Source: Gammaproteobacteria bacterium (GTDB lineage Bacteria > Pseudomonadota > Gammaproteobacteria > CAJXQU01). Taken from it: a stretch of 64,000 bases of DNA. Shown piece after piece: positions 1 through 64,000 of the stretch. The notes beneath the pieces are model-generated. The model saw only the letters and a list, made by a program, of their open reading frames with translations. It was not told where the DNA came from and ran no database searches. How positions within the stretch are numbered: the stretch's first letter is position 1; each line of letters opens with the position of its first letter. The stretch is from the NCBI GenBank assembly GCA_965238175.1, contig CBDEGZ010000003.1:928001-992000 (forward strand), in the 5' to 3' direction. The translations under genes were made by a program, and so were the position numbers.

Positions 1-2829
1 AACGAACGGCAAGCGCAATACGAAATTGATCATTGTATTTATTGTCATGATCGTGATACCGATTCTTGTTCGAAAGGTATGCGTAATAAAAAAACAGAGA
101 TTTTCAAGGTCAATCCGCTTGGCGAAAATGTAACGGGTTGTCCGTTAGAAGAAAAGATTTCCGAGATGCATCTGGTGAAACAACAGGGCGATAATATTGG
201 CGCGCTTGCATTGATCGTCATCGATAATCCTATGTGTCCAGGTACGGGACACAGGATTTGTAATGATTGCATGCGTGGTTGTATCTATCAGAAAACCGAA
301 CCGGTGAATATTCCACAGATTGAAACCAGTGCGCTAACTGATGTTTTATTTATGCCGTGGGGTTTTGAGGTATACAGTTTATTAACACGTTGGAATCCAC
401 TCAATGTTAAACGTCCCCAAATGCTTCCGTATAACGGTAAAAATGTCATGGTTGTTGGTATGGGGCCAGCGGGTTATACGCTTTCACATTACCTTTTGAA
501 TGAAGGTTTTGGGGTGGTCGGCATTGATGGTTTGAAAATAGAACCATTACCCGAAGAGTTGACGGGAACGGCTGATCAAGCGCCAGTACCTATTCAGGAT
601 TTTAACCAGATATATGAAGATCTGGACAAGCGAACTATGCTGGGTTTTGGTGGTGTAGCGGAATACGGTATTACCGTCCGCTGGGATAAAAATTTCCTCA
701 AAGTTATCTATCTGAATTTGCTCAGGCAGCAGTCTTTCCGTTGTTACGGCGGTATTCGTTTTGGTGGCACATTGACGATTGATGATGCTTGGGATCTAGG
801 TTTTGATCATATAGCAATCGCGAGTGGTGCTGGTAAACCAACTGTTATTGGGTTGAAAAATAATTTGATCCGCGGTATCCGTAAAGCTTCTGATTTTCTT
901 ATGGCATTACAGCTTACCGGTGCTGCTAAAGAATCATCAATGGCGAACTTACAAGTACGTCTTCCAGCGGGGGTAATCGGTGGTGGATTAACCGGGATAG
1001 ATACGACGACAGAACTGATGGCCTATTATCCGGTACAGGTTGAGAAAGTCTTACATCGTTATGAAAAGTTAGTCGATATTTATGGAGAGAAAAAGGTTCG
1101 TGCGGGGTACGATGATGAAGAATTGATCATTCTCAACGAGTTTCTTGCACATGGGAAAGAGATCGCCGCTGAACGAACACGTGCCGAAGCCGTAAATGAA
1201 ACACCGGATTTTCAACCATTGGTTGAGAAATGGGGTGGGGCGACCATGTTCTATCGTAAAGGTATGGCGGATTCACCGGCGTATCGTCAAAATCACGAAG
1301 AGATTGCTGAAGCGTTGGACGAAGGAATTGAACTGGCTGAAGGAATGAGTCCGGTTGCTGCGCATGCGGATCAATATGATCATTTAAATGCTGTTACGTT
1401 TGATAAATTAGAGCAACAAGACGGTAAGTGGGTCAATACGGGTAGACAGGTTGATATACCACTCAAAAGTCTGTTTGTTGCGGCGGGCACTTCGCCAAAT
1501 ACGATCTATCAGGAAGAGTTTCCGGATACCTTTAAAATGGACTGGAAGTTTTATCAACGTCATGAACCACAATGGGTCAAAGACAATCCTGATTTGACGC
1601 CAATGGACGATGAGACAAATCCGAAGATAGGCAAACCGGCGCCGTTTACTTCATATCATAAACGCGGACGTTACATTACTTTTTATGGCGACAACCATCC
1701 CGTCTATGCCGGTAATGTTGTAAAAGCAATGGCCAGCGCAAAAGATGGATACTCTTATGTTGTGAAATTATTTGCGGATCAAATTTCAAATCTAGATCCT
1801 GCAGATCAGGCAGAACGAGATGAAAAGTTAACTGCTTTACAGAGTCGATTGGATGACGCGTTTGTTGCAACGGTTGTTGAAGTAAATAGATTAACGCCGA
1901 CGATTATAGAAGTGATCGTTAAAGCACCAATGCAGGCAGAAAAGTTTGAGCCTGGTCAATTTTATCGAGTACAAAATCTTGAAGTATTTGCCCCAGTGGT
2001 AGAAGGAACGGTTCTAGCAACAGAAGGTTTGGCTTTAACTGGTGCATGGGTTGATCGTGACAAAGGTTTGATCTCATTGATTACACTGGAAATGGGTAGT
2101 TCATCGAGACTTTGTGCATTATGGAAACCAGGCGAACAACTCGTTGTAATGGGCGTCACTGGTGCGCCGACGGAGATATCTGGCAACGAAACGGTTGTGC
2201 TTGTTGGTGGTGGTTTAGGAAATGCTGTATTGTTTTCCATTGGAAAAGCATTACGTGCAGCTGGCAATAAAGTGATCTATTTTGCTGGTTATAAATACAA
2301 TCAGGATGTTTTCAGGGTTGAGGATATTGAAGCCGCTTCAGATGTGATTATCTGGTCGGTGGATAAAGCGGAAGGTGTCGAAGCCATTCCAACAACACGA
2401 TCCCAAGATAAATCGTTTGTTGGGAATATTATCGAAGCGATGATCGCCTATGGTTCGGGTGAGCTAGGTGATAACCTCCTTTCATTGGAAGAAATGGATC
2501 GCATGATCGTAATTGGATCTGATCGCATGATGAGTGCGGTCAAAGATGCGCGTTCAGGCATACTCGCACCCTATATCAAACAGGATCATGAAGCTGTTGG
2601 TTCTATAAACTCACCGATGCAATGCATGATGAAGGGTGTATGTGCCCAATGTATGTGTAAACATGTTGATCCAGAAACGGGTGAAGAGAGCTTTGTGTAC
2701 TCTTGCTATAATCAGGATCAAGATCTAAATAAGGTTGATTTTGTTAATCTGAATGCGCGTTTGCGACAAAATTCTGTACAGGAAAAGCTTTCTAATCTTT
2801 GGTTAGATCACCTTTTTGAGAGTATGTAA
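1..2829 (+). CDS. FAD/NAD(P)-dependent Fe-S oxidoreductase, GltD/NfnB-like region fused to a C-terminal PyrK/NfnA-like region (5'-truncated by window edge)
   Basis: Frame is open from base 1 (NERQAQYEIDHCIYCHDRDTDSCSKGM...). Cys motifs CIYCH, GCP and ICNDCMRGC; Rossmann motifs VVGMGPAG and VIGGGLTGID; C-terminal LVGGGLG and MQCMMKGVCAQC 2Fe-2S motif. Confidence 0.8.
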   Translation, partial: NERQAQYEIDHCIYCHDRDTDSCSKGMRNKKTEIFKVNPLGENVTGCPLEEKISEMHLVKQQGDNIGALALIVIDNPMCPGTGHRICNDCMRGCIYQKTEPVNIPQIETSALTDVLFMPWGFEVYSLLTRWNPLNVKRPQMLPYNGKNVMVVGMGPAGYTLSHYLLNEGFGVVGIDGLKIEPLPEELTGTADQAPVPIQDFNQIYEDLDKRTMLGFGGVAEYGITVRWDKNFLKVIYLNLLRQQSFRCYGGIRFGGTLTIDDAWDLGFDHIAIASGAGKPTVIGLKNNLIRGIRKASDFLMALQLTGAAKESSMANLQVRLPAGVIGGGLTGIDTTTELMAYYPVQVEKVLHRYEKLVDIYGEKKVRAGYDDEELIILNEFLAHGKEIAAERTRAEAVNETPDFQPLVEKWGGATMFYRKGMADSPAYRQNHEEIAEALDEGIELAEGMSPVAAHADQYDHLNAVTFDKLEQQDGKWVNTGRQVDIPLKSLFVAAGTSPNTIYQEEFPDTFKMDWKFYQRHEPQWVKDNPDLTPMDDETNPKIGKPAPFTSYHKRGRYITFYGDNHPVYAGNVVKAMASAKDGYSYVVKLFADQISNLDPADQAERDEKLTALQSRLDDAFVATVVEVNRLTPTIIEVIVKAPMQAEKFEPGQFYRVQNLEVFAPVVEGTVLATEGLALTGAWVDRDKGLISLITLEMGSSSRLCALWKPGEQLVVMGVTGAPTEISGNETVVLVGGGLGNAVLFSIGKALRAAGNKVIYFAGYKYNQDVFRVEDIEAASDVIIWSVDKAEGVEAIPTTRSQDKSFVGNIIEAMIAYGSGELGDNLLSLEEMDRMIVIGSDRMMSAVKDARSGILAPYIKQDHEAVGSINSPMQCMMKGVCAQCMCKHVDPETGEESFVYSCYNQDQDLNKVDFVNLNARLRQNSVQEKLSNLWLDHLFESM

Positions 2830-2861
2830 CTACTGCTCCTTGTTATTGGGTTGGTTTTGTT

Positions 2862-3092
2862 TTAAACGCCAGCCCATTTCAGGACGAGTTTTACCAGTAG
2901 TATGATGTGTAATATGCTGAAAATAGTGACAACAATTCCGACAATAATAAATTGGTGTAGCTTGCCATATTTAAATTGACGTTCTCTTTTCTCTTCGCTT
3001 TGTATGCCGATAAACATTGCAAAAACACCTTGGAAAACTTCCCATAATGAGAGAGTTTCTTCCTCTTCTTTCTGGTCTTCAATATTGTTCAT
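2862..3092 (-). CDS. Small membrane protein, DUF2970-like
   Basis: SLWEVFQGVFAMFIGIQSEEKRERQF..G followed by one TM helix; a pattern typical of proteins near cox clusters. Confidence 0.7.
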   Translation of the reverse strand: MNNIEDQKEEEETLSLWEVFQGVFAMFIGIQSEEKRERQFKYGKLHQFIIVGIVVTIFSILHIILLVKLVLKWAGV

Positions 3093-3191
3093 TTAACATC
3101 GCTCACTTGTTATTCATTATAGATTTTTATAGCATTCTATTTCAGATTTATTCAGATCAAAATCAGTATTGGCCGTAATTTTGGTTAAGAA

Positions 3192-4412
3192 CTATTGACT
3201 AAGATTAAGCAGCTCTTCAGCAATTTGTTTTCTTAAATTATATTTGGCTGCTTGATTGATCATAATAACGAACGGTTCCCATTTGTTATTTTTTCTTAAA
3301 TATCCAGCGTAGGTGCTGACTCCATTTAAGGTCCCACTTTTGGCCAGAATATGATTATTTTGTTGGCTGAGTAATTGTTTGTAGGGAGCAAACTGTTTGA
3401 GAACGTCGATCAGTTGTCGAGCACTTAAACGATTGCCTCGAGAAAGCCCCGAACCTTCGAGGATAATTTGATCTTTCCAATTGAATAATGCGTAAATTTT
3501 TTGATCAATAGTAGAACGAGATTTTGCCATACTAGCAGGCGCACCTTTGGCTTCTACGCCAAGCAATAAAAATAATTGGTTGGCGATAAAGTTATTTGAA
3601 TATTTCAGCATTGCAGAAATTATCGTACTCAGGTCATGACTATTTTTGTGGCGATAATAAGGAGTTTGCGAATTGGGTAGTTTTTCTTCTTTTAATATAT
3701 CTCCAACTTCAATGTCAGATGCTTGTAATTTCATAGAGAATATTTGTGCGAAGTTGAGTGAACTGTATTCTTGTTTACCCAGATTAATTCGATGTTTCCC
3801 CTTTGGTAATTTGCCGGATAGATATTTCATTAAAGGTGTCAGGGGAGTTTGTGATTCTGCACTTCGCAGGCCATTTTCATCACGAATAACATTGAAGGTA
3901 TTAAAGTTTGCTGCAAGCGCACTTAAAGAAGCATCATACGGATTATCAGTTTGAGATTGTCCATCCACCTTTATATCATCTGAAAAATAGTTGTCATCAA
4001 TTCCGATCCCGGCGATTTTTTTTAAACCTTTCTTTTTCAAAGCAGTAACGATCAGATTTAATTCTTCCGAGATCAAAAATGGATCACCATAGCCCTTAAG
4101 CCATAAAATATTATTTTTATCTAAATAAAAATCGGTAATGAATTTATGATCTGATCCCCATGTTTGGAGTGCGAACAAAGCGGTTAACAGTTTTAAGGTC
4201 GACGCTGGAATAAGTGGAAGCTCGGGTCGTATGGCTTTGTCTGGATTGTCAGCAGATCCTGTGATCAAGCTTGCTTGATCCATATTCAGGATTTGTTCTA
4301 AGCCTTGTGTATTAGAACTTTCTTTACAATCGCCATAAGCAGAAAAGGCGAGAAGGATGAAGCATAAAAGAAGTAAACGCCAGCTGTCGGTCGTGGATCC
4401 AACAACTGGCAT
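3192..4412 (-). CDS. dacB: D-alanyl-D-alanine carboxypeptidase/endopeptidase (peptidase S13, PBP4)
   Basis: PASTLK (SxxK), YSNN (SxN), GSGLSR and KSGTL (KTG-like) motifs; signal peptide. Confidence 0.88.
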   Translation of the reverse strand: MPVVGSTTDSWRLLLLCFILLAFSAYGDCKESSNTQGLEQILNMDQASLITGSADNPDKAIRPELPLIPASTLKLLTALFALQTWGSDHKFITDFYLDKNNILWLKGYGDPFLISEELNLIVTALKKKGLKKIAGIGIDDNYFSDDIKVDGQSQTDNPYDASLSALAANFNTFNVIRDENGLRSAESQTPLTPLMKYLSGKLPKGKHRINLGKQEYSSLNFAQIFSMKLQASDIEVGDILKEEKLPNSQTPYYRHKNSHDLSTIISAMLKYSNNFIANQLFLLLGVEAKGAPASMAKSRSTIDQKIYALFNWKDQIILEGSGLSRGNRLSARQLIDVLKQFAPYKQLLSQQNNHILAKSGTLNGVSTYAGYLRKNNKWEPFVIMINQAAKYNLRKQIAEELLNLSQ

Positions 4413-4442
4413 AAGATTTATTTTGATAGTTTGGGTTGAGAG

Positions 4443-4625
4443 TTAACTAAACAATTCTTTTATTGTTGTAACGATAATATCGGATGATTGACCTATGTTT
4501 AATGGAGCGGTTGTGTTGCTCCCATATTTGCCACCCAGAAAGTAGAAAACAACCATTAAAATTGTGATAGCAATAACTACAAGGGTAAACAGGGTGAAAA
4601 ACTTCTTATCGCTTTCTTTACTCAT
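4443..4625 (-). CDS. Small single-TM hypothetical protein
   Basis: 60-aa ORF with an AGAGGA RBS and a hydrophobic helix. Confidence 0.55.
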   Translation of the reverse strand: MSKESDKKFFTLFTLVVIAITILMVVFYFLGGKYGSNTTAPLNIGQSSDIIVTTIKELFS

Positions 4626-4721
4626 GACGGATTATCCTCTTTTAGATATTTACTGTTGTTACTGATTTTTATTATATTTAATAGATTAATTTTTATTTGT
4701 TCTGGCAATTATACTCTGACA

Positions 4722-5642
4722 CTAGTCAAAAAACATTCCAAGGTCTAGTTTGATGTAATGATCAATTAACAATGCTGCGAAGATTACCGTCAAATAAATG
4801 AGTGAATATTTGAAGGTTTCCATTGCTAACTTATCGGAGTCTGACGAATATAATCTGATCGCATAACGCAAAAAGATAACGCCTGTTATAACGGCAGTAA
4901 TCAAATACAGTAAGCCACTCATGTAGGTGAGGTAAGGCAGTAGACTTACGATGAATAATAAAATCGTATAAAGCAATATGTGCAGCCGTGTGAATTCAAC
5001 ACCATGTGTTACAGGCAGCATGGGGATATCAACTTTTGCGTATTCTTTTCTACGATAAATTGCCAGAGCCCAAAAGTGCGGTGGCGTCCAGGCAAAAATG
5101 ATCAGAAAAAGTAGTAAGGAATTAGGATCCAGTGTTCCAGTAACGGCTGTCCAACCTAGTACTGGCGGTGCAGCACCGGCTGCGCCACCAATGACGATAT
5201 TCATCGGCGTTGCGCGCTTCAAGTACATTGAATATATAATGCCGTAGCCTATTAATGAAATGAGCGTTAAAATTGCGGTGAGAGGGTTGACTAGAAAGGT
5301 CAAAATTAACATGGCTATTGCGCCGATGATGGCAGCAAAGATGATCGCGTTCTGAGGTGACATATTTCCTTCTGGTAATGGGCGACGCTTAGTTCTCGCC
5401 ATTTCGGAATCTATTTTTTCGTCAACCACATGGTTGATTGCAGCGGCAGAAGCCGATGCTAAACCTATTCCGATTATGCCAAAGATGAGCGGTTGCCAAG
5501 GCACCATGCCTGGTACAGCAAGAAACATCCCGACAATTGCGGTGAATACGATCAGCGCTACAACTTTTAATTTACATAGGCCGAGATAATCTTTCAGTGA
5601 AGGTGTCGAGGAAACGATCGGCGTATTAATGGATTGACTCAT
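4722..5642 (-). CDS. cyoE: Heme o synthase (protoheme IX farnesyltransferase)
   Basis: DEKIDSEMARTKRRPLP, YSMYLKR and WTPPHFWALA motifs. Confidence 0.95.
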   Translation of the reverse strand: MSQSINTPIVSSTPSLKDYLGLCKLKVVALIVFTAIVGMFLAVPGMVPWQPLIFGIIGIGLASASAAAINHVVDEKIDSEMARTKRRPLPEGNMSPQNAIIFAAIIGAIAMLILTFLVNPLTAILTLISLIGYGIIYSMYLKRATPMNIVIGGAAGAAPPVLGWTAVTGTLDPNSLLLFLIIFAWTPPHFWALAIYRRKEYAKVDIPMLPVTHGVEFTRLHILLYTILLFIVSLLPYLTYMSGLLYLITAVITGVIFLRYAIRLYSSDSDKLAMETFKYSLIYLTVIFAALLIDHYIKLDLGMFFD

Positions 5643-5978
5643 ATCTATTATATTATCTTAATGATTATGTGGTTAGATTTGATCCGGACGCTGAGCTATA
5701 TGACCGTTTACGGCGCTAAGCAACTTATTTGAGCGTCCTTACTCACTGGTTTTTATTAGTTAGGCATAGACTATATCAGCAACTTATTCTTTGCTTCAAG
5801 GTTTTCGTTATGGTAAAGGAGCCTCTAATGTGTCATGAATGATCGGTTTGGATCAAAATAGTCAATCTCACTCAGCGTTACAAAACTGAGCAATAGAACC
5901 ACTATTGCTTGCATTTCGCGTCTTGAGTTTGAATATTTTGATTCTTAACCTGTTTTGCCCAGACGTATCAGAGATTCC

Positions 5979-6590
5979 TTAGATCCTTGAAACACGGAAT
6001 ATCTTAGTTAGATCCTTGATAATATCTCCTGGATTTTGATCAACTGAATAGCTCATCATCAAGTTTCCGAGTGGATCAATTATGTATAGTCTTCCACTGT
6101 CGTAGGGATCTTCGGCTTCGTCAATTTTAAATGCATTTATAAATTCAGCAGAAACATTATCCGCTTTGATGATCAGCTGACCTTGAAAATCTTTTAATGA
6201 CTCCTTCATTTTTACAGTATCGGTAATTTCTTTTACAACTAAAACCCGTTTAACCCGATCATAATGCTTACCTATTGCTAAGCGTATTTGACGCATGCGA
6301 TAGACATTGCTGATACATTTTTCGTCACAGTCTGTCTTTGTGAAAGTTAACAGACTCCAGCGTTTGTGCAGCTTTATTTCTTCTTCAGGCTTATGTGGGT
6401 CAAGTAAATCAACATTTTCGAGTGTTATCACTGGCTGGATCAATTGGCCCTTGCTTGCTGCGCCGCCATCACGTCCTAGATCGGTATATTTGTAGAGTAT
6501 TTGTGATCCGATAAATGGCGTGAGGAAGATGACAAAGAGAAGGATCAGTGTCAGCCTGGATTTAAGTTTTTGCGATTTTTCAGTCGTCAT
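5979..6590 (-). CDS. Cytochrome oxidase-associated membrane-anchored thioredoxin/SCO-like protein
   Basis: N-terminal TM, CDEKC (CxxxC), IIDPLGNLMMSY; sits directly after SURF1. Confidence 0.75.
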   Translation of the reverse strand: MTTEKSQKLKSRLTLILLFVIFLTPFIGSQILYKYTDLGRDGGAASKGQLIQPVITLENVDLLDPHKPEEEIKLHKRWSLLTFTKTDCDEKCISNVYRMRQIRLAIGKHYDRVKRVLVVKEITDTVKMKESLKDFQGQLIIKADNVSAEFINAFKIDEAEDPYDSGRLYIIDPLGNLMMSYSVDQNPGDIIKDLTKIFRVSRI

Positions 6591-7350
6591 TGCGTCCCTT
6601 TTTTATATTTATTGTAAGATAAATGATGATAAGTGCAGCGGTCATTGCAAACCATTGGAAGGCATAACCGTAATGTTTTTCAGCGCCAAAACCGGGTAAG
6701 ACCCAGTCTCGGAGATAACCTTGAGGACTTTCTTTGTCGAGTCTTACTATGTAGGGCAAGAGATTCTGTCCAGTGGTTGATGCCACATTTTTAATATCAA
6801 TTTGTTGGACTCTTGAGATACCATTCTCCAGGTTTTCTACTAGATCGTCGCTGAGTTTAATACCCGAAAAAGGTGTTTTCTTGGCAGCACCTGAGATTGT
6901 GATCAGTTCAGTAGAAAGATCGTCAATTTTGGGCAGAATACGTCGATCGGGATCCGCCGGGATCCAACCTCGGTTGACCAAAATATGTGTGGGCTCATTC
7001 TCAAGTTTAAACGGTGTAAATACGAGGTAACCTGTCTTGAAGTTCATCGGCTGATTATCAAGCAAAAACTGGTGCTCAGCCTCGAAAGTTCCACGGACGA
7101 TGACTTTCTTCCATTGCATAAGAGTTGGATCGAGTCGATCTGAGGATTTTTCATTAAGATCAAAAGGCACACCGTAATAATTAGTTTCGAAATCTTTCTT
7201 TACTTGTTCTTTTTCTGCAGCTCTATCTAATTGCCAATTGCCCAATGAAAGTAACAGCGGAAGGCACAACAGTGTAGCGAGGCTGGGCCATAAAGATGGC
7301 TGAAAATTCCAGATTCCAATTTGCATTCTAATAGTGTGGCCGGCTACCAA
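6580..7350 (-). CDS. SURF1 family cytochrome oxidase biogenesis protein (true start may be a few codons downstream)
   Basis: LGNWQLDRA, LVNRGW and HYGYAFQWF motifs. Confidence 0.92.
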   Translation of the reverse strand: MVAGHTIRMQIGIWNFQPSLWPSLATLLCLPLLLSLGNWQLDRAAEKEQVKKDFETNYYGVPFDLNEKSSDRLDPTLMQWKKVIVRGTFEAEHQFLLDNQPMNFKTGYLVFTPFKLENEPTHILVNRGWIPADPDRRILPKIDDLSTELITISGAAKKTPFSGIKLSDDLVENLENGISRVQQIDIKNVASTTGQNLLPYIVRLDKESPQGYLRDWVLPGFGAEKHYGYAFQWFAMTAALIIIYLTINIKKGRNDD

Positions 7351-7424
7351 TTAAATGATCGTAATGTTATGGTCGCGATAATACCTCAAATTGAAACCAA
7401 TGTGCTCTTGGAGCCCAATTAGAT

Positions 7425-7694
7425 ATGTCGATAAGCGAAATTTACAAACTTATTATTTTGATCGTTTTTATTGGCATATTGCTTTCTCTTGCTTCAAGTG
7501 CTTTCTTTTTAACTAAGGAACAAGGCAAGGCCAACAGGATGGTCCAGTCATTGACGGTGAGAGTTATACTCTCTGTGACACTTTTTTGTATGTTGATTTT
7601 TGGATATTTCACCGGTTTGCTTAAGCCACATGGTTTAATGTTACCAGCAAAAAAATCTCTGCAAGAGCATGTGCAAGATTACAACTCGCAATAA
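7425..7694 (+). CDS. Twin transmembrane helix small protein (DUF2909/HIG1-like)
   Basis: Two TM helices, SLTVRVILS..G.LKPHG pattern, cox cluster context. Confidence 0.8.
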   Translation: MSISEIYKLIILIVFIGILLSLASSAFFLTKEQGKANRMVQSLTVRVILSVTLFCMLIFGYFTGLLKPHGLMLPAKKSLQEHVQDYNSQ

Positions 7695-7790
7695 TACCTA
7701 TTAGGTTCAACTAGAGACCTCTGGTTTTTGGTGAAATATGTTGAGAATAAATATCGAGAGATTAATTAGTTAGTAGAAGACAGAGGCTTT

Positions 7791-7838
7791 ATTGCATATG
7801 TGCAATATTAAACAAAGCAATTTCTTGCTTTGTTTAAT
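7791..7838. promoter_or_regulatory. Adjacent palindromes upstream of coxB (operator or terminator)
   Basis: ATTGCA-TATG-TGCAAT (7791-7806) and a perfect 14-bp inverted repeat ATTAAACAAAGCAA-TTTC-TTGCTTTGTTTAAT (7807-7838). Confidence 0.4.
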
Positions 7839-8006
7839 CTACTTTTTTAGGTAGTATTGCGTTCTTACAATAATAACCACGTTAATCAAGTGGTAATGTT
7901 TAAAGATGGCAAATTGTCGAGGGGCATAGTTGTTGTTGAATATCACATATAAAATCAATAATTCAAGAATTCATATATTAAATAATCTGGTGTTGAGGGA
8001 AGTTTT

Positions 8007-9161
8007 ATGACTAAGCCGCTAATTTCTATGCTGCGAACTTTTTATCTGATCGTTGTTTCATCATTAACTTCCATGCTTTTAGTAAGTCCTGCTCGGGCTG
8101 ACTGGGCACTGAATCTGACTCAAGGTGTTACACCTATTAGTCATCAGGTTTATGACCTGCATATGCAAATTTTATGGATAGTGACCATTGTCGGCATTGT
8201 TGTTTTTGCAGTGATGTTCTGGTCAATATTCATGCACCGTAAGGATAAGGGTGTCGTTCCTGCAACATTCCATCACAGCACATCATTGGAGCTGTTGTGG
8301 ACTGCCATTCCTATCGCTATTTTGGTTGTCATCGCAATACCTGCAACCAAAACATTAATTGCAATGGAAACTACAGCTGATGCTGATATCACGATTAAAG
8401 TGACAGGCTATCAATGGAAGTGGAAATATGACTATATGGGAGAGGATCTGAGTTTCTTCAGCTCATTAGATGCGGAGAGTCGTGCTATTGCAGACAATAA
8501 TAGTGATAACGCTCCAGAAGATATCGAGCATTATCTACTAGACGTTGATAACCCAATTGTTTTACCAATCAAAACGAAAATCAGGATTCTTACAACCGCT
8601 GCTGATGTAATACATGCATGGTGGGTGCCGGCTTTAGGTTGGAAACGTGATGCTATTCCAGGATTTATAAATGATAACTGGACATATATTGAAGAGCCTG
8701 GTGTATATCGAGGACAGTGTGCAGAATTGTGTGGTAAAGATCACGGATATATGCCGATTGTTGTCAGGGCAGTGCCTGAAGCGGAATACGATGCCTGGAT
8801 TACAGAAACGAAGCAGAAAATAGCCAAAGCATCTTCTGGCGCAGATCGAGAGTGGACGATGGACGAGTTAATGGCCAGAGGTGAAGAAGTTTATGGAGCG
8901 AATTGCGCTGCTTGTCACCAGGCTAATGGTAAGGGCCTTCCGGGTGCATTTCCTGCGATAGATGGAAGTGCCATCGCAATAGGCGCTGTGGCGGATCACA
9001 TTGATATTGTTATGAATGGTAAAGCTGGTACAGCAATGGCGGCTTATGGCCCGCAATTGAATGATATAGATATTGCCGCAGTTGTGACCTACGAAAGAAA
9101 TGCATGGGGCAATAAGGCAGGTGATCTGGTACAGCCTTCGGCAATTAAAGATGCTCGGTAG
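8007..9161 (+). CDS. coxB: Cytochrome c oxidase subunit II with fused C-terminal cytochrome c
   Basis: GYQWKWKY, DVIHAWW, CuA motif CAELCGKDHGYM, heme c motif CAACH. Confidence 0.96.
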   Translation: MTKPLISMLRTFYLIVVSSLTSMLLVSPARADWALNLTQGVTPISHQVYDLHMQILWIVTIVGIVVFAVMFWSIFMHRKDKGVVPATFHHSTSLELLWTAIPIAILVVIAIPATKTLIAMETTADADITIKVTGYQWKWKYDYMGEDLSFFSSLDAESRAIADNNSDNAPEDIEHYLLDVDNPIVLPIKTKIRILTTAADVIHAWWVPALGWKRDAIPGFINDNWTYIEEPGVYRGQCAELCGKDHGYMPIVVRAVPEAEYDAWITETKQKIAKASSGADREWTMDELMARGEEVYGANCAACHQANGKGLPGAFPAIDGSAIAIGAVADHIDIVMNGKAGTAMAAYGPQLNDIDIAAVVTYERNAWGNKAGDLVQPSAIKDAR

Positions 9162-9224
9162 CTAGTAAATAACTTAAGGTCTGAAAGTTACTAATAGTAA
9201 AAAATTTATTTAGAGGATATAACG

Positions 9225-10820
9225 ATGAGTGAAGCAGTAGCCCACCACGACGATCATCATGATCATAAACCAACAGGTATTGGTCGTTGGTTGTTTTCTA
9301 CAAATCATAAAGATATAGGTACTATGTACCTGTTGTTTGCACTACTGATGTTTTTTATTGGTGGTGCGATGGCAATGGTTATCCGTGCTGAGCTTTTCCA
9401 GCCCGGTCTTCAGTTTGTTAATCCTCAATTTTTTAACTCAATGACCACAATTCATGCTCTGGTAATGATATTTGGTGCGGTTATGCCAGCGGGTGTTGGT
9501 TTAGCAAACTGGTTGATCCCTCTGATGATTGGTGCACCTGACATGGCGCTTCCAAGGATGAACAATATGAGTTTTTGGATACTGCCTTTTGGTTTTACTC
9601 TATTGCTGTCAACCTTCTTCATGGATGGTGGTGCTCCTGCAGGTGGTTGGACAATGTATCCTCCATTAGTTTTGCAAACAGGTAACGCGTTTCCATTTTT
9701 GATCTTTACTGTTCATATTCTTGGTGTCTCATCAATCATGGGGGCAATTAATATTATTGCTACGGTGTTCAATATGCGTGCGCCTGGCATGACATTTATG
9801 AGATTGCCTCTTTTTGTCTGGACTTGGATCATTACAGCATTTTTGTTAATTGCTTCTTTACCAGTATTTGCTGGGGCAGTTACCATGCTGTTGACCGATA
9901 AATATTTTGGTACAAGTTTCTTTGCTGCTGCCGGTGGTGGTGATCCGGTAATGTTCCAGCATTTATTCTGGTTCTTCGGTCATCCAGAAGTATATATTTT
10001 GATATTGCCAGCATTCGGTATTGTGTCACAGATCATTCCAACGTTTGCACGTAAACCATTATTTGGATACGCATCAATGGTTTATGCAACGGCAGCCATT
10101 GCATTTTTATCATTTTTTGTTTGGGCACATCACATGTTTACAGTCGGCATGCCACTTGCTGGTGAGTTGTTCTTTATGTATGCAACCATGACGATAGCGG
10201 TGCCGACAGGCGTGAAGATATTTAACTGGGTGGCGACGATGTGGAGAGGGTCGATGACCTTTGAAACACCGATGTTGTTCTCTCTAGCCTTTGTTATTCT
10301 TTTCTCTATAGGTGGCTTTACGGGCTTGATGATGTCGGTTACACCCGTTGATTTTCAATACCATGACACCTATTTTATTGTAGCCCATTTCCATTATGTT
10401 CTAGTAACCGGTGCTGTTTTTGCGCTGATGGCAGCTGCGTATTACTGGTTACCTAAATGGACTGGTTATATGTACGACGAAAAGTTAGGGAAACTACATT
10501 TCTGGATTTCTACGATAACGGTAAATATCTTATTTTTCCCACAGCATTTCTTGGGATTAGCAGGTATGCCTAGACGAATTCCAGACTATGCAGTTCAGTT
10601 TGCTGATTGGAACATGGTGTCTAGTCTTGGTGGGTTTGCTTTCGGTCTGAGCCAATTGATATTTGTTGTGGTTGTATTCAAATGTATTCGTGGTGGTGAG
10701 AAAGCAACGGATCAAGTATGGGAAGGAGCTCATGGATTGGAGTGGACATTATCTTCACCACCACCTTTCCATTCGTTTACTGTACCTCCTAAGGTTACAG
10801 AAGAAACGGCTCATTCATAA
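9225..10820 (+). CDS. ctaD: Cytochrome c oxidase subunit I (A1 type)
   Basis: STNHKDIG, WFFGHPEVY, WAHHMF, AHFHY and GMPRR motifs. Confidence 0.98.
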   Translation: MSEAVAHHDDHHDHKPTGIGRWLFSTNHKDIGTMYLLFALLMFFIGGAMAMVIRAELFQPGLQFVNPQFFNSMTTIHALVMIFGAVMPAGVGLANWLIPLMIGAPDMALPRMNNMSFWILPFGFTLLLSTFFMDGGAPAGGWTMYPPLVLQTGNAFPFLIFTVHILGVSSIMGAINIIATVFNMRAPGMTFMRLPLFVWTWIITAFLLIASLPVFAGAVTMLLTDKYFGTSFFAAAGGGDPVMFQHLFWFFGHPEVYILILPAFGIVSQIIPTFARKPLFGYASMVYATAAIAFLSFFVWAHHMFTVGMPLAGELFFMYATMTIAVPTGVKIFNWVATMWRGSMTFETPMLFSLAFVILFSIGGFTGLMMSVTPVDFQYHDTYFIVAHFHYVLVTGAVFALMAAAYYWLPKWTGYMYDEKLGKLHFWISTITVNILFFPQHFLGLAGMPRRIPDYAVQFADWNMVSSLGGFAFGLSQLIFVVVVFKCIRGGEKATDQVWEGAHGLEWTLSSPPPFHSFTVPPKVTEETAHS

Positions 10821-10831
10821 GAGAACTTCTA

Positions 10832-10966
10832 ATGACTGATCAAGATCAAAATTATAGTAAAAAAGATATGGCAGCGCGTAGCGCTGCCACTAATCGTACT
10901 GTCGGTTTTTTAGTTTTACTTGTTGTTAGTATTTACGGTGGTTACATTTTTTATCACTATATGTGA
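10832..10966 (+). CDS. Small (44 aa) single-TM protein between coxA and ctaG, possible oxidase small subunit
   Basis: Manual translation: MTDQDQNYSKKDMAARSAATNRTVGFLVLLVVSIYGGYIFYHYM*. Its stop overlaps the next ORF start. Confidence 0.55.
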   Translation: MTDQDQNYSKKDMAARSAATNRTVGFLVLLVVSIYGGYIFYHYM

Positions 10967-11532
10967 TTCACAGAGAAGGGCATATTTTGAAAAAGGAAGG
11001 AATCAAATTAACGACGAAGAGATTGTATCTGCTTGCTATCTTTATGTTTGGCTTTGGTTTTGCATTGGTTCCTATATATAACGTTTTTTGTGAAGTCACC
11101 GGTTTAAATGGGAAAACTGGAGAGCTCGCTGTTAGCGAAACTGAAGCACTTGTTGTGGATGAAGATAGATTGGTGACTGTTGAGTTTGATACTAATTTAA
11201 ACGAAGAGTTGCCTTGGAGTTTTACTGCAAAAGAATACAAAATGAAAGTGCATCCAGGTCAGGTTTCTGATGCAATTTTTGTGGTTAAGAACAAGACTAG
11301 TCGGTCAATAATTGGTCAAGCAATACCAAGTGTGGCACCAGCACAAGCATCTCTATTTTTTAACAAAACAGAATGTTTTTGTTTTACACGACAAACTTTA
11401 CAAGCACATGAAGAGCGTGAAATGTTAGTGCGGTTTGTCGTTGATACAAAATTGCCCGAAAAAATAGAAACAATGACGCTTTCTTATACATTCTTTTTAG
11501 CCACGGATGAAAATGAAATTACAAAACTCTGA
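10963..11532 (+). CDS. ctaG: Cytochrome c oxidase assembly protein CtaG/Cox11
   Basis: FALVPIYNVFCEVTGLNGKT and FNKTECFCF motifs. Confidence 0.95.
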   Translation: MIHREGHILKKEGIKLTTKRLYLLAIFMFGFGFALVPIYNVFCEVTGLNGKTGELAVSETEALVVDEDRLVTVEFDTNLNEELPWSFTAKEYKMKVHPGQVSDAIFVVKNKTSRSIIGQAIPSVAPAQASLFFNKTECFCFTRQTLQAHEEREMLVRFVVDTKLPEKIETMTLSYTFFLATDENEITKL

Positions 11533-11602
11533 ATGATTGAAGTTTGATGAAGCAGTTTATTAAGTAGAAATTAAAAAGAAGTAATAATATAGAGGAAAAA
11601 TT

Positions 11603-12487
11603 ATGTCTGATTCTGAAACTTATTTTATTCCAGAACCAAGCGCTTGGCCGATAGTTGGTTCGGCTGCTCTGTTCATTGCCTTTGTTGGTGGTGCATTGTT
11701 TCTGAATGGGTCAATGCCAATGTTCGGATCATTTGTTCTTGGACTAGGTATTGCAGCCATTATTTATATGTACTTTGGTTGGTTTTCAGACGTTATCGAT
11801 GAGAGCTTGGCAGGAAAATACAGTAGCCAGGTGGATATTAGTTTCCGGTGGGGGATGGCCTGGTTCATATTCTCAGAAGTAATGTTCTTCGCGGCCTTTT
11901 TTGGCGCCCTTTATTATGCCCGAGTTTTATCAGTTCCATGGCTTGGGGGGGAAGGAGCGGGTCTTCTGACTAACCAGGTTTTATGGCCTGATTTTGCACC
12001 TGAATGGCCAATTGATGTTGTTCCAGATTTTGCTCAGTTTACAGCCCACATATATGACGAAGTTATTCATGCGTGGGGTGTACCTGCAATTAACACGGCG
12101 ATACTTCTTTTAAGTGGTGTGACAGTTACCTTTGCTCACTGGGCTCTTAAAAAAGATAATCAGAAAGGTCTGGTTACTTGGTTATTGATTACCGTGTTAC
12201 TTGGTGTCCTTTTTGTATACCTACAAGCTCTTGAATATCATGAAGCGTACAGCGTATTAAATCTTAAAATGTCTTCAGGTATTTATGGTTCGACTTTCTT
12301 TATGTTAACTGGCTTCCATGGTTTTCACGTAACAATGGGTACATTGATGCTAGCTGTGATCATGTTCAGAGCAATGAAAGGACATTTCACACATGAAAAT
12401 CATTTTGCTTTTGAAGCAGTTGCCTGGTATTGGCATTTTGTAGATGTGGTTTGGTTAGGATTGTTTATTTTTGTTTATTGGTTGTAA
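11603..12487 (+). CDS. coxC: Cytochrome c oxidase subunit III
   Basis: WFIFSEVMFF, TGFHGFHV and WYWHFVDVVW motifs. Confidence 0.96.
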   Translation: MSDSETYFIPEPSAWPIVGSAALFIAFVGGALFLNGSMPMFGSFVLGLGIAAIIYMYFGWFSDVIDESLAGKYSSQVDISFRWGMAWFIFSEVMFFAAFFGALYYARVLSVPWLGGEGAGLLTNQVLWPDFAPEWPIDVVPDFAQFTAHIYDEVIHAWGVPAINTAILLLSGVTVTFAHWALKKDNQKGLVTWLLITVLLGVLFVYLQALEYHEAYSVLNLKMSSGIYGSTFFMLTGFHGFHVTMGTLMLAVIMFRAMKGHFTHENHFAFEAVAWYWHFVDVVWLGLFIFVYWL

Positions 12488-12509
12488 GAAACCAGATCAA
12501 AGATTGAAT

Positions 12510-12537
12510 AAAAAAGCGCCTATATGGCGCTTTTTTT
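12510..12537 (+). terminator. Rho-independent terminator (bidirectional shape)
   Basis: AAAAAA-GCGCC-TATAT-GGCGC-TTTTTTT immediately after coxC. Confidence 0.85.
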
Positions 12538-12770
12538 GTGTTGAATTAAGCCGTAGGTAGAAAAGTAATTTTTTATTGACTGCGTCCTGATCTACAAATT
12601 TACTAAACTTGTATTAGTAAAAATTAATATAGACATAAATTACTGCGTTTGGAGGTGTTCAAATGTGGTTTGTCATATTTCATGTCTTAGCAATTTTAGT
12701 ATTGATCAGACATTTTAGTGGTTTGTTGTTTGGAATTTTAGTTTTTGTCGCTGCGATATTTTTATGATTC

Positions 12771-12862
12771 AAAAAGAAGGGGTGGGTTGCCATCCGTAGC
12801 AAGATGACTTCCTGTCAAAGGCCATCCTTAGGAGCCTGCATCCTGCTGCCACGCCCACCTGA
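12771..12862 (-). ncRNA. Probable CsrA/RsmA-sequestering small RNA (RsmY/RsmZ/CsrB-like)
   Basis: Minus strand has four ANGGA motifs in hairpin loops (gca-gcAGGA-tgc, taAGGAtg, tgac-AGGAA-gtca, ttgct-ACGGAT-ggcaa), a closing GGTGGG/CCCACC stem and a U-rich tail. Confidence 0.65.
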
Positions 12863-12924
12863 ATACAGTAACGGCAGGCGTGACAATAACTTTAAGAATG
12901 AAATGACTCGATTTTATTTTTGAG

Positions 12925-13473
12925 CTAAATTTTGCCGTCTAGACCCATTTGATAATACTTGTGAGTAAGAGAGTCCTGATTTTCCAATAACCAGTCAATA
13001 GATGGTTCATTATTCATAGCTTTGTGTATGGCTTGTGTGGTGGCTTTACGATGTATATCAAATAAGATTTTATGATCTAGATTGTCATCGGTCGCAACAG
13101 AAGGGTTTAACCATACTGATACGATGATTCCAAGATCATTTGCTTTTTCTTTAGGTATATCCCCTGCGCGTACGGCATCTAAAACACCATTCGCAATTGC
13201 ACCTTGGACAGTTCCCATCAGGATATTTGTATAACGGCTATTATTCACTGTGACTTTACTAACCATTAAAGTGACGGGCCGCACTTGTATATCTGTGTTC
13301 ATAATCGCAAAAACTCGCGAATGTCCTTTTACTTGATCGCCGGTCAAAGTAGCAAGTGCTGTCCCTACTGGGCCATCTAGCTCACCAATAATAATTTCTG
13401 GTTCCGCTGCTGTGCCGGGAGGGCCACCTGCTACCAATGCCTCACCGGTACGCATAATAATTCTTTCACTCAT
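12925..13473 (-). CDS. fae: Formaldehyde-activating enzyme family paralog (Fae-like)
   Basis: RTGEALV, GPVGTALA, VRPVTLMVSKVT and Q.AIANGVLDAVRAGDIPKEKANDL family motifs. Confidence 0.85.
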   Translation of the reverse strand: MSERIIMRTGEALVAGGPPGTAAEPEIIIGELDGPVGTALATLTGDQVKGHSRVFAIMNTDIQVRPVTLMVSKVTVNNSRYTNILMGTVQGAIANGVLDAVRAGDIPKEKANDLGIIVSVWLNPSVATDDNLDHKILFDIHRKATTQAIHKAMNNEPSIDWLLENQDSLTHKYYQMGLDGKI

Positions 13474-13627
13474 ATGTTTTCTCCTAAAATCAGCGATGGT
13501 ATCAGACAGTGAAGATTTTTTGTATTAAATAGTGAAGGTGACAATGAAACTATTAAGAATTGGGCGCTAAGAGAAAAAACGTTTTGTAGTTTAAGAAAAA
13601 AGCATACTACGAGATTTTGAAATTATT

Positions 13628-14149
13628 TTAAGGTAGTAATTTCGGCTTCATATAGTCTACTATTTGCCAAGCTCCTGATTGTGTAGAACTAGTGACATCG
13701 ATCAATTTTAGCACTGTTATCGCGGCCGTAGGCATCAGGTTTCCAGTTGCTTGTTTGGGGATTTGATTCCCACTGAGATATAAAATTAATTCACTCAGAC
13801 CTGGGTTATGACCGACGAGCATATTGATTTTATTTTGCTCTAGATCGCCAGTTATGATGGCTAATAACTGTGTAAGTTTTGCATTGTAAATGGAATGCTC
13901 CCATTGAATATTCTCTTGTGATAACGGCCAAGATTTTCCTACTAAATTAATTGTCTCTTTAACACGTTGAGCGGGTGAACAGATAACACGATCCGGCGTA
14001 TAATTTTGATCAATTATCCATTTGCCGATAAGAGGAGCATCTTTGTATCCGCGATCAGATAAAACGCGATCGAAATCAGGTTGATCACTGATATTCCAAT
14101 CAGATTTTGCGTGGCGCATAATGAGAAGCATTGTTGAATTCATAAGCAA
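13628..14149 (-). CDS. sixA: Histidine phosphatase family protein (SixA-like)
   Basis: MRHAKSDW, DFDRVLSDRG and LVGHNPG motifs. Confidence 0.85.
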   Translation of the reverse strand: MLMNSTMLLIMRHAKSDWNISDQPDFDRVLSDRGYKDAPLIGKWIIDQNYTPDRVICSPAQRVKETINLVGKSWPLSQENIQWEHSIYNAKLTQLLAIITGDLEQNKINMLVGHNPGLSELILYLSGNQIPKQATGNLMPTAAITVLKLIDVTSSTQSGAWQIVDYMKPKLLP

Positions 14150-14262
14150 AGGTTATCACAGAAAAAAGCATTGGTAATCTGTAGAGTTGATACTGACAGA
14201 CTAATTCAAAAGCCACTACTATATTAACTAAGTACTATGATAATAAAAGTTTGGAGATAAAC

Positions 14263-15537
14263 ATGAAGATTGAAACACTTGCAATACATGCCGGATATGA
14301 ACCGGACCCAACAACAAAAGCAGTCGCTGTACCGATTTATCAAACTACATCCTACGCATTCGATAACACTCAGCATGGGGCGGATCTTTTTGATCTAAAA
14401 GTTGAGGGTAATATCTATACCCGAATAATGAATCCAACAACTGCGGTTTTGGAGCAGCGCGTAGCAGCAATGGAAGGTGGTATAGGTGGGCTCGGATTAA
14501 GCTCTGGTATGTCAGCGATCACATATTCGATTATGACACTTGCGCAGGGTGGATCTAATATTATTAGTACGTCTACACTTTACGGCGGAACATACAATTT
14601 ATTTGCTCATACATTGCCGCAATATGGAATTGATGTTCGTTTTGCAGCTTCTTCTGATCTGGACAAAATGGCTTCCTTAATCGATGAAAATACCAGAGCA
14701 ATCTTCTGCGAATCTATTGGGAATCCAGCAGGGAATGTCGTTGATATCGAAGCGATTTCCGAAATGGCTCACAGTCATGGTATTCCAGTTATTGTTGATA
14801 ATACAGTTCCTACGCCGTATTTATGTCAACCGATTAATTGGGGTTGCGATATTATCGTGCACTCTCTGACAAAATATATGGGTGGTCATGGAACCAGCAT
14901 TGGTGGTGTATTAGTAGATTCAGGTAAATTTGATTGGTCGGCAAACAAAGAACGGTTTGCATGCCTGAATGAACCTGATCCTTCCTATCATGGTGTGGTC
15001 TATACAGAAGCATTAGGACCAGCGGCATATATAGGTCGAGCGCGTGTGGTGCCACTGCGTAATATGGGAGCAGCAATTTCACCAATGAACAGCTTCCAGA
15101 TCCTTCAAGGTATCGAAACGCTACCTGTAAGAATGGATAGACATTGTGAAAATGCACTCGCGGCGGCAAAATATTTGCGTGATCTGCCACAAGTTGAATG
15201 GGTGAACTATTCTGGTTTGGATGATCATCCAGATCATGAGTTGGTTCAAAAATATATGGGTGGCCGGGCTGCCGGTCTTTTGTGTTTTGGAATTAAAGGC
15301 GGCAAAGAAGCAGGTGCAAAATTTATTGATGCACTGAAATTGATCACACGACTGGTTAATATTGGTGATGCAAAATCCTTAGCTTGTCATCCTGCCAGCA
15401 CAACTCATAGACAATTATCAGAAGACGAATTAGCAACCGCTGGCGTTAGTGAAGATTTGGTTAGACTTTCTATTGGTATAGAACATATTGACGATATTAT
15501 TGAGGATATTGAGCAGGCCCTAGCTGCAGCAAAATAA
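14263..15537 (+). CDS. metY: O-acetylhomoserine/O-acetylserine sulfhydrylase
   Basis: PIYQTTSY, IYTRIMNPT, HSLTKYMGGHG (PLP lysine) and HPASTTHRQL; ATG at 14263 follows GGAG. Confidence 0.93.
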   Translation: MKIETLAIHAGYEPDPTTKAVAVPIYQTTSYAFDNTQHGADLFDLKVEGNIYTRIMNPTTAVLEQRVAAMEGGIGGLGLSSGMSAITYSIMTLAQGGSNIISTSTLYGGTYNLFAHTLPQYGIDVRFAASSDLDKMASLIDENTRAIFCESIGNPAGNVVDIEAISEMAHSHGIPVIVDNTVPTPYLCQPINWGCDIIVHSLTKYMGGHGTSIGGVLVDSGKFDWSANKERFACLNEPDPSYHGVVYTEALGPAAYIGRARVVPLRNMGAAISPMNSFQILQGIETLPVRMDRHCENALAAAKYLRDLPQVEWVNYSGLDDHPDHELVQKYMGGRAAGLLCFGIKGGKEAGAKFIDALKLITRLVNIGDAKSLACHPASTTHRQLSEDELATAGVSEDLVRLSIGIEHIDDIIEDIEQALAAAK

Positions 15538-16469
15538 TGCAAAAAACGTTTTTTTTGATTGTAGTTCTATTAAGTGTACCCGCTTTGGCGATTGATGCCG
15601 AAACAGGTGCGCAGTATGCTGCAAAAGGAGATTATGCAACGGCATATAATATTTGGAAGGTTTTTGCTGAGGAAGGTGATCCACTGTCGCAGTTCTATTT
15701 GGGTGTTTTGTACGAAAAAGGTAGTGGTGTAGAAAAAGACTATCCACAAGCATTATTCTGGTATATCAAATCAGCCGAACAAGGTGTCGCAAAAGCAAGC
15801 TATAACATCGGTAATATGTTTTTTAATGGTCGTGGCGTAAGTCGGGATTATAAGGAAGCTGAACGGCGTTTTAGGCTTGCTGCCGAGCTGAACTACCCAC
15901 CTGCACAATATAATCTTGCTTACACCTTAGACAAAAGTTTAAATGGCGAAAAAAATCCAACAGAAGTATTTAACTGGTATTTAAAAGCAGCTAAAAATGG
16001 TGTGCAAAAAGCAAAATCTAAAGTTGGTAAAATGTATGAGGTTGGTATTGGTGCTGCACAGGATAAAGAAAAAGCGATCTACTGGTACGAAAAAGTTGTG
16101 AGTAAAGATCCTGAGATCCGGATCCGTTTAGCCAAACTATATCTTGATGATCAAAATCGGGTGGAAGAAGGGATCCGTTTATTACGATCAAGTGCTGAAA
16201 ACGGCGATAAACTAGCCCAGTATCAACTTGGTTATCTTTATGGGCAAGGAGAAAAAGTTAAGCAGGATTATGAGCAAGCCACTTTTTGGTATAAACGTGC
16301 AGCGAAACAACAAGTCCCTGAAGCACAATATCTTTTATGTCTTTCCTACTCCTTAGGCAAAGGTGTCCCAGTGGATATGGCCGTAGCCCAAGCCTGGTGT
16401 GAGGCAGCTGTAATAAACAAAGCAGAAGGTGCCGAAGAAGCGTTAAAAGAGATCAAAGAGTCGCGATGA
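15537..16469 (+). CDS. Secreted Sel1-like repeat protein
   Basis: Signal peptide and repeated AQY.LG..Y..G.GV..D...A..WY..AA units. Confidence 0.9.
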   Translation: MQKTFFLIVVLLSVPALAIDAETGAQYAAKGDYATAYNIWKVFAEEGDPLSQFYLGVLYEKGSGVEKDYPQALFWYIKSAEQGVAKASYNIGNMFFNGRGVSRDYKEAERRFRLAAELNYPPAQYNLAYTLDKSLNGEKNPTEVFNWYLKAAKNGVQKAKSKVGKMYEVGIGAAQDKEKAIYWYEKVVSKDPEIRIRLAKLYLDDQNRVEEGIRLLRSSAENGDKLAQYQLGYLYGQGEKVKQDYEQATFWYKRAAKQQVPEAQYLLCLSYSLGKGVPVDMAVAQAWCEAAVINKAEGAEEALKEIKESR

Positions 16470-16555
16470 TAATTGAGTAGATCAAAGGAGTGGCTATACT
16501 TGCACTAATGTTGAACCAAGAATAATAGAAGATTCGTTGAGTAAATTATTATTTC

Positions 16556-16634
16556 GTAGGGCAGCTTACTAGTGCATGGATGCACGTAGTTAGAACAATG
16601 CGGGGGCAATTGTTGAGCGCAGCGTAAGCCGGCA
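16556..16634. repeat. GTAG-type REP-like palindrome with an internal insert
   Basis: GTAGGGCAGCTTAC ... GCGCAGCGTAAGCCG arms enclosing the hairpin GTGCA-TGGA-TGCAC. Confidence 0.45.
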
Positions 16635-16746
16635 TTTAATCTTAATGAATAGAGCTGTGTTTAGTTTCGTGGTTCTGGTTAGATATAGCGTAATTTAGGA
16701 TAGATGGTGGCTGCATATTTAGGCTCTTAAATAAGTTCCATTGACG

Positions 16747-17211
16747 CTATTGTCCCGTTCGTCGGATCAATTCCATAATCTCTTCACGCAGTAGTAGGTC
16801 AGACAAAATGCTGTCATCTGCGCAAAGCAATTGTATATCCAATCCCTCTCTTCGCGCTATAAAGGAAGTCTTATGTAAAGTGCCAGAGACGCCGTTTATA
16901 ATGGAGGTGTCTGCTTTCACCATACCTAACAGGAACGCCGCTTGATCTGTTTTTTTCGAACCATCAATTATGGTTATCTCATAGTATTGCCGAGATAAAC
17001 GCAAAGCTATAGCCTCTGATCGCTTTCCTAGTGCAACCTTTGACTCAATAGATTTGTCTTCTATTTCAGCCATATCAATATGTTCGACAGCGTCCTCAAT
17101 GAGTGTCGGCGGTAAGCATGCCGTTGTTGCAGCTATAGGCCACAGTACAAAACAGATTAGTGTTAACTGTTTAGATATTATCTTCATTGAGGAATTATAT
17201 GCGTTTTCCAT
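16747..17211 (-). CDS. Hypothetical exported protein
   Basis: 154-aa ORF with a signal-like N-terminus; no recognisable motif. Confidence 0.55.
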   Translation of the reverse strand: MENAYNSSMKIISKQLTLICFVLWPIAATTACLPPTLIEDAVEHIDMAEIEDKSIESKVALGKRSEAIALRLSRQYYEITIIDGSKKTDQAAFLLGMVKADTSIINGVSGTLHKTSFIARREGLDIQLLCADDSILSDLLLREEIMELIRRTGQ

Positions 17212-17360
17212 ACCAGACAGCTATAAACTGCCTAATTCACAAATAGGGTTCTAGGTGAGTAGTTAATAAATAACCTGATGTGATGGTCTCCTCCCCCTAA
17301 CGGCATCTAGGTGCCATGATTGAACTGACATACACACAATCAAAAGAGGAGAAGACCAAA

Positions 17361-18374
17361 ATGAAGACTACAACAATCGGGTTAGACATAGCAAAAAACG
17401 TATTTCATGCTGTCTGCTGTAATCAACAAGGGCGTATAATCAAAAAGAAAATGTTAAAGCGAGCGCAGGTACTCTCCTTTTTTCAATCTCAACCTCCTTG
17501 TTTAGTCGCAATAGAATCTTGTGCAACGTCACAGTATTGGGCCCGAGCGATACAACAACAGGGACATCAGGTGAAATTACTACCACCTCAGCATGTTAAC
17601 GCATTTCTAATCGGCAATAAGAATGATTATAACGATGCCTTGGCCATCGCCGTTGCTGCGAAACAACCTCATTTAAAAAGTGTGGGCATTAAATCAGTTG
17701 AGCAACAAGACAACCAGGCACAACATAAAGCAAGAGACTTAGCGGTCAGACAAAGAACCGCATTATGTAACCAAATGAGAGCGCTTGTTGCAGAATATGG
17801 CATTAGCCTTCGTCCCGGCCTAAATACCCTACGTCAATCTATCCCGTTGCTATTAAGTGATGAGAACGAACGGTTGTCCGTTACTTTCAAAAGGATACTG
17901 CGCCAGCTAAAGGAACAATGGCAATCACTTGATGCCTGTATTGCGACATTTGACCAATTGATCATTCAATCGGCAAAAAACAATGCGATTTGCCAACGCT
18001 TACAAACTATTCCAGGGTTTGGGCCGATGGTCTCGAGCGCGTATTTTAATGAAGTGGGAAACGGCGCTCATTATCACAAAGGGCGCGATGTGTCCGCCTC
18101 ATTAGGACTTGTTCCACGACAGTACAGTAGTGGTGGTAAAGAGGTGCTACTGGGGATCAGTAAACGCGGCAATAAATACCTTCGTTGTTTGTTAATTCTA
18201 GGCGCGAAGGCCGTGGTATCAAGAGCCAAAACGAAAGGCGATAAACTGAGTCAATGGATTAATCGTTTAGTTGAGACGCGGGGGCATAATCGAGCGTGTG
18301 TGGCGTATGCCAACAAAATGGCAAGAATGGCCTGGGCTATAACGGTTTCTGGTGATGACTACTCACCGGCCTAA
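17361..18374 (+). CDS. IS110/IS1111 recombinase (DEDD RuvC-like domain plus catalytic Ser domain)
   Basis: GLDIAKNVF, AIES, KNDYNDA, GLVPRQYSSGGK and ISKRGNKYLR motifs. Confidence 0.95.
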   Translation: MKTTTIGLDIAKNVFHAVCCNQQGRIIKKKMLKRAQVLSFFQSQPPCLVAIESCATSQYWARAIQQQGHQVKLLPPQHVNAFLIGNKNDYNDALAIAVAAKQPHLKSVGIKSVEQQDNQAQHKARDLAVRQRTALCNQMRALVAEYGISLRPGLNTLRQSIPLLLSDENERLSVTFKRILRQLKEQWQSLDACIATFDQLIIQSAKNNAICQRLQTIPGFGPMVSSAYFNEVGNGAHYHKGRDVSASLGLVPRQYSSGGKEVLLGISKRGNKYLRCLLILGAKAVVSRAKTKGDKLSQWINRLVETRGHNRACVAYANKMARMAWAITVSGDDYSPA

Positions 18375-18424
18375 ATAGAGAGAACAAATCATTTCAACGA
18401 ATTGCGAAGGTAAAACTAAAGATG

Positions 18425-18570
18425 GCATAACAGGTCAAACCAGCCTATTGAAAACCTGTCGAGCTCAGGGGTAACTAATACCGATAACCTGATAAGGAAA
18501 ATAGGCGCGTAATACATCCAGGTCAGAAGTTGAAAACTTCATTGAAGGCCGTATATATGACAGCAATCCT
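18425..18570 (+). ncRNA. Bridge/seek RNA of the IS1111 element (boundaries approximate)
   Basis: Two internal-loop modules. ATAACCTG (18484-91) matches left flank plus core; ATATATGA (18553-60) and ACATC (18514-18) match the predicted circle junction. Confidence 0.75.
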
Positions 18571-18625
18571 GTCCCTGTTATCTGAATGTTTTATCTTGCA
18601 ATACGGGAGGAGACCATATATGAAC

Positions 18626-19851
18626 TGTAGAAGTTTAGACCCAATCTGACACATCACTAAATCAAGCGGAGCGTAGCGACGCTTGATTTAGTGAGAGTTA
18701 CCCGCTTTGATGTAACTGCAACGTAAACATCAAAACACAAAGAGGTAACTCTCATGATTCATACTAATGACAAAGTTATAAAACATAAAGTTGGTCTACT
18801 CAATCTCGCTGAAGAACTCGGCAATGTCTCAAAAGCCTGCAAGATGATGGGTTTGTCCAGAGATACATTTTATCGCTACAAAGAAGCGGCTGATGAAGGC
18901 GGTGTAGAAGCCTTGTTTGATCGTAATCGGCGTACCCCAAATCTTAAAAACAGAATCGACCCGGCTATTGAAACCGTTGTGCTCGAGTATGCACTGGAAG
19001 AGCCCGCACATGGTCAAACGCGCACCAGTAACGAGCTGCGCAAACGGGGAACATTTGTCTCACCCAGTGGCGTTCGTTGTATCTGGCTTCGTCATGGTCT
19101 TGCTTGCTTTAAAGATCGCCTGAAGGCATTGTCTGATAAGGTAGCTGGTGAAGGCTTGATCCTCACTGAGTCTCAAGTCGCGGCGATGGAACGCAAAAAA
19201 GACGACGATGAGGCTTGTGGCGAGATAGAGACGGCACACCCTGGTTATCTTGGCTCGCAAGATACTTACTATGTCGGTACTTTCAAAGGCATTGGTCGGG
19301 TTTATCAACAAACGTTTGTTGATACTTACAGCAAGGTCGCTCACGCGAAACTGTACCCGACTAAAACACCGATTACGGCAGCTGACATGCTCAATGACCG
19401 CGTCCTCCCATTCTACGAAGAACAACGTTTGCCTATGTTGCGCATTTTGACAGATAGAGGGACGGAGTATTGTGGGCGAGCTGACCAGCATGATTATCAG
19501 CTTTATATGGCGTTGAACAATATCGAACACACCAAAACCAAGGTCAAATCACCTCAGACGAATGGTATTTGTGAGCGATTCCATAAGACGATCCTCAATG
19601 AGTTTTATCAAGTCGCTTTGCGTAAGAAAATTTACCAATCGATTGATGAACTGCAACTCGACCTTGACGAATGGTTGCTCAAATACAATACTCAACGAAC
19701 TCACCAAGGCAAAATGTGCTGCGGGAGGACGCCGATGGAAACACTCATCGACGGACAAGCTATCTGGAAGGAAAAGTTTGTGAATTAAACTTAACCTGAC
19801 AGTCGGTTACTGATAATTGGGTAACTGTCAGATCAAATCTGAATTTCTACA
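18626..19851 (+). mobile_element. IS481 family IS, copy 1 (1226 bp)
   Basis: TGTAGAA...TTCTACA imperfect TIRs; matches the copies at 38251 and 45112; no flanking duplication visible. Confidence 0.93.
18754..19788 (+). CDS. IS481 family DDE transposase
   Basis: N-terminal HTH (NVSKACKMMGLSRDTFYRY); DDE residues in SQDT, TDRGTEY and NGICERFH. Confidence 0.95.
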   Translation: MIHTNDKVIKHKVGLLNLAEELGNVSKACKMMGLSRDTFYRYKEAADEGGVEALFDRNRRTPNLKNRIDPAIETVVLEYALEEPAHGQTRTSNELRKRGTFVSPSGVRCIWLRHGLACFKDRLKALSDKVAGEGLILTESQVAAMERKKDDDEACGEIETAHPGYLGSQDTYYVGTFKGIGRVYQQTFVDTYSKVAHAKLYPTKTPITAADMLNDRVLPFYEEQRLPMLRILTDRGTEYCGRADQHDYQLYMALNNIEHTKTKVKSPQTNGICERFHKTILNEFYQVALRKKIYQSIDELQLDLDEWLLKYNTQRTHQGKMCCGRTPMETLIDGQAIWKEKFVN

Positions 19852-19963
19852 GGTTAAGTAATAATAACCAAAGGGGCACATATTTATGTGCATCTTTTTT
19901 GTTTATCTTTCTACGTTATACTGATTTTGTAGGCCGTTACAATGGCACACAATTAATGCCCAC

Positions 19964-20385
19964 CTATTCGAATTTATACTTAATCAACTCACTATACTCA
20001 TCCATAAAATTAAAATACTGTCTATCATGGTTGATATAAATGCCCCACGTCCCATCTGTTTCAACTAGGGCGCCGACGCTCATAAACATTCTAGGATCAG
20101 TAAGATACTCGTAGGCATTCTTACATAACGCATCGCTATTAAGGTAAGAAACTTCTCTTTCTTCTATAGAAGATGTTCGATCTTCCCAATTTGATGTATA
20201 TAATTTTAAACATACACTTACTATCACTGTAACGATAGCTCATAATAGCCGACCCGCCGCCTTCACTAATCCAAGTAAAACCCAAAAGATTCCTCTCTGA
20301 CTGATAAAATAAGAGCAGCAAAAACCACTGAAATTATACCCAGCGTAATAAAGATTACCCGATATAGATATTGTTTAAATTTCAT
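19964..20385 (-). pseudogene. Frameshifted hypothetical membrane-anchored protein
   Basis: Three overlapping short ORFs (MKFKQYLYRVIF..., ...FTWISEGGGSAIM..., ...YTSNWEDR...) read as one gene with two frameshifts. Confidence 0.4.
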
Positions 20386-20603
20386 ATTAGTACATATCAA
20401 CTTCAACGGTGGGTGAAGTATGTTTGTATTTCGGTAGCATTTTGAATCGTCATTAACGAAGGTTAAGTCGTTCACCAGAACGCTTCGCTTTTTTATCAGT
20501 TTTCAAACATATTTCAATCAAGTACATCCGTTTAAACTGTCAAGTTTAGAGGTCAGCTTAACGATAGCGTAAACCGACTTGCGAGAGCTTGATATAATAC
20601 GAA

Positions 20604-21854
20604 TCAAGCTTGATTAAATTGAAAATAACTATCCCAAATTTGATCTAATTTTATTCTCGCATCGGCAAGTGGAACAACGGAAATTTGATCGTTATGCAAT
20701 TTGATTAATTCCAAATCCTCTAGTTTTCTAAGTGCATCGCTAATCTCGAAATTTAATGCGTGTTGATACTTTTTTTGAAACCATTGTTCTATTTGGTGAT
20801 CAAGTTGTTCCGCATTGATATTTTTGTCTGAGCGTAATAAAAAATAATAGGCGAGAATGGCTTCTTTACATTCCTCTTCTTCAGCAGCATCAATCAGTTG
20901 ATGAAAAACACCGGTGTTATTATCTAAATTTTTGAAATAAAGATTGTCTGCAAGCGTCTTCATGAATTTGATCTTGCGGTTTTTAAAATTACTAAATTGT
21001 TTCCACAAGAAAGCGCCGAGTGTTCCGAAGCCAGCCACTAGCGCTAGTAAAGCGGCTTGATCAAGCACGACAGGTTCATGATGTAGTCCGAACCAGAAAG
21101 CCAATAATGATCCAGTCAATATAAGGGTTGCCCCTAATTTTGTTGCAAGCATAATTATTCCACCGACAGCGGCAGGTATACCGATGATCAATTTGTCGAT
21201 GGTTTTCATTTTTACTTCCGTGTTTGGGAAAAGCATTTCAAGATCTGATCGAGGAATATTCTGGAACAGTTTTATCGTGGTTGATCCTGGTTTGAAAAAT
21301 AAGTCTTTTCGTTGCTGCTGATCAAAATATTTCTGTTCTTTATACTTCACATAGATCACAACACGATCATAATTTATAAACGAAATGAGTTTCTTTTTTA
21401 ATCCAAAAAAACTCAGTAAGGTTTCGTGCTTTTCTGATTCACCACGTCGAAAAAAGAGTACTTGTTCAAAATCATCAAAATCAACATTCAAACGGATCTT
21501 GAAAAGAGACTCTTCTAGTAAGGCACGATCTAAATCTTCTTGGGTAATGATTTCAAAATTAGCCGCATCTAATAATTTTTTTAATTCTGAAATTAAAACC
21601 TTCTCCATTTTGTTTCTTTGATCGCTGGATTTTTTGTAAACAAGTTTCGTATCCGCATCTGGGTTAACGGGTGCGTAATTATCTTTCAGAAGTTCAAGGC
21701 TTTTGTGAAATTTAAAATGGAAGATACTTTCAAGGAGTTTGCAGACATCCTGAAATTTCAGAAGATCTTGTGCCGATAAATGAGCCTCTTCGCAGCACAT
21801 CGAAACAATGTCAGATTTTCGATAGGGAATAAAACGTTGTTTGCTTTCAGTCAT
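20604..21854 (-). CDS. TMEM143/DUF3754 family protein
   Basis: RFIPYRKSDI, KLFQNIPRSDLEMLFPN, LYFKNLDNN.GV and AEEEECKEAILAY motifs. Confidence 0.85.
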   Translation of the reverse strand: MTESKQRFIPYRKSDIVSMCCEEAHLSAQDLLKFQDVCKLLESIFHFKFHKSLELLKDNYAPVNPDADTKLVYKKSSDQRNKMEKVLISELKKLLDAANFEIITQEDLDRALLEESLFKIRLNVDFDDFEQVLFFRRGESEKHETLLSFFGLKKKLISFINYDRVVIYVKYKEQKYFDQQQRKDLFFKPGSTTIKLFQNIPRSDLEMLFPNTEVKMKTIDKLIIGIPAAVGGIIMLATKLGATLILTGSLLAFWFGLHHEPVVLDQAALLALVAGFGTLGAFLWKQFSNFKNRKIKFMKTLADNLYFKNLDNNTGVFHQLIDAAEEEECKEAILAYYFLLRSDKNINAEQLDHQIEQWFQKKYQHALNFEISDALRKLEDLELIKLHNDQISVVPLADARIKLDQIWDSYFQFNQA

Positions 21855-21883
21855 TCTTTTGGATTCAAGCTGGTCAGAGTTCC

Positions 21884-23299
21884 TTACAGATGCAATGTCC
21901 TTCCGTCAACGCTCAAAGAGGCTTCATGCATGGCTTCTGATAATGTTGGATGTGCGTGAACAGTTCTGGCGATATCTTCGGTACTTGCTTCAAATGACAT
22001 CGCGAGTACAGCCTCACTGACCAATTCTGAGGCATTCGGGCCAAAGATATGAACACCGAGTAATTCATCGGTTTCAGCATCGCCGATCATTTTGATCAAT
22101 CCTGCAGTTTCGTTCATTGCGCGAGCGCGTCCGGTTGCGGCAAATGGAAAACTGCCGACTCGAATCTTCCGACCTTCTGCTTTTAGTTGTTGTTCTGTTT
22201 TCCCGACCCATGCAATTTCTGGCCAGGTGTAGACTACCCATGGAATATTATCGTGGCTAAAATCAGGTTTTTGACCATCGATCAATTCCGCGACCGCAAC
22301 GCCTTCTTCCATCGCTTTATGCGCGAGCATGGGCCCGTGGATCGCATCACCAATCGCAAAAACATTTTCCAAGTTGGTGCGGCATTGCTCATCGGTTTCG
22401 ATGAAACCACGCTGATCAACTTTTAAACCAACTTGATCAGCATTGAGACCTTCAGTATTTGGTTTTCGTCCGATGGCAACAATCAGTTTATCTACTTCCA
22501 AATTGCGGGATTCACCATTCTGATCGTACTGAACTTTTACCTTTCCATTGGCTTTTTCACAGCGGGTCATTTTTGCGCCGAGCTGAATATCTAATCCTTG
22601 TTTGATCAAATTCTTTTGGGCTTCTTTTGCGATATCATGATCTGCCGCTGCCATGAAATCATCCATGGCTTCGATGACGGTTACTTTTGAGCCAAGTCTG
22701 CGCCAGACGCTACCGAGTTCTAAACCAATGACACCAGCGCCGATCACACCCAATGTTTCCGGGACTTCAGCAAAAGATAAGGCACCCGTTGAATCAACAA
22801 TTTGATCATTATCAACAGGCGCGGGTGGTAATACCGCCGGAACAGATCCCGTCGCAATGATTATTTTTTTCGCGCTGACAGTTTGAATTTGATTATCAAT
22901 AGCTTTGATCTCAATTTCTGAATTTGATCGCAAGCTACCGGTGCCTTCCAATAGAGTGATATTGTGTTTTTTGAATAAGCCAGCAACACCCATTGTCAGG
23001 ATCTGGACAATTTTATCTTTACGCTTAAGCATTTTGCTGACATCCATTTGTGCGTTTTCAACAGTGATGCCGTGATCTTTTGCGTGTTTGTTAATGTCTT
23101 CAAAATGGTGTGATGAATCAAGCAATGCTTTCGATGGAATACAGCCGACATTGAGACAGGTTCCGCCGAGTACCGTCTTGCTTTTATCGCTTTGCCATTT
23201 TTCGACACAGGCGGTTTTCATGCCGAGTTGAGCACAACGAATAGCGGCAACATAACCACCGGGACCACCACCAATTACGACCACATCATAATTATCCAT
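21884..23299 (-). CDS. lpdA: Dihydrolipoamide dehydrogenase (E3)
   Basis: GGGPGGY, GGTCLNVGCIPSK and HAHPTLSE motifs. Confidence 0.97.
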   Translation of the reverse strand: MDNYDVVVIGGGPGGYVAAIRCAQLGMKTACVEKWQSDKSKTVLGGTCLNVGCIPSKALLDSSHHFEDINKHAKDHGITVENAQMDVSKMLKRKDKIVQILTMGVAGLFKKHNITLLEGTGSLRSNSEIEIKAIDNQIQTVSAKKIIIATGSVPAVLPPAPVDNDQIVDSTGALSFAEVPETLGVIGAGVIGLELGSVWRRLGSKVTVIEAMDDFMAAADHDIAKEAQKNLIKQGLDIQLGAKMTRCEKANGKVKVQYDQNGESRNLEVDKLIVAIGRKPNTEGLNADQVGLKVDQRGFIETDEQCRTNLENVFAIGDAIHGPMLAHKAMEEGVAVAELIDGQKPDFSHDNIPWVVYTWPEIAWVGKTEQQLKAEGRKIRVGSFPFAATGRARAMNETAGLIKMIGDAETDELLGVHIFGPNASELVSEAVLAMSFEASTEDIARTVHAHPTLSEAMHEASLSVDGRTLHL

Positions 23300-23331
23300 C
23301 TTTGTTCACCCACCTTAATTTTGTATCTTAG

Positions 23332-24573
23332 TTAGATCTCAAGAAACAGCATGGCTGGATCTTCTAATTGTTTTTTGATCGACACCAAAAAAGACACCGC
23401 TTCACGGCCGTCAATGATTCGATGATCATAAGATAATGCAACAAACATGACAGGTCGGATCACAACCTGGTTATTTTCTGCAACAGGACGATCTTGTATT
23501 GCGTGCATACCTAAAATCGCACTCTGAGGAGGGTTAATAATCGGTGTTGATAACATTGATCCAAATGTGCCGCCATTGGTAATAGTAAAAGTGCCGCCAG
23601 TCAGATCGTCTAATGTTAGATTAGAGTTTCTGGCTTTATCACCAAGCTCGCGTATTTCTCCTTCAATTCCAGAAAAGGATATTTGATCCGCATCACGAAT
23701 TACGGGTACGACCAAACCTCTGGGTGAGCTGATCGCGACGCCAATGTCGTAAAAGTCGTGATAGACGATATCTTGATTTTCAATCGATGCATTGATCAGC
23801 GGAAACTCTTTTAATGCATTGATCGCTGCTTGCACAAAAAATGGCATAAAGCCTAAACGATAACCATATTTTTCTTCGAATTTAGGTTGGATTTTTGTGC
23901 GTAGTTGTTTAACCGCATTTAAATTGATCTCATTAAATGTGGTCAGAATTGCATTTTCAGATTGAGCAGATAATAAACGCTCGGCCGCGCGTTGACGTAA
24001 GCGACTCATCGGTACGCGCCGTTCTTGTCTTTCTGTTACGGGTGGATTATCTTTTTGAGAAATAAAGCTGGCTTCAGTGACATTTGTTTCAGAGTGAGAT
24101 GGTGAATTTTTTATTTCTTCGTTTTGTTTTTGCAGATGGGTTTGCACATCGGATTTTGTAATTCGACCCTCTTTACCACTACCTTCAATTTTATTCGTAT
24201 CAAGACCTTTTTCTGTAATTAATTTGCGTACAGCAGGGCCTGGAGCAGGCGTTGTTTTAGATGATAGCTCTGGTGTTTCTTCATTAAGAATTTCTATTGA
24301 TGTTTTTTGGACATGTTTTTGATCGGGCATTTCAGCATCGGTATCAATAATCGCCAGAATATCTCCGGCGACAACAATATCGCCTTCACCTTTTATGATT
24401 TCTTTAATGATGCCATCGTTTTGTGCAGCAACTTCCAGGGTGACTTTATCTGTTTCCAGATCAATTAAACTTTCACCCCGTTTGATGAAATCACCGGGTG
24501 ATTTCTGCCATTCGAGTAAAGTGGCATCCGCGACGGATTCTGCTAAAGCCGGTACTTTTATTTCTTCTAACAT
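23332..24573 (-). CDS. sucB: 2-oxoglutarate dehydrogenase E2 (dihydrolipoyl succinyltransferase)
   Basis: Lipoyl motif ETDKVTLEV and YDHRIIDG; start MLEEIKVP overlaps the sucA stop (TAATG). Confidence 0.96.
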
Positions 24574-27356
24574 TATTGATCCAGTTTCAGTGCTTCTTTG
24601 ATTATAACTTCTTGTTGTTTGATATGTTTGGAAAGATAACCAACCGCAGGCGACGCTGAATAAGGTCTGGCGATACAAGTTAATTGATGATGGCTATCTA
24701 CGGCTCCAGACAGATGTGATCGACCTAATAAATAAAACCAGCTTCCCTGATTGACCGGTTCTTCTTGAATCCATACTACCTCTTTAGCATTTGGGTATTT
24801 ATCAATTATGGTCTCTACTTCCGGTTTTGGAAATGGGTACAGTTGTTCAATTCGAAGAATAGCAATATCGTCAATCTGGTGAGAACGCCGAGCTTCGAGT
24901 AGATCGTAATAGATCTTGCCACTACAAAATAATAAGCGTGTGATGTTGTCTTTATTCAGTTCATCTTTTTCATCTAAAACGTATTCAAATTGTCCATGGG
25001 TAATGTCTTCTACTTCGGAGACAGATAACTTATGGCGTAACAAACTCTTCGGTGTCATGACGATCAATGGCTTGCGGTATGGACGCAGGATCTGACGACG
25101 GATCATATGGAACATTTGTGCCGGTGTGCTCGGAATGCAAACCTGCATATTGTCTTCAGCACAAAGTTGTAAATAACGCTCTAGTCGAGCAGAGGAATGT
25201 TCGGGGCCTTGGCCATCATAACCGTGTGGCAAGAACATAGTCAGGCCACAATGGCGGCCCCATTTTGCTTCACTGGAAGATATAAATTGATCAATAACAA
25301 CTTGTGCGCCGTTGGCAAAATCACCGAATTGGGCCTCCCAGATAACAAGTGCATCTGGCTCAGAGCTGCTGTAACCAAATTCATAAGCAAGAATGGCTTC
25401 TTCAGAGAGAATCGAATTGATGATCCGGAACTTCGCTTGATCAGGTTTTATATGCTTGAGTGGGACAAATACGTCACCAGTATTCATATCGTGGATAACT
25501 GCATGACGATGTGCAAATGTGCCGCGTTCGCTGTCTTGCCCTGATAATCTGATCGGGTAACCAGCTTCAACCAGACTGGCATATGCGAGGCTTTCAGCAA
25601 AGCCCCAGTCCATATTAATCTCTCCTGCTGCCATTAATTGACGATTACTGAGGATCTTTTTCACGCCACGATGTGTCGTAAAGCCGGTTGGTAAGGTGGT
25701 TAACTTTTCGCTCAATAGATCTAAATGAGATTTACTGATGGTCGTTGCTACTTCATCTCGCCAGTTTGTGCCTATATAAGGGTGGAAATTGGTTTTAAAT
25801 TCTTCTTCCCCAAGCGCACATAGTTGCTGGCCTGCGACAGGCTCATTTCTTTCCAGGGAAGCAATATAATTTTCTTTCATCTCACTGACTTGTTCCGACG
25901 TAACAACTTCTTCATTGACTAATTTGGTCGCATAAATTTGTCGTATATTTGGACGGTTTTTGATCTTTTGATACATCAATGGCTGGGTAATCATCGGTTC
26001 ATCTGCTTCACTATGGCCATGCTTTCTATAGCAGATCAAATCGATAACAATGTCTTTATTGAATTCTTGACGATAAGCGAATGCGAGCGAGCCTGCGTAA
26101 ACAACAGCTTCTGGATCATCACCATTGACATGAATGATTGGTGCCTGAACCATTTTTGCGACATCTGTGCAATATAGAGTTGAGCGTGAATCAAGCGGAT
26201 CGCTTGTCGTGAAGCCAATCTGATTATTGATCACGATATGAACGGTGCCGCCCGTTGCGTAACCTCGCGTTTGAGACAGGTTGAAGGTTTCCATGATCAC
26301 GCCTTGTCCTGCAAAGGCAGCGTCGCCATGGATCAAAACAGGCATTACCTGATCTCTTGCTATATCGTGCCGTCGATCCTGACGAGCTCGAACAGAGCCT
26401 TCGATGACAGGATCAATTATTTCCAAATGTGAGGGATTAAAGCCTAAAGTCAGGTGTACAGGCCCGTGGAGCGTGTCGATATCTGAAGAGAATCCCTGGT
26501 GATATTTGACATCGCCGGTTCTCGATTCGGTATCACCTTTGCCTTCAAATTCATCAAATAGATCGGCGGGTTGTTTGCCTAAGGTGTTGACAAGAACATT
26601 GATTCTGCCTCGATGAGCCATACCAATAACAAGCTCTTTCACGCCATCTTCTGCGGAGTCTTGTATGATGTTATTCAGGAGTGGAATAAGGCTTTCCCCA
26701 CCTTCTAGAGAGAATCTTTTTTGGCCGACATAACGACTATGAAGATATTCTTCGAGCGAACTTGCTGCGACGATTCGTTCGAGTATTCGGCGTTTTTTCT
26801 CAAAGGTGAATCCAGGGTTGCCACGATCAACCTCAAGACGTTGTTGTAACCAACGTTTTTGAGATGTTTCATTTATGTGCATGTATTCAATGCCGAGTGT
26901 TCGGCAGTAGGTTTTTTGCACAATATCGACAATTTCTCTTAAGGTTGCTTGTCTGATCCCTTGTAGTGAACCGGTATTGAAAACGGTGTCCATATCGGAC
27001 TCCGAGAGATTGTGATAGCTAGGTTCTAGCTCAGGTACTTCGGGGCGTTCATAGAGCTGTAACGGATCTAAATTTGCTCGTCGATGGCCACGGAAACGGT
27101 AAGCATTGATCAGTTGTAAAACAGATACTTGCTTACTAGCGTGACTGGCTAGTGCTTCATCAGAAAGCACTGCTTTAGGGTTGGTTAAGTTGGGCTTAGT
27201 TTCACTTTTTCCTAAGTCGGTTTTTTGTGATTCAGCTGCAGTGTTTTGAACAAAATACGTTTTCCATTGACTATCAACAGCATTGGGATTGTCTAAATAG
27301 ACTTCGTACAACGCCTCAATGTAGTTTATATTGTTACTGTTCAGGCACTTTGCCAT
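24573..27356 (-). CDS. sucA: 2-oxoglutarate dehydrogenase E1
   Basis: [37 protein letters not shown] and [11 protein letters not shown] motifs. Confidence 0.97.
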
Positions 27357-27562
27357 TCGATCAGTTCCTGCGAATTGGTTTCAAAGATTAATACCGATTT
27401 AACGACTTAAAAACAGATTATGCTATACTTACGCGTTTTACCAATGCCAATTATCACAATAATTATTACATTATTTTTTATATTGCGTTAGCAATTACAA
27501 TACCAGTTTGCTTGGTGAGTTAAGGCTACGAGACAACTATAATATATCGCTGGAGTATTTTA

Positions 27563-28864
27563 ATGACATCTGAGACAGTAACCATAACGGATAATTCAAC
27601 AGGGAAGACGATTGAATGCCCAATTCTTAAAGGAACGTATGGAGCACCAGTTATTGACACTGCGGCACTCTATAAAGAGTTGGGAATGTTCACTCTTGAT
27701 CCCGGTTTTACGACAACGGCGAGTTGTCGTAGTGCTATCACTTACCTTGATGGTGAACAAGGTATCTTGCTGCATCGTGGATATCCCATTGAGCAGTTAG
27801 CAGAAGAAAGCTCATTTCTGGAGGTTTCTTATCTACTACTACATGGTGAATTGCCAACTACAACTGAATTTGCAGAATACGAAGGTAAGATCAAACAATA
27901 CAACATGGTGCATGAGCATTTGATGCGCTTTTTCAATGGTTATCGTTATGACGCACATCCAATGTCGATCATGGTGGGCGTCACAGGTGCAATGGCTTCT
28001 TTCTATCACGAACAAGTAGATGTAAAAGACCCGGAAGATAGAATGAAGATCGCGATGCGTTTGATCGCTAAGATGCCAAATATTGGTTCTAAGGTTTATA
28101 AACATGGGGTTGGTGAGCCGTTTATCTATCCCGATAATTCATTGGGTTATATCGAAAATCTAATGAACATGATGTTTGCTATCCCTTCTCAGCCTTATGA
28201 GCTTCATCCAAAAGCAGTCTCTGCACTTGATCAATTGATGATTTTGCATGCAGATCACGAACAAAATGCCAGTACGTCAACGGTACGTCTATCAGGTAGT
28301 TCAGAAGCAAATCCACTAGCTGCAATTTCTGCAGGCATTTCAACACTTTGGGGTAAGGCTCATGGTGGTGCTAACGAAGCTGTTCTGGAAATGCTCGAAG
28401 AAATTGGAGATGTGAAGAACATTTCTAAGTTTATCGCTCGTGCAAAAGATAAGAGTGATAACTATCGCCTAATGGGCTTTGGACATCGTGTCTACAAAAA
28501 CTTTGATCCTCGTGCGACAATTATTAGTAAAGCCTGTCACGAAGTGCTGGATGATATGGATGAAAACTCAGAACTACGTCCATTGATGGAAATTGCGATG
28601 GAGTTGGAACGAATTGCACTGGAAGACGAATACTTCATCGAGCGTAAGTTGTATCCAAATGTTGATTTTTACTCAGGTATAATCCTGCGCGCATTGGGTA
28701 TTCCAACAAACATGTTCACAGTATTCTTTGCAATGGCACGTTCTGCAGGATGGATAGCAAACTGGCATGAAATGATGGGAGATTCAGATTTCCGAATTGG
28801 CCGTCCACGTCAGCTTTATACGGGTTCAGCAACACGTGATTATGTGGCCATGGATAAACGTTAA
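27563..28864 (+). CDS. gltA: Citrate synthase (type II)
   Basis: [25 protein letters not shown] and YPNVDFYSG motifs. Confidence 0.97.
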
Positions 28865-28936
28865 AATCGCAGTTAATAGCCAACATTAAATTAAACTTTT
28901 TTGTAGGTATTTATCTTGCTGGTAGTTAATGTTCTA

Positions 28937-28969
28937 GAGGCATCTCACTCAAAGTGAGGTGCCTTTTTT
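28937..28969 (+). terminator. Terminator-like hairpin between gltA and mdh
   Basis: AGGCATCTCACT...AGTGAGGTGCCT followed by a T run. Confidence 0.6.
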
Positions 28970-29001
28970 ATTAAGCGAAAGTTTAGGGGAGAGGATTGAT
29001 T

Positions 29002-29982
29002 ATGAAAAAACCTGTTCAGGTGGCAGTTACGGGTGCAGCTGGTCAAATAGCGTATTCAATATTATTTCGAATTGTTTCAGGTGAGATGTTGGGACCGGAT
29101 CAACCAGTAGTTTTACGGTGTCTTGAAATCACTCCAGCCATGCAAGCGCTAGAAGGTGTTGCGATGGAGATTGATGATTGTGCATTTCCATTATTAGAAG
29201 GGCTTGTGCTTAGCGATGATCCAAACGAAGCATTTAAGGGTGCTGACATTGCGATGTTGGTCGGTGCACGACCACGTGGACCAGGGATGGAGCGTTCTGA
29301 TCTGCTGGAAGCTAATGGCGGAATATTCAAAATTCAGGGTGAAGCCATTAACGGCAATGCTAATAGTGATGTAAAAGTTGTCGTAGTTGGTAATCCTGCA
29401 AATACTAATGCCCACACGGCAATGCGTTTTGCACCGGATCTAAACCCGCATAATTTTACCGCCCTTACACGACTTGATCATAATCGCGCTCTTTCGCAAT
29501 TGGCTGCAAAAACGGGAAGCAGTACGCGAGATATTAGAAAGATGACGATCTGGGGAAATCATTCCACAACTCAATATCCTGATATCAGCCATACAACAAT
29601 TGCTGGAAAAGCGGCAAAAGATCTTGTTGATCAGGCCTGGTATGCCGATGAATATATTCCACGCGTTGCTAAACGTGGTGCGGAAATTATTGCTGCAAGA
29701 GGTGCATCCAGTGCTGCATCTGCTGCAAATGGTGCGATCGAACATATCCGTGATTGGGTTCTAGGAACGCCTGAAGATGATTGGACAAGCATGGCTGTTC
29801 CAAGTGATGGTAGTTATGGTATCCCAGAGGGACTGATGTATTCATTTCCAGTACGTTGTAAGAATGGTGGTTATGAAATTATACAAGGGTTAGAAATTGA
29901 TGAATTTAGTCAAGCGAGAATGGATCTAACCCAGAAAGAGCTAGAAGAAGAACGTGATGCGGTTAAAGAACTGATTGGGTGA
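29002..29982 (+). CDS. mdh: Malate dehydrogenase
   Basis: [33 protein letters not shown] and WGNHS motifs. Confidence 0.97.
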
Positions 29983-30212
29983 GCAAAATCTTTTGTCCAG
30001 TGGACAAAAGATTTTGCGAACGAGCGGCAAGGATGCCGTGCCGGAGAGATCCACCATGGATGGTTAGTATTACAAAACTGAAAAGAATGACTAGAGATAA
30101 TGTTATTGGAAAAAATATTGTCCAGTGGACAAAAGATTTTGCGAACGAGCGGCAAGGGTGCCGTACCGGAGAGATCCACCATGGATGGTTAGTATTACAA
30201 AACTAAAAAGAA
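29983..30212. repeat. Two ~95-bp direct repeats (period 125 bp) with palindromes
   Basis: 29993-30087 versus 30118-30212 differ at 3 positions; the first copy carries a perfect 17-bp IR (29983-30017). Confidence 0.9.
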
Positions 30213-30292
30213 CGGTGTTTCTTACCGTTACCTGGAAAGATTATTTGTACGTTCTGGTTCATAGGATATTATTCAGAAAAAACTATATTTCA

Positions 30293-31093
30293 CTATAGTG
30301 AAGTTACGGCTGTTGTTTCAGTTGATGTTGCAGTCTCGGTATTGGCCATCCAATAACCTGCCCCCATAAACAGGCTGCCACCAATAATATTACCTAACGT
30401 AACCCAAAGAAGGTTATGTCCCATACCCACTAACGAGATGCTTTCAGGGTGCTGGCTAAGCAGGGCGATTGATAATAAGGTCATATTTGCAACGCTATGT
30501 TCAAAACCACTGGCAATGAATGCAAGCAAACACCAGAAGATAGCAATACACTTTGCCACTTCATTCCTTAGTCGTGCTGCCATCCATAATGCAAGGCAGA
30601 CCAGCCAATTACATAAGATAGCTCGGGAAACAAGCTCTATTACAGTGGAGTTCATCTTATAATCTGCGACCTTATGTAATAAGCCTACCCCTCCATGTAA
30701 TAACTCACCACCACCACCGGCGACAAAGATCAAGGCGAGTATGACTGAGCCGGTCAGATTCCCTATCCATGCGGCTACCCAAACTTTTCCCAAATCAACA
30801 AGCGTTGTTTTCTTTTTGAGCCAGCCGAAGACCATATACATGGTATGGCCGGTAAAGAGTTCAGAGCCAGCAAAGACCACGAGTGTCAGGGCTATGCCGA
30901 ATGTGGCACCCATAATTAATTTCTGAAAAGCCACGGGCACTTGTCCCGCAGTGCTAAAGATTAAAATAATTCCAAGCCCAACATAAGCACCTGCCATCAT
31001 TGCTCCTATTAAAAAAGCTAATGGAGAATTTCTGACTGCAGTTGCTTTTTGATCTGCAACATTAGAAAAATAATTGATTGTTTCTTTGTACAT
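30293..31093 (-). CDS. nirC: Formate/nitrite transporter family channel (NirC-like)
   Basis: GSELFTGH, WIGNLTGS, LCNWLVCLA, GFEHSVANM and LGNIIGG motifs; start at MYKETINYF. Confidence 0.88.
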   Translation of the reverse strand: MYKETINYFSNVADQKATAVRNSPLAFLIGAMMAGAYVGLGIILIFSTAGQVPVAFQKLIMGATFGIALTLVVFAGSELFTGHTMYMVFGWLKKKTTLVDLGKVWVAAWIGNLTGSVILALIFVAGGGGELLHGGVGLLHKVADYKMNSTVIELVSRAILCNWLVCLALWMAARLRNEVAKCIAIFWCLLAFIASGFEHSVANMTLLSIALLSQHPESISLVGMGHNLLWVTLGNIIGGSLFMGAGYWMANTETATSTETTAVTSL

Positions 31094-31141
31094 ATTTTGA
31101 TCACTACCGTTAGTTAATTTTAAAAAATAAACAAATTTATT

Positions 31142-31190
31142 TTGACATTTTTTATTTGTTTCATATAAGATACAACTATAAATAATTTTT
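31142..31190 (+). promoter_or_regulatory. Sigma70-like promoter with a possible overlapping NsrR-type half site
   Basis: TTGACA (31142-47) with TATAAG/TAAGAT 16-18 nt downstream; AAGATACA overlaps the -10. Confidence 0.4.
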
Positions 31191-31211
31191 ATCAATACAA
31201 GGAGATAAAAA

Positions 31212-31739
31212 ATGCAGGAAATAGCTTGGGGTATTTCTCTAGTGCTCATGTTAGTTATCATCGGTGTCTTTATGTTTGTTGTTATAAACTCTGGACAAAA
31301 AGTTGAATACGCGCCGGTACAAACGCGTTTCTATAAAGTGCGCAGTGGTTTGTTTTGGGTAATGGTCGCTGGTTTTTTCGTGGTGACATTCAGTACTATT
31401 CAAGGAATGCCATACGCAGCCAAGGATTTAGACACAAGCACAGGTGAGATACAGGTTATCGATGTAGAAGGCTTTCAATGGTATTGGAAGTTAAGCAATA
31501 GCAAAGTAAAGGTAAATCGACCGGTTTTGTTTAATGTCACAAGTGGGGATGTTAATCATGGTTTGGGGATCTATGACGAAAGCCTAACCTTGTTAGCACA
31601 AACACAGGCAATGCCTGACTATATCAATAAGCTTGAATACACCTTTAAGAAACCTGGCACTTATAAGATTTTGTGTATGGAATATTGTGGTATGGCACAT
31701 CATGTTATGACCGCCGTTATTGAAGTTACCTCAGAATAA
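31212..31739 (+). CDS. CuA-containing subunit II of an atypical heme-copper oxidase (NorS-like)
   Basis: Two TM helices, GFQWYW, DVNHG and CMEYCGMAHHVM. Confidence 0.85.
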   Translation: MQEIAWGISLVLMLVIIGVFMFVVINSGQKVEYAPVQTRFYKVRSGLFWVMVAGFFVVTFSTIQGMPYAAKDLDTSTGEIQVIDVEGFQWYWKLSNSKVKVNRPVLFNVTSGDVNHGLGIYDESLTLLAQTQAMPDYINKLEYTFKKPGTYKILCMEYCGMAHHVMTAVIEVTSE

Positions 31740-31754
31740 TTTCAGGAGAGAAGA

Positions 31755-33215
31755 ATGTCATCATCAATTTCCGTTACTCATCCAAATTTAAGCCACGGCG
31801 CACGTAATACGCTACTACTCTACCTCGCAATTAGCGCCGTGGTCTTTTTATTAATGATGGTTTTTGGAACCACATTACGTTACGAACAAGGGCAATGGTT
31901 AGGCTTAGGCCCCGAATATTTCTATCAAATAATGACTGCGCATGGTGTCGGTATGGTGGGTATATCCGGTTTAGCAGCCAGTGCCGTAATGTGGTTTTTC
32001 CTTTCACGACATGTACAACTTAGTACAGCAATATTAGTTGCTAACCTTGGTTTCTTTCTAGTCGGTGTTGTCTTAATACTCGGCTCAATATTCATTGGTA
32101 AGTTTGCTGCAGCCTGGACTTTTTTATATCCCTTGCCAGCAATGGGACAAGGTATTTGGGGTAATCATGCAGCGGCCAGCTTTTTGCTTGGGCTATTACT
32201 CGTCGGTGTTGGCTTCTTGTTACTTTACCTTGATACAGCGCGTGCCATCATGAAGAAGTATGGCAATTTAGCAAAAGCACTTGGTTGGCCACAGATTTTT
32301 GCCAATAGTCAGGATGAAGCTCCACCACCTGCTGTCGTCGCCAGTACGATGGTCTTAATCGTCAATATTGCTGGGATTGCTGCAGGTGCTGTTGTTATTG
32401 TCTTGAGTTTGGTCAATCTTTATCTGCCGGCATTTGAACTGGATCCCCTACTTGTAAAAAATCTGATCTATTTTTTCGGGCATATATTTATTAATGCGAC
32501 GATCTATCAAGCGGTCATTGCTGTATATGAGATCTTACCGCAATATACACAACGTCCATGGAAATCTTCAAAAGTATTTTTAATGGCATGGACAGCATCA
32601 ACCTTAATGGTAATGTCAGTTTATCCACATCACTTGTTAATGGACTTTGCGATGCCAACCTGGGCATTGGTGATGGGACAAATTATTTCTTATATGAGTG
32701 GTTTTCCAGTGCTCGTTGTCACGGCTTATGGAGCTTTGACAATTATTTATCGCTCTGGTATTAAATGGGATGTAACTTCAGGTTTGTTGATGTTATCGAT
32801 GATGGGTTGGGCTTGTGGTGTTATCCCAGCAATTGTTGATGGGACCATTAGTGTCAATAACGTGATGCATAATACATTGTGGGTACCGGGACATTTTCAT
32901 ATTTACCTGTTATTAGGTGTGGTACCGATGATCTTTGGTTTTATGTATTATCTGGCGCAAAGTAATGGTGAAAAAGTGGGTCTTTTAGATACACTTGCAT
33001 ACTGGGCCTACTTACTTTCAGGAATGGGTTTTGTGACGATGTTTTTGCTAGGCGGTAAAGAAAGTGTTCCACGTCGCTGGGCAACACATATGGAAGAATG
33101 GATAGCATACGATCAGATCGCTGCCGTATTTGCAACCTTAGTTGTATTAAGTGCATTGGTTTTTGCTTACCGTTTCTTGATACGAATATCCAAGGTGAAT
33201 ATTACTGCTTCATGA
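31755..33215 (+). CDS. Heme-copper superfamily subunit I, sNOR (NorY-like) putative nitric oxide reductase
   Basis: MTAHG, FFGHIFINATIY (Asn where the cross-linked Tyr would be), YPHHL, GHFH and PRR. Confidence 0.8.
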   Translation: MSSSISVTHPNLSHGARNTLLLYLAISAVVFLLMMVFGTTLRYEQGQWLGLGPEYFYQIMTAHGVGMVGISGLAASAVMWFFLSRHVQLSTAILVANLGFFLVGVVLILGSIFIGKFAAAWTFLYPLPAMGQGIWGNHAAASFLLGLLLVGVGFLLLYLDTARAIMKKYGNLAKALGWPQIFANSQDEAPPPAVVASTMVLIVNIAGIAAGAVVIVLSLVNLYLPAFELDPLLVKNLIYFFGHIFINATIYQAVIAVYEILPQYTQRPWKSSKVFLMAWTASTLMVMSVYPHHLLMDFAMPTWALVMGQIISYMSGFPVLVVTAYGALTIIYRSGIKWDVTSGLLMLSMMGWACGVIPAIVDGTISVNNVMHNTLWVPGHFHIYLLLGVVPMIFGFMYYLAQSNGEKVGLLDTLAYWAYLLSGMGFVTMFLLGGKESVPRRWATHMEEWIAYDQIAAVFATLVVLSALVFAYRFLIRISKVNITAS

Positions 33216-33835
33216 ATCGATTGAGTTATATCAGTACTGCTTTAGTTTTTATCTTCTCTGCTACCTTCTGGTGGCAGGGAACGAGCGGCCTTCAGGCATT
33301 TACCAGTGAAACGGCCAGAAGACTTGAAGTTTTAGAATCTCCTAAAACGCTGTCCAATCTAAACTTTGAGAACCAAAATAATGAACCAATCAATTTTGTT
33401 GATTATCAGGGTAAGGTTGTTTTAGTAGATTTTATATACACCCGTTGCCCAGATATTTGTCATGCCTTGGGCTTTGCTTTCAAATCGATTAAAGAAGATC
33501 TGAAAGAACTGGGTTTGGATGATCAGGTACAAATAGCTAACATCAGTTTTGATCTGGAAAATGATATGTCAGAAGAACTCGATGCTTATATTAAACGCTA
33601 TAGCAATGACACAAGTTCATGGCATGGATTACGTCTTAAAGATCCACAAAAACTCCCTCAGCTTTTAAACGATTTTGGCATCGTTGTTATAGCAAATGAT
33701 CGTGGTGGTTTTGATCACAATGCAGCCATTCATTTATTGGATGAAAAAGGTCGCCTGATTGGTATATATGACTATCAAGCTCAGAAACAGATCGTAAAGC
33801 ATATACGTGAACAGATCGAAACCATAACTTTATGA
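33212..33835 (+). CDS. SCO/SenC family copper chaperone
   Basis: DFIYTRCPDIC and FDHNAAIHL; ATGA overlap with the upstream gene. Confidence 0.9.
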   Translation: MNRLSYISTALVFIFSATFWWQGTSGLQAFTSETARRLEVLESPKTLSNLNFENQNNEPINFVDYQGKVVLVDFIYTRCPDICHALGFAFKSIKEDLKELGLDDQVQIANISFDLENDMSEELDAYIKRYSNDTSSWHGLRLKDPQKLPQLLNDFGIVVIANDRGGFDHNAAIHLLDEKGRLIGIYDYQAQKQIVKHIREQIETITL

Positions 33836-34413
33836 TTAAGCCTGTATTGGTTTATGCATTTGGTCTTTATGCAATTAGTTATTCTCTAATAGGAGAGTGG
33901 TTAGAAGCTTCTATGATCAGGCATGTCTTGATCCAAATACCTTGTCTCATTTTACTAGGCTATTTCTATGGTCGTCAGTATTTAAAAAATAATTCCTTTT
34001 TATTATTGATCAACGAAAAGGGTCTGGCGGGTATACTCTTGTGTATTTTTATCGGTGCTTATTGGATGCTACCAAGAGCATTGGATACATCATTGACAAC
34101 GCCTTTAATGGCGTCATTCAAATATTTTTCGTTACCTGTTCTGGTTGGCATTCCATTAGCGATTAGTTGGGAAAAGATCCACCCTATCGCTCAGGCTCTA
34201 GTAAAAATTGAGTTGCTAACGATGTTATACCGATTGGGTTGGCTCTATTTGGTTTCTCCAAATCGATTATGTAATTTTTACCAACTAAACGAACAGGTTC
34301 TATTAGGAAAATCTTTTTTGATCATTGCCCTGCTTATTTCTATTTATTGTGTATGGCAGCTTTTTTCTAATGATTATCGTGAATCGGAAAAAGAACCAGA
34401 AAGCTCAGTTTAA
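33832..34413 (+). CDS. Integral membrane oxidase assembly protein (caa3-CtaG-like / norSY-linked orf)
   Basis: LEASMIRHVLIQIP, YWMLPRALD and RLCNFY; multiple TM helices. Confidence 0.7.
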   Translation: MIKPVLVYAFGLYAISYSLIGEWLEASMIRHVLIQIPCLILLGYFYGRQYLKNNSFLLLINEKGLAGILLCIFIGAYWMLPRALDTSLTTPLMASFKYFSLPVLVGIPLAISWEKIHPIAQALVKIELLTMLYRLGWLYLVSPNRLCNFYQLNEQVLLGKSFLIIALLISIYCVWQLFSNDYRESEKEPESSV

Positions 34414-34824
34414 AAATTGTTTTAATTCTCTTTTGTTTTTAATGAGATCAGCCAAAGTAAAATCATCTAAAACACTTAAGAATGCTTGCGTTGCCTGGTT
34501 GAGCGCGGACTGTAAATAACAGGCGGGTAGAAATGGACAAATGGGTTCATTACAATTGACGACATCCAAAGTCTGCTCAGTAGAACGTACAATTTCACCG
34601 ATACTAATTGTCTCTGGTTCATAGGCGAGTTCAAGTCCCCCGCCACGCCCGCGTTTAGAATAGATATAGCCAAGTTTAACCAAATAATTTACAACTTTAA
34701 TCAAATGGTTTCGGGAAATATTAAACGACTCGGCAATATCAGAAATATGACCAAGCTTATCCGGATTTAATGCCAGGTACATAAGCACTCGCAAAGAATA
34801 GTCCGTATATCGTGTTAGTTGCAT
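34405..34824 (-). CDS. Rrf2 family regulator, NsrR-like
   Basis: MQLTRYTDYSLRVLMYL, SRNHLIKVV, RGRGGG and three Cys (C-x4-C-x5-C). Confidence 0.88.
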   Translation of the reverse strand: MQLTRYTDYSLRVLMYLALNPDKLGHISDIAESFNISRNHLIKVVNYLVKLGYIYSKRGRGGGLELAYEPETISIGEIVRSTEQTLDVVNCNEPICPFLPACYLQSALNQATQAFLSVLDDFTLADLIKNKRELKQFLN

Positions 34825-35129
34825 TGATAAATATCCTTAATAACAAGAAAATAAGTCATGAACACATTTTCCACCTAATTATTGTAAATAAAATATAACA
34901 ATATCATATGGAATGAAAAAGAGGGTAGATAGTAACTGAATGTTTACATTGTCTTAACACCTAATTGCGGAAACCAACTTAAACGGAGAAGTGACAAATG
35001 AATAATATGCATTCAGGCAACCACATATTTTGATATGTTGACTGTGGATATAAGTGAATAGATAATATCGAAAAAAGGAATTTCGTAACAGTTTTGTTTA
35101 TTTAATAGGGGTTTCTTACCCAAAATCTG

Positions 35130-35495
35130 GTATTTATAATGAGGAAAAAAATACTAGAATTTCCACTTGGGAAAAAGGGATCAGTTTTACTGAAACAATC
35201 ACAGAATATATTCCGCAAAAACGTATGACGTAGACATATGACTTCAAGCCGAGTGATATTCTACATAATGCACTAGACGAACATCTTGAAATCGGAGGAA
35301 AATATTTCGACGTGATAGATACAACGTATGTAACCAAACAATTAGCAAACAAAATAAGACCAAGCTTACGTTATTGATAATACAGGATCTCAACTAACTT
35401 AAATTGGTACTCGAACCCGTGGGCACAGTTTCTAATTTCAAACTTTCAAAGTCAGATTTTGTATGTCTATAAAATCGCTCAGAAACCAGTTAATG
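35130..35495 (+). pseudogene. Degraded C-terminal part of an SRPBCC-like gene
   Basis: Manual translation ...TWEKGISFTETITEY...ALDEHLEIGGKYFDVIDTTY...YRISTNLNWY... with internal stops. Confidence 0.45.
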
Positions 35496-35504
35496 TGGCA
35501 ACTT

Positions 35505-35552
35505 TGCGGCTGGGCGCAAAAAAGACGTGCGCCCATTCTTGTAGGCATTATT
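35505..35552 (+). other. Degenerate attC-like site (3' half)
   Basis: GGGCGCA-AAAAAGACG-TGCGCCC hairpin ending in GGCATTAT, a GTTRRRY variant. Confidence 0.45.
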
Positions 35553-35568
35553 AAGGCAAGGAGTAAGT

Positions 35569-36246
35569 CTGATTAAACTTTTACTTATACCTGGAATGGA
35601 TGGTACAGGAGAATTGTTTAACCCTTTATTGGATGAGTTACCTGAGCACATTAACACTCATGTGATCTGTTTGAACTCTTTAACGGCTAATGAGCCAAAA
35701 GTCCAAGCAATCGAAATTGCATCAACTCTTGGTGATGAAGAAGTTATAATTTTATCTGAATCATATTCAAGCTATATCGCTTATCAGTTATGTTTACTAT
35801 CTCATTTGAATATTAAACACGTAATATTTTCAGCTGGTTTCTTAAGTAATCCATCTAAACTTAGTTATTTAAGAAATGTTCTACCGTTAAATATTATTCG
35901 TTCAGGTTTTATTCCTGGCCATATTCTTAGTTTATTTTTGTTTGCTCAGCGTAATAACGACAAATTGGTAAAGTTGTTTAATTCATCTTTACAGTCAGTC
36001 ACTAATTTCACTTTAAAGCAAAGGCTTGAATATATTGCGAACTTAACTACTCCAGCACAAGAGTTAACTATTCCAGCGACTTACGTACAAGCAAGTAATG
36101 ATTATCTTGTTAGTAAAAAATCGGTGGATGTCTTTACTAAAATATGTATAAATATTAATGTGGTTAAAGCAGAAGGTGGTCATTTTGTGGTTCAGAGTAA
36201 CCCGCAATTTTTTGTAAAATTAATACAAAATGTAATGGCTTTATAA
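35569..36246 (+). CDS. Alpha/beta hydrolase fold protein (cassette-like)
   Basis: LLLIPGMDGTG, ILSESYSS and GGHFVVQ; the reading frame extends upstream of the tracked ATG to a CTG after AAGGAG. Confidence 0.75.
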   Translation: MIKLLLIPGMDGTGELFNPLLDELPEHINTHVICLNSLTANEPKVQAIEIASTLGDEEVIILSESYSSYIAYQLCLLSHLNIKHVIFSAGFLSNPSKLSYLRNVLPLNIIRSGFIPGHILSLFLFAQRNNDKLVKLFNSSLQSVTNFTLKQRLEYIANLTTPAQELTIPATYVQASNDYLVSKKSVDVFTKICININVVKAEGGHFVVQSNPQFFVKLIQNVMAL

Positions 36247-36285
36247 AAAGCACCATAGAGGTGCGTTATATTTTCCAATAAGATA

Positions 36286-36918
36286 ATGACAAGATTCATA
36301 TTAATTGCTTTGATACTATTTTCTCAAAACGTTAGGAGTGAGAGTTTTGAGGATGATATTGTGCTTGCTGCAGTAGGCCGGACGAAGCATGAAGTTCGCT
36401 ACGATGGCGCATACTTTTCGATTCCATATCCAAATGGCGATGTGCCAGCGGACATTGGTGTTTGCACTGATGTCGTCATTAGGTCATATCGTGCACTCGG
36501 TACAGATCTTCAAGTCTTGGTACACGAAGATATGGCCAATAATTTTAGCCTTTATCCATCAAAACGAATTTGGGGACATAAATCTACGGATAGAAATATA
36601 GATCATCGTCGCGTGCTCAACCTGCAAGTGTTCTTCTCTAGGCACGGGGGATCACTTCCTATTACCGATAAAAAACAAGATTATGCGCCAGGCGATATCG
36701 TCACATGGCTATTACCAGGAAATTTGCCTCATATAGGCATTGTTACCAACCGGGTATCACTCCGTACAGGAAATCCACTTATTGCTCACAATATTGGCTC
36801 AGGGCCAAATCTTGATGATATGCTCTTCGCATACAAAATAACGGGGCATTATCGCTACATACCAAAAAAGTATAACAATTTAAGCAAGCTGGAGGCGCTA
36901 CAGCGCACACCTTCTTAA
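36286..36918 (+). CDS. DUF1287 (YijF-like) exported protein
   Basis: YPNGDVP, GVCTDVVIRSYR, DRNIDHRRV, PHIGIV and HNIGSG motifs. Confidence 0.9.
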   Translation: MTRFILIALILFSQNVRSESFEDDIVLAAVGRTKHEVRYDGAYFSIPYPNGDVPADIGVCTDVVIRSYRALGTDLQVLVHEDMANNFSLYPSKRIWGHKSTDRNIDHRRVLNLQVFFSRHGGSLPITDKKQDYAPGDIVTWLLPGNLPHIGIVTNRVSLRTGNPLIAHNIGSGPNLDDMLFAYKITGHYRYIPKKYNNLSKLEALQRTPS

Positions 36919-36928
36919 AGTGATGCGT
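36870..36928 (+). other. attC-like site, degenerate at the 3' core
   Basis: GTATAAC inverse core and TTTAAG/CTTAAA boxes; the cassette starts with GTTATAT at 36265. Confidence 0.55.
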
Positions 36929-37345
36929 ATGTCTAAAGAATGCCCGGAGCACTTATGGAGACATCCAACTGCAGCAGCAATTGATAGCCTGGCCACAAGA
37001 TTTAATTTGCCAAATCACGAAGGAATGCAGGATTGGGAACATGAGGTTGCCGATCCAAATAGAGTTGTTGAGTTCATAGACGCATATAAAAATGGTGAGC
37101 TATCCGAAGACGAACGATTTACAATTATGGAAACCATAATTCAATCATTTGAGGAGCAGGAGCGATCCTTAGACGATAGCAAGGAGTGGAAGGAGGTGTT
37201 GAATTTGATCGAATCAAATGTTGATCTACATATTTACACTATTTGGTATTGGTCCCTTGTGGAAGAGGAATCCGAAAACAATTGGTGGAATGTTACTAAA
37301 TTCATACGACAAATTTTTGAAGGAAACTGTGACAAATACACATAA
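36929..37345 (+). CDS. Hypothetical protein (cassette-like)
   Basis: Acidic ORF with MQDWEHEVADP motif between attC-like sites. Confidence 0.7.
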   Translation: MSKECPEHLWRHPTAAAIDSLATRFNLPNHEGMQDWEHEVADPNRVVEFIDAYKNGELSEDERFTIMETIIQSFEEQERSLDDSKEWKEVLNLIESNVDLHIYTIWYWSLVEEESENNWWNVTKFIRQIFEGNCDKYT

Positions 37346-37393
37346 AAAGCGCACTTTGTCGTGATGCGAGGCGTTGCACGGTAGGTCGGAAAT

Positions 37394-37819
37394 TTGAATG
37401 TGAGTAATAAATTGGCAAGGCGAGTTTGGTACATAATATTTTTGGTAGTTGGTATTGCTATTGGTAGTTCAGGCGGCTGGTTTCTGTCTTTTCTCCATAA
37501 TAAAAATGCTGTTCTCCAGCCTATAGAATTGGGAACTGTTTTAAAATTTTCAAATATACGAATAAGTGAAAGTAAATTTTCATGTGAAGGTCATTTAGCG
37601 AAAACAGTTGGTGGTGTAGTCGCTTCAATATATGAATCAAATTCGAGAAATACCAGAAATATGGTTTTATATAAGTGCAATGCATCAATATGTTCATTAT
37701 CAGTTACAAGTTGTAAACCCTGGCAGTCGTCAGAGTGTGGCTCGCGTACATTGCGTTTCAATATTACAGAGCAACAGAAAATAGATGAAAATTCATTTGC
37801 GTGTATTGATGTACCGTAA
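37394..37819 (+). CDS. Hypothetical Cys-rich membrane-anchored protein
   Basis: N-terminal TM helix and six Cys. Confidence 0.65.
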   Translation: MNVSNKLARRVWYIIFLVVGIAIGSSGGWFLSFLHNKNAVLQPIELGTVLKFSNIRISESKFSCEGHLAKTVGGVVASIYESNSRNTRNMVLYKCNASICSLSVTSCKPWQSSECGSRTLRFNITEQQKIDENSFACIDVP

Positions 37820-37879
37820 TCGTTTCACAGATAGTCAATTGACGCACCCTAGTCGCTAGTCCAGGCAGCAGTAAAAAAG

Positions 37880-38235
37880 TATTAGAAACTGACTATATTG
37901 TGGTCTGGAAGGAGGGTAGCAATCAAAGAAACTTCGGTGTTTACCTCTTCAAGGGCGATGGTACTTTCGGAGGCCTTATCAATACGACGACTGCCGGGTT
38001 TGCTCCGGATATTAGCGGGTGTGATAGAGGGCAATGTGCGGATGTCAACGGTGATGGCTTAGCCGATTATACCGTTTCCTTGGATCATAACGGTAAAAGG
38101 GCTTTGGTCGTGCATCTTTCTAAGGGCGATGGCACGTTCAAGGAACGTGTTTATACAGAAAGCAATGGGAATTTCTTACTGGATAGTTTGGGTCGTGACA
38201 GAGGCATGTTTATCAATGCCAATGAGAAAGGGAGA
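37880..38235 (+). pseudogene. Internal fragment of an FG-GAP/VCBS repeat protein
   Basis: GDGTF twice and ADVNGDGLADY; cut off at a GGGGCAGG end motif. Confidence 0.65.
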
Positions 38236-38250
38236 GGGGCAGGTCTTACA

Positions 38251-39476
38251 TGTAGAAGTTTAGACCCAATCTGACACATCACTAAATCAAGCGGAGCGTA
38301 GCGACGCTTGATTTAGTGAGAGTTACCCGCTTTGATGTAACTGCAACGTAAACATCAAAACACAAAGAGGTAACTCTCATGATTCATACTAATGACAAAG
38401 TTATAAAACATAAAGTTGGTCTACTCAATCTCGCTGAAGAACTCGGCAATGTCTCAAAAGCCTGCAAGATGATGGGTTTGTCCAGAGATACATTTTATCG
38501 CTACAAAGAAGCGGCTGATGAAGGCGGTGTAGAAGCCTTGTTTGATCGTAATCGGCGTACCCCAAATCTTAAAAACAGAATCGACCCGGCTATTGAAACC
38601 GTTGTGCTCGAGTATGCACTGGAAGAGCCCGCACATGGTCAAACGCGCACCAGTAACGAGCTGCGCAAACGGGGAACATTTGTCTCACCCAGTGGCGTTC
38701 GTTGTATCTGGCTTCGTCATGGTCTTGCTTGCTTTAAAGATCGCCTGAAGGCATTGTCTGATAAGGTAGCTGGTGAAGGCTTGATCCTCACTGAGTCTCA
38801 AGTCGCGGCGATGGAACGCAAAAAAGACGACGATGAGGCTTGTGGCGAGATAGAGACGGCACACCCTGGTTATCTTGGCTCGCAAGATACTTACTATGTC
38901 GGTACTTTCAAAGGCATTGGTCGGGTTTATCAACAAACGTTTGTTGATACTTACAGCAAGGTCGCTCACGCGAAACTGTACCCGACTAAAACACCGATTA
39001 CGGCAGCTGACATGCTCAATGACCGCGTCCTCCCATTCTACGAAGAACAACGTTTGCCTATGTTGCGCATTTTGACAGATAGAGGGACGGAGTATTGTGG
39101 GCGAGCTGACCAGCATGATTATCAGCTTTATATGGCGTTGAACAATATCGAACACACCAAAACCAAGGTCAAATCACCTCAGACGAATGGTATTTGTGAG
39201 CGATTCCATAAGACGATCCTCAATGAGTTTTATCAAGTCGCTTTGCGTAAGAAAATTTACCAATCGATTGATGAACTGCAACTCGACCTTGACGAATGGT
39301 TGCTCAAATACAATACTCAACGAACTCACCAAGGCAAAATGTGCTGCGGGAGGACGCCGATGGAAACACTCATCGACGGACAAGCTATCTGGAAGGAAAA
39401 GTTTGTGAATTAAACTTAACCTGACAGTCGGTTACTGATAATTGGGTAACTGTCAGATCAAATCTGAATTTCTACA
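38251..39476 (+). mobile_element. IS481 family IS, copy 2 (transposase 38379-39413)
   Basis: Same sequence as copy 1; flanked by a TCTTAC(A) duplication inside a RAYT end motif. Confidence 0.95.
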
Positions 39477-39502
39477 TCTTACATTTGACATAATGCCGAT
39501 TT

Positions 39503-39780
39503 TTATCCATTTGCCATTTCAAAAGTCTTCACGGCACGACTCACCGTTGCATAGCTTTTGGAATAGGCCACGCCTACTTCCTTTAGCGTATAATGCCCAC
39601 TCAAGTAGGCTCGTGCCATTCCCTCTTTATCTGGGTATTGGGCCAAATAGTAAGTCAGCGGTTGGGATGGGGCTAGCTTTTGTGATCTGGGGATATCTAC
39701 CAGAGATTGTTCTTCTTTATAAGTTTGCACTGGGTATTTTCAACAAACTCATCGGAGTCCAGAAACACTTGACTCTTTAA
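39503..39780 (-). pseudogene. 3' fragment of a RAYT gene
   Basis: Translation nearly identical to the C-terminus of 43169-44014 (PSQPLTYYLA.YPDKEGMARAYLSGHYTLKEVG). Confidence 0.9.
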
Positions 39781-39826
39781 TATGTCAAATGTAAGGCCTG
39801 ACCCTGAGGGATCCTCTGAGGGATCC
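39781..39826 (-). repeat. RAYT end motif plus tandem TGAGGGATCC
   Basis: TATGTCAAATGTAAGGCCTGACCC-TGAGGGATCC-TC-TGAGGGATCC. Confidence 0.8.
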
Positions 39827-39920
39827 TTTTTGACGTGAGGAATTGCACTTATCGTATGAATTCGCGCTATTGTCGCCTATTTAATGTACCCGTTAAATGT
39901 AGCAGTTTCAGCTTTTGTTT

Positions 39921-40406
39921 CTAATCCCGACCCCACCACTTTTTCCAGTTCAAGTCTTTGAAGCACGTCTTTCCTTCATCTCTATCAAAAAAGAATTTAG
40001 GGATCTCTTTATTCGTCCGTTTGAAATCACCTTTTGAGTATATCGCATGACCATATCCGCAATCGTCGGCTTGATCATTAGTCCGAATGTAAAGTGAGTC
40101 ATTAGTAAACCTAAAATTCATACTACAGTTGATATTCTCATTTTCCTTAATCATGGTGAAGTTTGCTTTCCCTAAACTTTCAATATTCATTTGCCCAACA
40201 ATTGCACCACTATTATAGGAAGGAGCACCACGGTTCAATTCTAAGTAAAAAAGGAGTGTACTATCAGAATTCGGATATACATAGATTACACCTGTCCGTC
40301 CGTTTTCTGGAGTTGTTCCATAGGAGTATGTTCCACCATATCCTAGGTCCTGTCCGTAGGCAGTTTTAATCATTAAAAAGAGTAGTACGAGTATTTTGCT
40401 TTTCAT
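39921..40406 (-). CDS. Hypothetical exported protein, Bacteroidota-like style
   Basis: Signal peptide MKSKILVLLFLMIKTAYGQ; LFYLELNRGAPSYNSG and DCGYGH. Confidence 0.7.
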   Translation of the reverse strand: MKSKILVLLFLMIKTAYGQDLGYGGTYSYGTTPENGRTGVIYVYPNSDSTLLFYLELNRGAPSYNSGAIVGQMNIESLGKANFTMIKENENINCSMNFRFTNDSLYIRTNDQADDCGYGHAIYSKGDFKRTNKEIPKFFFDRDEGKTCFKDLNWKKWWGRD

Positions 40407-40539
40407 TTTTTCATTAAGCACAACGTTGTCGTATAAGAAGAGTAAGGGATTAAAACCTATTTGTTTTTCGGTTTAGTACTTAGCTTAATCTAAATTTAAG
40501 TGGGTTTTAAGCACGAATTCTTTGCTTTAGCTATCTTAG

Positions 40540-41274
40540 ATGGCCTCTTATTAAAAACGAGTTTACTGGTATCCTCTGCTAATGTATTTCAACCTGCTTT
40601 TTTCTTTTGTTACCGTTTCTTTTCCATCACAATTATTATCCATATTTACAAAATCTTCTCTCTCCGTTATTGTATTTTTAGCTAGCAGGTCAAAAAAACC
40701 ATTAGTTTCATTATTGGTCATAACTAAAACCTTGTTTTGTAAACTTCCCTGCACAGATTGTATTTCATTCACCATTAAACTGTTTAATTGTATAATTTTT
40801 CAGGATATTCTCTAAAGCATGTGATGCCACTACAAAAAGAAAAATTGTTGCATAGTGGTACGGGTCTGGCCTCGAACTATTGATAGTATATTCGAATTCC
40901 AAATGATCTCTTGTTTTTGGTTATCGTATACGGTGCTGTATCGATTTTTATGTGTTCCATTCTAAGCGTATCAGAAACTCATTCATGGGTGTCTGCGCTT
41001 TCAAAGTATTTGTGCTTTATTTTTCCGGTTTTAGTGTCCGTGATTAAAATTTAGCTATTCAGTGTAAAATAATCCTCCTCTTCCTCTGCAACTTCTAGAA
41101 TCACAATGATGGTTTCTTCAAGATGATCAGGATGTACTTTAGACGCGATTAAATCTGTTTTTATGTTCTCCTTATCTAAGTTTAATTCCCTTAGAAGAGA
41201 ATGAATGTGATTGGGTTTTGAACATAACAATTCAATCCAATGAGCAATGTTATTATGAATATAAATTTTTTCAT
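40540..41274 (-). pseudogene. Degraded exported-protein gene (PA3715-like by recollection)
   Basis: MKKFIFIITLL... continuing to IKIDTAPY...FGIRI...SSRPDPY with several stops and frameshifts. Confidence 0.5.
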
Positions 41275-41292
41275 CTTGTTTTATACAACGTT

Positions 41293-42018
41293 TTATTGAG
41301 TTAATCCACTTTCAAAAGCACCTAACACAAATTTTGTATCATTTAAAAAATTCTCTTTAAATAGTTGTGTTGGCACAAGCCATAGTCCTAACTGCAAATG
41401 TTTACGGGTGGAAGAGTTTGATAGTGGTTGCGAGCCAACAAAACGAACTCCAATTTTTCCATCCTTCATTTTTGTATCAATTATGGTAAAACTATAAGCG
41501 TTAAGTTCTATAAAATTATTAAGACCATTCAGCAATCCAAGTATTTCATCAAACGATTTGATTGAACCCATCTTAACTTTAGTAGATGAAATATTAAGTT
41601 GGCTAGACAGCCAACTATCATTTTTGAATGCGTTCAATATTGATTCTTCGGTAAATAAATCGGTAAGATTAACTTTTTCTAGTGTTTGTAAATCTATGGT
41701 TTCGACTGTTATTGTGTTTCCATAATATCCACATCCTGTTTCTGAACCAAAGAAATATTCATAACTAAAATAAGCGCCAACCAATGACAATGGGTTTCGG
41801 TCTATGTTTACCAGAACTGGACATCCTTCAGTTTCGTTGGATTTCCTATAGGCAATTTCCTCTTTTTTAGAATCATAAATCTCAATATCTCTGTAGAATG
41901 CTCTTGTGTTATAAATTACGAAGCCATCGTTATCCTTTGGATAGATCGCTGCATCTTTTTGAGCAAATACCGAATTGATCGGCAATAGAAGTAGAAAGAT
42001 TTTAAGGATTGTTTTCAT
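41293..42018 (-). CDS. Hypothetical exported protein
   Basis: Signal peptide MKTILKIFLLLLPINSVFAQ; the Gln at +1 is typical of Bacteroidota signal peptides. Confidence 0.7.
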   Translation of the reverse strand: MKTILKIFLLLLPINSVFAQKDAAIYPKDNDGFVIYNTRAFYRDIEIYDSKKEEIAYRKSNETEGCPVLVNIDRNPLSLVGAYFSYEYFFGSETGCGYYGNTITVETIDLQTLEKVNLTDLFTEESILNAFKNDSWLSSQLNISSTKVKMGSIKSFDEILGLLNGLNNFIELNAYSFTIIDTKMKDGKIGVRFVGSQPLSNSSTRKHLQLGLWLVPTQLFKENFLNDTKFVLGAFESGLTQ

Positions 42019-42484
42019 ATGGTTTGTCGCTAGTGGTTCAGACCACTCAGTCACGCTTGTTTTTGTTAATGATTCTTTAATTTCAAAGAGTTCCTAATTG
42101 TTACGAACGCATGCTGCAAAAATTAAAAACGCAGGCAGGCGACGCAAAATGCGCGCGCCTGCTACGAGCGTTAGGCGAGAAAAACCCAAACTCTACACTA
42201 TATTTAAGAGAACGCGTTAGTACTCATTACTAGCATCAGTAGCCCTACAATTTTTAGAGGCCTTCCAGAAATTAATCATCGTCAGGCTTACAGGGATCCC
42301 TCAGGACCTGATCCTTTCTTTTTTTTCTTTTTCTCACCTTAGTTTTATACTAAAGTGGTGCGTTTCGTTTTAGAATGTGGGCCTTTACTTTTCCCAGTTG
42401 GCCGTCACCTTATATTTATTGGGATAAGAGAAATAAAGCATATGTTAAAGAATGGCTGTTCGATTGACAGATAACTCAAACGTT

Positions 42485-42931
42485 ATGTTGAAAGGAACAC
42501 TCCTATATATTGTAATTTTCTTTATAAGTATTGCATGGCTTTCATGTTCAAAGCCCCTACCCAATAATTCATTTCAATTTGATAAGGCAGACAATGTAAA
42601 ACTTAATGGCATTGACCTCACCCACAGCCAGATTGATAATATCGAAAAATTATTGAACAACTTACCGAATGCTAAAAAAGACACTTATAGCCGGGCGCCT
42701 CTATTCATTACGTCATTTGAAAATGATAAGCTAAAACAGGTAATATCAATTTTCAAAAAAGAGATGTTCGTTTATAAGGGCGTTGACTTGGATTCCTGGG
42801 AAGATCGGATGAAAGGAAAGGAATCCAAAGGATACAAAGCTAATAAAGCTTTAATTGAATTATTAGAGGACATAGTGAACAAAAAACATAACAAAACATT
42901 CAAGACGGACCAGCTACCGCCGGCCGCTTAA
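42485..42931 (+). CDS. Hypothetical lipoprotein, integron gene cassette
   Basis: Lipobox-like WLSC; begins at the GTTATGT core (42482) and runs into an attC. Confidence 0.7.
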   Translation: MLKGTLLYIVIFFISIAWLSCSKPLPNNSFQFDKADNVKLNGIDLTHSQIDNIEKLLNNLPNAKKDTYSRAPLFITSFENDKLKQVISIFKKEMFVYKGVDLDSWEDRMKGKESKGYKANKALIELLEDIVNKKHNKTFKTDQLPPAA

Positions 42932-42945
42932 CTGGACTGTTATGT
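42886..42945 (+). other. attC site (60 bp)
   Basis: ACATAAC ... TTCAAG ... CTTAA ... GTTATGT; perfectly complementary R''/R' cores. Confidence 0.8.
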
Positions 42946-43113
42946 TAAAAAGATGAACACATGATACAGCATAAATATACAGGGTTAGACCACAGGAAGC
43001 AGAATGTAGAAGAAAATGTTGTTGATGCCATTTTTCATTACGATAATGATCTTTGTGAGATTGAGCTAAAGAAATGTCTTAAACAACAAGTTCATCAGGG
43101 TCAGGCCTTACAA

Positions 43114-43142
43114 TTGACATTCTCCAGCCTCTTCCTTATTCT
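43114..43142 (+). promoter_or_regulatory. Sigma70 promoter for the RAYT gene, with the -35 supplied by the end repeat
   Basis: TTGACA-N17-TATTCT. Confidence 0.55.
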
Positions 43143-43168
43143 GGGTCGTTTTATATTAAGGTATCCTT

Positions 43169-44014
43169 ATGGCTAGGCCATTACGCATTGAGTATTCAGG
43201 GGCGCTTTACCACGTCACATCCCGGGGTAACGCGCAGCAGGATATATATCTGAGCGATGACGACAGGCGACAATTTCTCACGTTACTAAGCAATGTCTGT
43301 GAGCGACATCAGTGGTATTGTCATGCCTATTGTTTGATGTCGAATCACTACCATCTATTGATCGAAACACAGACACCGACTCTTTCCAAGGGAATGAAAT
43401 ACCTCAATGGTAGCTACACGCAATATTTTAATCGCAATCATCAGCGGGTAGGGCATGTATTTCAGGGGCGATTTAAAGCGATTATGCTGGAGGCCGAGAG
43501 TTATCTGTTGGAACTGTGTCGCTATATTGTATTAAATCCAGTTCGGGCACAGATGGTTAGGTCGGCTAAGGATTGGCCGTGGAGCAGTTACCGCGCTACA
43601 GCAGGTATGACTAAGCCGGTCAATGCGTTGACAACAGATTGGGTATTGGGTTGTTTTAGTAAGCAAAAAAAGCGCGCTATTAAGGGTTATAGATTGTTTG
43701 TTTCAGAAGGTAGAAATCAGCCGTCCCCATGGAAGGCATTAAAGAATCAGGTGTTTCTAGGCTCCGATGAGTTTGTTGAAGATACCCAGAACAAGCTTAA
43801 GGAAGAGCATTCTCTGGTGGATATTCCCAGGTCGCAAAAGCTAACCCCATCCCAACCGCTGACTTACTATTTGGCCGAATACCCAGATAAAGAAGGAATG
43901 GCGCGAGCCTATTTGAGTGGGCATTATACGTTAAAGGAAGTAGGCGTGGCCTATTCCAAAAGCTATGCAACGGTGAGTCGTGCCGTGAAGGCTTTTGAAA
44001 GGGCAAGTGGATAG
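43169..44014 (+). CDS. REP-associated tyrosine (Y1 HUH) transposase with C-terminal HTH
   Basis: MARPLR, YHVTSRGN, LMSNHYHLL (HUH), FQGRFKA, YIVLNPVRA (catalytic Tyr) and WPWSSY. Confidence 0.92.
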   Translation: MARPLRIEYSGALYHVTSRGNAQQDIYLSDDDRRQFLTLLSNVCERHQWYCHAYCLMSNHYHLLIETQTPTLSKGMKYLNGSYTQYFNRNHQRVGHVFQGRFKAIMLEAESYLLELCRYIVLNPVRAQMVRSAKDWPWSSYRATAGMTKPVNALTTDWVLGCFSKQKKRAIKGYRLFVSEGRNQPSPWKALKNQVFLGSDEFVEDTQNKLKEEHSLVDIPRSQKLTPSQPLTYYLAEYPDKEGMARAYLSGHYTLKEVGVAYSKSYATVSRAVKAFERASG

Positions 44015-44059
44015 AAATCGGCATTATATCAAATGTAAGTCCTGACCCTATTTACCTAG

Positions 44060-44287
44060 CAGGTATTCTTTCCCAAAGAGCTTGGCCCTGTTGATGGTGA
44101 ACTTGACGTTATTGCACCGTTTAAAAATCTGGATGAAGTCACCGATCAGATCATCAACAAAACCACGGGTGGTGGCTGGTTCCTGATCCCATGGAACCGC
44201 CGCAATCAGACGGGCGCTTTAGAGATCACCAACGGGCTTGGGCAAGCGGGCGCGCGTGAAGGCCGCCAAAGTGAATGTGACCAATAG
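44060..44287 (+). pseudogene. Orphan C-terminal gene fragment (possible polymorphic toxin tip)
   Basis: Open frame QVFFPKELGPVDG...GAREGRQSECDQ* with no start, beginning just after the RAYT right end; visibly GC-richer. Confidence 0.4.
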
Positions 44288-44295
44288 GAGTAGAT

Positions 44296-44836
44296 ATGCT
44301 AGATTTTAAAGAGATATACAGCCTATTTGATCAGTCAATCGCGCTCTATGAAGTTGGTGCCAACCGCCTCGATGAAATAGTTGAGCAATTAGGTGATCAT
44401 GTCCTTCATAGAAAGCCGTTACCACCAGAAATTCTACGAATGATGGAAAACAGCGCGCCCTTGCAAAGTGACATCAGAACGCAAATGGGAAATCTATAAT
44501 GAATTGCGAAAAATGCCGAATTTGTTACGGCGGTCACAAAAGTTTTTGCGTGAGTCTTTAGGTGAAGGGGATGCTATTAGTTCTTTAACATATGCATACG
44601 CATATGTTAAATACCAAAGATCCTACCAAGATCAATTGGGGTTTTGGAACAAATTGGAAGACCCCGCTTTGATGGATTTTGAGAAAAAAAGCTATGATGT
44701 TGCTTTACGTCTCAGTGATATTTTTACGATTGTGTCTGAAGATGGCAGCATGCCGTATTCAAATGATACAGCAGATGTAGCCCTTGCAGCCGAACTCTCA
44801 CGCAATAACCCATGGGCGAAATACGCAACAAAATAA
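44296..44836 (+). pseudogene. Frameshifted hypothetical protein (two overlapping ORFs)
   Basis: 44296-44499 and 44468-44836 overlap; an AGGAG RBS precedes only the first. Confidence 0.5.
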
Positions 44837-44956
44837 CTTAAAGGGGGGGATTCAATTTCAAAGTGCACTATCGCTGTTAATGGCGTGTTTTGGAGTGGAA
44901 ACCGTCCAAATGCTATTCTACTTATTTTTTAGAATGGGTGGCTTAATCTAAAGTTT

Positions 44957-44990
44957 ATCAGGGTCAGACCTTACAATTGACATTCTCCAG
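44957..44990 (+). repeat. Solo copy of the RAYT left end
   Basis: ATCAGGGTCAGACCTTACAATTGACATTCTCCAG, one mismatch to 43094-43127. Confidence 0.9.
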
Positions 44991-45111
44991 TCTGGTAGAT
45001 CCACGTTTTAAGTGTAACTCTCCTTAATTAAAGTTACTAGATTAGCTAGTAATTGCTTAATAGAAAATTGCACTTAAAACGGATCCCTCAGGGTTAGATA
45101 CTGTCTTAAAT

Positions 45112-46337
45112 TGTAGAAGTTTAGACCCAATCTGACACATCACTAAATCAAGCGGAGCGTAGCGACGCTTGATTTAGTGAGAGTTACCCGCTTTGATGTA
45201 ACTGCAACGTAAACATCAAAACACAAAGAGGTAACTCTCATGATTCATACTAATGACAAAGTTATAAAACATAAAGTTGGTCTACTCAATCTCGCTGAAG
45301 AACTCGGCAATGTCTCAAAAGCCTGCAAGATGATGGGTTTGTCCAGAGATACATTTTATCGCTACAAAGAAGCGGCTGATGAAGGCGGTGTAGAAGCCTT
45401 GTTTGATCGTAATCGGCGTACCCCAAATCTTAAAAACAGAATCGACCCGGCTATTGAAACCGTTGTGCTCGAGTATGCACTGGAAGAGCCCGCACATGGT
45501 CAAACGCGCACCAGTAACGAGCTGCGCAAACGGGGAACATTTGTCTCACCCAGTGGCGTTCGTTGTATCTGGCTTCGTCATGGTCTTGCTTGCTTTAAAG
45601 ATCGCCTGAAGGCATTGTCTGATAAGGTAGCTGGTGAAGGCTTGATCCTCACTGAGTCTCAAGTCGCGGCGATGGAACGCAAAAAAGACGACGATGAGGC
45701 TTGTGGCGAGATAGAAACGGCACACCCTGGTTATCTTGGCTCGCAAGATACTTACTATGTCGGTACTTTCAAAGGCATTGGTCGGGTTTATCAACAAACG
45801 TTTGTTGATACTTACAGCAAGGTCGCTCACGCGAAACTGTACCCGACTAAAACACCGATTACGGCAGCTGACATGCTCAATGACCGCGTCCTCCCATTCT
45901 ACGAAGAACAACGTTTGCCTATGTTGCGCATTTTGACAGATAGAGGGACGGAGTATTGTGGGCGAGCTGACCAGCATGATTATCAGCTTTATATGGCGTT
46001 GAACAATATCGAACACACCAAAACCAAGGTCAAATCACCTCAGACGAATGGTATTTGTGAGCGATTCCATAAGACGATCCTCAATGAGTTTTATCAAGTC
46101 GCTTTGCGTAAGAAAATTTACCAATCGATTGATGAACTGCAACTCGACCTTGACGAATGGTTGCTCAAATACAATACTCAACGAACTCACCAAGGCAAAA
46201 TGTGCTGCGGGAGGACGCCGATGGAAACACTCATCGACGGACAAGCTATCTGGAAGGAAAAGTTTGTGAATTAAACTTAACCTGACAGTCGGTTACTGAT
46301 AATTGGGTAACTGTCAGATCAAATCTGAATTTCTACA
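45112..46337 (+). mobile_element. IS481 family IS, copy 3 (transposase 45240-46274)
   Basis: One visible synonymous difference (GAA vs GAG near 45716); CTTAAA duplication on both sides. Confidence 0.95.
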
Positions 46338-46351
46338 CTTAAAGATCAAGT

Positions 46352-46492
46352 CTAAATGCCATTAATTTGATAATGAACATCAAAGGGTTTACCTGATTTC
46401 AACACCCCATAAGCCAACACCAACAGCTTTCGCATCACCGCGACCAATGCGACTTTCTTAGGCTTGCCTTTTGCCAATAGCTTTTTATAGAA
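46352..46492 (-). pseudogene. C-terminal remnant of an IS110-group transposase
   Basis: FYKKLLAKGKPKKVALVAVMRKLLVLAYGVLKSGKPFD...*; its right end (TTGATCTTTAAGACAGTATCT) is split by IS481 copy 3. Confidence 0.8.
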
Positions 46493-46523
46493 TTAATTCT
46501 GACTCTTGTTGGTTTTGATTCCT

Positions 46524-47141
46524 TCATGAGTATTCTAACCATCCTGTCATAACATACTTCGTGCCTTTAAGAGGTGGATTACCACGATGAAGATGTGTCC
46601 AACCAGCAGGCCAGATAACGCATCTACCAGCTTTTGGTTGTACTCGACGACTCTGATACAAAAATTCTGTCTCACCACCTTCTTCGACATCATTTAAGTA
46701 CAACATATAAGCACTATGTCTGCGAAGAAAACTTAGAGCTCCATTCTCATGATGCCAGACATGATAACCACCTGATGGTTCTGTTCTCTGTATTTTGTAA
46801 GTGAAGATAGTATGTGGAGGAATATCGTTCAGAACTTGAAACTGATCGCAGTAATGTTTGTATGCTTGATTCCAGAAAGCATCGTTAAAGCCATCTATGA
46901 ACCCAACTAAGTTTTCATAATTAAAATCAATTTCACTGTGACTATTTGGATTTAGAAACACAGAAAAATCTTTTACCGTTAATCCTTCAGACTCTAGTTC
47001 CGTATCTTCTCTCGACCTTCCGTAAGTTTTATTGTTTTTATTACACCACTCAAAGTACTCGATGAGTTCCTGGCAATATTCTTTACTGACCATATCATCA
47101 TATACACCAATGAAATCTTCATTCTGTACATCCATAACCAC
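46524..47141 (-). CDS. 2OG-Fe(II) oxygenase
   Basis: GGYHVWHHE, MLYLNDVEEGGETEF, HLHRGNPP and KYVMTGW motifs. Confidence 0.9.
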   Translation of the reverse strand: MVMDVQNEDFIGVYDDMVSKEYCQELIEYFEWCNKNNKTYGRSREDTELESEGLTVKDFSVFLNPNSHSEIDFNYENLVGFIDGFNDAFWNQAYKHYCDQFQVLNDIPPHTIFTYKIQRTEPSGGYHVWHHENGALSFLRRHSAYMLYLNDVEEGGETEFLYQSRRVQPKAGRCVIWPAGWTHLHRGNPPLKGTKYVMTGWLEYS

Positions 47142-47679
47142 ACACTCCTCAATTTAAGACCAATCTGGTCTTTCATACCATTAGCAAGACTAATTCTTTT
47201 ACCCTTAGTTACGGGTGTTGCTCTGTGTACTACGAAACTCGGAAAGCAACGAAACCACCCAATAACTTATCAGGATATTGATTATTGTCACAATCTAACA
47301 ACTCTAATTGACTGCCTTCAAAATCTTCAGGTGATGGCAATAGAACAGATGCTGAAACTTTTCTTTGTTGTTGTACATATGACAGTTATTTAAAATCAAT
47401 AGGGTCATTGAAAGCAAAATATCAATCGAAATTGACCTTATTGATACACAGAGTACCGTACGTGTTGCAATTCATGCAAAGCAAAGGCCAAGTTCAGGGA
47501 ATGCCTTGGTTTAAACGAAAATAGGGCGTGAAAATGGATCACAAATTCTTACTATATTGGGTGATTTAGAGATTCTTTTTTTGACAAAGATGATGAGGAT
47601 TATGAATGGCCTGCCTGCATATATATTATTGGGACTGCTCTAACGAATTAGAATCGAGCCTCTACAACTCTGTGACGAA

Positions 47680-48077
47680 TATGCTTGAGAAGCGCGTTAA
47701 AGGTTTGAAGAAAACTAAGGTGCTGATGCAGGAAAAAATGGCAAATTGTCATCGTCCGGTGAGAGGGATAGCGAAACTTATAGAATCGCAATAGAATTCC
47801 TCGCAAAGCCTTATAAAATCTGGTTTTCCAAGTGACTAGAAGATAAGCGGAGAGTGCTAAAATTGGCTTTTGCAGACCGATTGACTTATGTGTGTGGGAA
47901 GGGTTATAGAACTGCAAAAACGATTTACCTTTCAAAGTGTTAAGGAAATATTTTACTCAAAAAGAAGTAATGGTGGGCATCGATGTGGAAACATCGAACC
48001 AACTTTTCGAGACTTTAGCAGAATGGGATGACTACTTACAACACCATGTTCCATACTTTCAGGAGCCACAACCATGA
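47680..48077 (+). pseudogene. C-terminal relic of a large serine recombinase
   Basis: IEFLAKPYKIWFSK*LEDKRRVLKLAFADRLTYVCGKGYRTAKT ... MVGIDVETSNQLFETLAEWDDYL; contains stops and frameshifts. Confidence 0.6.
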
Positions 48078-48517
48078 GCGCCGTAGTCAATCAAAAGCTA
48101 CGGGCTACGACAGCATTTCAAGCAGTTTCCGGTAAACAAAACTCTCACCCCGGCAAACGTGCTGCTCCTTTTTCACTTCGACTGACAGCCGACGAAAGAG
48201 CCTACCTTGAACAATTAGCAGGTAATCGCTCTCTGAGCGCCTACATCCGAGAACAGTTATTGGGTGACAAGGTACATAAACGCCGTGTCTTAAGAAAACC
48301 CAAAATGGATGAGGCGCAATACGCTTCCTTACTGGCAGCATTAGGGCAATCCCATCTCTCATCCAACCTCAACCAATTGGCAAAACATGCCAACATGGGC
48401 ACACTGGATGTTTCAGAAGAAACGGAACGACAATTGGAGGAAGCGTATAAAACCATCTTGGTGGTGCGAGAAACCTTATTGATGGCCTTGGGTCTCAAAA
48501 CAGGAGATAGCACATGA
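48074..48517 (+). CDS. mobC: Relaxosome accessory protein MobC
   Basis: RHH-like PFSLRLTADER, SSNLNQLAKHAN; overlaps the relaxase start. Confidence 0.85.
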   Translation: MSAVVNQKLRATTAFQAVSGKQNSHPGKRAAPFSLRLTADERAYLEQLAGNRSLSAYIREQLLGDKVHKRRVLRKPKMDEAQYASLLAALGQSHLSSNLNQLAKHANMGTLDVSEETERQLEEAYKTILVVRETLLMALGLKTGDST

Positions 48518-49797
48518 ACCTGCAAGGCAGTCAACGCGGTGGCGCAAAAGACCTAGCATTGCATCTTCTCAAAGAAGAGAACGAACATGTTGAAGTGCAT
48601 GAGCTACGTGGGTTTGTGTCTGATGATTTAGTCTCTGCCCTCAACGAAACCCATGCAATTAGTCGTGGCACCAAAGCCAAACAATTCTTGTTTTCTCTTA
48701 GCCTGAACCCACCTCCAAAAGAAAACGTTTCAACAAAGACGTTTGAGGATGCGATACAACGGGTGGAAGACAAGCTAAACCTGACCAATCAACCCCGCGG
48801 CATTGTCTTTCATGAAAAACAGGGGCGTCGTCACGCACATGCGGTCTGGTCGCGCATTGATACAGAAACCATGAAAGCTATTCCGTTACCGCACACACGT
48901 TACAAACTCAGAGATATTTCCCGCGAGTTATATTTAGAAAATGGCTGGGATATGCCAAAGGGTTATCTGAATTCCAAAGAACGTGATCCTAAAAATTTTA
49001 CCCATGCTCAATGGCAGCAAGCCAAACGCTTGGGTAAAGACCCACGAGAAATAAAGGCTGCGTTTCAGGAGAGTTGGTCAATCAGTGATACTCAAAGCGC
49101 TTTTCAGCAGGCCTTGAAAGAACGGGGTTACGCATTGGCAAAAGGTGATAGACGCGGTTTTGTCGCCCTCGACCATCGCTGTGAAGTCTTCTCAGTCCCA
49201 AAGTGGACAGGCCTTAAAACCAAAGACATCAAAACCAAACTCACCGAGAAAGAAAATCTGCCTTCGGTTGATACTGCCAGAGCGCAGATTTCCAAGGAGA
49301 TGCAATCACGGTTAACGACATTGCAAAGGCAACAACACGAAGCAATTGAGGGACGTGTGAGTGAGATTGAGCAAAAGCGGGTGCCGTTGATGCAAGCTCA
49401 GCAAGCTGAACGCCTTCAACTTAAAGCATCTCAGCAAACTCGCTGGCAAGCTGAAACCTTGCAACGACAGGCGCGATTTAATAAAGGGCTACGAGGATTG
49501 TTTGATCATGTCACAGGTCAGCGCCGCCGTATCCAAGAACAAAATGAGCAGGAAACCTATGAATCCAGCGAGCGCGATAAACAAGAAAAAGACACGTTAA
49601 TCTTTACACAACTCAATCAGCGGCGAATGTTACAGAGCCGTATTGAACGCTTGCAAGATTTTAAGCAGCACCGGGTTGAATCACTCTCCCATGACATTAA
49701 GCAATACCAAGAAGTCAGAGAGAGAAAACGTGAAGTTGTCGATTTTAAAGAGCGAATGCAACAGCGCCGCCAACGAGGGCCTGAACGTGAGCGTTAA
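48514..49797 (+). CDS. Relaxase/mobilization nuclease (MOBP/VirD2-like)
   Basis: LFSLSLNPP, VFHEKQGRRHAHAVWSRID (HUH) and a coiled-coil C-terminus. Confidence 0.9.
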   Translation: MNLQGSQRGGAKDLALHLLKEENEHVEVHELRGFVSDDLVSALNETHAISRGTKAKQFLFSLSLNPPPKENVSTKTFEDAIQRVEDKLNLTNQPRGIVFHEKQGRRHAHAVWSRIDTETMKAIPLPHTRYKLRDISRELYLENGWDMPKGYLNSKERDPKNFTHAQWQQAKRLGKDPREIKAAFQESWSISDTQSAFQQALKERGYALAKGDRRGFVALDHRCEVFSVPKWTGLKTKDIKTKLTEKENLPSVDTARAQISKEMQSRLTTLQRQQHEAIEGRVSEIEQKRVPLMQAQQAERLQLKASQQTRWQAETLQRQARFNKGLRGLFDHVTGQRRRIQEQNEQETYESSERDKQEKDTLIFTQLNQRRMLQSRIERLQDFKQHRVESLSHDIKQYQEVRERKREVVDFKERMQQRRQRGPERER

Positions 49798-49905
49798 GCC
49801 AATTTTATCCATCCCCTAATAACAGGGGATTAATCGCTTGACCTCTCACTTAGTAGCAACTATATTTACGATTGACGTAACACGTACTTTTTGGTAATAT
49901 AAAAG

Positions 49906-50181
49906 ATGATAATAGACTTTAAGTGCAGGAAAACCGAACGTCTGTTTAATGGTGAACATATCCCGGCGTTTTCCGGCTTTAAGCGACAGGCTGAAAAACG
50001 CCTTCGTATATTGGATGCGGCAGATACACTTGGGGCGTTGCAAGCCTTGCCGAGTAACCGTTTTGAATCCTTATCCGGTGATCGGGCAGGACAATACAGT
50101 ATCCGCGTTAATATGCAGTGGCGTGTTTGTTTTACATGGGACGAAGGTGCTCACGATGTAGAGATAGTGGATTACCACTAG
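49906..50181 (+). CDS. higB: HigB (RelE/ParE family) toxin
   Basis: LPSNRFESLSGDRAGQYSIRVNMQWRVCF..VEIVDYH. Confidence 0.93.
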   Translation: MIIDFKCRKTERLFNGEHIPAFSGFKRQAEKRLRILDAADTLGALQALPSNRFESLSGDRAGQYSIRVNMQWRVCFTWDEGAHDVEIVDYH

Positions 50182-50205
50182 ATAGAGAAATGAATGGAGT
50201 TAATC

Positions 50206-50505
50206 ATGGCTAGAGAAGCAATACACCCCGGCGAAATTCTGGCAGATGAGCTGGAAGAAATCGGAATTACAGCGGCGGAATTATCGCGTCAAATTGATGT
50301 GCCACCCAACCGTATATCACATATTGTTCGTGGTATGCGGGATGTTACGGCGGATACGGCGCTAAGGCTCGGTCAGTTTTTTGGGACGGGGCCGGAGCTT
50401 TGGATGAATCTGCAAAAAACCTATGAACTAGATAAGGCGAAAGCCGAGTTAGGTGCAACGATTAAGAAAATACATCGCTGGCAGCCTCAAGACATGCATG
50501 TTTAA
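50206..50505 (+). CDS. higA: HigA antitoxin
   Basis: IHPGEILADEL, TADTALRLGQFFGTGPELWMNLQ. Confidence 0.93.
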   Translation: MAREAIHPGEILADELEEIGITAAELSRQIDVPPNRISHIVRGMRDVTADTALRLGQFFGTGPELWMNLQKTYELDKAKAELGATIKKIHRWQPQDMHV

Positions 50506-50529
50506 GACGGTAGATTAAGGTATTAAGTT

Positions 50530-50690
50530 ATGGCGACAATGAATATTTCCTTACCGAGCCTATGCGTAAATGGGTCGAGTCCAGAACCGATGATGGTCAA
50601 TATGCGAATAATAGCGATTATGTGCGTGACTTAATTCGTAAAGATATACAGCGAGCCGAGAAAATTCAGCAAGAACTGGATAGTGAGTAA
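50530..50690 (+). pseudogene. Frameshifted, truncated ParD-family (RHH) antitoxin
   Basis: MATMNISLP / EPMRKWVESRTDDGQYANNSDYVRDLIRKD; no toxin partner follows. Confidence 0.75.
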
Positions 50691-50800
50691 TGGGTAGCAT
50701 ATAAGCAAAGTATTAATTTTTTCGGTAGAAGTTCAATTAGCTGCTAGAGACTACCAACAGTCCCCTGACAGATTGAGACATCAATAATTGGAGAATAACT

Positions 50801-51124
50801 ATGCCAGATTATCACAACTACTATGGTAGTGCAGAGGATCCCACTGAAAAGCACAAAGTTGAGTCTGGGGGAATTCGACGTTATACGAAGAGCAGTGTTT
50901 TCTTCGCTAGTTTTCAACGTTGGAAACCAGGTATTTTGTGGAGGTTCACACCAAATACTAGGCTTGTTGAGTTCACAAACAATTCAGGCAAAGGATGGGT
51001 AACTATGACAGGTTTAGATGGTCCTTCGGATAAACAAACATTCTATGCTTACCAGAACGTGAAAAGTCTGGAACAGGAGATAGCTAAACAAGGTGTGCTG
51101 AAAGAGCCCCGCTACCCAGAATAA
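50801..51124 (+). CDS. Hypothetical protein followed by an attC-like 5' half
   Basis: GGAG RBS; GCCTAACAAGTTCGGGCAAC lies just after the stop. Confidence 0.6.
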   Translation: MPDYHNYYGSAEDPTEKHKVESGGIRRYTKSSVFFASFQRWKPGILWRFTPNTRLVEFTNNSGKGWVTMTGLDGPSDKQTFYAYQNVKSLEQEIAKQGVLKEPRYPE

Positions 51125-51202
51125 TGGGGCAAATAAACCGATGCTGCCTAACAAGTTCGGGCAACGCATTTCTCGTTTTGTCGTTATTCTCTATAAATAT
51201 CA

Positions 51203-51400
51203 TTAATACATAGGTGAGTTTTCAATCAGTTCCCGCAGGCCATTAAGGAGCGGCCCAAGGTCATCACCCTCAATGATTTTTATTACTTCTTCTTCATGGT
51301 CGGCCAGTTCCGCAATTAACGTACCGTAGGCTTTCATATAAATCCGGTAGTGGTAGAGCGTTTTGGCATTAACCGACATTTGCAAGCACTCCTTCCTCAC
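51203..51400 (-). CDS. Small hypothetical protein
   Basis: Overlaps the resolvase end; GAGGAAGGAG RBS before an internal ATG. Confidence 0.45.
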   Translation of the reverse strand: MRKECLQMSVNAKTLYHYRIYMKAYGTLIAELADHEEEVIKIIEGDDLGPLLNGLRELIENSPMY

Positions 51401-51959
51401 TCACCTGCGAAATAATCCGCGAGACAGTGCGCACAGATACATCAAACTGACTTGCAATTTGCGCCGGGGTTAAACCGGGTTGTTCTTGTAATAAACTTTG
51501 CGCATAAATTATTTCATCATCTGAAAGCTTACGCGGCCTGCCGATATGCACCCCGCGCTTTCGCGCCGCATCCATCCCGGCAATCGTGCGCTCACGTATC
51601 AAATTACGTTCCAGTTCAGAAAACGCATGACGCACTTGATACATGCACTTTCCCATCGGCGTAGTGGTATCAATCGCCTCAGTTAAACAGCGGAACTCAA
51701 CGCCGCGCCTTTCAAATTCTTCGAGCGTATCCAGTGCATTTTTTAATGAGCGAAAGGCCCTGTCCATTTTCCAGACCACCAACACATCACCTTCTTGCAA
51801 GCATGCTAACGCCTGTTCAAATCCGGGCCGGGTTTTGGCTATGGCCGAGACACCTTCATCTTCAAAGACAGGATGGCATCCGGCATCGAGTAAGGCATCA
51901 CGTTGTAAATCGAGATTTTGTTCTTGTGTGCTGACACGGGCGTAACCGATAACGGCCAT
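51369..51959 (-). CDS. Small serine recombinase (resolvase/invertase)
   Basis: IGYARVSTQEQ, LVVWKMDR, ERNLIRERT and a C-terminal HTH. Confidence 0.95.
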   Translation of the reverse strand: MAVIGYARVSTQEQNLDLQRDALLDAGCHPVFEDEGVSAIAKTRPGFEQALACLQEGDVLVVWKMDRAFRSLKNALDTLEEFERRGVEFRCLTEAIDTTTPMGKCMYQVRHAFSELERNLIRERTIAGMDAARKRGVHIGRPRKLSDDEIIYAQSLLQEQPGLTPAQIASQFDVSVRTVSRIISQVSEEGVLANVG

Positions 51960-52008
51960 AGGTTTCTCCTACTTGTTTAATATCATTAACCCTTTGCGCC
52001 GAAGTATA

Positions 52009-52126
52009 GACAAAAGGGAACCCTTTTGACTTATGCTCATAAACACCTCCTGTCAACCTAAAAACCCGCGCATTTAGCGGCATAAAACCCATGATTGTGA
52101 TTATGGCAAAAGGGTTCCCTTTTGCC
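52009..52126. promoter_or_regulatory. Probable res site
   Basis: Two related palindromes CAAAAGGG-AA-CCCTTTTG and GGCAAAAGGG-TT-CCCTTTTGCC upstream of the resolvase. Confidence 0.6.
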
Positions 52127-52139
52127 GAACCTTAAGTGT

Positions 52140-52382
52140 ATGAAAAACAATGTATATTTCGGTTTTTTGGTTGTGGTTTTTTTAGTTGTTTTATTCGTGT
52201 TTTCTTATAGGGCAGCATTCGCACAGGAGGAATTATTATCTGCAAAAAATGATTATATTACCTGCTGGAAGCAACCGTGTGTGTTGGTAGAAGGCAGTAT
52301 CTGGTCAGAAAAAAATCCCAATGGTGTGGCGGTTAGTGTGGCGATGGGCACAAAACCACTTATTCTACAACCAGCGCTTTAG
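52140..52382 (+). pseudogene. 3'-truncated exported protein
   Basis: Signal peptide; the ORF collides with the convergent ORF, suggesting a deletion junction. Confidence 0.4.
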
Positions 52383-52950
52383 CATTATTCAAATTGTTCT
52401 GCTTCTGCGCCCACTGCGCATAATCACCATACTCTGGATGGTCTTTATATTCATTTTTAATGCTGCCATCGGGGTTAAGCATTTCGTTGATAAGATGTGC
52501 CTCTAACCGTTCACGGTAATCAGCCATACTCTCATCGGGATTACGCTGTGGGATTTCATCTTCATCCAATATTTGCAACGCCAATTTTTCCCGCCATTCT
52601 TCACCGTCACGCGCCTGAAACTTTTCTTCCAACGCTTTGATATCGGCTTCCATCCGCTGGAGAGAAGCGCGGACTTGCTCTATTAATTCGGTAATTTGCG
52701 CCGTTTGGCGTTCTTTGTTCTTGCGGGTTTTGGCCTGTTTGGATTGTACGCCGGTGGCCGCGCCACCGCGTTCAATCACACCATCAACCGAACCACCGGG
52801 CTGACCCAGCAGGATTTGGTTTTCTTTTTCGATGAATTCTTGGTGACGCAACGCGTTAAACTCTTCGTCCGACAGGCAGGTGTCACAGTGAATAAAAGTA
52901 TCGGTTAATCCGCCGGATAGTCGCAGAGTATCGGTAGTCGGTTTAACCAT
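52360..52950 (-). CDS. Hypothetical protein (possibly 3'-truncated)
   Basis: 196-aa charged, coiled-coil-like ORF. Confidence 0.55.
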   Translation of the reverse strand: MVKPTTDTLRLSGGLTDTFIHCDTCLSDEEFNALRHQEFIEKENQILLGQPGGSVDGVIERGGAATGVQSKQAKTRKNKERQTAQITELIEQVRASLQRMEADIKALEEKFQARDGEEWREKLALQILDEDEIPQRNPDESMADYRERLEAHLINEMLNPDGSIKNEYKDHPEYGDYAQWAQKQNNLNNAKALVVE

Positions 52951-53190
52951 AGATCGCCCCGCTTGAAAGTCGGGTCGCCGAAAAACCGCGATATGCTACT
53001 GCATATCGAAGATTAAGAATAACGGCGTTATTCTTAATCACTGTTAAGCAAATATCAGACACACTACACCCCATTGTCCCTACCTCCCTGTGCTCTTAGT
53101 CATTATTATTCCCATAAATACTACCGGGAATTGATTAAAAAATACTTAATACAACTAAAATGGGAAGTGTGAAAAGTACGTAAAAATCGG

Positions 53191-53697
53191 TTACCGTTCG
53201 CGGTCTTTATCCCGGTTAGATTTTGTCCGTATTTTCTGCCGATGTTCACGTACCTGCTTATTCAGGGCTTTATCATCCCGGTCAATCACATTCAGGTTAC
53301 GGTTTCTTGCATTCTCCCGCACCTGTTCAATCGTGGTTTTAATCAAGCCTTGCGGTAAATAACCGTAGGCCAATTCACCAAATTGGGTTTTTCTCACATC
53401 CGGGCCTTGCCATGTAAAACGGTTCACTTCACGGGTGATGATCCAAGATTGATCATCATCTAGCTTTAGACGTTGTTTCGTGGCTAACGGAATTTCTTTA
53501 GCCTGAGTTAAGTCGTCAGGGGGTGTATGCGTAATCGGACAGATAAAGACTTCGGTTTCATCGAACTCATTCAAGCGTTTATGAACAATGACGCAAGGCC
53601 GGGCTTTACGTCCTTCCTCGTGTCCTCGTTGTTGTTCATCCCGCCAAAGATACAAATGACGGATAACCAAGCCTATTTCAGGGGTATCCTCCGCCAT
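53191..53697 (-). CDS. PemK/MazF-like toxin
   Basis: YLWRDE..G.EEGRKARPCVIV, PITHTPP and VNRFTWQGPD motifs. Confidence 0.75.
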   Translation of the reverse strand: MAEDTPEIGLVIRHLYLWRDEQQRGHEEGRKARPCVIVHKRLNEFDETEVFICPITHTPPDDLTQAKEIPLATKQRLKLDDDQSWIITREVNRFTWQGPDVRKTQFGELAYGYLPQGLIKTTIEQVRENARNRNLNVIDRDDKALNKQVREHRQKIRTKSNRDKDRER

Positions 53698-53703
53698 TAC
53701 TGA

Positions 53704-53964
53704 TTATGAGGATTTATATTCGTGGTCGAATTGTTGGGTTTCTTTGGGAATGGGTAACGTACCTAATTCGTCGATAACCTCTTTGGGTAATTCGTTGGCA
53801 TAGAAGGTTTGTTGGTCAAGCTGGCGTAAGCGGCTGTACTCTTCTGCCGAAATCAGTGCTAAATCATCCCGCCCATGGTTGGTGATGATGACCGCCCCCT
53901 TATGGGCTTCGGTACGAAAGCGACCAAATTCCTTTTGGAATTCCGCTGATGTGATTTTGTTCAT
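53704..53964 (-). CDS. Phd/YefM family antitoxin
   Basis: ITSAEFQKEFG, VIITNHGR and LISAEEYSRL. Confidence 0.88.
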   Translation of the reverse strand: MNKITSAEFQKEFGRFRTEAHKGAVIITNHGRDDLALISAEEYSRLRQLDQQTFYANELPKEVIDELGTLPIPKETQQFDHEYKSS

Positions 53965-54303
53965 GGTGATATCTCCTAATCCTATATCGGCATTAAATGC
54001 CTATTATTTATATTATCCGTAAAATATGGATTTTACAAGAAGAATATATTCCTACCTTTTTATGCCTGTCTGGAAGAGTTGTTCTTTATTCTGGCTGTCT
54101 ATCGGGAAACTGAGATAACTCAGTTTCCAACGCCTCAGACAGAGTGTTGCGTTCATCAACATTATCAAGGCTAAGTCCATCGTGTTGTTCAAGGATAGTC
54201 GAGATAATCTCGCGTAAACTTCGACTATTTTCTTTTTTATCTGTGTGTTTTTGATTTGGCATTTTAGTATCCTTTGCGTTGTTGTTTTTGCCTCTTTTTC
54301 AGC

Positions 54304-54822
54304 CTAATGGCTCCAGAATATATGCGCTTCTTGACAGCCCGTTTCGATAGTGTAAATATCGCCGCCCATTTCCATGTCACGCCCCATGCGTTCATAGTCG
54401 ATATAGAACGCTAAATGTTCTGGAATATCGGTGGTGGTGTCTTCGGTGAGTTGCTGGGCGTAACCGGCCACACTTTCATATTCACCACTGTAATTTTCTT
54501 CTAAGGCTTTTCGGGCATCTTCGATGTCACCGCACCAATGATTTAAAACCGCTGCTCCCAACTCGCCGTGTTCTTCAATAAACAGGGCTTTATTGTTGGC
54601 ACTTTCCAATCCTTCATATTCTGAAAGTTCGACACCGCCAAATCCTTCGTAATCATGCAGCGAATATTCTTCTGCATCTTCAATAGGGCTGGCTTTCAGC
54701 ATGTCTCGGACAGCTTTCAAGATATCCTGTAAATCCTGCGTCGCATCAATCCATGCACCATGCAAAATACCGTTGTTGTAAGCGGCTAAATCTGCCACGT
54801 GAATTTTAGGTTCTATGTTCAT
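54304..54822 (-). CDS. ardA: Antirestriction protein ArdA
   Basis: VADLAAYNNGILHGAWIDA, HDYEGF and YIDYERMGRD; highly acidic. Confidence 0.93.
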   Translation of the reverse strand: MNIEPKIHVADLAAYNNGILHGAWIDATQDLQDILKAVRDMLKASPIEDAEEYSLHDYEGFGGVELSEYEGLESANNKALFIEEHGELGAAVLNHWCGDIEDARKALEENYSGEYESVAGYAQQLTEDTTTDIPEHLAFYIDYERMGRDMEMGGDIYTIETGCQEAHIFWSH

Positions 54823-55191
54823 TGTCTTTTCTCCTAAATCGTTGCTGAGGTTTATGAAGCAGCTTTTGCGCTGCTCATGAACCTCTGGCGACTAGGCCGA
54901 CTAGCGGACGTGAGAATTCCAGAAAAATTGCGGAGTGTCTGCGCCTTTTGTGGCGTAGAAACCGTCATTATTCTTGAATTTGAGGGGAACAAGACCCCCT
55001 CTCTTTTGGGGCGTTGCGGGGTATCCCGCTAGAAAGGGGTGCCGGAAAACGCAGCTTTTGCTGCGGTTGAAGCAGGTGGAAGGCTTTCCCCCCCACAAAG
55101 CTATATTCATATTAAAAGACAGCTCTGCTATCGACTGCTATGATAAAGCGATGTATAAAAACGTGTTTATTGGTTAAATTAGAGAGTCCTG

Positions 55192-55974
55192 ATGGCAGAA
55201 ACACAAATCGAATGGACAGATGCGACGTGGAATCCAGTTGCAGGTTGCTCTCTCGCAAGTGCCGGTTGCAAACACTGCTACGCCATGCAAATGGCTAGAC
55301 GACTTGAGGCCATGGGGATCGACAAATACAAAGGACTTACTCAGAAGCGAGGCAAAAATGTCACATGGAATGGTATTGTTAAAGAAGATAAATCTTCTTT
55401 ATTAATTCCCTATACGTGGAAAAAACCGCGTAAAATTTTCGTAAATTCAATGAGCGACTTATTTCACGAAGATGTCAGTGAGGCATTTATTCTTTCTGTC
55501 TGGAAAGTGATGCGCGAAACACCACAGCATAATTATCAAATATTGACTAAGCGTCCAGAAAGAATGCATCAAATCGTCTCCAAGAAAATCAAAATAGTAC
55601 TGCCAAATGTTTGGTTAGGCACGAGTGTTGAAAACGCAGAAGTCACTGAACGAATAAACCACTTACGCAAGATTCCTGCTGCCATAAGGTTTATCTCCTT
55701 TGAGCCACTTATTGACTCTGTTGGTTCTGTTAATTTGAAGAATATTCACTGGGCGATTGTTGGTGGTGAAAGCGGCAACAAAGCCAGACCTATAAAAGAA
55801 GAATGGATTGATGAAATTCATGAACAGTGTGATCTCTACGATACGGCCTTCTTCTTTAAACAATGGGGTTCTTGGGGGAAAGACAATCAAAAACGATCTA
55901 AAAAAGCCAATGGCCGTGAATATAGGGGTAGAACGTGGGATGAAATGCCCATAACAGGTAATGTAGCAATGTAA
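55192..55974 (+). CDS. DUF5131 (phage Gp37/Gp68) radical-SAM-like protein
   Basis: IEWTDATWNPVAGC-x6-CKHCYA, FVNSMSDLFH, LTKRP, GGESG and FFKQWG. Confidence 0.92.
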   Translation: MAETQIEWTDATWNPVAGCSLASAGCKHCYAMQMARRLEAMGIDKYKGLTQKRGKNVTWNGIVKEDKSSLLIPYTWKKPRKIFVNSMSDLFHEDVSEAFILSVWKVMRETPQHNYQILTKRPERMHQIVSKKIKIVLPNVWLGTSVENAEVTERINHLRKIPAAIRFISFEPLIDSVGSVNLKNIHWAIVGGESGNKARPIKEEWIDEIHEQCDLYDTAFFFKQWGSWGKDNQKRSKKANGREYRGRTWDEMPITGNVAM

Positions 55975-55993
55975 AACAGAGTGGTTTTGTTAC

Positions 55994-57247
55994 GTGGTAA
56001 AGAAAAAAATTGATTGGGAAGGTGGCGCTGAACTTGAAGACCACACAAAGAAAAAGCATACTATTCTTGAGAAATATTTTAGAGAATATCTGATTATTCG
56101 TTGCCAGTTACCCCAACAGGAAAAATTCAGACTGGCTATAGTTGATGGGTTTTCTGGAGCAGGTCAATACAAGTGCGGCAGTTATGGCTCACCTCTCATA
56201 TTTGTAGACGTACTCAGAAAAACCACAAATGAGATTAATTTACGCCGCGTAAATCAGGGTATACGCCCTATCCAGATCGAGTGTTTATTAATCTTGAATG
56301 ATTACGAGAAGTCTGCCGTTGAACTGCTTCGTAAAAATATTTCTCCTCTCTTAGTCGAGGCAAAAGATAATAACGACAAACTCTATATAGAAACTGAATT
56401 CTTAAATGGAGCATTTGAGACAGTTTATCCCCAGATAAAAAAGAGATTGTTAACTGCAAGATGCAATAACGTGTTGTTCAATTTGGATCAGTGTGGTTAT
56501 TCACTTGTTCCAACAATTATTATTAGTGACATAGTGAGTACATGGCGTTCGGCTGAAATTCTTCTTACATTTATGATCAAAAGTATGTTGACATATTTAT
56601 CTGCGAAAGAAGGAGCGAATAATGTTCCTTTAGAGCCTGAAATGAAGCAAAAGATCGATGCTTTATTGAGCGATAGCGATAACCTTCTTGGGAAAAAGGA
56701 ATGGCTAGGTGAAGCTGAGAAAATTGCTCACGCTCATCTCCAAAACTGCGCAACATATGTGAGCCCCTTTTCAATCAATAACCCCTCTGGTTGGCGTTAT
56801 TGGTTGATGCATTTTGCTAATGCGTATCGCGCTCGGCAAGTCTACAACGACATACTCCATCAGGTTAGTGCATCGCAAGCACATTACGGGCGACCAGGTT
56901 TGAATATGTTGTCATATGATCCTCAAGAAGAAGGGCAGCTATATTTATTTAGCGATGACTCCAGACAATCTGCGAAAGAGGCATTGTATGACGATATTCC
57001 AAGGTTTGTAGCGGCATCGGGTGACACGCTTGCCATGCAGGATTTCTATGCTGCTGCATATAGCGAGACACCAGCTCATAGTGATGATATTCATGAAATG
57101 ATTATTCAGAACCCTGATATGGAAGTCGTCACTGAATCAGGCGGCAACCGCCGAAAGGCTAACACGATTAAAGCAAATGATACTTTGAAGCTCAAGAGCC
57201 AGAAAAGTATGTTTTTTATGTTTTCAGATGTCCCCGAAAAAAAATAA
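55994..57247 (+). CDS. tcmP: Three-Cys-motif partner protein (TcmP, methyltransferase-like fold)
   Basis: HTKKKHTILEKYF, IVDGFSGAG.Y..GSYGSP and LFNLDQCGY; adjacent to DUF5131. Confidence 0.82.
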   Translation: MVKKKIDWEGGAELEDHTKKKHTILEKYFREYLIIRCQLPQQEKFRLAIVDGFSGAGQYKCGSYGSPLIFVDVLRKTTNEINLRRVNQGIRPIQIECLLILNDYEKSAVELLRKNISPLLVEAKDNNDKLYIETEFLNGAFETVYPQIKKRLLTARCNNVLFNLDQCGYSLVPTIIISDIVSTWRSAEILLTFMIKSMLTYLSAKEGANNVPLEPEMKQKIDALLSDSDNLLGKKEWLGEAEKIAHAHLQNCATYVSPFSINNPSGWRYWLMHFANAYRARQVYNDILHQVSASQAHYGRPGLNMLSYDPQEEGQLYLFSDDSRQSAKEALYDDIPRFVAASGDTLAMQDFYAAAYSETPAHSDDIHEMIIQNPDMEVVTESGGNRRKANTIKANDTLKLKSQKSMFFMFSDVPEKK

Positions 57248-57473
57248 AAGGCCTTCTCACTTTATGCACGTGGGTATCCCTTCGCTATCTCACTAGAGCT
57301 TTACCTAGGGGGAGCACAGCAAATGCATGATGGCTAAGTGCAGGTGGAAAGGCATTTTTCCAAGCCCTGCGAGTGATTAAAACGGCGATACGTTTGACTG
57401 GAGCAATAGGCTCAATGCCTAATTTGCACCAGCGCTAGAGGTATCCAACAGGAGAACGCAGTGTCTCCTTTGG

Positions 57474-57526
57474 CAAGCGGCTTTGTACTACCATTTAGGA
57501 AAATGGTAGTACAAAGCACTGCTTGC
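57474..57526. other. Candidate oriT hairpin
   Basis: GCAAGC-GG-CTTTGTACTACCATTT-AGGA-AAATGGTAGTACAAAG-CACT-GCTTGC; 16-bp perfect arms and a CTTGC nic-like end. Confidence 0.5.
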
Positions 57527-57817
57527 GTGAAGCGACATGTGTAGTAGTCCCCGATACTTTGCGTTTAATGCTTATATCAGCTTCTGGAGTAAGCTAGCTA
57601 CCCATAGACGGCTATTATTGTTTGTAAACCCGATAATTACATGCTTGATTCTGGGGTATGACTGTATTCGAAGTTTAGGCCGATTGACCTTTCTTTTTAG
57701 CCGCTACTGAGTATGAAAATAGTTTCAACTCCATGGGATGTAACTGAAAAAAATGCCATCATTTATTACGCACCATTTGCTTATAAACAAATGGCAAAAC
57801 GAAAGAAGCGACTGTTC

Positions 57818-58027
57818 TTACAAGTAATAATCAGAAGGACTGCTTGTCTCGGCTTGGAACGATATGATTTCTTTATCTGCTTCCCAAGGAAGGCGCATTG
57901 ATTTTTTCAAAAATACAGTCTGATACTTTTTATCAGTTTCAAGCCCATTTTCAACAATCATCTCTATCGCTTTATCATGTATCTGAATCTTCCTACCAGA
58001 AGCTTTCTCCGTAAACTCTATCAACAT
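57818..58027 (-). CDS. Small hypothetical protein
   Basis: 69-aa ORF with AAGG RBS, last in a minus-strand run. Confidence 0.45.
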   Translation of the reverse strand: MLIEFTEKASGRKIQIHDKAIEMIVENGLETDKKYQTVFLKKSMRLPWEADKEIISFQAETSSPSDYYL

Positions 58028-58059
58028 TTCATACCTTTCTGACTTGAGAGTTTTTTTAG

Positions 58060-58521
58060 TTATGTCTTTGTTACCGAATCTTTTAGCTTTTGTATACCAT
58101 TATCTTTACCTTTTGCGTAATCATCGTCAAGAAGAGCATTTCTATCATTAATTTGTTTAAAAGTGTTCCAGAAAAACTTGTCTACTTCTTTTACAACCGC
58201 TCCATACTCCGCCTTGGTGACATGAGGCAACGTGGACAAGACGTCAAGATACGTGCTTCTAATCTGGTATTCGGAACGGCCATTTCCATTTCTCTCAAGT
58301 AGAGCATCAATATAATTTATAAGTGATAATAAAGAATTTTTAGCCAATAAATGCTGGTGCCTTTTTTCTCTACGCGAAATTAATATCTCAGCTTGATAGC
58401 TTGTAAAAAGCTGTAATAAAAGTGAAATGAAGACTCCAGCAAATAAGTAAACCATTCCATTGGGCATTGACTCCATTGTCATGGTAATGGCTTGTTTAAA
58501 ATCATTAATTAATGTGCACAT
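58060..58521 (-). CDS. Hypothetical protein with one TM helix
   Basis: 3 nt downstream of the ATPase stop; TM segment GMVYLFAGVFISLLLQLF. Confidence 0.65.
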   Translation of the reverse strand: MCTLINDFKQAITMTMESMPNGMVYLFAGVFISLLLQLFTSYQAEILISRREKRHQHLLAKNSLLSLINYIDALLERNGNGRSEYQIRSTYLDVLSTLPHVTKAEYGAVVKEVDKFFWNTFKQINDRNALLDDDYAKGKDNGIQKLKDSVTKT

Positions 58522-58524
58522 TAA

Positions 58525-61053
58525 TTAGATACCATAAGCTACAGGGAAAATCTTACTAAAATAATTGTGAAAGCTCTTGTATTCGTTATATAACTCTTCC
58601 TGAGCTGGAAGCTCATCTTTTTTCACAGCGTAGTAGTAAACATCCTCAATAGATTTTTTAACAATCAAATCTGTATTAAATAGATTGCAATCAATGTTTG
58701 ATAAATCTCCCCATACGTTTACGTACTTTTTCATCTCCACCTCTTGCGCAGCTTTTAACAAACCCATAAAACGAACTACCTTTCGAAGTTTGTGCCCCAT
58801 GACTTTTACATAGCAGTGGGGGTAATCTTCTCTCACGAGATAAGAATAATTGAACATAGTTATGTATTGAAACGGTGCATATTCTAAGGACTGAGGGTTT
58901 TGATATAAATTAGGTAGCCCTAGTTCCTTATTCCGAATTTCAACTCTCGGTAATATACTTAGCCGATGAGTTTCAGGTGGGAGTGGCAATTTTGGGTCAT
59001 CAATTACTAATTGCGTATATAAAAAATCAGCCACCAAGGGCAGATCATCACTATTTGCATCTTCATGAAAAAGTTCCTTAGCTCTAGGCGTAAGCTCGAT
59101 ATTTTCATGGTCAAATTTCTGTTTCCTCAGGCTAGAGAGTCGTCTTTCTACCTGCAATAATCTTGGGCCTTGTTGAATGCGTTGAAGTCTGGTTATAGTC
59201 TTACAAAAACTTATGATATCGTAAAACCCATTAGGGTTGCCTTCACCACTTCTATTATTTGGGTAATCGCAAAAATGTTCTAACAACTCCTTCAACCTGA
59301 TCTTCCCGTTTGTTTTTAAAAAGTCCACAATCATTGGTATTAGCCAATAATCTGGTGTGCTTGGCCGTTCTTCATTGGTATAGGCTAAAAACACATTTGG
59401 GAAATGGGAGTTATGCTCTGAAAAACGAATTCTATGCCTAGAGGCTTGCACCATGATTGCAAGGTTTGGTTTCTTAAAAATCCTATTTTGCGCATTAACA
59501 TTTAGTTTATCGTGAGAAGAGTCCTGTTGCACCCATGAGAATGCTTTAAAAACTCTTATCGCGTCACGGAGGCCTGAGCCCGATAGTTTTACTATCCTAT
59601 CAATTGACTTTGCATGCCTATTATTCATTGCCTTTACTGAAACAGGATTTTTTTCATAGTCACTTAGTTTTTTTGCGAGATCACTTACGGTTTTTACTAG
59701 GGCATTGATTTGTTTGATATGGTTTATTACCTTATGGTTCTTTTCATCTTGTGAGTTTAGGGTATCAAAGGAATCGTTCAGAGCCTTTCTTAACTCACTC
59801 AAAGTGGCATTCATATCCAAAAAGGTATCGGGTAATTCAATAAGACTTTCATCGGTGGGTTTCTTATGATTGATCAGTTCACACTGCAATAAAAGTCGAC
59901 ATCCAATAGCTAGGTAATGTAAACGTTTGAGAATAATTAACTGTGCAGGTGCTTTTGAAGTTGAGTGAAGCGAGTATGTGTTTTCTGATGAAATTAGCTT
60001 ATCTCCACCACCTGCAGATATTGATGAAGAAAGTTGCTCTAGAAGACTATATGAATCTTTTCTAAGTATAATTAGTATCGCCCCACAAACCTTTGACCAA
60101 TTTCTATTTGATGAAAGAAGATTTCCTAAAACAGTTATAAACGAAAACAAGCACTTCTGTTTTTTGTCCTTGATTTTTGTCTTGCCATTTTTCACCGATA
60201 TAGTTTGTATTTCGTCATTCTCATGAAAAACAAAGTCAATATTATCTAAGATGATGATAACATTCCGCTTTGAGGCTCTTTTTAGATAGCCTAAGTACTC
60301 TATAGTCTCAACTTCTGCTTTATGTTCTTCTTTCTTCTGAACATACTTAAATATATTCTTCTCGTATGTTTCAAAGGCATCTTTATCATTTTCAGAAAAA
60401 AAGTTAACTTCTTTGTGAGTGGTTAAGCTCTCTCGTACTTGATTCACTTTTCTTACAACTTCAAGACAGAATTGATTCATATCGAAACCATCACGATAGA
60501 ATTGTTGTAGGTTTATTCTAATGAACCATATCTTATCGTTCTGAATCGAGTTTGCTATTAAATGTGACGACAGAATATAACTAAGAAATGATGACTTTCC
60601 AGAGCCAACATCACCGACTATGGAGAAAACTGAACTACGGCGATTAACTGAGCTTTTAATAAAAACCCTTTGAAAAAATTCGTCGATGGATTTTTCTGCA
60701 GACTCTTCTAATTGCGAGCCATGACTTTGCCCTTGCCCATGATGCACCATAGGCAAATCAAGAAGTTTTAGAATGTAATAATATCTTCTTAAAATATCAT
60801 TCCTTCCCCCCGAAGTTAAAAGGGCATCTTCAGGAATATTTTGAGGATTATCTAAAGCCTTTCCATTTAGAAGCCCACTGGCATCAAAACTTATAGCCTG
60901 TTCATCAAAAACAAATTGGAATAATTTATCTAGCTCATTATACCTTGCTCTAAAAGGACCCTCATCGTTATTAACCAATGGATTAACGGTTGATAAGCTG
61001 CCCTCATGTTCTGACGTACAATCACGATATGTAAACCAATTAGGATTTGTCAT
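58525..61053 (-). CDS. Large P-loop NTPase domain protein of unknown function
   Basis: Walker A GDVGSGKS, Walker B IIILDNID, sensor-like LIILRKDSY; AT-rich coding sequence. Confidence 0.8.
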   Translation of the reverse strand: MTNPNWFTYRDCTSEHEGSLSTVNPLVNNDEGPFRARYNELDKLFQFVFDEQAISFDASGLLNGKALDNPQNIPEDALLTSGGRNDILRRYYYILKLLDLPMVHHGQGQSHGSQLEESAEKSIDEFFQRVFIKSSVNRRSSVFSIVGDVGSGKSSFLSYILSSHLIANSIQNDKIWFIRINLQQFYRDGFDMNQFCLEVVRKVNQVRESLTTHKEVNFFSENDKDAFETYEKNIFKYVQKKEEHKAEVETIEYLGYLKRASKRNVIIILDNIDFVFHENDEIQTISVKNGKTKIKDKKQKCLFSFITVLGNLLSSNRNWSKVCGAILIILRKDSYSLLEQLSSSISAGGGDKLISSENTYSLHSTSKAPAQLIILKRLHYLAIGCRLLLQCELINHKKPTDESLIELPDTFLDMNATLSELRKALNDSFDTLNSQDEKNHKVINHIKQINALVKTVSDLAKKLSDYEKNPVSVKAMNNRHAKSIDRIVKLSGSGLRDAIRVFKAFSWVQQDSSHDKLNVNAQNRIFKKPNLAIMVQASRHRIRFSEHNSHFPNVFLAYTNEERPSTPDYWLIPMIVDFLKTNGKIRLKELLEHFCDYPNNRSGEGNPNGFYDIISFCKTITRLQRIQQGPRLLQVERRLSSLRKQKFDHENIELTPRAKELFHEDANSDDLPLVADFLYTQLVIDDPKLPLPPETHRLSILPRVEIRNKELGLPNLYQNPQSLEYAPFQYITMFNYSYLVREDYPHCYVKVMGHKLRKVVRFMGLLKAAQEVEMKKYVNVWGDLSNIDCNLFNTDLIVKKSIEDVYYYAVKKDELPAQEELYNEYKSFHNYFSKIFPVAYGI

Positions 61054-61180
61054 AATTTTCTCAACTTGTATTTATATGTTTTTATATGAATTTCGTTGTG
61101 CTAATTTATGAATTCAAATATTTTGGTTTTTATTTTTCGATAGTTTAGAATAAAGTAAGAATCCACACTAAGCGTTATGC

Positions 61181-61789
61181 TTAGAAATCGCTGACAACAT
61201 CTAAGAAGGATTTGCTTTCGTTCAAGTCCAGAGGTTCTGCTTCGAGCTCTGATTTAAACAATAGAAATGCCTTTTCAGATAATTTATATATTATTTTCTC
61301 GTTCGAAATTTCAGTCAGGCCACTCTCTCTCCCCGCTGCCATTATCAGAGAAGCATAGCCGACGTAACTACCAAAAAAACGACTATTAATTCCATATGAT
61401 TGTTTGAATCGACCTTTTAGAATTTTCAAAAAAAAGAGCATTTGTGGTTTCACTTCAAGCATCGAATTGTTGACATCTTTTGGTGAAACCCTTCTCTCTT
61501 CATCGTAATTCCATGTACCCACCAAAAAGTGCCGTATAGTCGCAATTAATTTTTTCATTAAATCTGGCCTTTTTAGAGCTAACTGGCGATAGTTGAAAGT
61601 CTGTAACGCACGGCTTCCTAGTGCTTGGTAATATTTATGCACAGTTACCTTTGATACGAAAGTTTTCTTTGCGGTTTTGTCAGCCTCAACTCCTTCACAC
61701 CAATATTTTAGAACACTTAAAAACTTATCCTCACTCAGGTTAGAGTTTTTTACGAACTTATTTTTAGGTGTATAGAATTTACGCGGCAT
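61181..61789 (-). CDS. Hypothetical protein with an IS1595-transposase-like N-terminal HTH
   Basis: KNKFVKNSNLSEDKFLSVLKYW...TAKKTFVSKVTVHKYYQAL; no DDE motif seen. Confidence 0.55.
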   Translation of the reverse strand: MPRKFYTPKNKFVKNSNLSEDKFLSVLKYWCEGVEADKTAKKTFVSKVTVHKYYQALGSRALQTFNYRQLALKRPDLMKKLIATIRHFLVGTWNYDEERRVSPKDVNNSMLEVKPQMLFFLKILKGRFKQSYGINSRFFGSYVGYASLIMAAGRESGLTEISNEKIIYKLSEKAFLLFKSELEAEPLDLNESKSFLDVVSDF

Positions 61790-61904
61790 TCATTGATGGT
61801 ACAACAGTCTTTACTAGCTTTTCTATGGTTGCTGTCATTGTAAAAATATCCCCTATGATATGAAACCTCTTAAAAAAACACCGCAGAAGCGGTAAGAGGT
61901 ACAA

Positions 61905-62207
61905 ATGTTCAACAAATCCAAGTCCTCTAGTAATAAGGGGCAATCAACCGTCGAAAGTTCACTCTACGGGATGGCAAATATGCTGGCATTAATAGCTGCA
62001 TTTCTTGTCGCTCCGCAGATTTACGAGCATTCGGCAGATCCCGTCTATATGTATTTACTTAATTCCTACAGCGATCAAACACTGGCGGAATTAGGAATCT
62101 ACGTGTGGACATTCCTTGCAACCGCCTGTGTGTATTTTTTAAGCCGCGCCATCTTTGTATTGGCGCTCATGCTGATTGCACAGCGGCTGCTTGTTTTAGC
62201 ATTTTAA
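61905..62207 (+). CDS. Hypothetical membrane protein
   Basis: GAGG RBS and 2-3 TM helices. Confidence 0.65.
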   Translation: MFNKSKSSSNKGQSTVESSLYGMANMLALIAAFLVAPQIYEHSADPVYMYLLNSYSDQTLAELGIYVWTFLATACVYFLSRAIFVLALMLIAQRLLVLAF

Positions 62208-62225
62208 ATAAACAGGAGAAATATC

Positions 62226-62351
62226 ATGCCAAAAAAAGTATTAAGCAAACCAGTCGGTACTGTCCATAGAGTCGAATCCAAATGGACTTTTAGTGACTAT
62301 GTAATCGGTGCTGTCATTGTGTTTGTTTTAATCGCTGTCTTCTCTGGCTAA
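62226..62351 (+). CDS. Small (41 aa) single-TM protein
   Basis: AGGAGA RBS; MPKKVLSKPVGTVHRVESKWTFSDYVIGAVIVFVLIAVFSG*. Confidence 0.55.
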   Translation: MPKKVLSKPVGTVHRVESKWTFSDYVIGAVIVFVLIAVFSG

Positions 62352-62413
62352 TTAGCTAGCAAGACATTCATCCACCGCCCCGCTTCGGCGGGGCAACTTT
62401 CTGGATAAACATT

Positions 62414-64000
62414 ATGAACTACGAACAAGACCGTTTCGGCAGTGCCGGAGCCGTTTCAACCCATGCGTTGAAACACGCCAAGATTATTGGTGGTAAAGGC
62501 ATCAGTTTTGGTTTTGATGCCACCAAGCGTCATGAACTCCGTATTCCCACCGATGGCTCAACCGCCTTATTCGGTGGTGCAGGAAGTGGTAAAAGCGCAG
62601 GCCCCTTTGCCAATGCATTAATTGGTGGACATCTACCGGGTAATTTTATCTGTTTTGACCCACGCGGCGAACTCGCTGCTGTTAGCATGCTATCCCTATC
62701 GCTACAGGGTTATGAAATTTTTTACATTAACCACACCGGCATGTTGGGTTTACCCCAGCATCAAGTCAATCCACTCGACCATCTGAGAATTGATAGTCCA
62801 AGTTTAATTCCCGATGCCCAAAAATCGGCACTGGACTTTTGTCCTACCCCGGCGGGGATGCGAGCGAGTTGGGCCTTTGATGATGCGAGGCGTTGGCTTA
62901 CAGATTTATCACTCTATGATGCGGAACGTAATGGCTGTGCCAGCTTACCCGGTATCTATCAATTACTGCTTTCCTTACAAGGCGATTTAAACCAATGGTG
63001 CCAACATCTAGATCGGATGCTGCAATCACGCTTTGCAACCGTCCGTAGCTTTGCTAATGAGATTATGAGTTTGCAGCAAGAAGGCCGTGAGAGTTTTACC
63101 GCGCCTATGGGTGTGTTGCAAAATGCCTTTGCCTTTATGCGTGACCCACGTTTGCAACATACCTTCAGTGGTAATGACTTTTCTCTGCAATGGCTCACAG
63201 AGCCTAATCGCAAAATCGGAGTATTCGTCAATTGGCCTATTGAGTATATCGACACCCAAGCCCCGGCCATTCGGCAAGTGATTGGCTCGGCCATTCAAAA
63301 CAAACTACGTCAGCCGGGGAGTCAGCCTGTTAGTGTATTAATTGACGAAGCAGGTCAACTCAAAAACTTTCCTTCTGTGAGAGAACTTTTCACCTTTGGC
63401 CGAGGTGCAGGTCTTATCAGCAATATGGTGGCATGGCAGGAGATTTCTCAAATTCGTGCTGCTTTTGGCCCCCAAGCTGATGAGATTATTGGTTCAGCAC
63501 AGTTCAGAGTATTCAAGGGCGTACGTACGATGGACAGTGCCATGATGGTCTCACGTATGGCAGGCACCATGACGTTGGAATATGACGCTGTAAAAGAACA
63601 ATCCGATGCCCGGCGTCTAAAACAACAGGCCGCCCAACGGATGCTAACAGGTGGGAGTTTCTTTGAAGCGGCGGCGGATTTACGGCATTACAACGAGGCC
63701 GAAGAGCATCGCACCAAACAGGCCCGTCTAGTACTACAACCAGATGAAGTGCTGAACCTGCCACCCACTGCCATGGTCGCGTTTGCCTCCGGTTTGGTCG
63801 AAGGCCCAATTATTGGACATTGGATTAATCACTTTGAGCGTGCTGACTTTCCCGGAAAGTATCTCAACAACCCCTACCATGGAGAAGAGGTGCTACTTAA
63901 AACACGTTGGGGGTCAAAAAAGGCACGCATTATCGAAGAATCTGTTCCCGATGTCATGGCACATCTGCCGCAATACCAAAGCGGTACATGGCGATATGTG
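62414..64000 (+). CDS. Type IV coupling protein (TraG/VirD4-like), 3'-truncated by window edge
   Basis: Manual translation MNYEQDRFGSA..., Walker A GGAGSGKS, FDPRGEL, NPLD and Walker B VLIDEAGQL; missing from the ORF track because no stop lies in the window. Confidence 0.88.
   Translation, partial: MNYEQDRFGSAGAVSTHALKHAKIIGGKGISFGFDATKRHELRIPTDGSTALFGGAGSGKSAGPFANALIGGHLPGNFICFDPRGELAAVSMLSLSLQGYEIFYINHTGMLGLPQHQVNPLDHLRIDSPSLIPDAQKSALDFCPTPAGMRASWAFDDARRWLTDLSLYDAERNGCASLPGIYQLLLSLQGDLNQWCQHLDRMLQSRFATVRSFANEIMSLQQEGRESFTAPMGVLQNAFAFMRDPRLQHTFSGNDFSLQWLTEPNRKIGVFVNWPIEYIDTQAPAIRQVIGSAIQNKLRQPGSQPVSVLIDEAGQLKNFPSVRELFTFGRGAGLISNMVAWQEISQIRAAFGPQADEIIGSAQFRVFKGVRTMDSAMMVSRMAGTMTLEYDAVKEQSDARRLKQQAAQRMLTGGSFFEAAADLRHYNEAEEHRTKQARLVLQPDEVLNLPPTAMVAFASGLVEGPIIGHWINHFERADFPGKYLNNPYHGEEVLLKTRWGSKKARIIEESVPDVMAHLPQYQSGTWRYV

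Follow-up and report, generated by a model that had tools for sequence, protein, structure and literature searches.

An IS1111-family insertion sequence with a predicted guide RNA whose segments match its target and its ends

The 64,000-nucleotide stretch of DNA which we analysed (the window) carries at 17276-18620 an insertion sequence of the IS1111 family, 1345 bp long, whose features are collected in Table 1. The original prediction had placed an element of this kind at 17261-18625: the element does lie inside this interval, but the limits were slightly wide and the remainder is target flank. A TG core had been expected at both ends, and checking the sequence confirms it at 17276-77 and at 18621-22. 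The stretch common to both junctions is in fact TGA (17276-78 and 18621-23); we rejected TGA as the core because relatives of the element have just two bases common to both junctions, T or C and then G. TAACC, which precedes the left core, was likewise rejected as a part of the element, since empty sites carry an uninterrupted TAACCTGAACTCGGG. At the right end, the TG copy forms the first base pair of the target, and the homology among genomic copies stops at 18623. The non-coding DNA amounts to 246 nt downstream of the gene (18375-18620) against 85 nt upstream (17276-17360). The ATGGTCTCC core of the left inverted repeat is kept in most relatives. Siddiquee et al. (PMC11187229) describe a left extension of 7 bp in IS1111-family elements, and the anatomy as a whole agrees with their account of the family.

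Table 1. Features of the IS1111-family element and of its flanks (window coordinates)
Feature	Position	Strand	Basis or remark
Left target flank	17264..17275	+	TAACC (17271-75) is the RNA-read part; positions further upstream are variable
Left terminal extension, 7 nt, TGATGTG	17276..17282	+	First two bases are the left TG core copy
Left subterminal inverted repeat ATGGTCTCCTCCC, 13 bp	17283..17295	+	Reverse complement of 18605-18617
Transposase/recombinase gene, 337 aa	17361..18374	+	ATG 17361; Pfam and NCBIfam matches
Structured non-coding RNA (predicted bridge RNA / long seekRNA)	18404..18599	+	Comparative fold; encloses the target- and donor-binding domains
Outer stems of the RNA	18404-15/18589-99, 18421-27/18576-82, 18430-34/18568-72	+	
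Target-binding domain (predicted)	18443..18506	+	Closing stem 18443-50/18499-506; inner CCU/AGG 18455-57/18495-97; central hairpin 18470-73/18479-82
Right-target guide ("T", top-strand match; predicted) TCGAGCTCAGG	18459..18469	+	Reverse complement of CCTGAGCTCGA; internal loop
Left-target guide ("B", bottom-strand match; predicted) ATAACCTGAT	18484..18493	+	Equals left flank, core and the element's first 2 nt; internal loop
Donor-binding domain (predicted)	18507..18564	+	Closing GC/GC 18507-08/18563-64; stem 18521-24/18547-50; hairpin 18526-29/18537-40
Left-end guide (predicted) TACATC	18513..18518	+	Reverse complement of GATGTA; compare the left end G-ATGTG
Right-end and core guide (predicted) ATATATGA	18553..18560	+	Equals 18616-23
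TTGCAA, -35 half of a putative junction promoter	18596..18601	+	Completed only at the circle (N17, TA + TG + AT)
Right subterminal inverted repeat GGGAGGAGACCAT, 13 bp	18605..18617	+	Pairs with 17283-95
Right extension ATA (18618-20, 3 nt) and right TG core copy (18621-22)	18618..18622	+	

The transposase gene is preceded by a GAGGAG (17346-51) located 9 nt upstream. Its product matches PF01548 in the N-terminal part (3.6e-16) and PF02371 in the C-terminal part (6.4e-20), both above the gathering score, as well as NCBIfam NF033542, "IS110 family RNA-guided transposase", with 302.9 bits for a cut-off of 140; these matches, together with the matching anatomy, bear out the assignment to IS110/IS1111 which had been proposed. 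Its C-terminus can also be aligned with the IS621 transposase 8wt6 (E 2.3e-4), over the C-terminal third only and with the SG motif in register. This motif belongs to GLVPRQYSSG (residues 249-258, with S257-G258 inside), which fits the GL-P----S(T)G motif, while D9, E52, D89 and D92 are putative DEDD residues, read off the sequence without a structure alignment. The length of 337 aa fits the 330-350-aa range of IS1111 DEDD transposases. A plasmid search found no named close relative: the homologues, just 45-46% identical and annotated "IS110 family transposase", come from enterobacterial plasmids and are probably IS4321/IS5075.

The genome holds 25 near-identical copies of the element. The transposase frame is open in all of them, and the full copies are internally identical in 22 cases out of 24, the two others differing by one SNP. 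This argues for a very recent movement. Five of six same-genus genomes are without match, and the sixth has two partial matches only, one of 195 nt (84% identical, at a contig end) and one of 27 nt. As judged from its sequence, the element appears recently multiplied and active-looking, and we infer that it is intact and programmable. With the 59 copies of an IS481-family element, the 25 copies occupy about 3% of the 3.35 Mb of the host, so that the IS1111-type element accounts for part of a heavy IS load and for the frequent interruption of a small repeat family. In the contigs of four of eight public runs, the element is collapsed to one unitig of 1352-1353 nt (17271/2-18623); no join of the right end to the left end was seen in these contigs, which drop rare forms and are therefore uninformative on circles.

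The flanks of the 25 copies show that insertion is site- and orientation-specific and does not duplicate the target, the junctions having just TG(A) in common. The predicted target is indeed occupied by the other copies, TAACC-TG standing at the left of 24 of the 25. All 24 readable right flanks begin with TGA, the next base being A (19) or G (3), then C (16). The consensus right flank, TGAACTCGGGATAAG, corresponds to the terminal repeat of a MITE-like element of 215 bp; empty target sites are present, and they are ends of this 215-bp repeat. The target had been predicted as ATAACC-TG-AGCTC: the left half is borne out, and AGCTC is indeed encoded by the guide, but the common right flank reads AACTC. 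A right flank with all 7 bases predicted from the right-target guide does not occur among the 24. At target position +2, which C18464 of this guide faces and where it predicts a G, 19 of the 24 occupied sites have an A. A perfect match to both target guides occurs at one genomic site only (contig C3:393937), and this site is empty. In the window, the right flank of the copy is TGAACTGTAG, a poor match to the right-target guide because an IS481-family element abuts at 18626.

The four matches which had been announced between the 3' non-coding region and the surroundings and ends of the element are all present. On the target side, ATAACCTG at 18484-91 is repeated at 17270-77 and the identity extends to 10 nt, ATAACCTGAT (18484-93 and 17270-79), while GAGCTCA (18461-67) lies within CGAGCTCAGG (18460-69), the reverse complement of CCTGAGCTCG. 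On the donor side, ATATATGA at 18553-60 equals the right end and core (18616-23), and ACATC (18514-18) is the reverse complement of GATGT (17277-81). The B match sits 3' of the T match in the RNA of the element; in the IS1111 family the T match is described as lying 5' of the B match, with the matches overlapping in the target (PMC11187229). We evaluated the role of chance with 5000 mononucleotide shuffles of 18375-18595, counting those which reach the observed longest exact match: 40 do so for the left-target match (10 nt), 296 for the right-end match (8 nt), 701 for the right-target match (7 nt) and 4772 for ACATC (5 nt), which is chance level. In the window alone, three of the four guide matches are without significance, and only the 10-nt left-target match is unlikely to be due to chance. 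It takes the other genomic copies and the covariation seen in relatives to make the guide matches convincing.

The relatives (about 50, with 50-78% protein identity) were obtained from 80 loci. Both ends could be anchored, with flank of sufficient length, in 58 of them, and these yielded 54 distinct non-coding regions; two regions truncated in the alignment were dropped, which leaves 52 elements, 49 of them with distinct guide pairs. The alignment has 51 rows, one element being omitted as a near-duplicate of another. In the comparative fold, the extended structure comprises 49 pairs in 9 helices, with 92.8% of the cells paired and a compensatory change in 29 of the 49 pairs; in the core fold, 98% of the cells are paired and 21 of 31 pairs have a compensatory change. 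Values as high were obtained in none of 500 shuffles, and the paired share in slid controls is 32-39%. The closing, inner and hairpin helices of the target domain are 99.5%, 99.3% and 97.1% paired, with 6, 1 and 4 compensatory pairs respectively; the stem and the hairpin of the donor domain are 100% and 93.5% paired, with 3 and 5 compensatory pairs, and the 2-bp closing helix of this domain has no covariation. Judging from these compensatory changes, the RNA structure of the 3' non-coding region is conserved. All four guides, which had to lie in loops and not in stems if the prediction was right, are found in two internal loops of the consensus structure. The fold of this region is backed by covariation; a match to a curated Rfam covariance model is absent: an Rfam 15 scan of 16500-19500 with E up to 1 left the non-coding region without match and returned two weak and irrelevant matches downstream of the element, mir-630 and psRNA2. 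The MFE fold of the full region has z = -2.78, and the 111-nt target domain alone has z = -0.47, which is no different from shuffles. A single-sequence MFE fold, in which the two donor segments are paired together, was rejected in favour of the comparative fold.

The guide segments of the relatives were extracted by alignment column. Among the 49 relatives, the mean longest match between the right-target guide and the right flank is 6.67 for the element's own flank and 3.04 for crossed pairs; the corresponding values for the left-target guide and the left flank are 5.92 and 2.99, and in both cases none of 10,000 permutations does as well. In a same-genus relative, the reverse complement of the guide, CTGAATTCGG, is the right flank of that very element. 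In several relatives with 50-55% identity, guides and flanks read GTAGGGCG, which is the target of ISPa11 according to Table 1 of PMC13604230. For the donor guides, covariation is confined to few variable positions in related sequences. The core base of the right-end guide (T or C) equals the core of the right junction in 48 of 52 elements and that of the left end in 39 of 52, the left-end core being TG and the guides CG in 12 of 52. At position 6 of the left end, element and aligned guide carry the same base in 51 of 52 cases (T/T 11, A/A 40, C/A 1), including two elements distant from the group of the window's element.

The predicted junction promoter is also found in its two halves. In the chromosome, TTGCAA is followed after a 17-nt spacer by TATGAA (18619-24); the circle junction, predicted as right end GGAGACCATATA, TG and left end ATGTGATGGTCTCC, would read TATGAT, because the left end continues with AT after the core. 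TTGCAA doubles as the 3' strand of the outer RNA stem. Its TTGC is invariant in 51 of 51 aligned relatives, and 49 of the 51 rows have no insertion between TTGC and the end. A junction promoter is reported for ISEc11 (PMC11187229).

The anatomy of the element, the number and identity of its copies, its site specificity, the covariation of the RNA structure and the covariation of the guides with the flanks and, at the few variable positions, with the ends are shown here. We consider it very probable that 17276-18620 is an IS1111-family element working as an RNA-guided recombinase system, in the following way. The 337-aa DEDD/Ser transposase would bind the structured RNA of about 200 nt made from the 3' non-coding region (18404-18599). 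In its first loop, 18459-69, complementary to the top strand, would read the right half of the target and 18484-93, identical to the top strand, its left half and core, so that the two guides would jointly specify TAACC-TG-A(G)CTCG; in the second loop, 18513-18 would match the left end of the element and 18553-60 its right end and core. Excision would yield a circle closed at the TG core, and at this junction the two halves of a TTGCAA-N17-TATGAT promoter would come together, from which both the transposase gene and the RNA would be transcribed. Insertion of the circle would follow, in a single orientation and without target duplication, at the TG of the terminal repeat of the 215-bp MITE-like element and of look-alike sites. 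It is by homology with ISEc11, ISPa11 and IS621 that the RNA can be expected to be expressed and bound, the circle to form, its promoter to be active and the chemistry of strand exchange to be the same.

The main doubt concerns the second loop. The target loop might be the only guide, the protein recognising the ends through the subterminal inverted repeats, in which case the second domain would serve as a scaffold or in processing and its likeness to the ends would come from conserved sequence rather than pairing. ISEc11 transposes with a short seekRNA of 82 nt (PMC11187229), which we infer to lack the downstream domain, so that a donor loop may be dispensable in the IS1111 family. The ends of the IS and the donor segments are near-invariant in close relatives, so most of the match says nothing on covariation, ACATC is by itself at chance level, and the left-end core departs from the guides in the 12 relatives mentioned above. 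However, the few positions which do vary covary (right-junction core and left-end position 6), the donor segments face each other across an internal loop between covarying stems, mirroring the target loop, and donor complementarity is reported for the IS1111 examples inspected by Durrant et al. (PMC11208160). We regard guidance by the target loop alone as rather improbable.

The copies might be the inert relics of a past burst, with an RNA no longer made or a protein no longer active, and the matches would then be historical; every occupied site mismatches the right-target guide while the perfect site is empty, and a search of the linear copy for a promoter-like site on the + strand found none. 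Against this, all 25 frames are open and 22 of 24 full copies are identical, and a silent linear copy is the state expected in the IS1111 family, since its promoter forms in the circle only (PMC11187229). Such a burst of relics seems to us very unlikely. The least credible idea, to which we give almost no weight, is that the target-like strings act as DNA, either as internal protein-binding sites or as captured target: the window alone gives just a DNA identity between the non-coding region and the junctions, but the strings sit among helices kept by compensatory changes, which are the signature of a selection on RNA, and one string is the reverse complement of the target while the other has its sense, a pattern experimentally shown for seekRNAs (PMC11187229).

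The one-base mismatch between the right-target guide and every occupied site (C18464 facing A in 19 of 24) could be functional and set a balance between the retention of copies and their mobility, a proposal we hold to be a long shot. Excision in the IS1111 family needs flanks which match the guides on both sides, so that insertions with an imperfectly paired right flank could be "locked in" and perfect ones lost again. A related hint is that 12 of 52 relatives have kept TG at the left junction, against CG in all their guides and at their right junction.

RNA-guided recombinases of the IS110/IS1111 type are under development as genome-engineering tools, and the element is a further, well-documented natural case of them. 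Its approximately 50 relatives form a natural series of reprogramming, in which one conserved scaffold bears many pairs of guides and targets with TG or CG cores. This set could inform on the length of the guides, their register and their tolerance to mismatches in a less-studied branch, IS1111, as well as on the use of the donor loop.

Finally we must note that the mechanism is not new: the element is a fresh example of guidance by seekRNA or bridge RNA, first described in 2024. IS4321/IS5075, of the IS1111 family, reportedly target the terminal repeats of Tn21-family transposons (Partridge & Hall 2003). Like them, our element sits at a fixed position and in a fixed orientation inside the terminal inverted repeat of a different mobile element; it differs from them by its target, which is the end of a small non-autonomous chromosomal repeat. 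The core of IS621 is CT, whereas that of our element is TG, and the long 13-bp subterminal repeats are another difference from IS621. As far as IS621 is described by Durrant et al. 2024 (PMC11208160; 8wt6-8wt9), the two elements have in common a single RNA (predicted in ours) with two internal loops of two guides each, those of our donor loop being putative, one guide per loop having the sense of the top strand and including the core while the other is complementary to this strand, a 2-nt core common to donor and target, and a DEDD domain associated with a serine-bearing C-terminal domain; in the same description, the RNA of IS621 lies in the left end, whereas that of our element lies in the right end and has the guides of each loop in the reverse order. 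Right-end bridge RNAs are predicted there in 93% of IS1111 elements (PMC11208160). The closest comparison is with ISEc11, ISPa11 and ISKpn4, IS1111-family elements whose seekRNA was shown experimentally (Siddiquee et al. 2024, PMC11187229). Common to them and to our element, which is known here from sequence alone, are a DEDD transposase of 330-350 aa with the GL-P----S/TG motif, subterminal inverted repeats with a 7-nt left extension, a long non-coding region downstream of the gene, the absence of target duplication and a predicted junction promoter; ISPa11 is also similar in that its target is a short repeated palindromic element. Our element differs from the three by its target, TAACC-TG-AACTCGG (the terminal repeat of the MITE-like element described above), and, as these systems are described in PMC11187229, by its putative second, donor-type loop, which has support from covariation.

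The relatives of the element amount to a reprogramming experiment carried out by nature. Scanning a single genome of each species gave 80 loci with protein identities of 49-78%, mostly from marine Gammaproteobacteria and Desulfuromonadales; both end anchors were found in 58 of these, yielding 54 distinct non-coding regions, and once two truncated ones had been dropped, 52 were analysed. These regions can be aligned over their full length, with a conserved scaffold outside two hypervariable blocks, which are exactly the positions that the original prediction had assigned to the target guides. We calculated the mean longest exact match for the 49 elements whose guide pairs are distinct: it was 6.67 nt between the right-target guide and its own right flank against 3.04 nt for those of other elements, and 5.92 nt against 2.99 nt between the left-target guide and the left flank plus core, values which none of 10,000 permutations ignoring relatedness reached in either case. 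At locus L031 the left guide GATCTGAT stands against the flank gatc-TGAT and the reverse complement of the right guide, CTGAGGTTAT, against TGAGGTTA; at L034 the left pair is TAACTTGAT and taact-TGAT; at L035 and L036 the right pair is ATGGGTATA (reverse complement) and TGGGTATA. At L040, GATTTTGA corresponds to left flank, core and A (GATTT-TG-A, gatttTGA), and TTGGGGACTT to the reconstructed empty site, that is, the left-flank tail TT followed by the right flank TGGGGACTT, which begins with the two core bases. A relative of the same genus has the guide reverse complement CTGAATTCGG and the right flank TGAATTCGG.

The strings on which the prediction was built are all present in the window, several of them extending further. 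By themselves these matches carry little weight. The 10-nt left-target match, reached in 40 of 5000 shuffles, is the only one out of the ordinary, and ACATC (4772 of 5000) does not exceed chance. The guides were expected in loops, and this is where the consensus fold of 51 sequences (RNAalifold) places them, the two guides of each pair occupying opposite sides of an internal loop that surrounds a small hairpin. The core fold has 31 pairs, with 98.0% of cells paired and compensatory changes in 21 pairs; with outer stems added by hand there are 49 pairs, 92.8% and 29. None of 500 shuffles reached the observed value for either fold, and slid controls were 33-39% and 32-39% paired, respectively. 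The weakest helix is the outermost (79.8% paired), where the alignment is poor. We infer the expression of the RNA, its ends and its binding by the protein, as well as the circle and the promoter.

In the donor segments, which match the element's own ends, little covariation is possible because these ends are nearly invariant. The positions that do vary are consistent across the 52 elements. The base before G in ATATA-YG equals that of the right-junction core in 48 of them (CG/CG 30, TG/TG 18) and of the left-end core in 39, while in 51 the base at left-end position 6 agrees with its aligned counterpart in the guide (T/T 11, A/A 40, C/A 1), the T state extending to L079 and L099, both of them distant elements. 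Some elements have longer donor matches (L051 AATGAGATG, L057 TGATGTAAT). Against donor matching, however, 12 of the 52 elements (L056, L058, L059, L077, L083, L086, L088, L090, L094, L100, L108 and L097) combine a left junction TG with CG in all guide segments, the right junction being CG in all but L097, where it is TG; none of the 52 shows the opposite combination. This discord may reflect heteroduplex resolution at the core, or else a left-end guide tolerant of wobble.

Features of the element, its neighbours and its targets (C3, a contig of the host genome; other positions refer to the window)
Feature	Position	Description
IS1111-family element	17276-18620	1345 bp
Left extension		TGATGTG, 7 nt; left end of element
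Left inverted repeat	17283-95	ATGGTCTCCTCCC, 13 bp
Ribosome-binding site		GAGGAG; between left inverted repeat and ORF
Transposase ORF	17361 (ATG) to 18374	337 aa
Non-coding region		246 nt, downstream of ORF
Predicted RNA	at least 18404-18599	3' strand overlaps TTGCAA box
Second inverted repeat	18605-17	
Right extension		ATA, 3 nt; right end of element
IS481-family element	18626-19851	directly abuts right flank of IS1111-type element
IS481-family transposase	18754-19788	NF033577, 279 bits
ORF	15537-16469	310 aa; signal-peptide-like start; putative repeated Sel1/TPR-like motifs, by eye
Uninterrupted site	C3:123565 and C3:2865090	TAACCTGAACTCGGGATAAG
MITE-like repeat	C3:2509894-2510108	215 bp; about 8 other places, e.g. 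C3:123565-123768
Palindrome	C3:393900-393975 with 395295-395360	a pair of TTACTTAACCTGA half-sites facing each other across 20 bp
Degraded relative and solo left-end fragments, listed jointly	C3:2357902-2358383; C3:1154707-1154798; C3:2897426-2897503; C3:1393265-1393349	relative: spans two parts of the element, 72-79% identity; fragments: three, 45-92 nt, one an overlapping inverted pair
16S rRNA gene	C3:3130897-3132437	only one found in genome

A mechanical ORF list gave a start at 17316, which was set aside for 17361 because of the ribosome-binding site there and because the relatives' alignments begin at residue 1. The transposase contains both PF01548 and PF02371 and scores 302.9 bits (cut-off 140) with NF033542, "IS110 family RNA-guided transposase". 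The IS621 transposase (PDB 8wt6) aligns to its C-terminal third (E 2.3e-4), with GLVPRQYSSG on the SG motif, and the putative residues D9, E52, D89 and D92, read from the sequence alone, are compatible with DEDD spacing.

The host genome (3.35 Mb, about 40% G+C) carries 25 copies, one of them cut by a contig start. The transposase frame is open in all 25, and the internal sequence is identical in 22 of the 24 full copies, the other two having one SNP each. Six further genomes of the genus, which makes up its entire family in the genome collection, were compared: five lack any match, and the sixth, a 480-contig assembly, has a right end of 84% identity at the margin of a contig; hence the burst looks lineage-specific and recent. 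Outside full elements, the host genome yielded no copy of the RNA region on its own.

Homology between copies stops at TGA on the right and continues into the flank on the left. TAACC cannot belong to the element, as uninterrupted sites exist (with variants elsewhere in the genome), and is therefore target. These targets are the terminal inverted repeats, 20 bp long (TAACCT[GA]AAyTCGGGATAAG), of a 215-bp MITE-like repeat, the main landing site; the element occupies one end of six among about nine long copies. Of the predicted target, the left part holds, TAACC-TG preceding 24 of 25 copies and AAACC-TG the other. The right part agrees only partly: the right-target guide encodes TG-AGCTCGA, and none of the 24 occupied sites matches it at 7/7, the best, 5/7, being reached by 11 copies. 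The 24 readable right flanks have A (24), then A (19) or G (3), C (16), T (22), C (17), G (14), G (18) and G (19), followed by ATAAG. Position +2 of the occupied site is thus A in 19 of 24, and a T able to pair with it is present in the relatives L033, L037 and L057, which means that the element's guide is one base off the version fitting its main target. No insertion is present at C3:393937, the only genomic site that both guides fit perfectly. The palindrome to which it belongs does carry a copy, 3 bp off in the opposing half, where the right-side match is poorer. These deviations may simply be mismatch tolerance.

The neighbouring IS481-family element, whose terminal repeats start TGTAGAA, is present in the genome as 59 near-full-length copies that are 99-100% identical; a 7-bp target duplication flanks most of them. 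It is missing from three, which directly adjoin the right end of an IS1111-type copy at ...TATATGAAC. At C3:589233 one IS1111-type copy is located within an IS481-type right end. Two small contigs, C1 (10,967 bp, 55.8% G+C) and C2 (8,481 bp, 43.9%), deviate in composition from the chromosome (40.4%); C1 may be foreign.

Siddiquee et al. (PMC11187229) describe for the IS1111 family a downstream non-coding region, a 7-nt left extension and a junction promoter, a top-strand match lying 5' of the bottom-strand match and overlapping it in the target, excision that requires matching flanks, and both natural and experimental reprogramming. According to Durrant et al. (PMC11208160), 93% of IS1111 elements have a bridge RNA predicted in their right end, and the examples inspected there show complementarity to both target and donor. 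The ISPa11 target given in a 2026 review (PMC13604230), GTAGGGCG..., recurs in several relatives of 50-55% identity, in their guides as well as in their flanks. The mechanism is already known, and since its features agree with the published descriptions, the element has, as far as sequence can tell, every trait by which the family can be recognised there.
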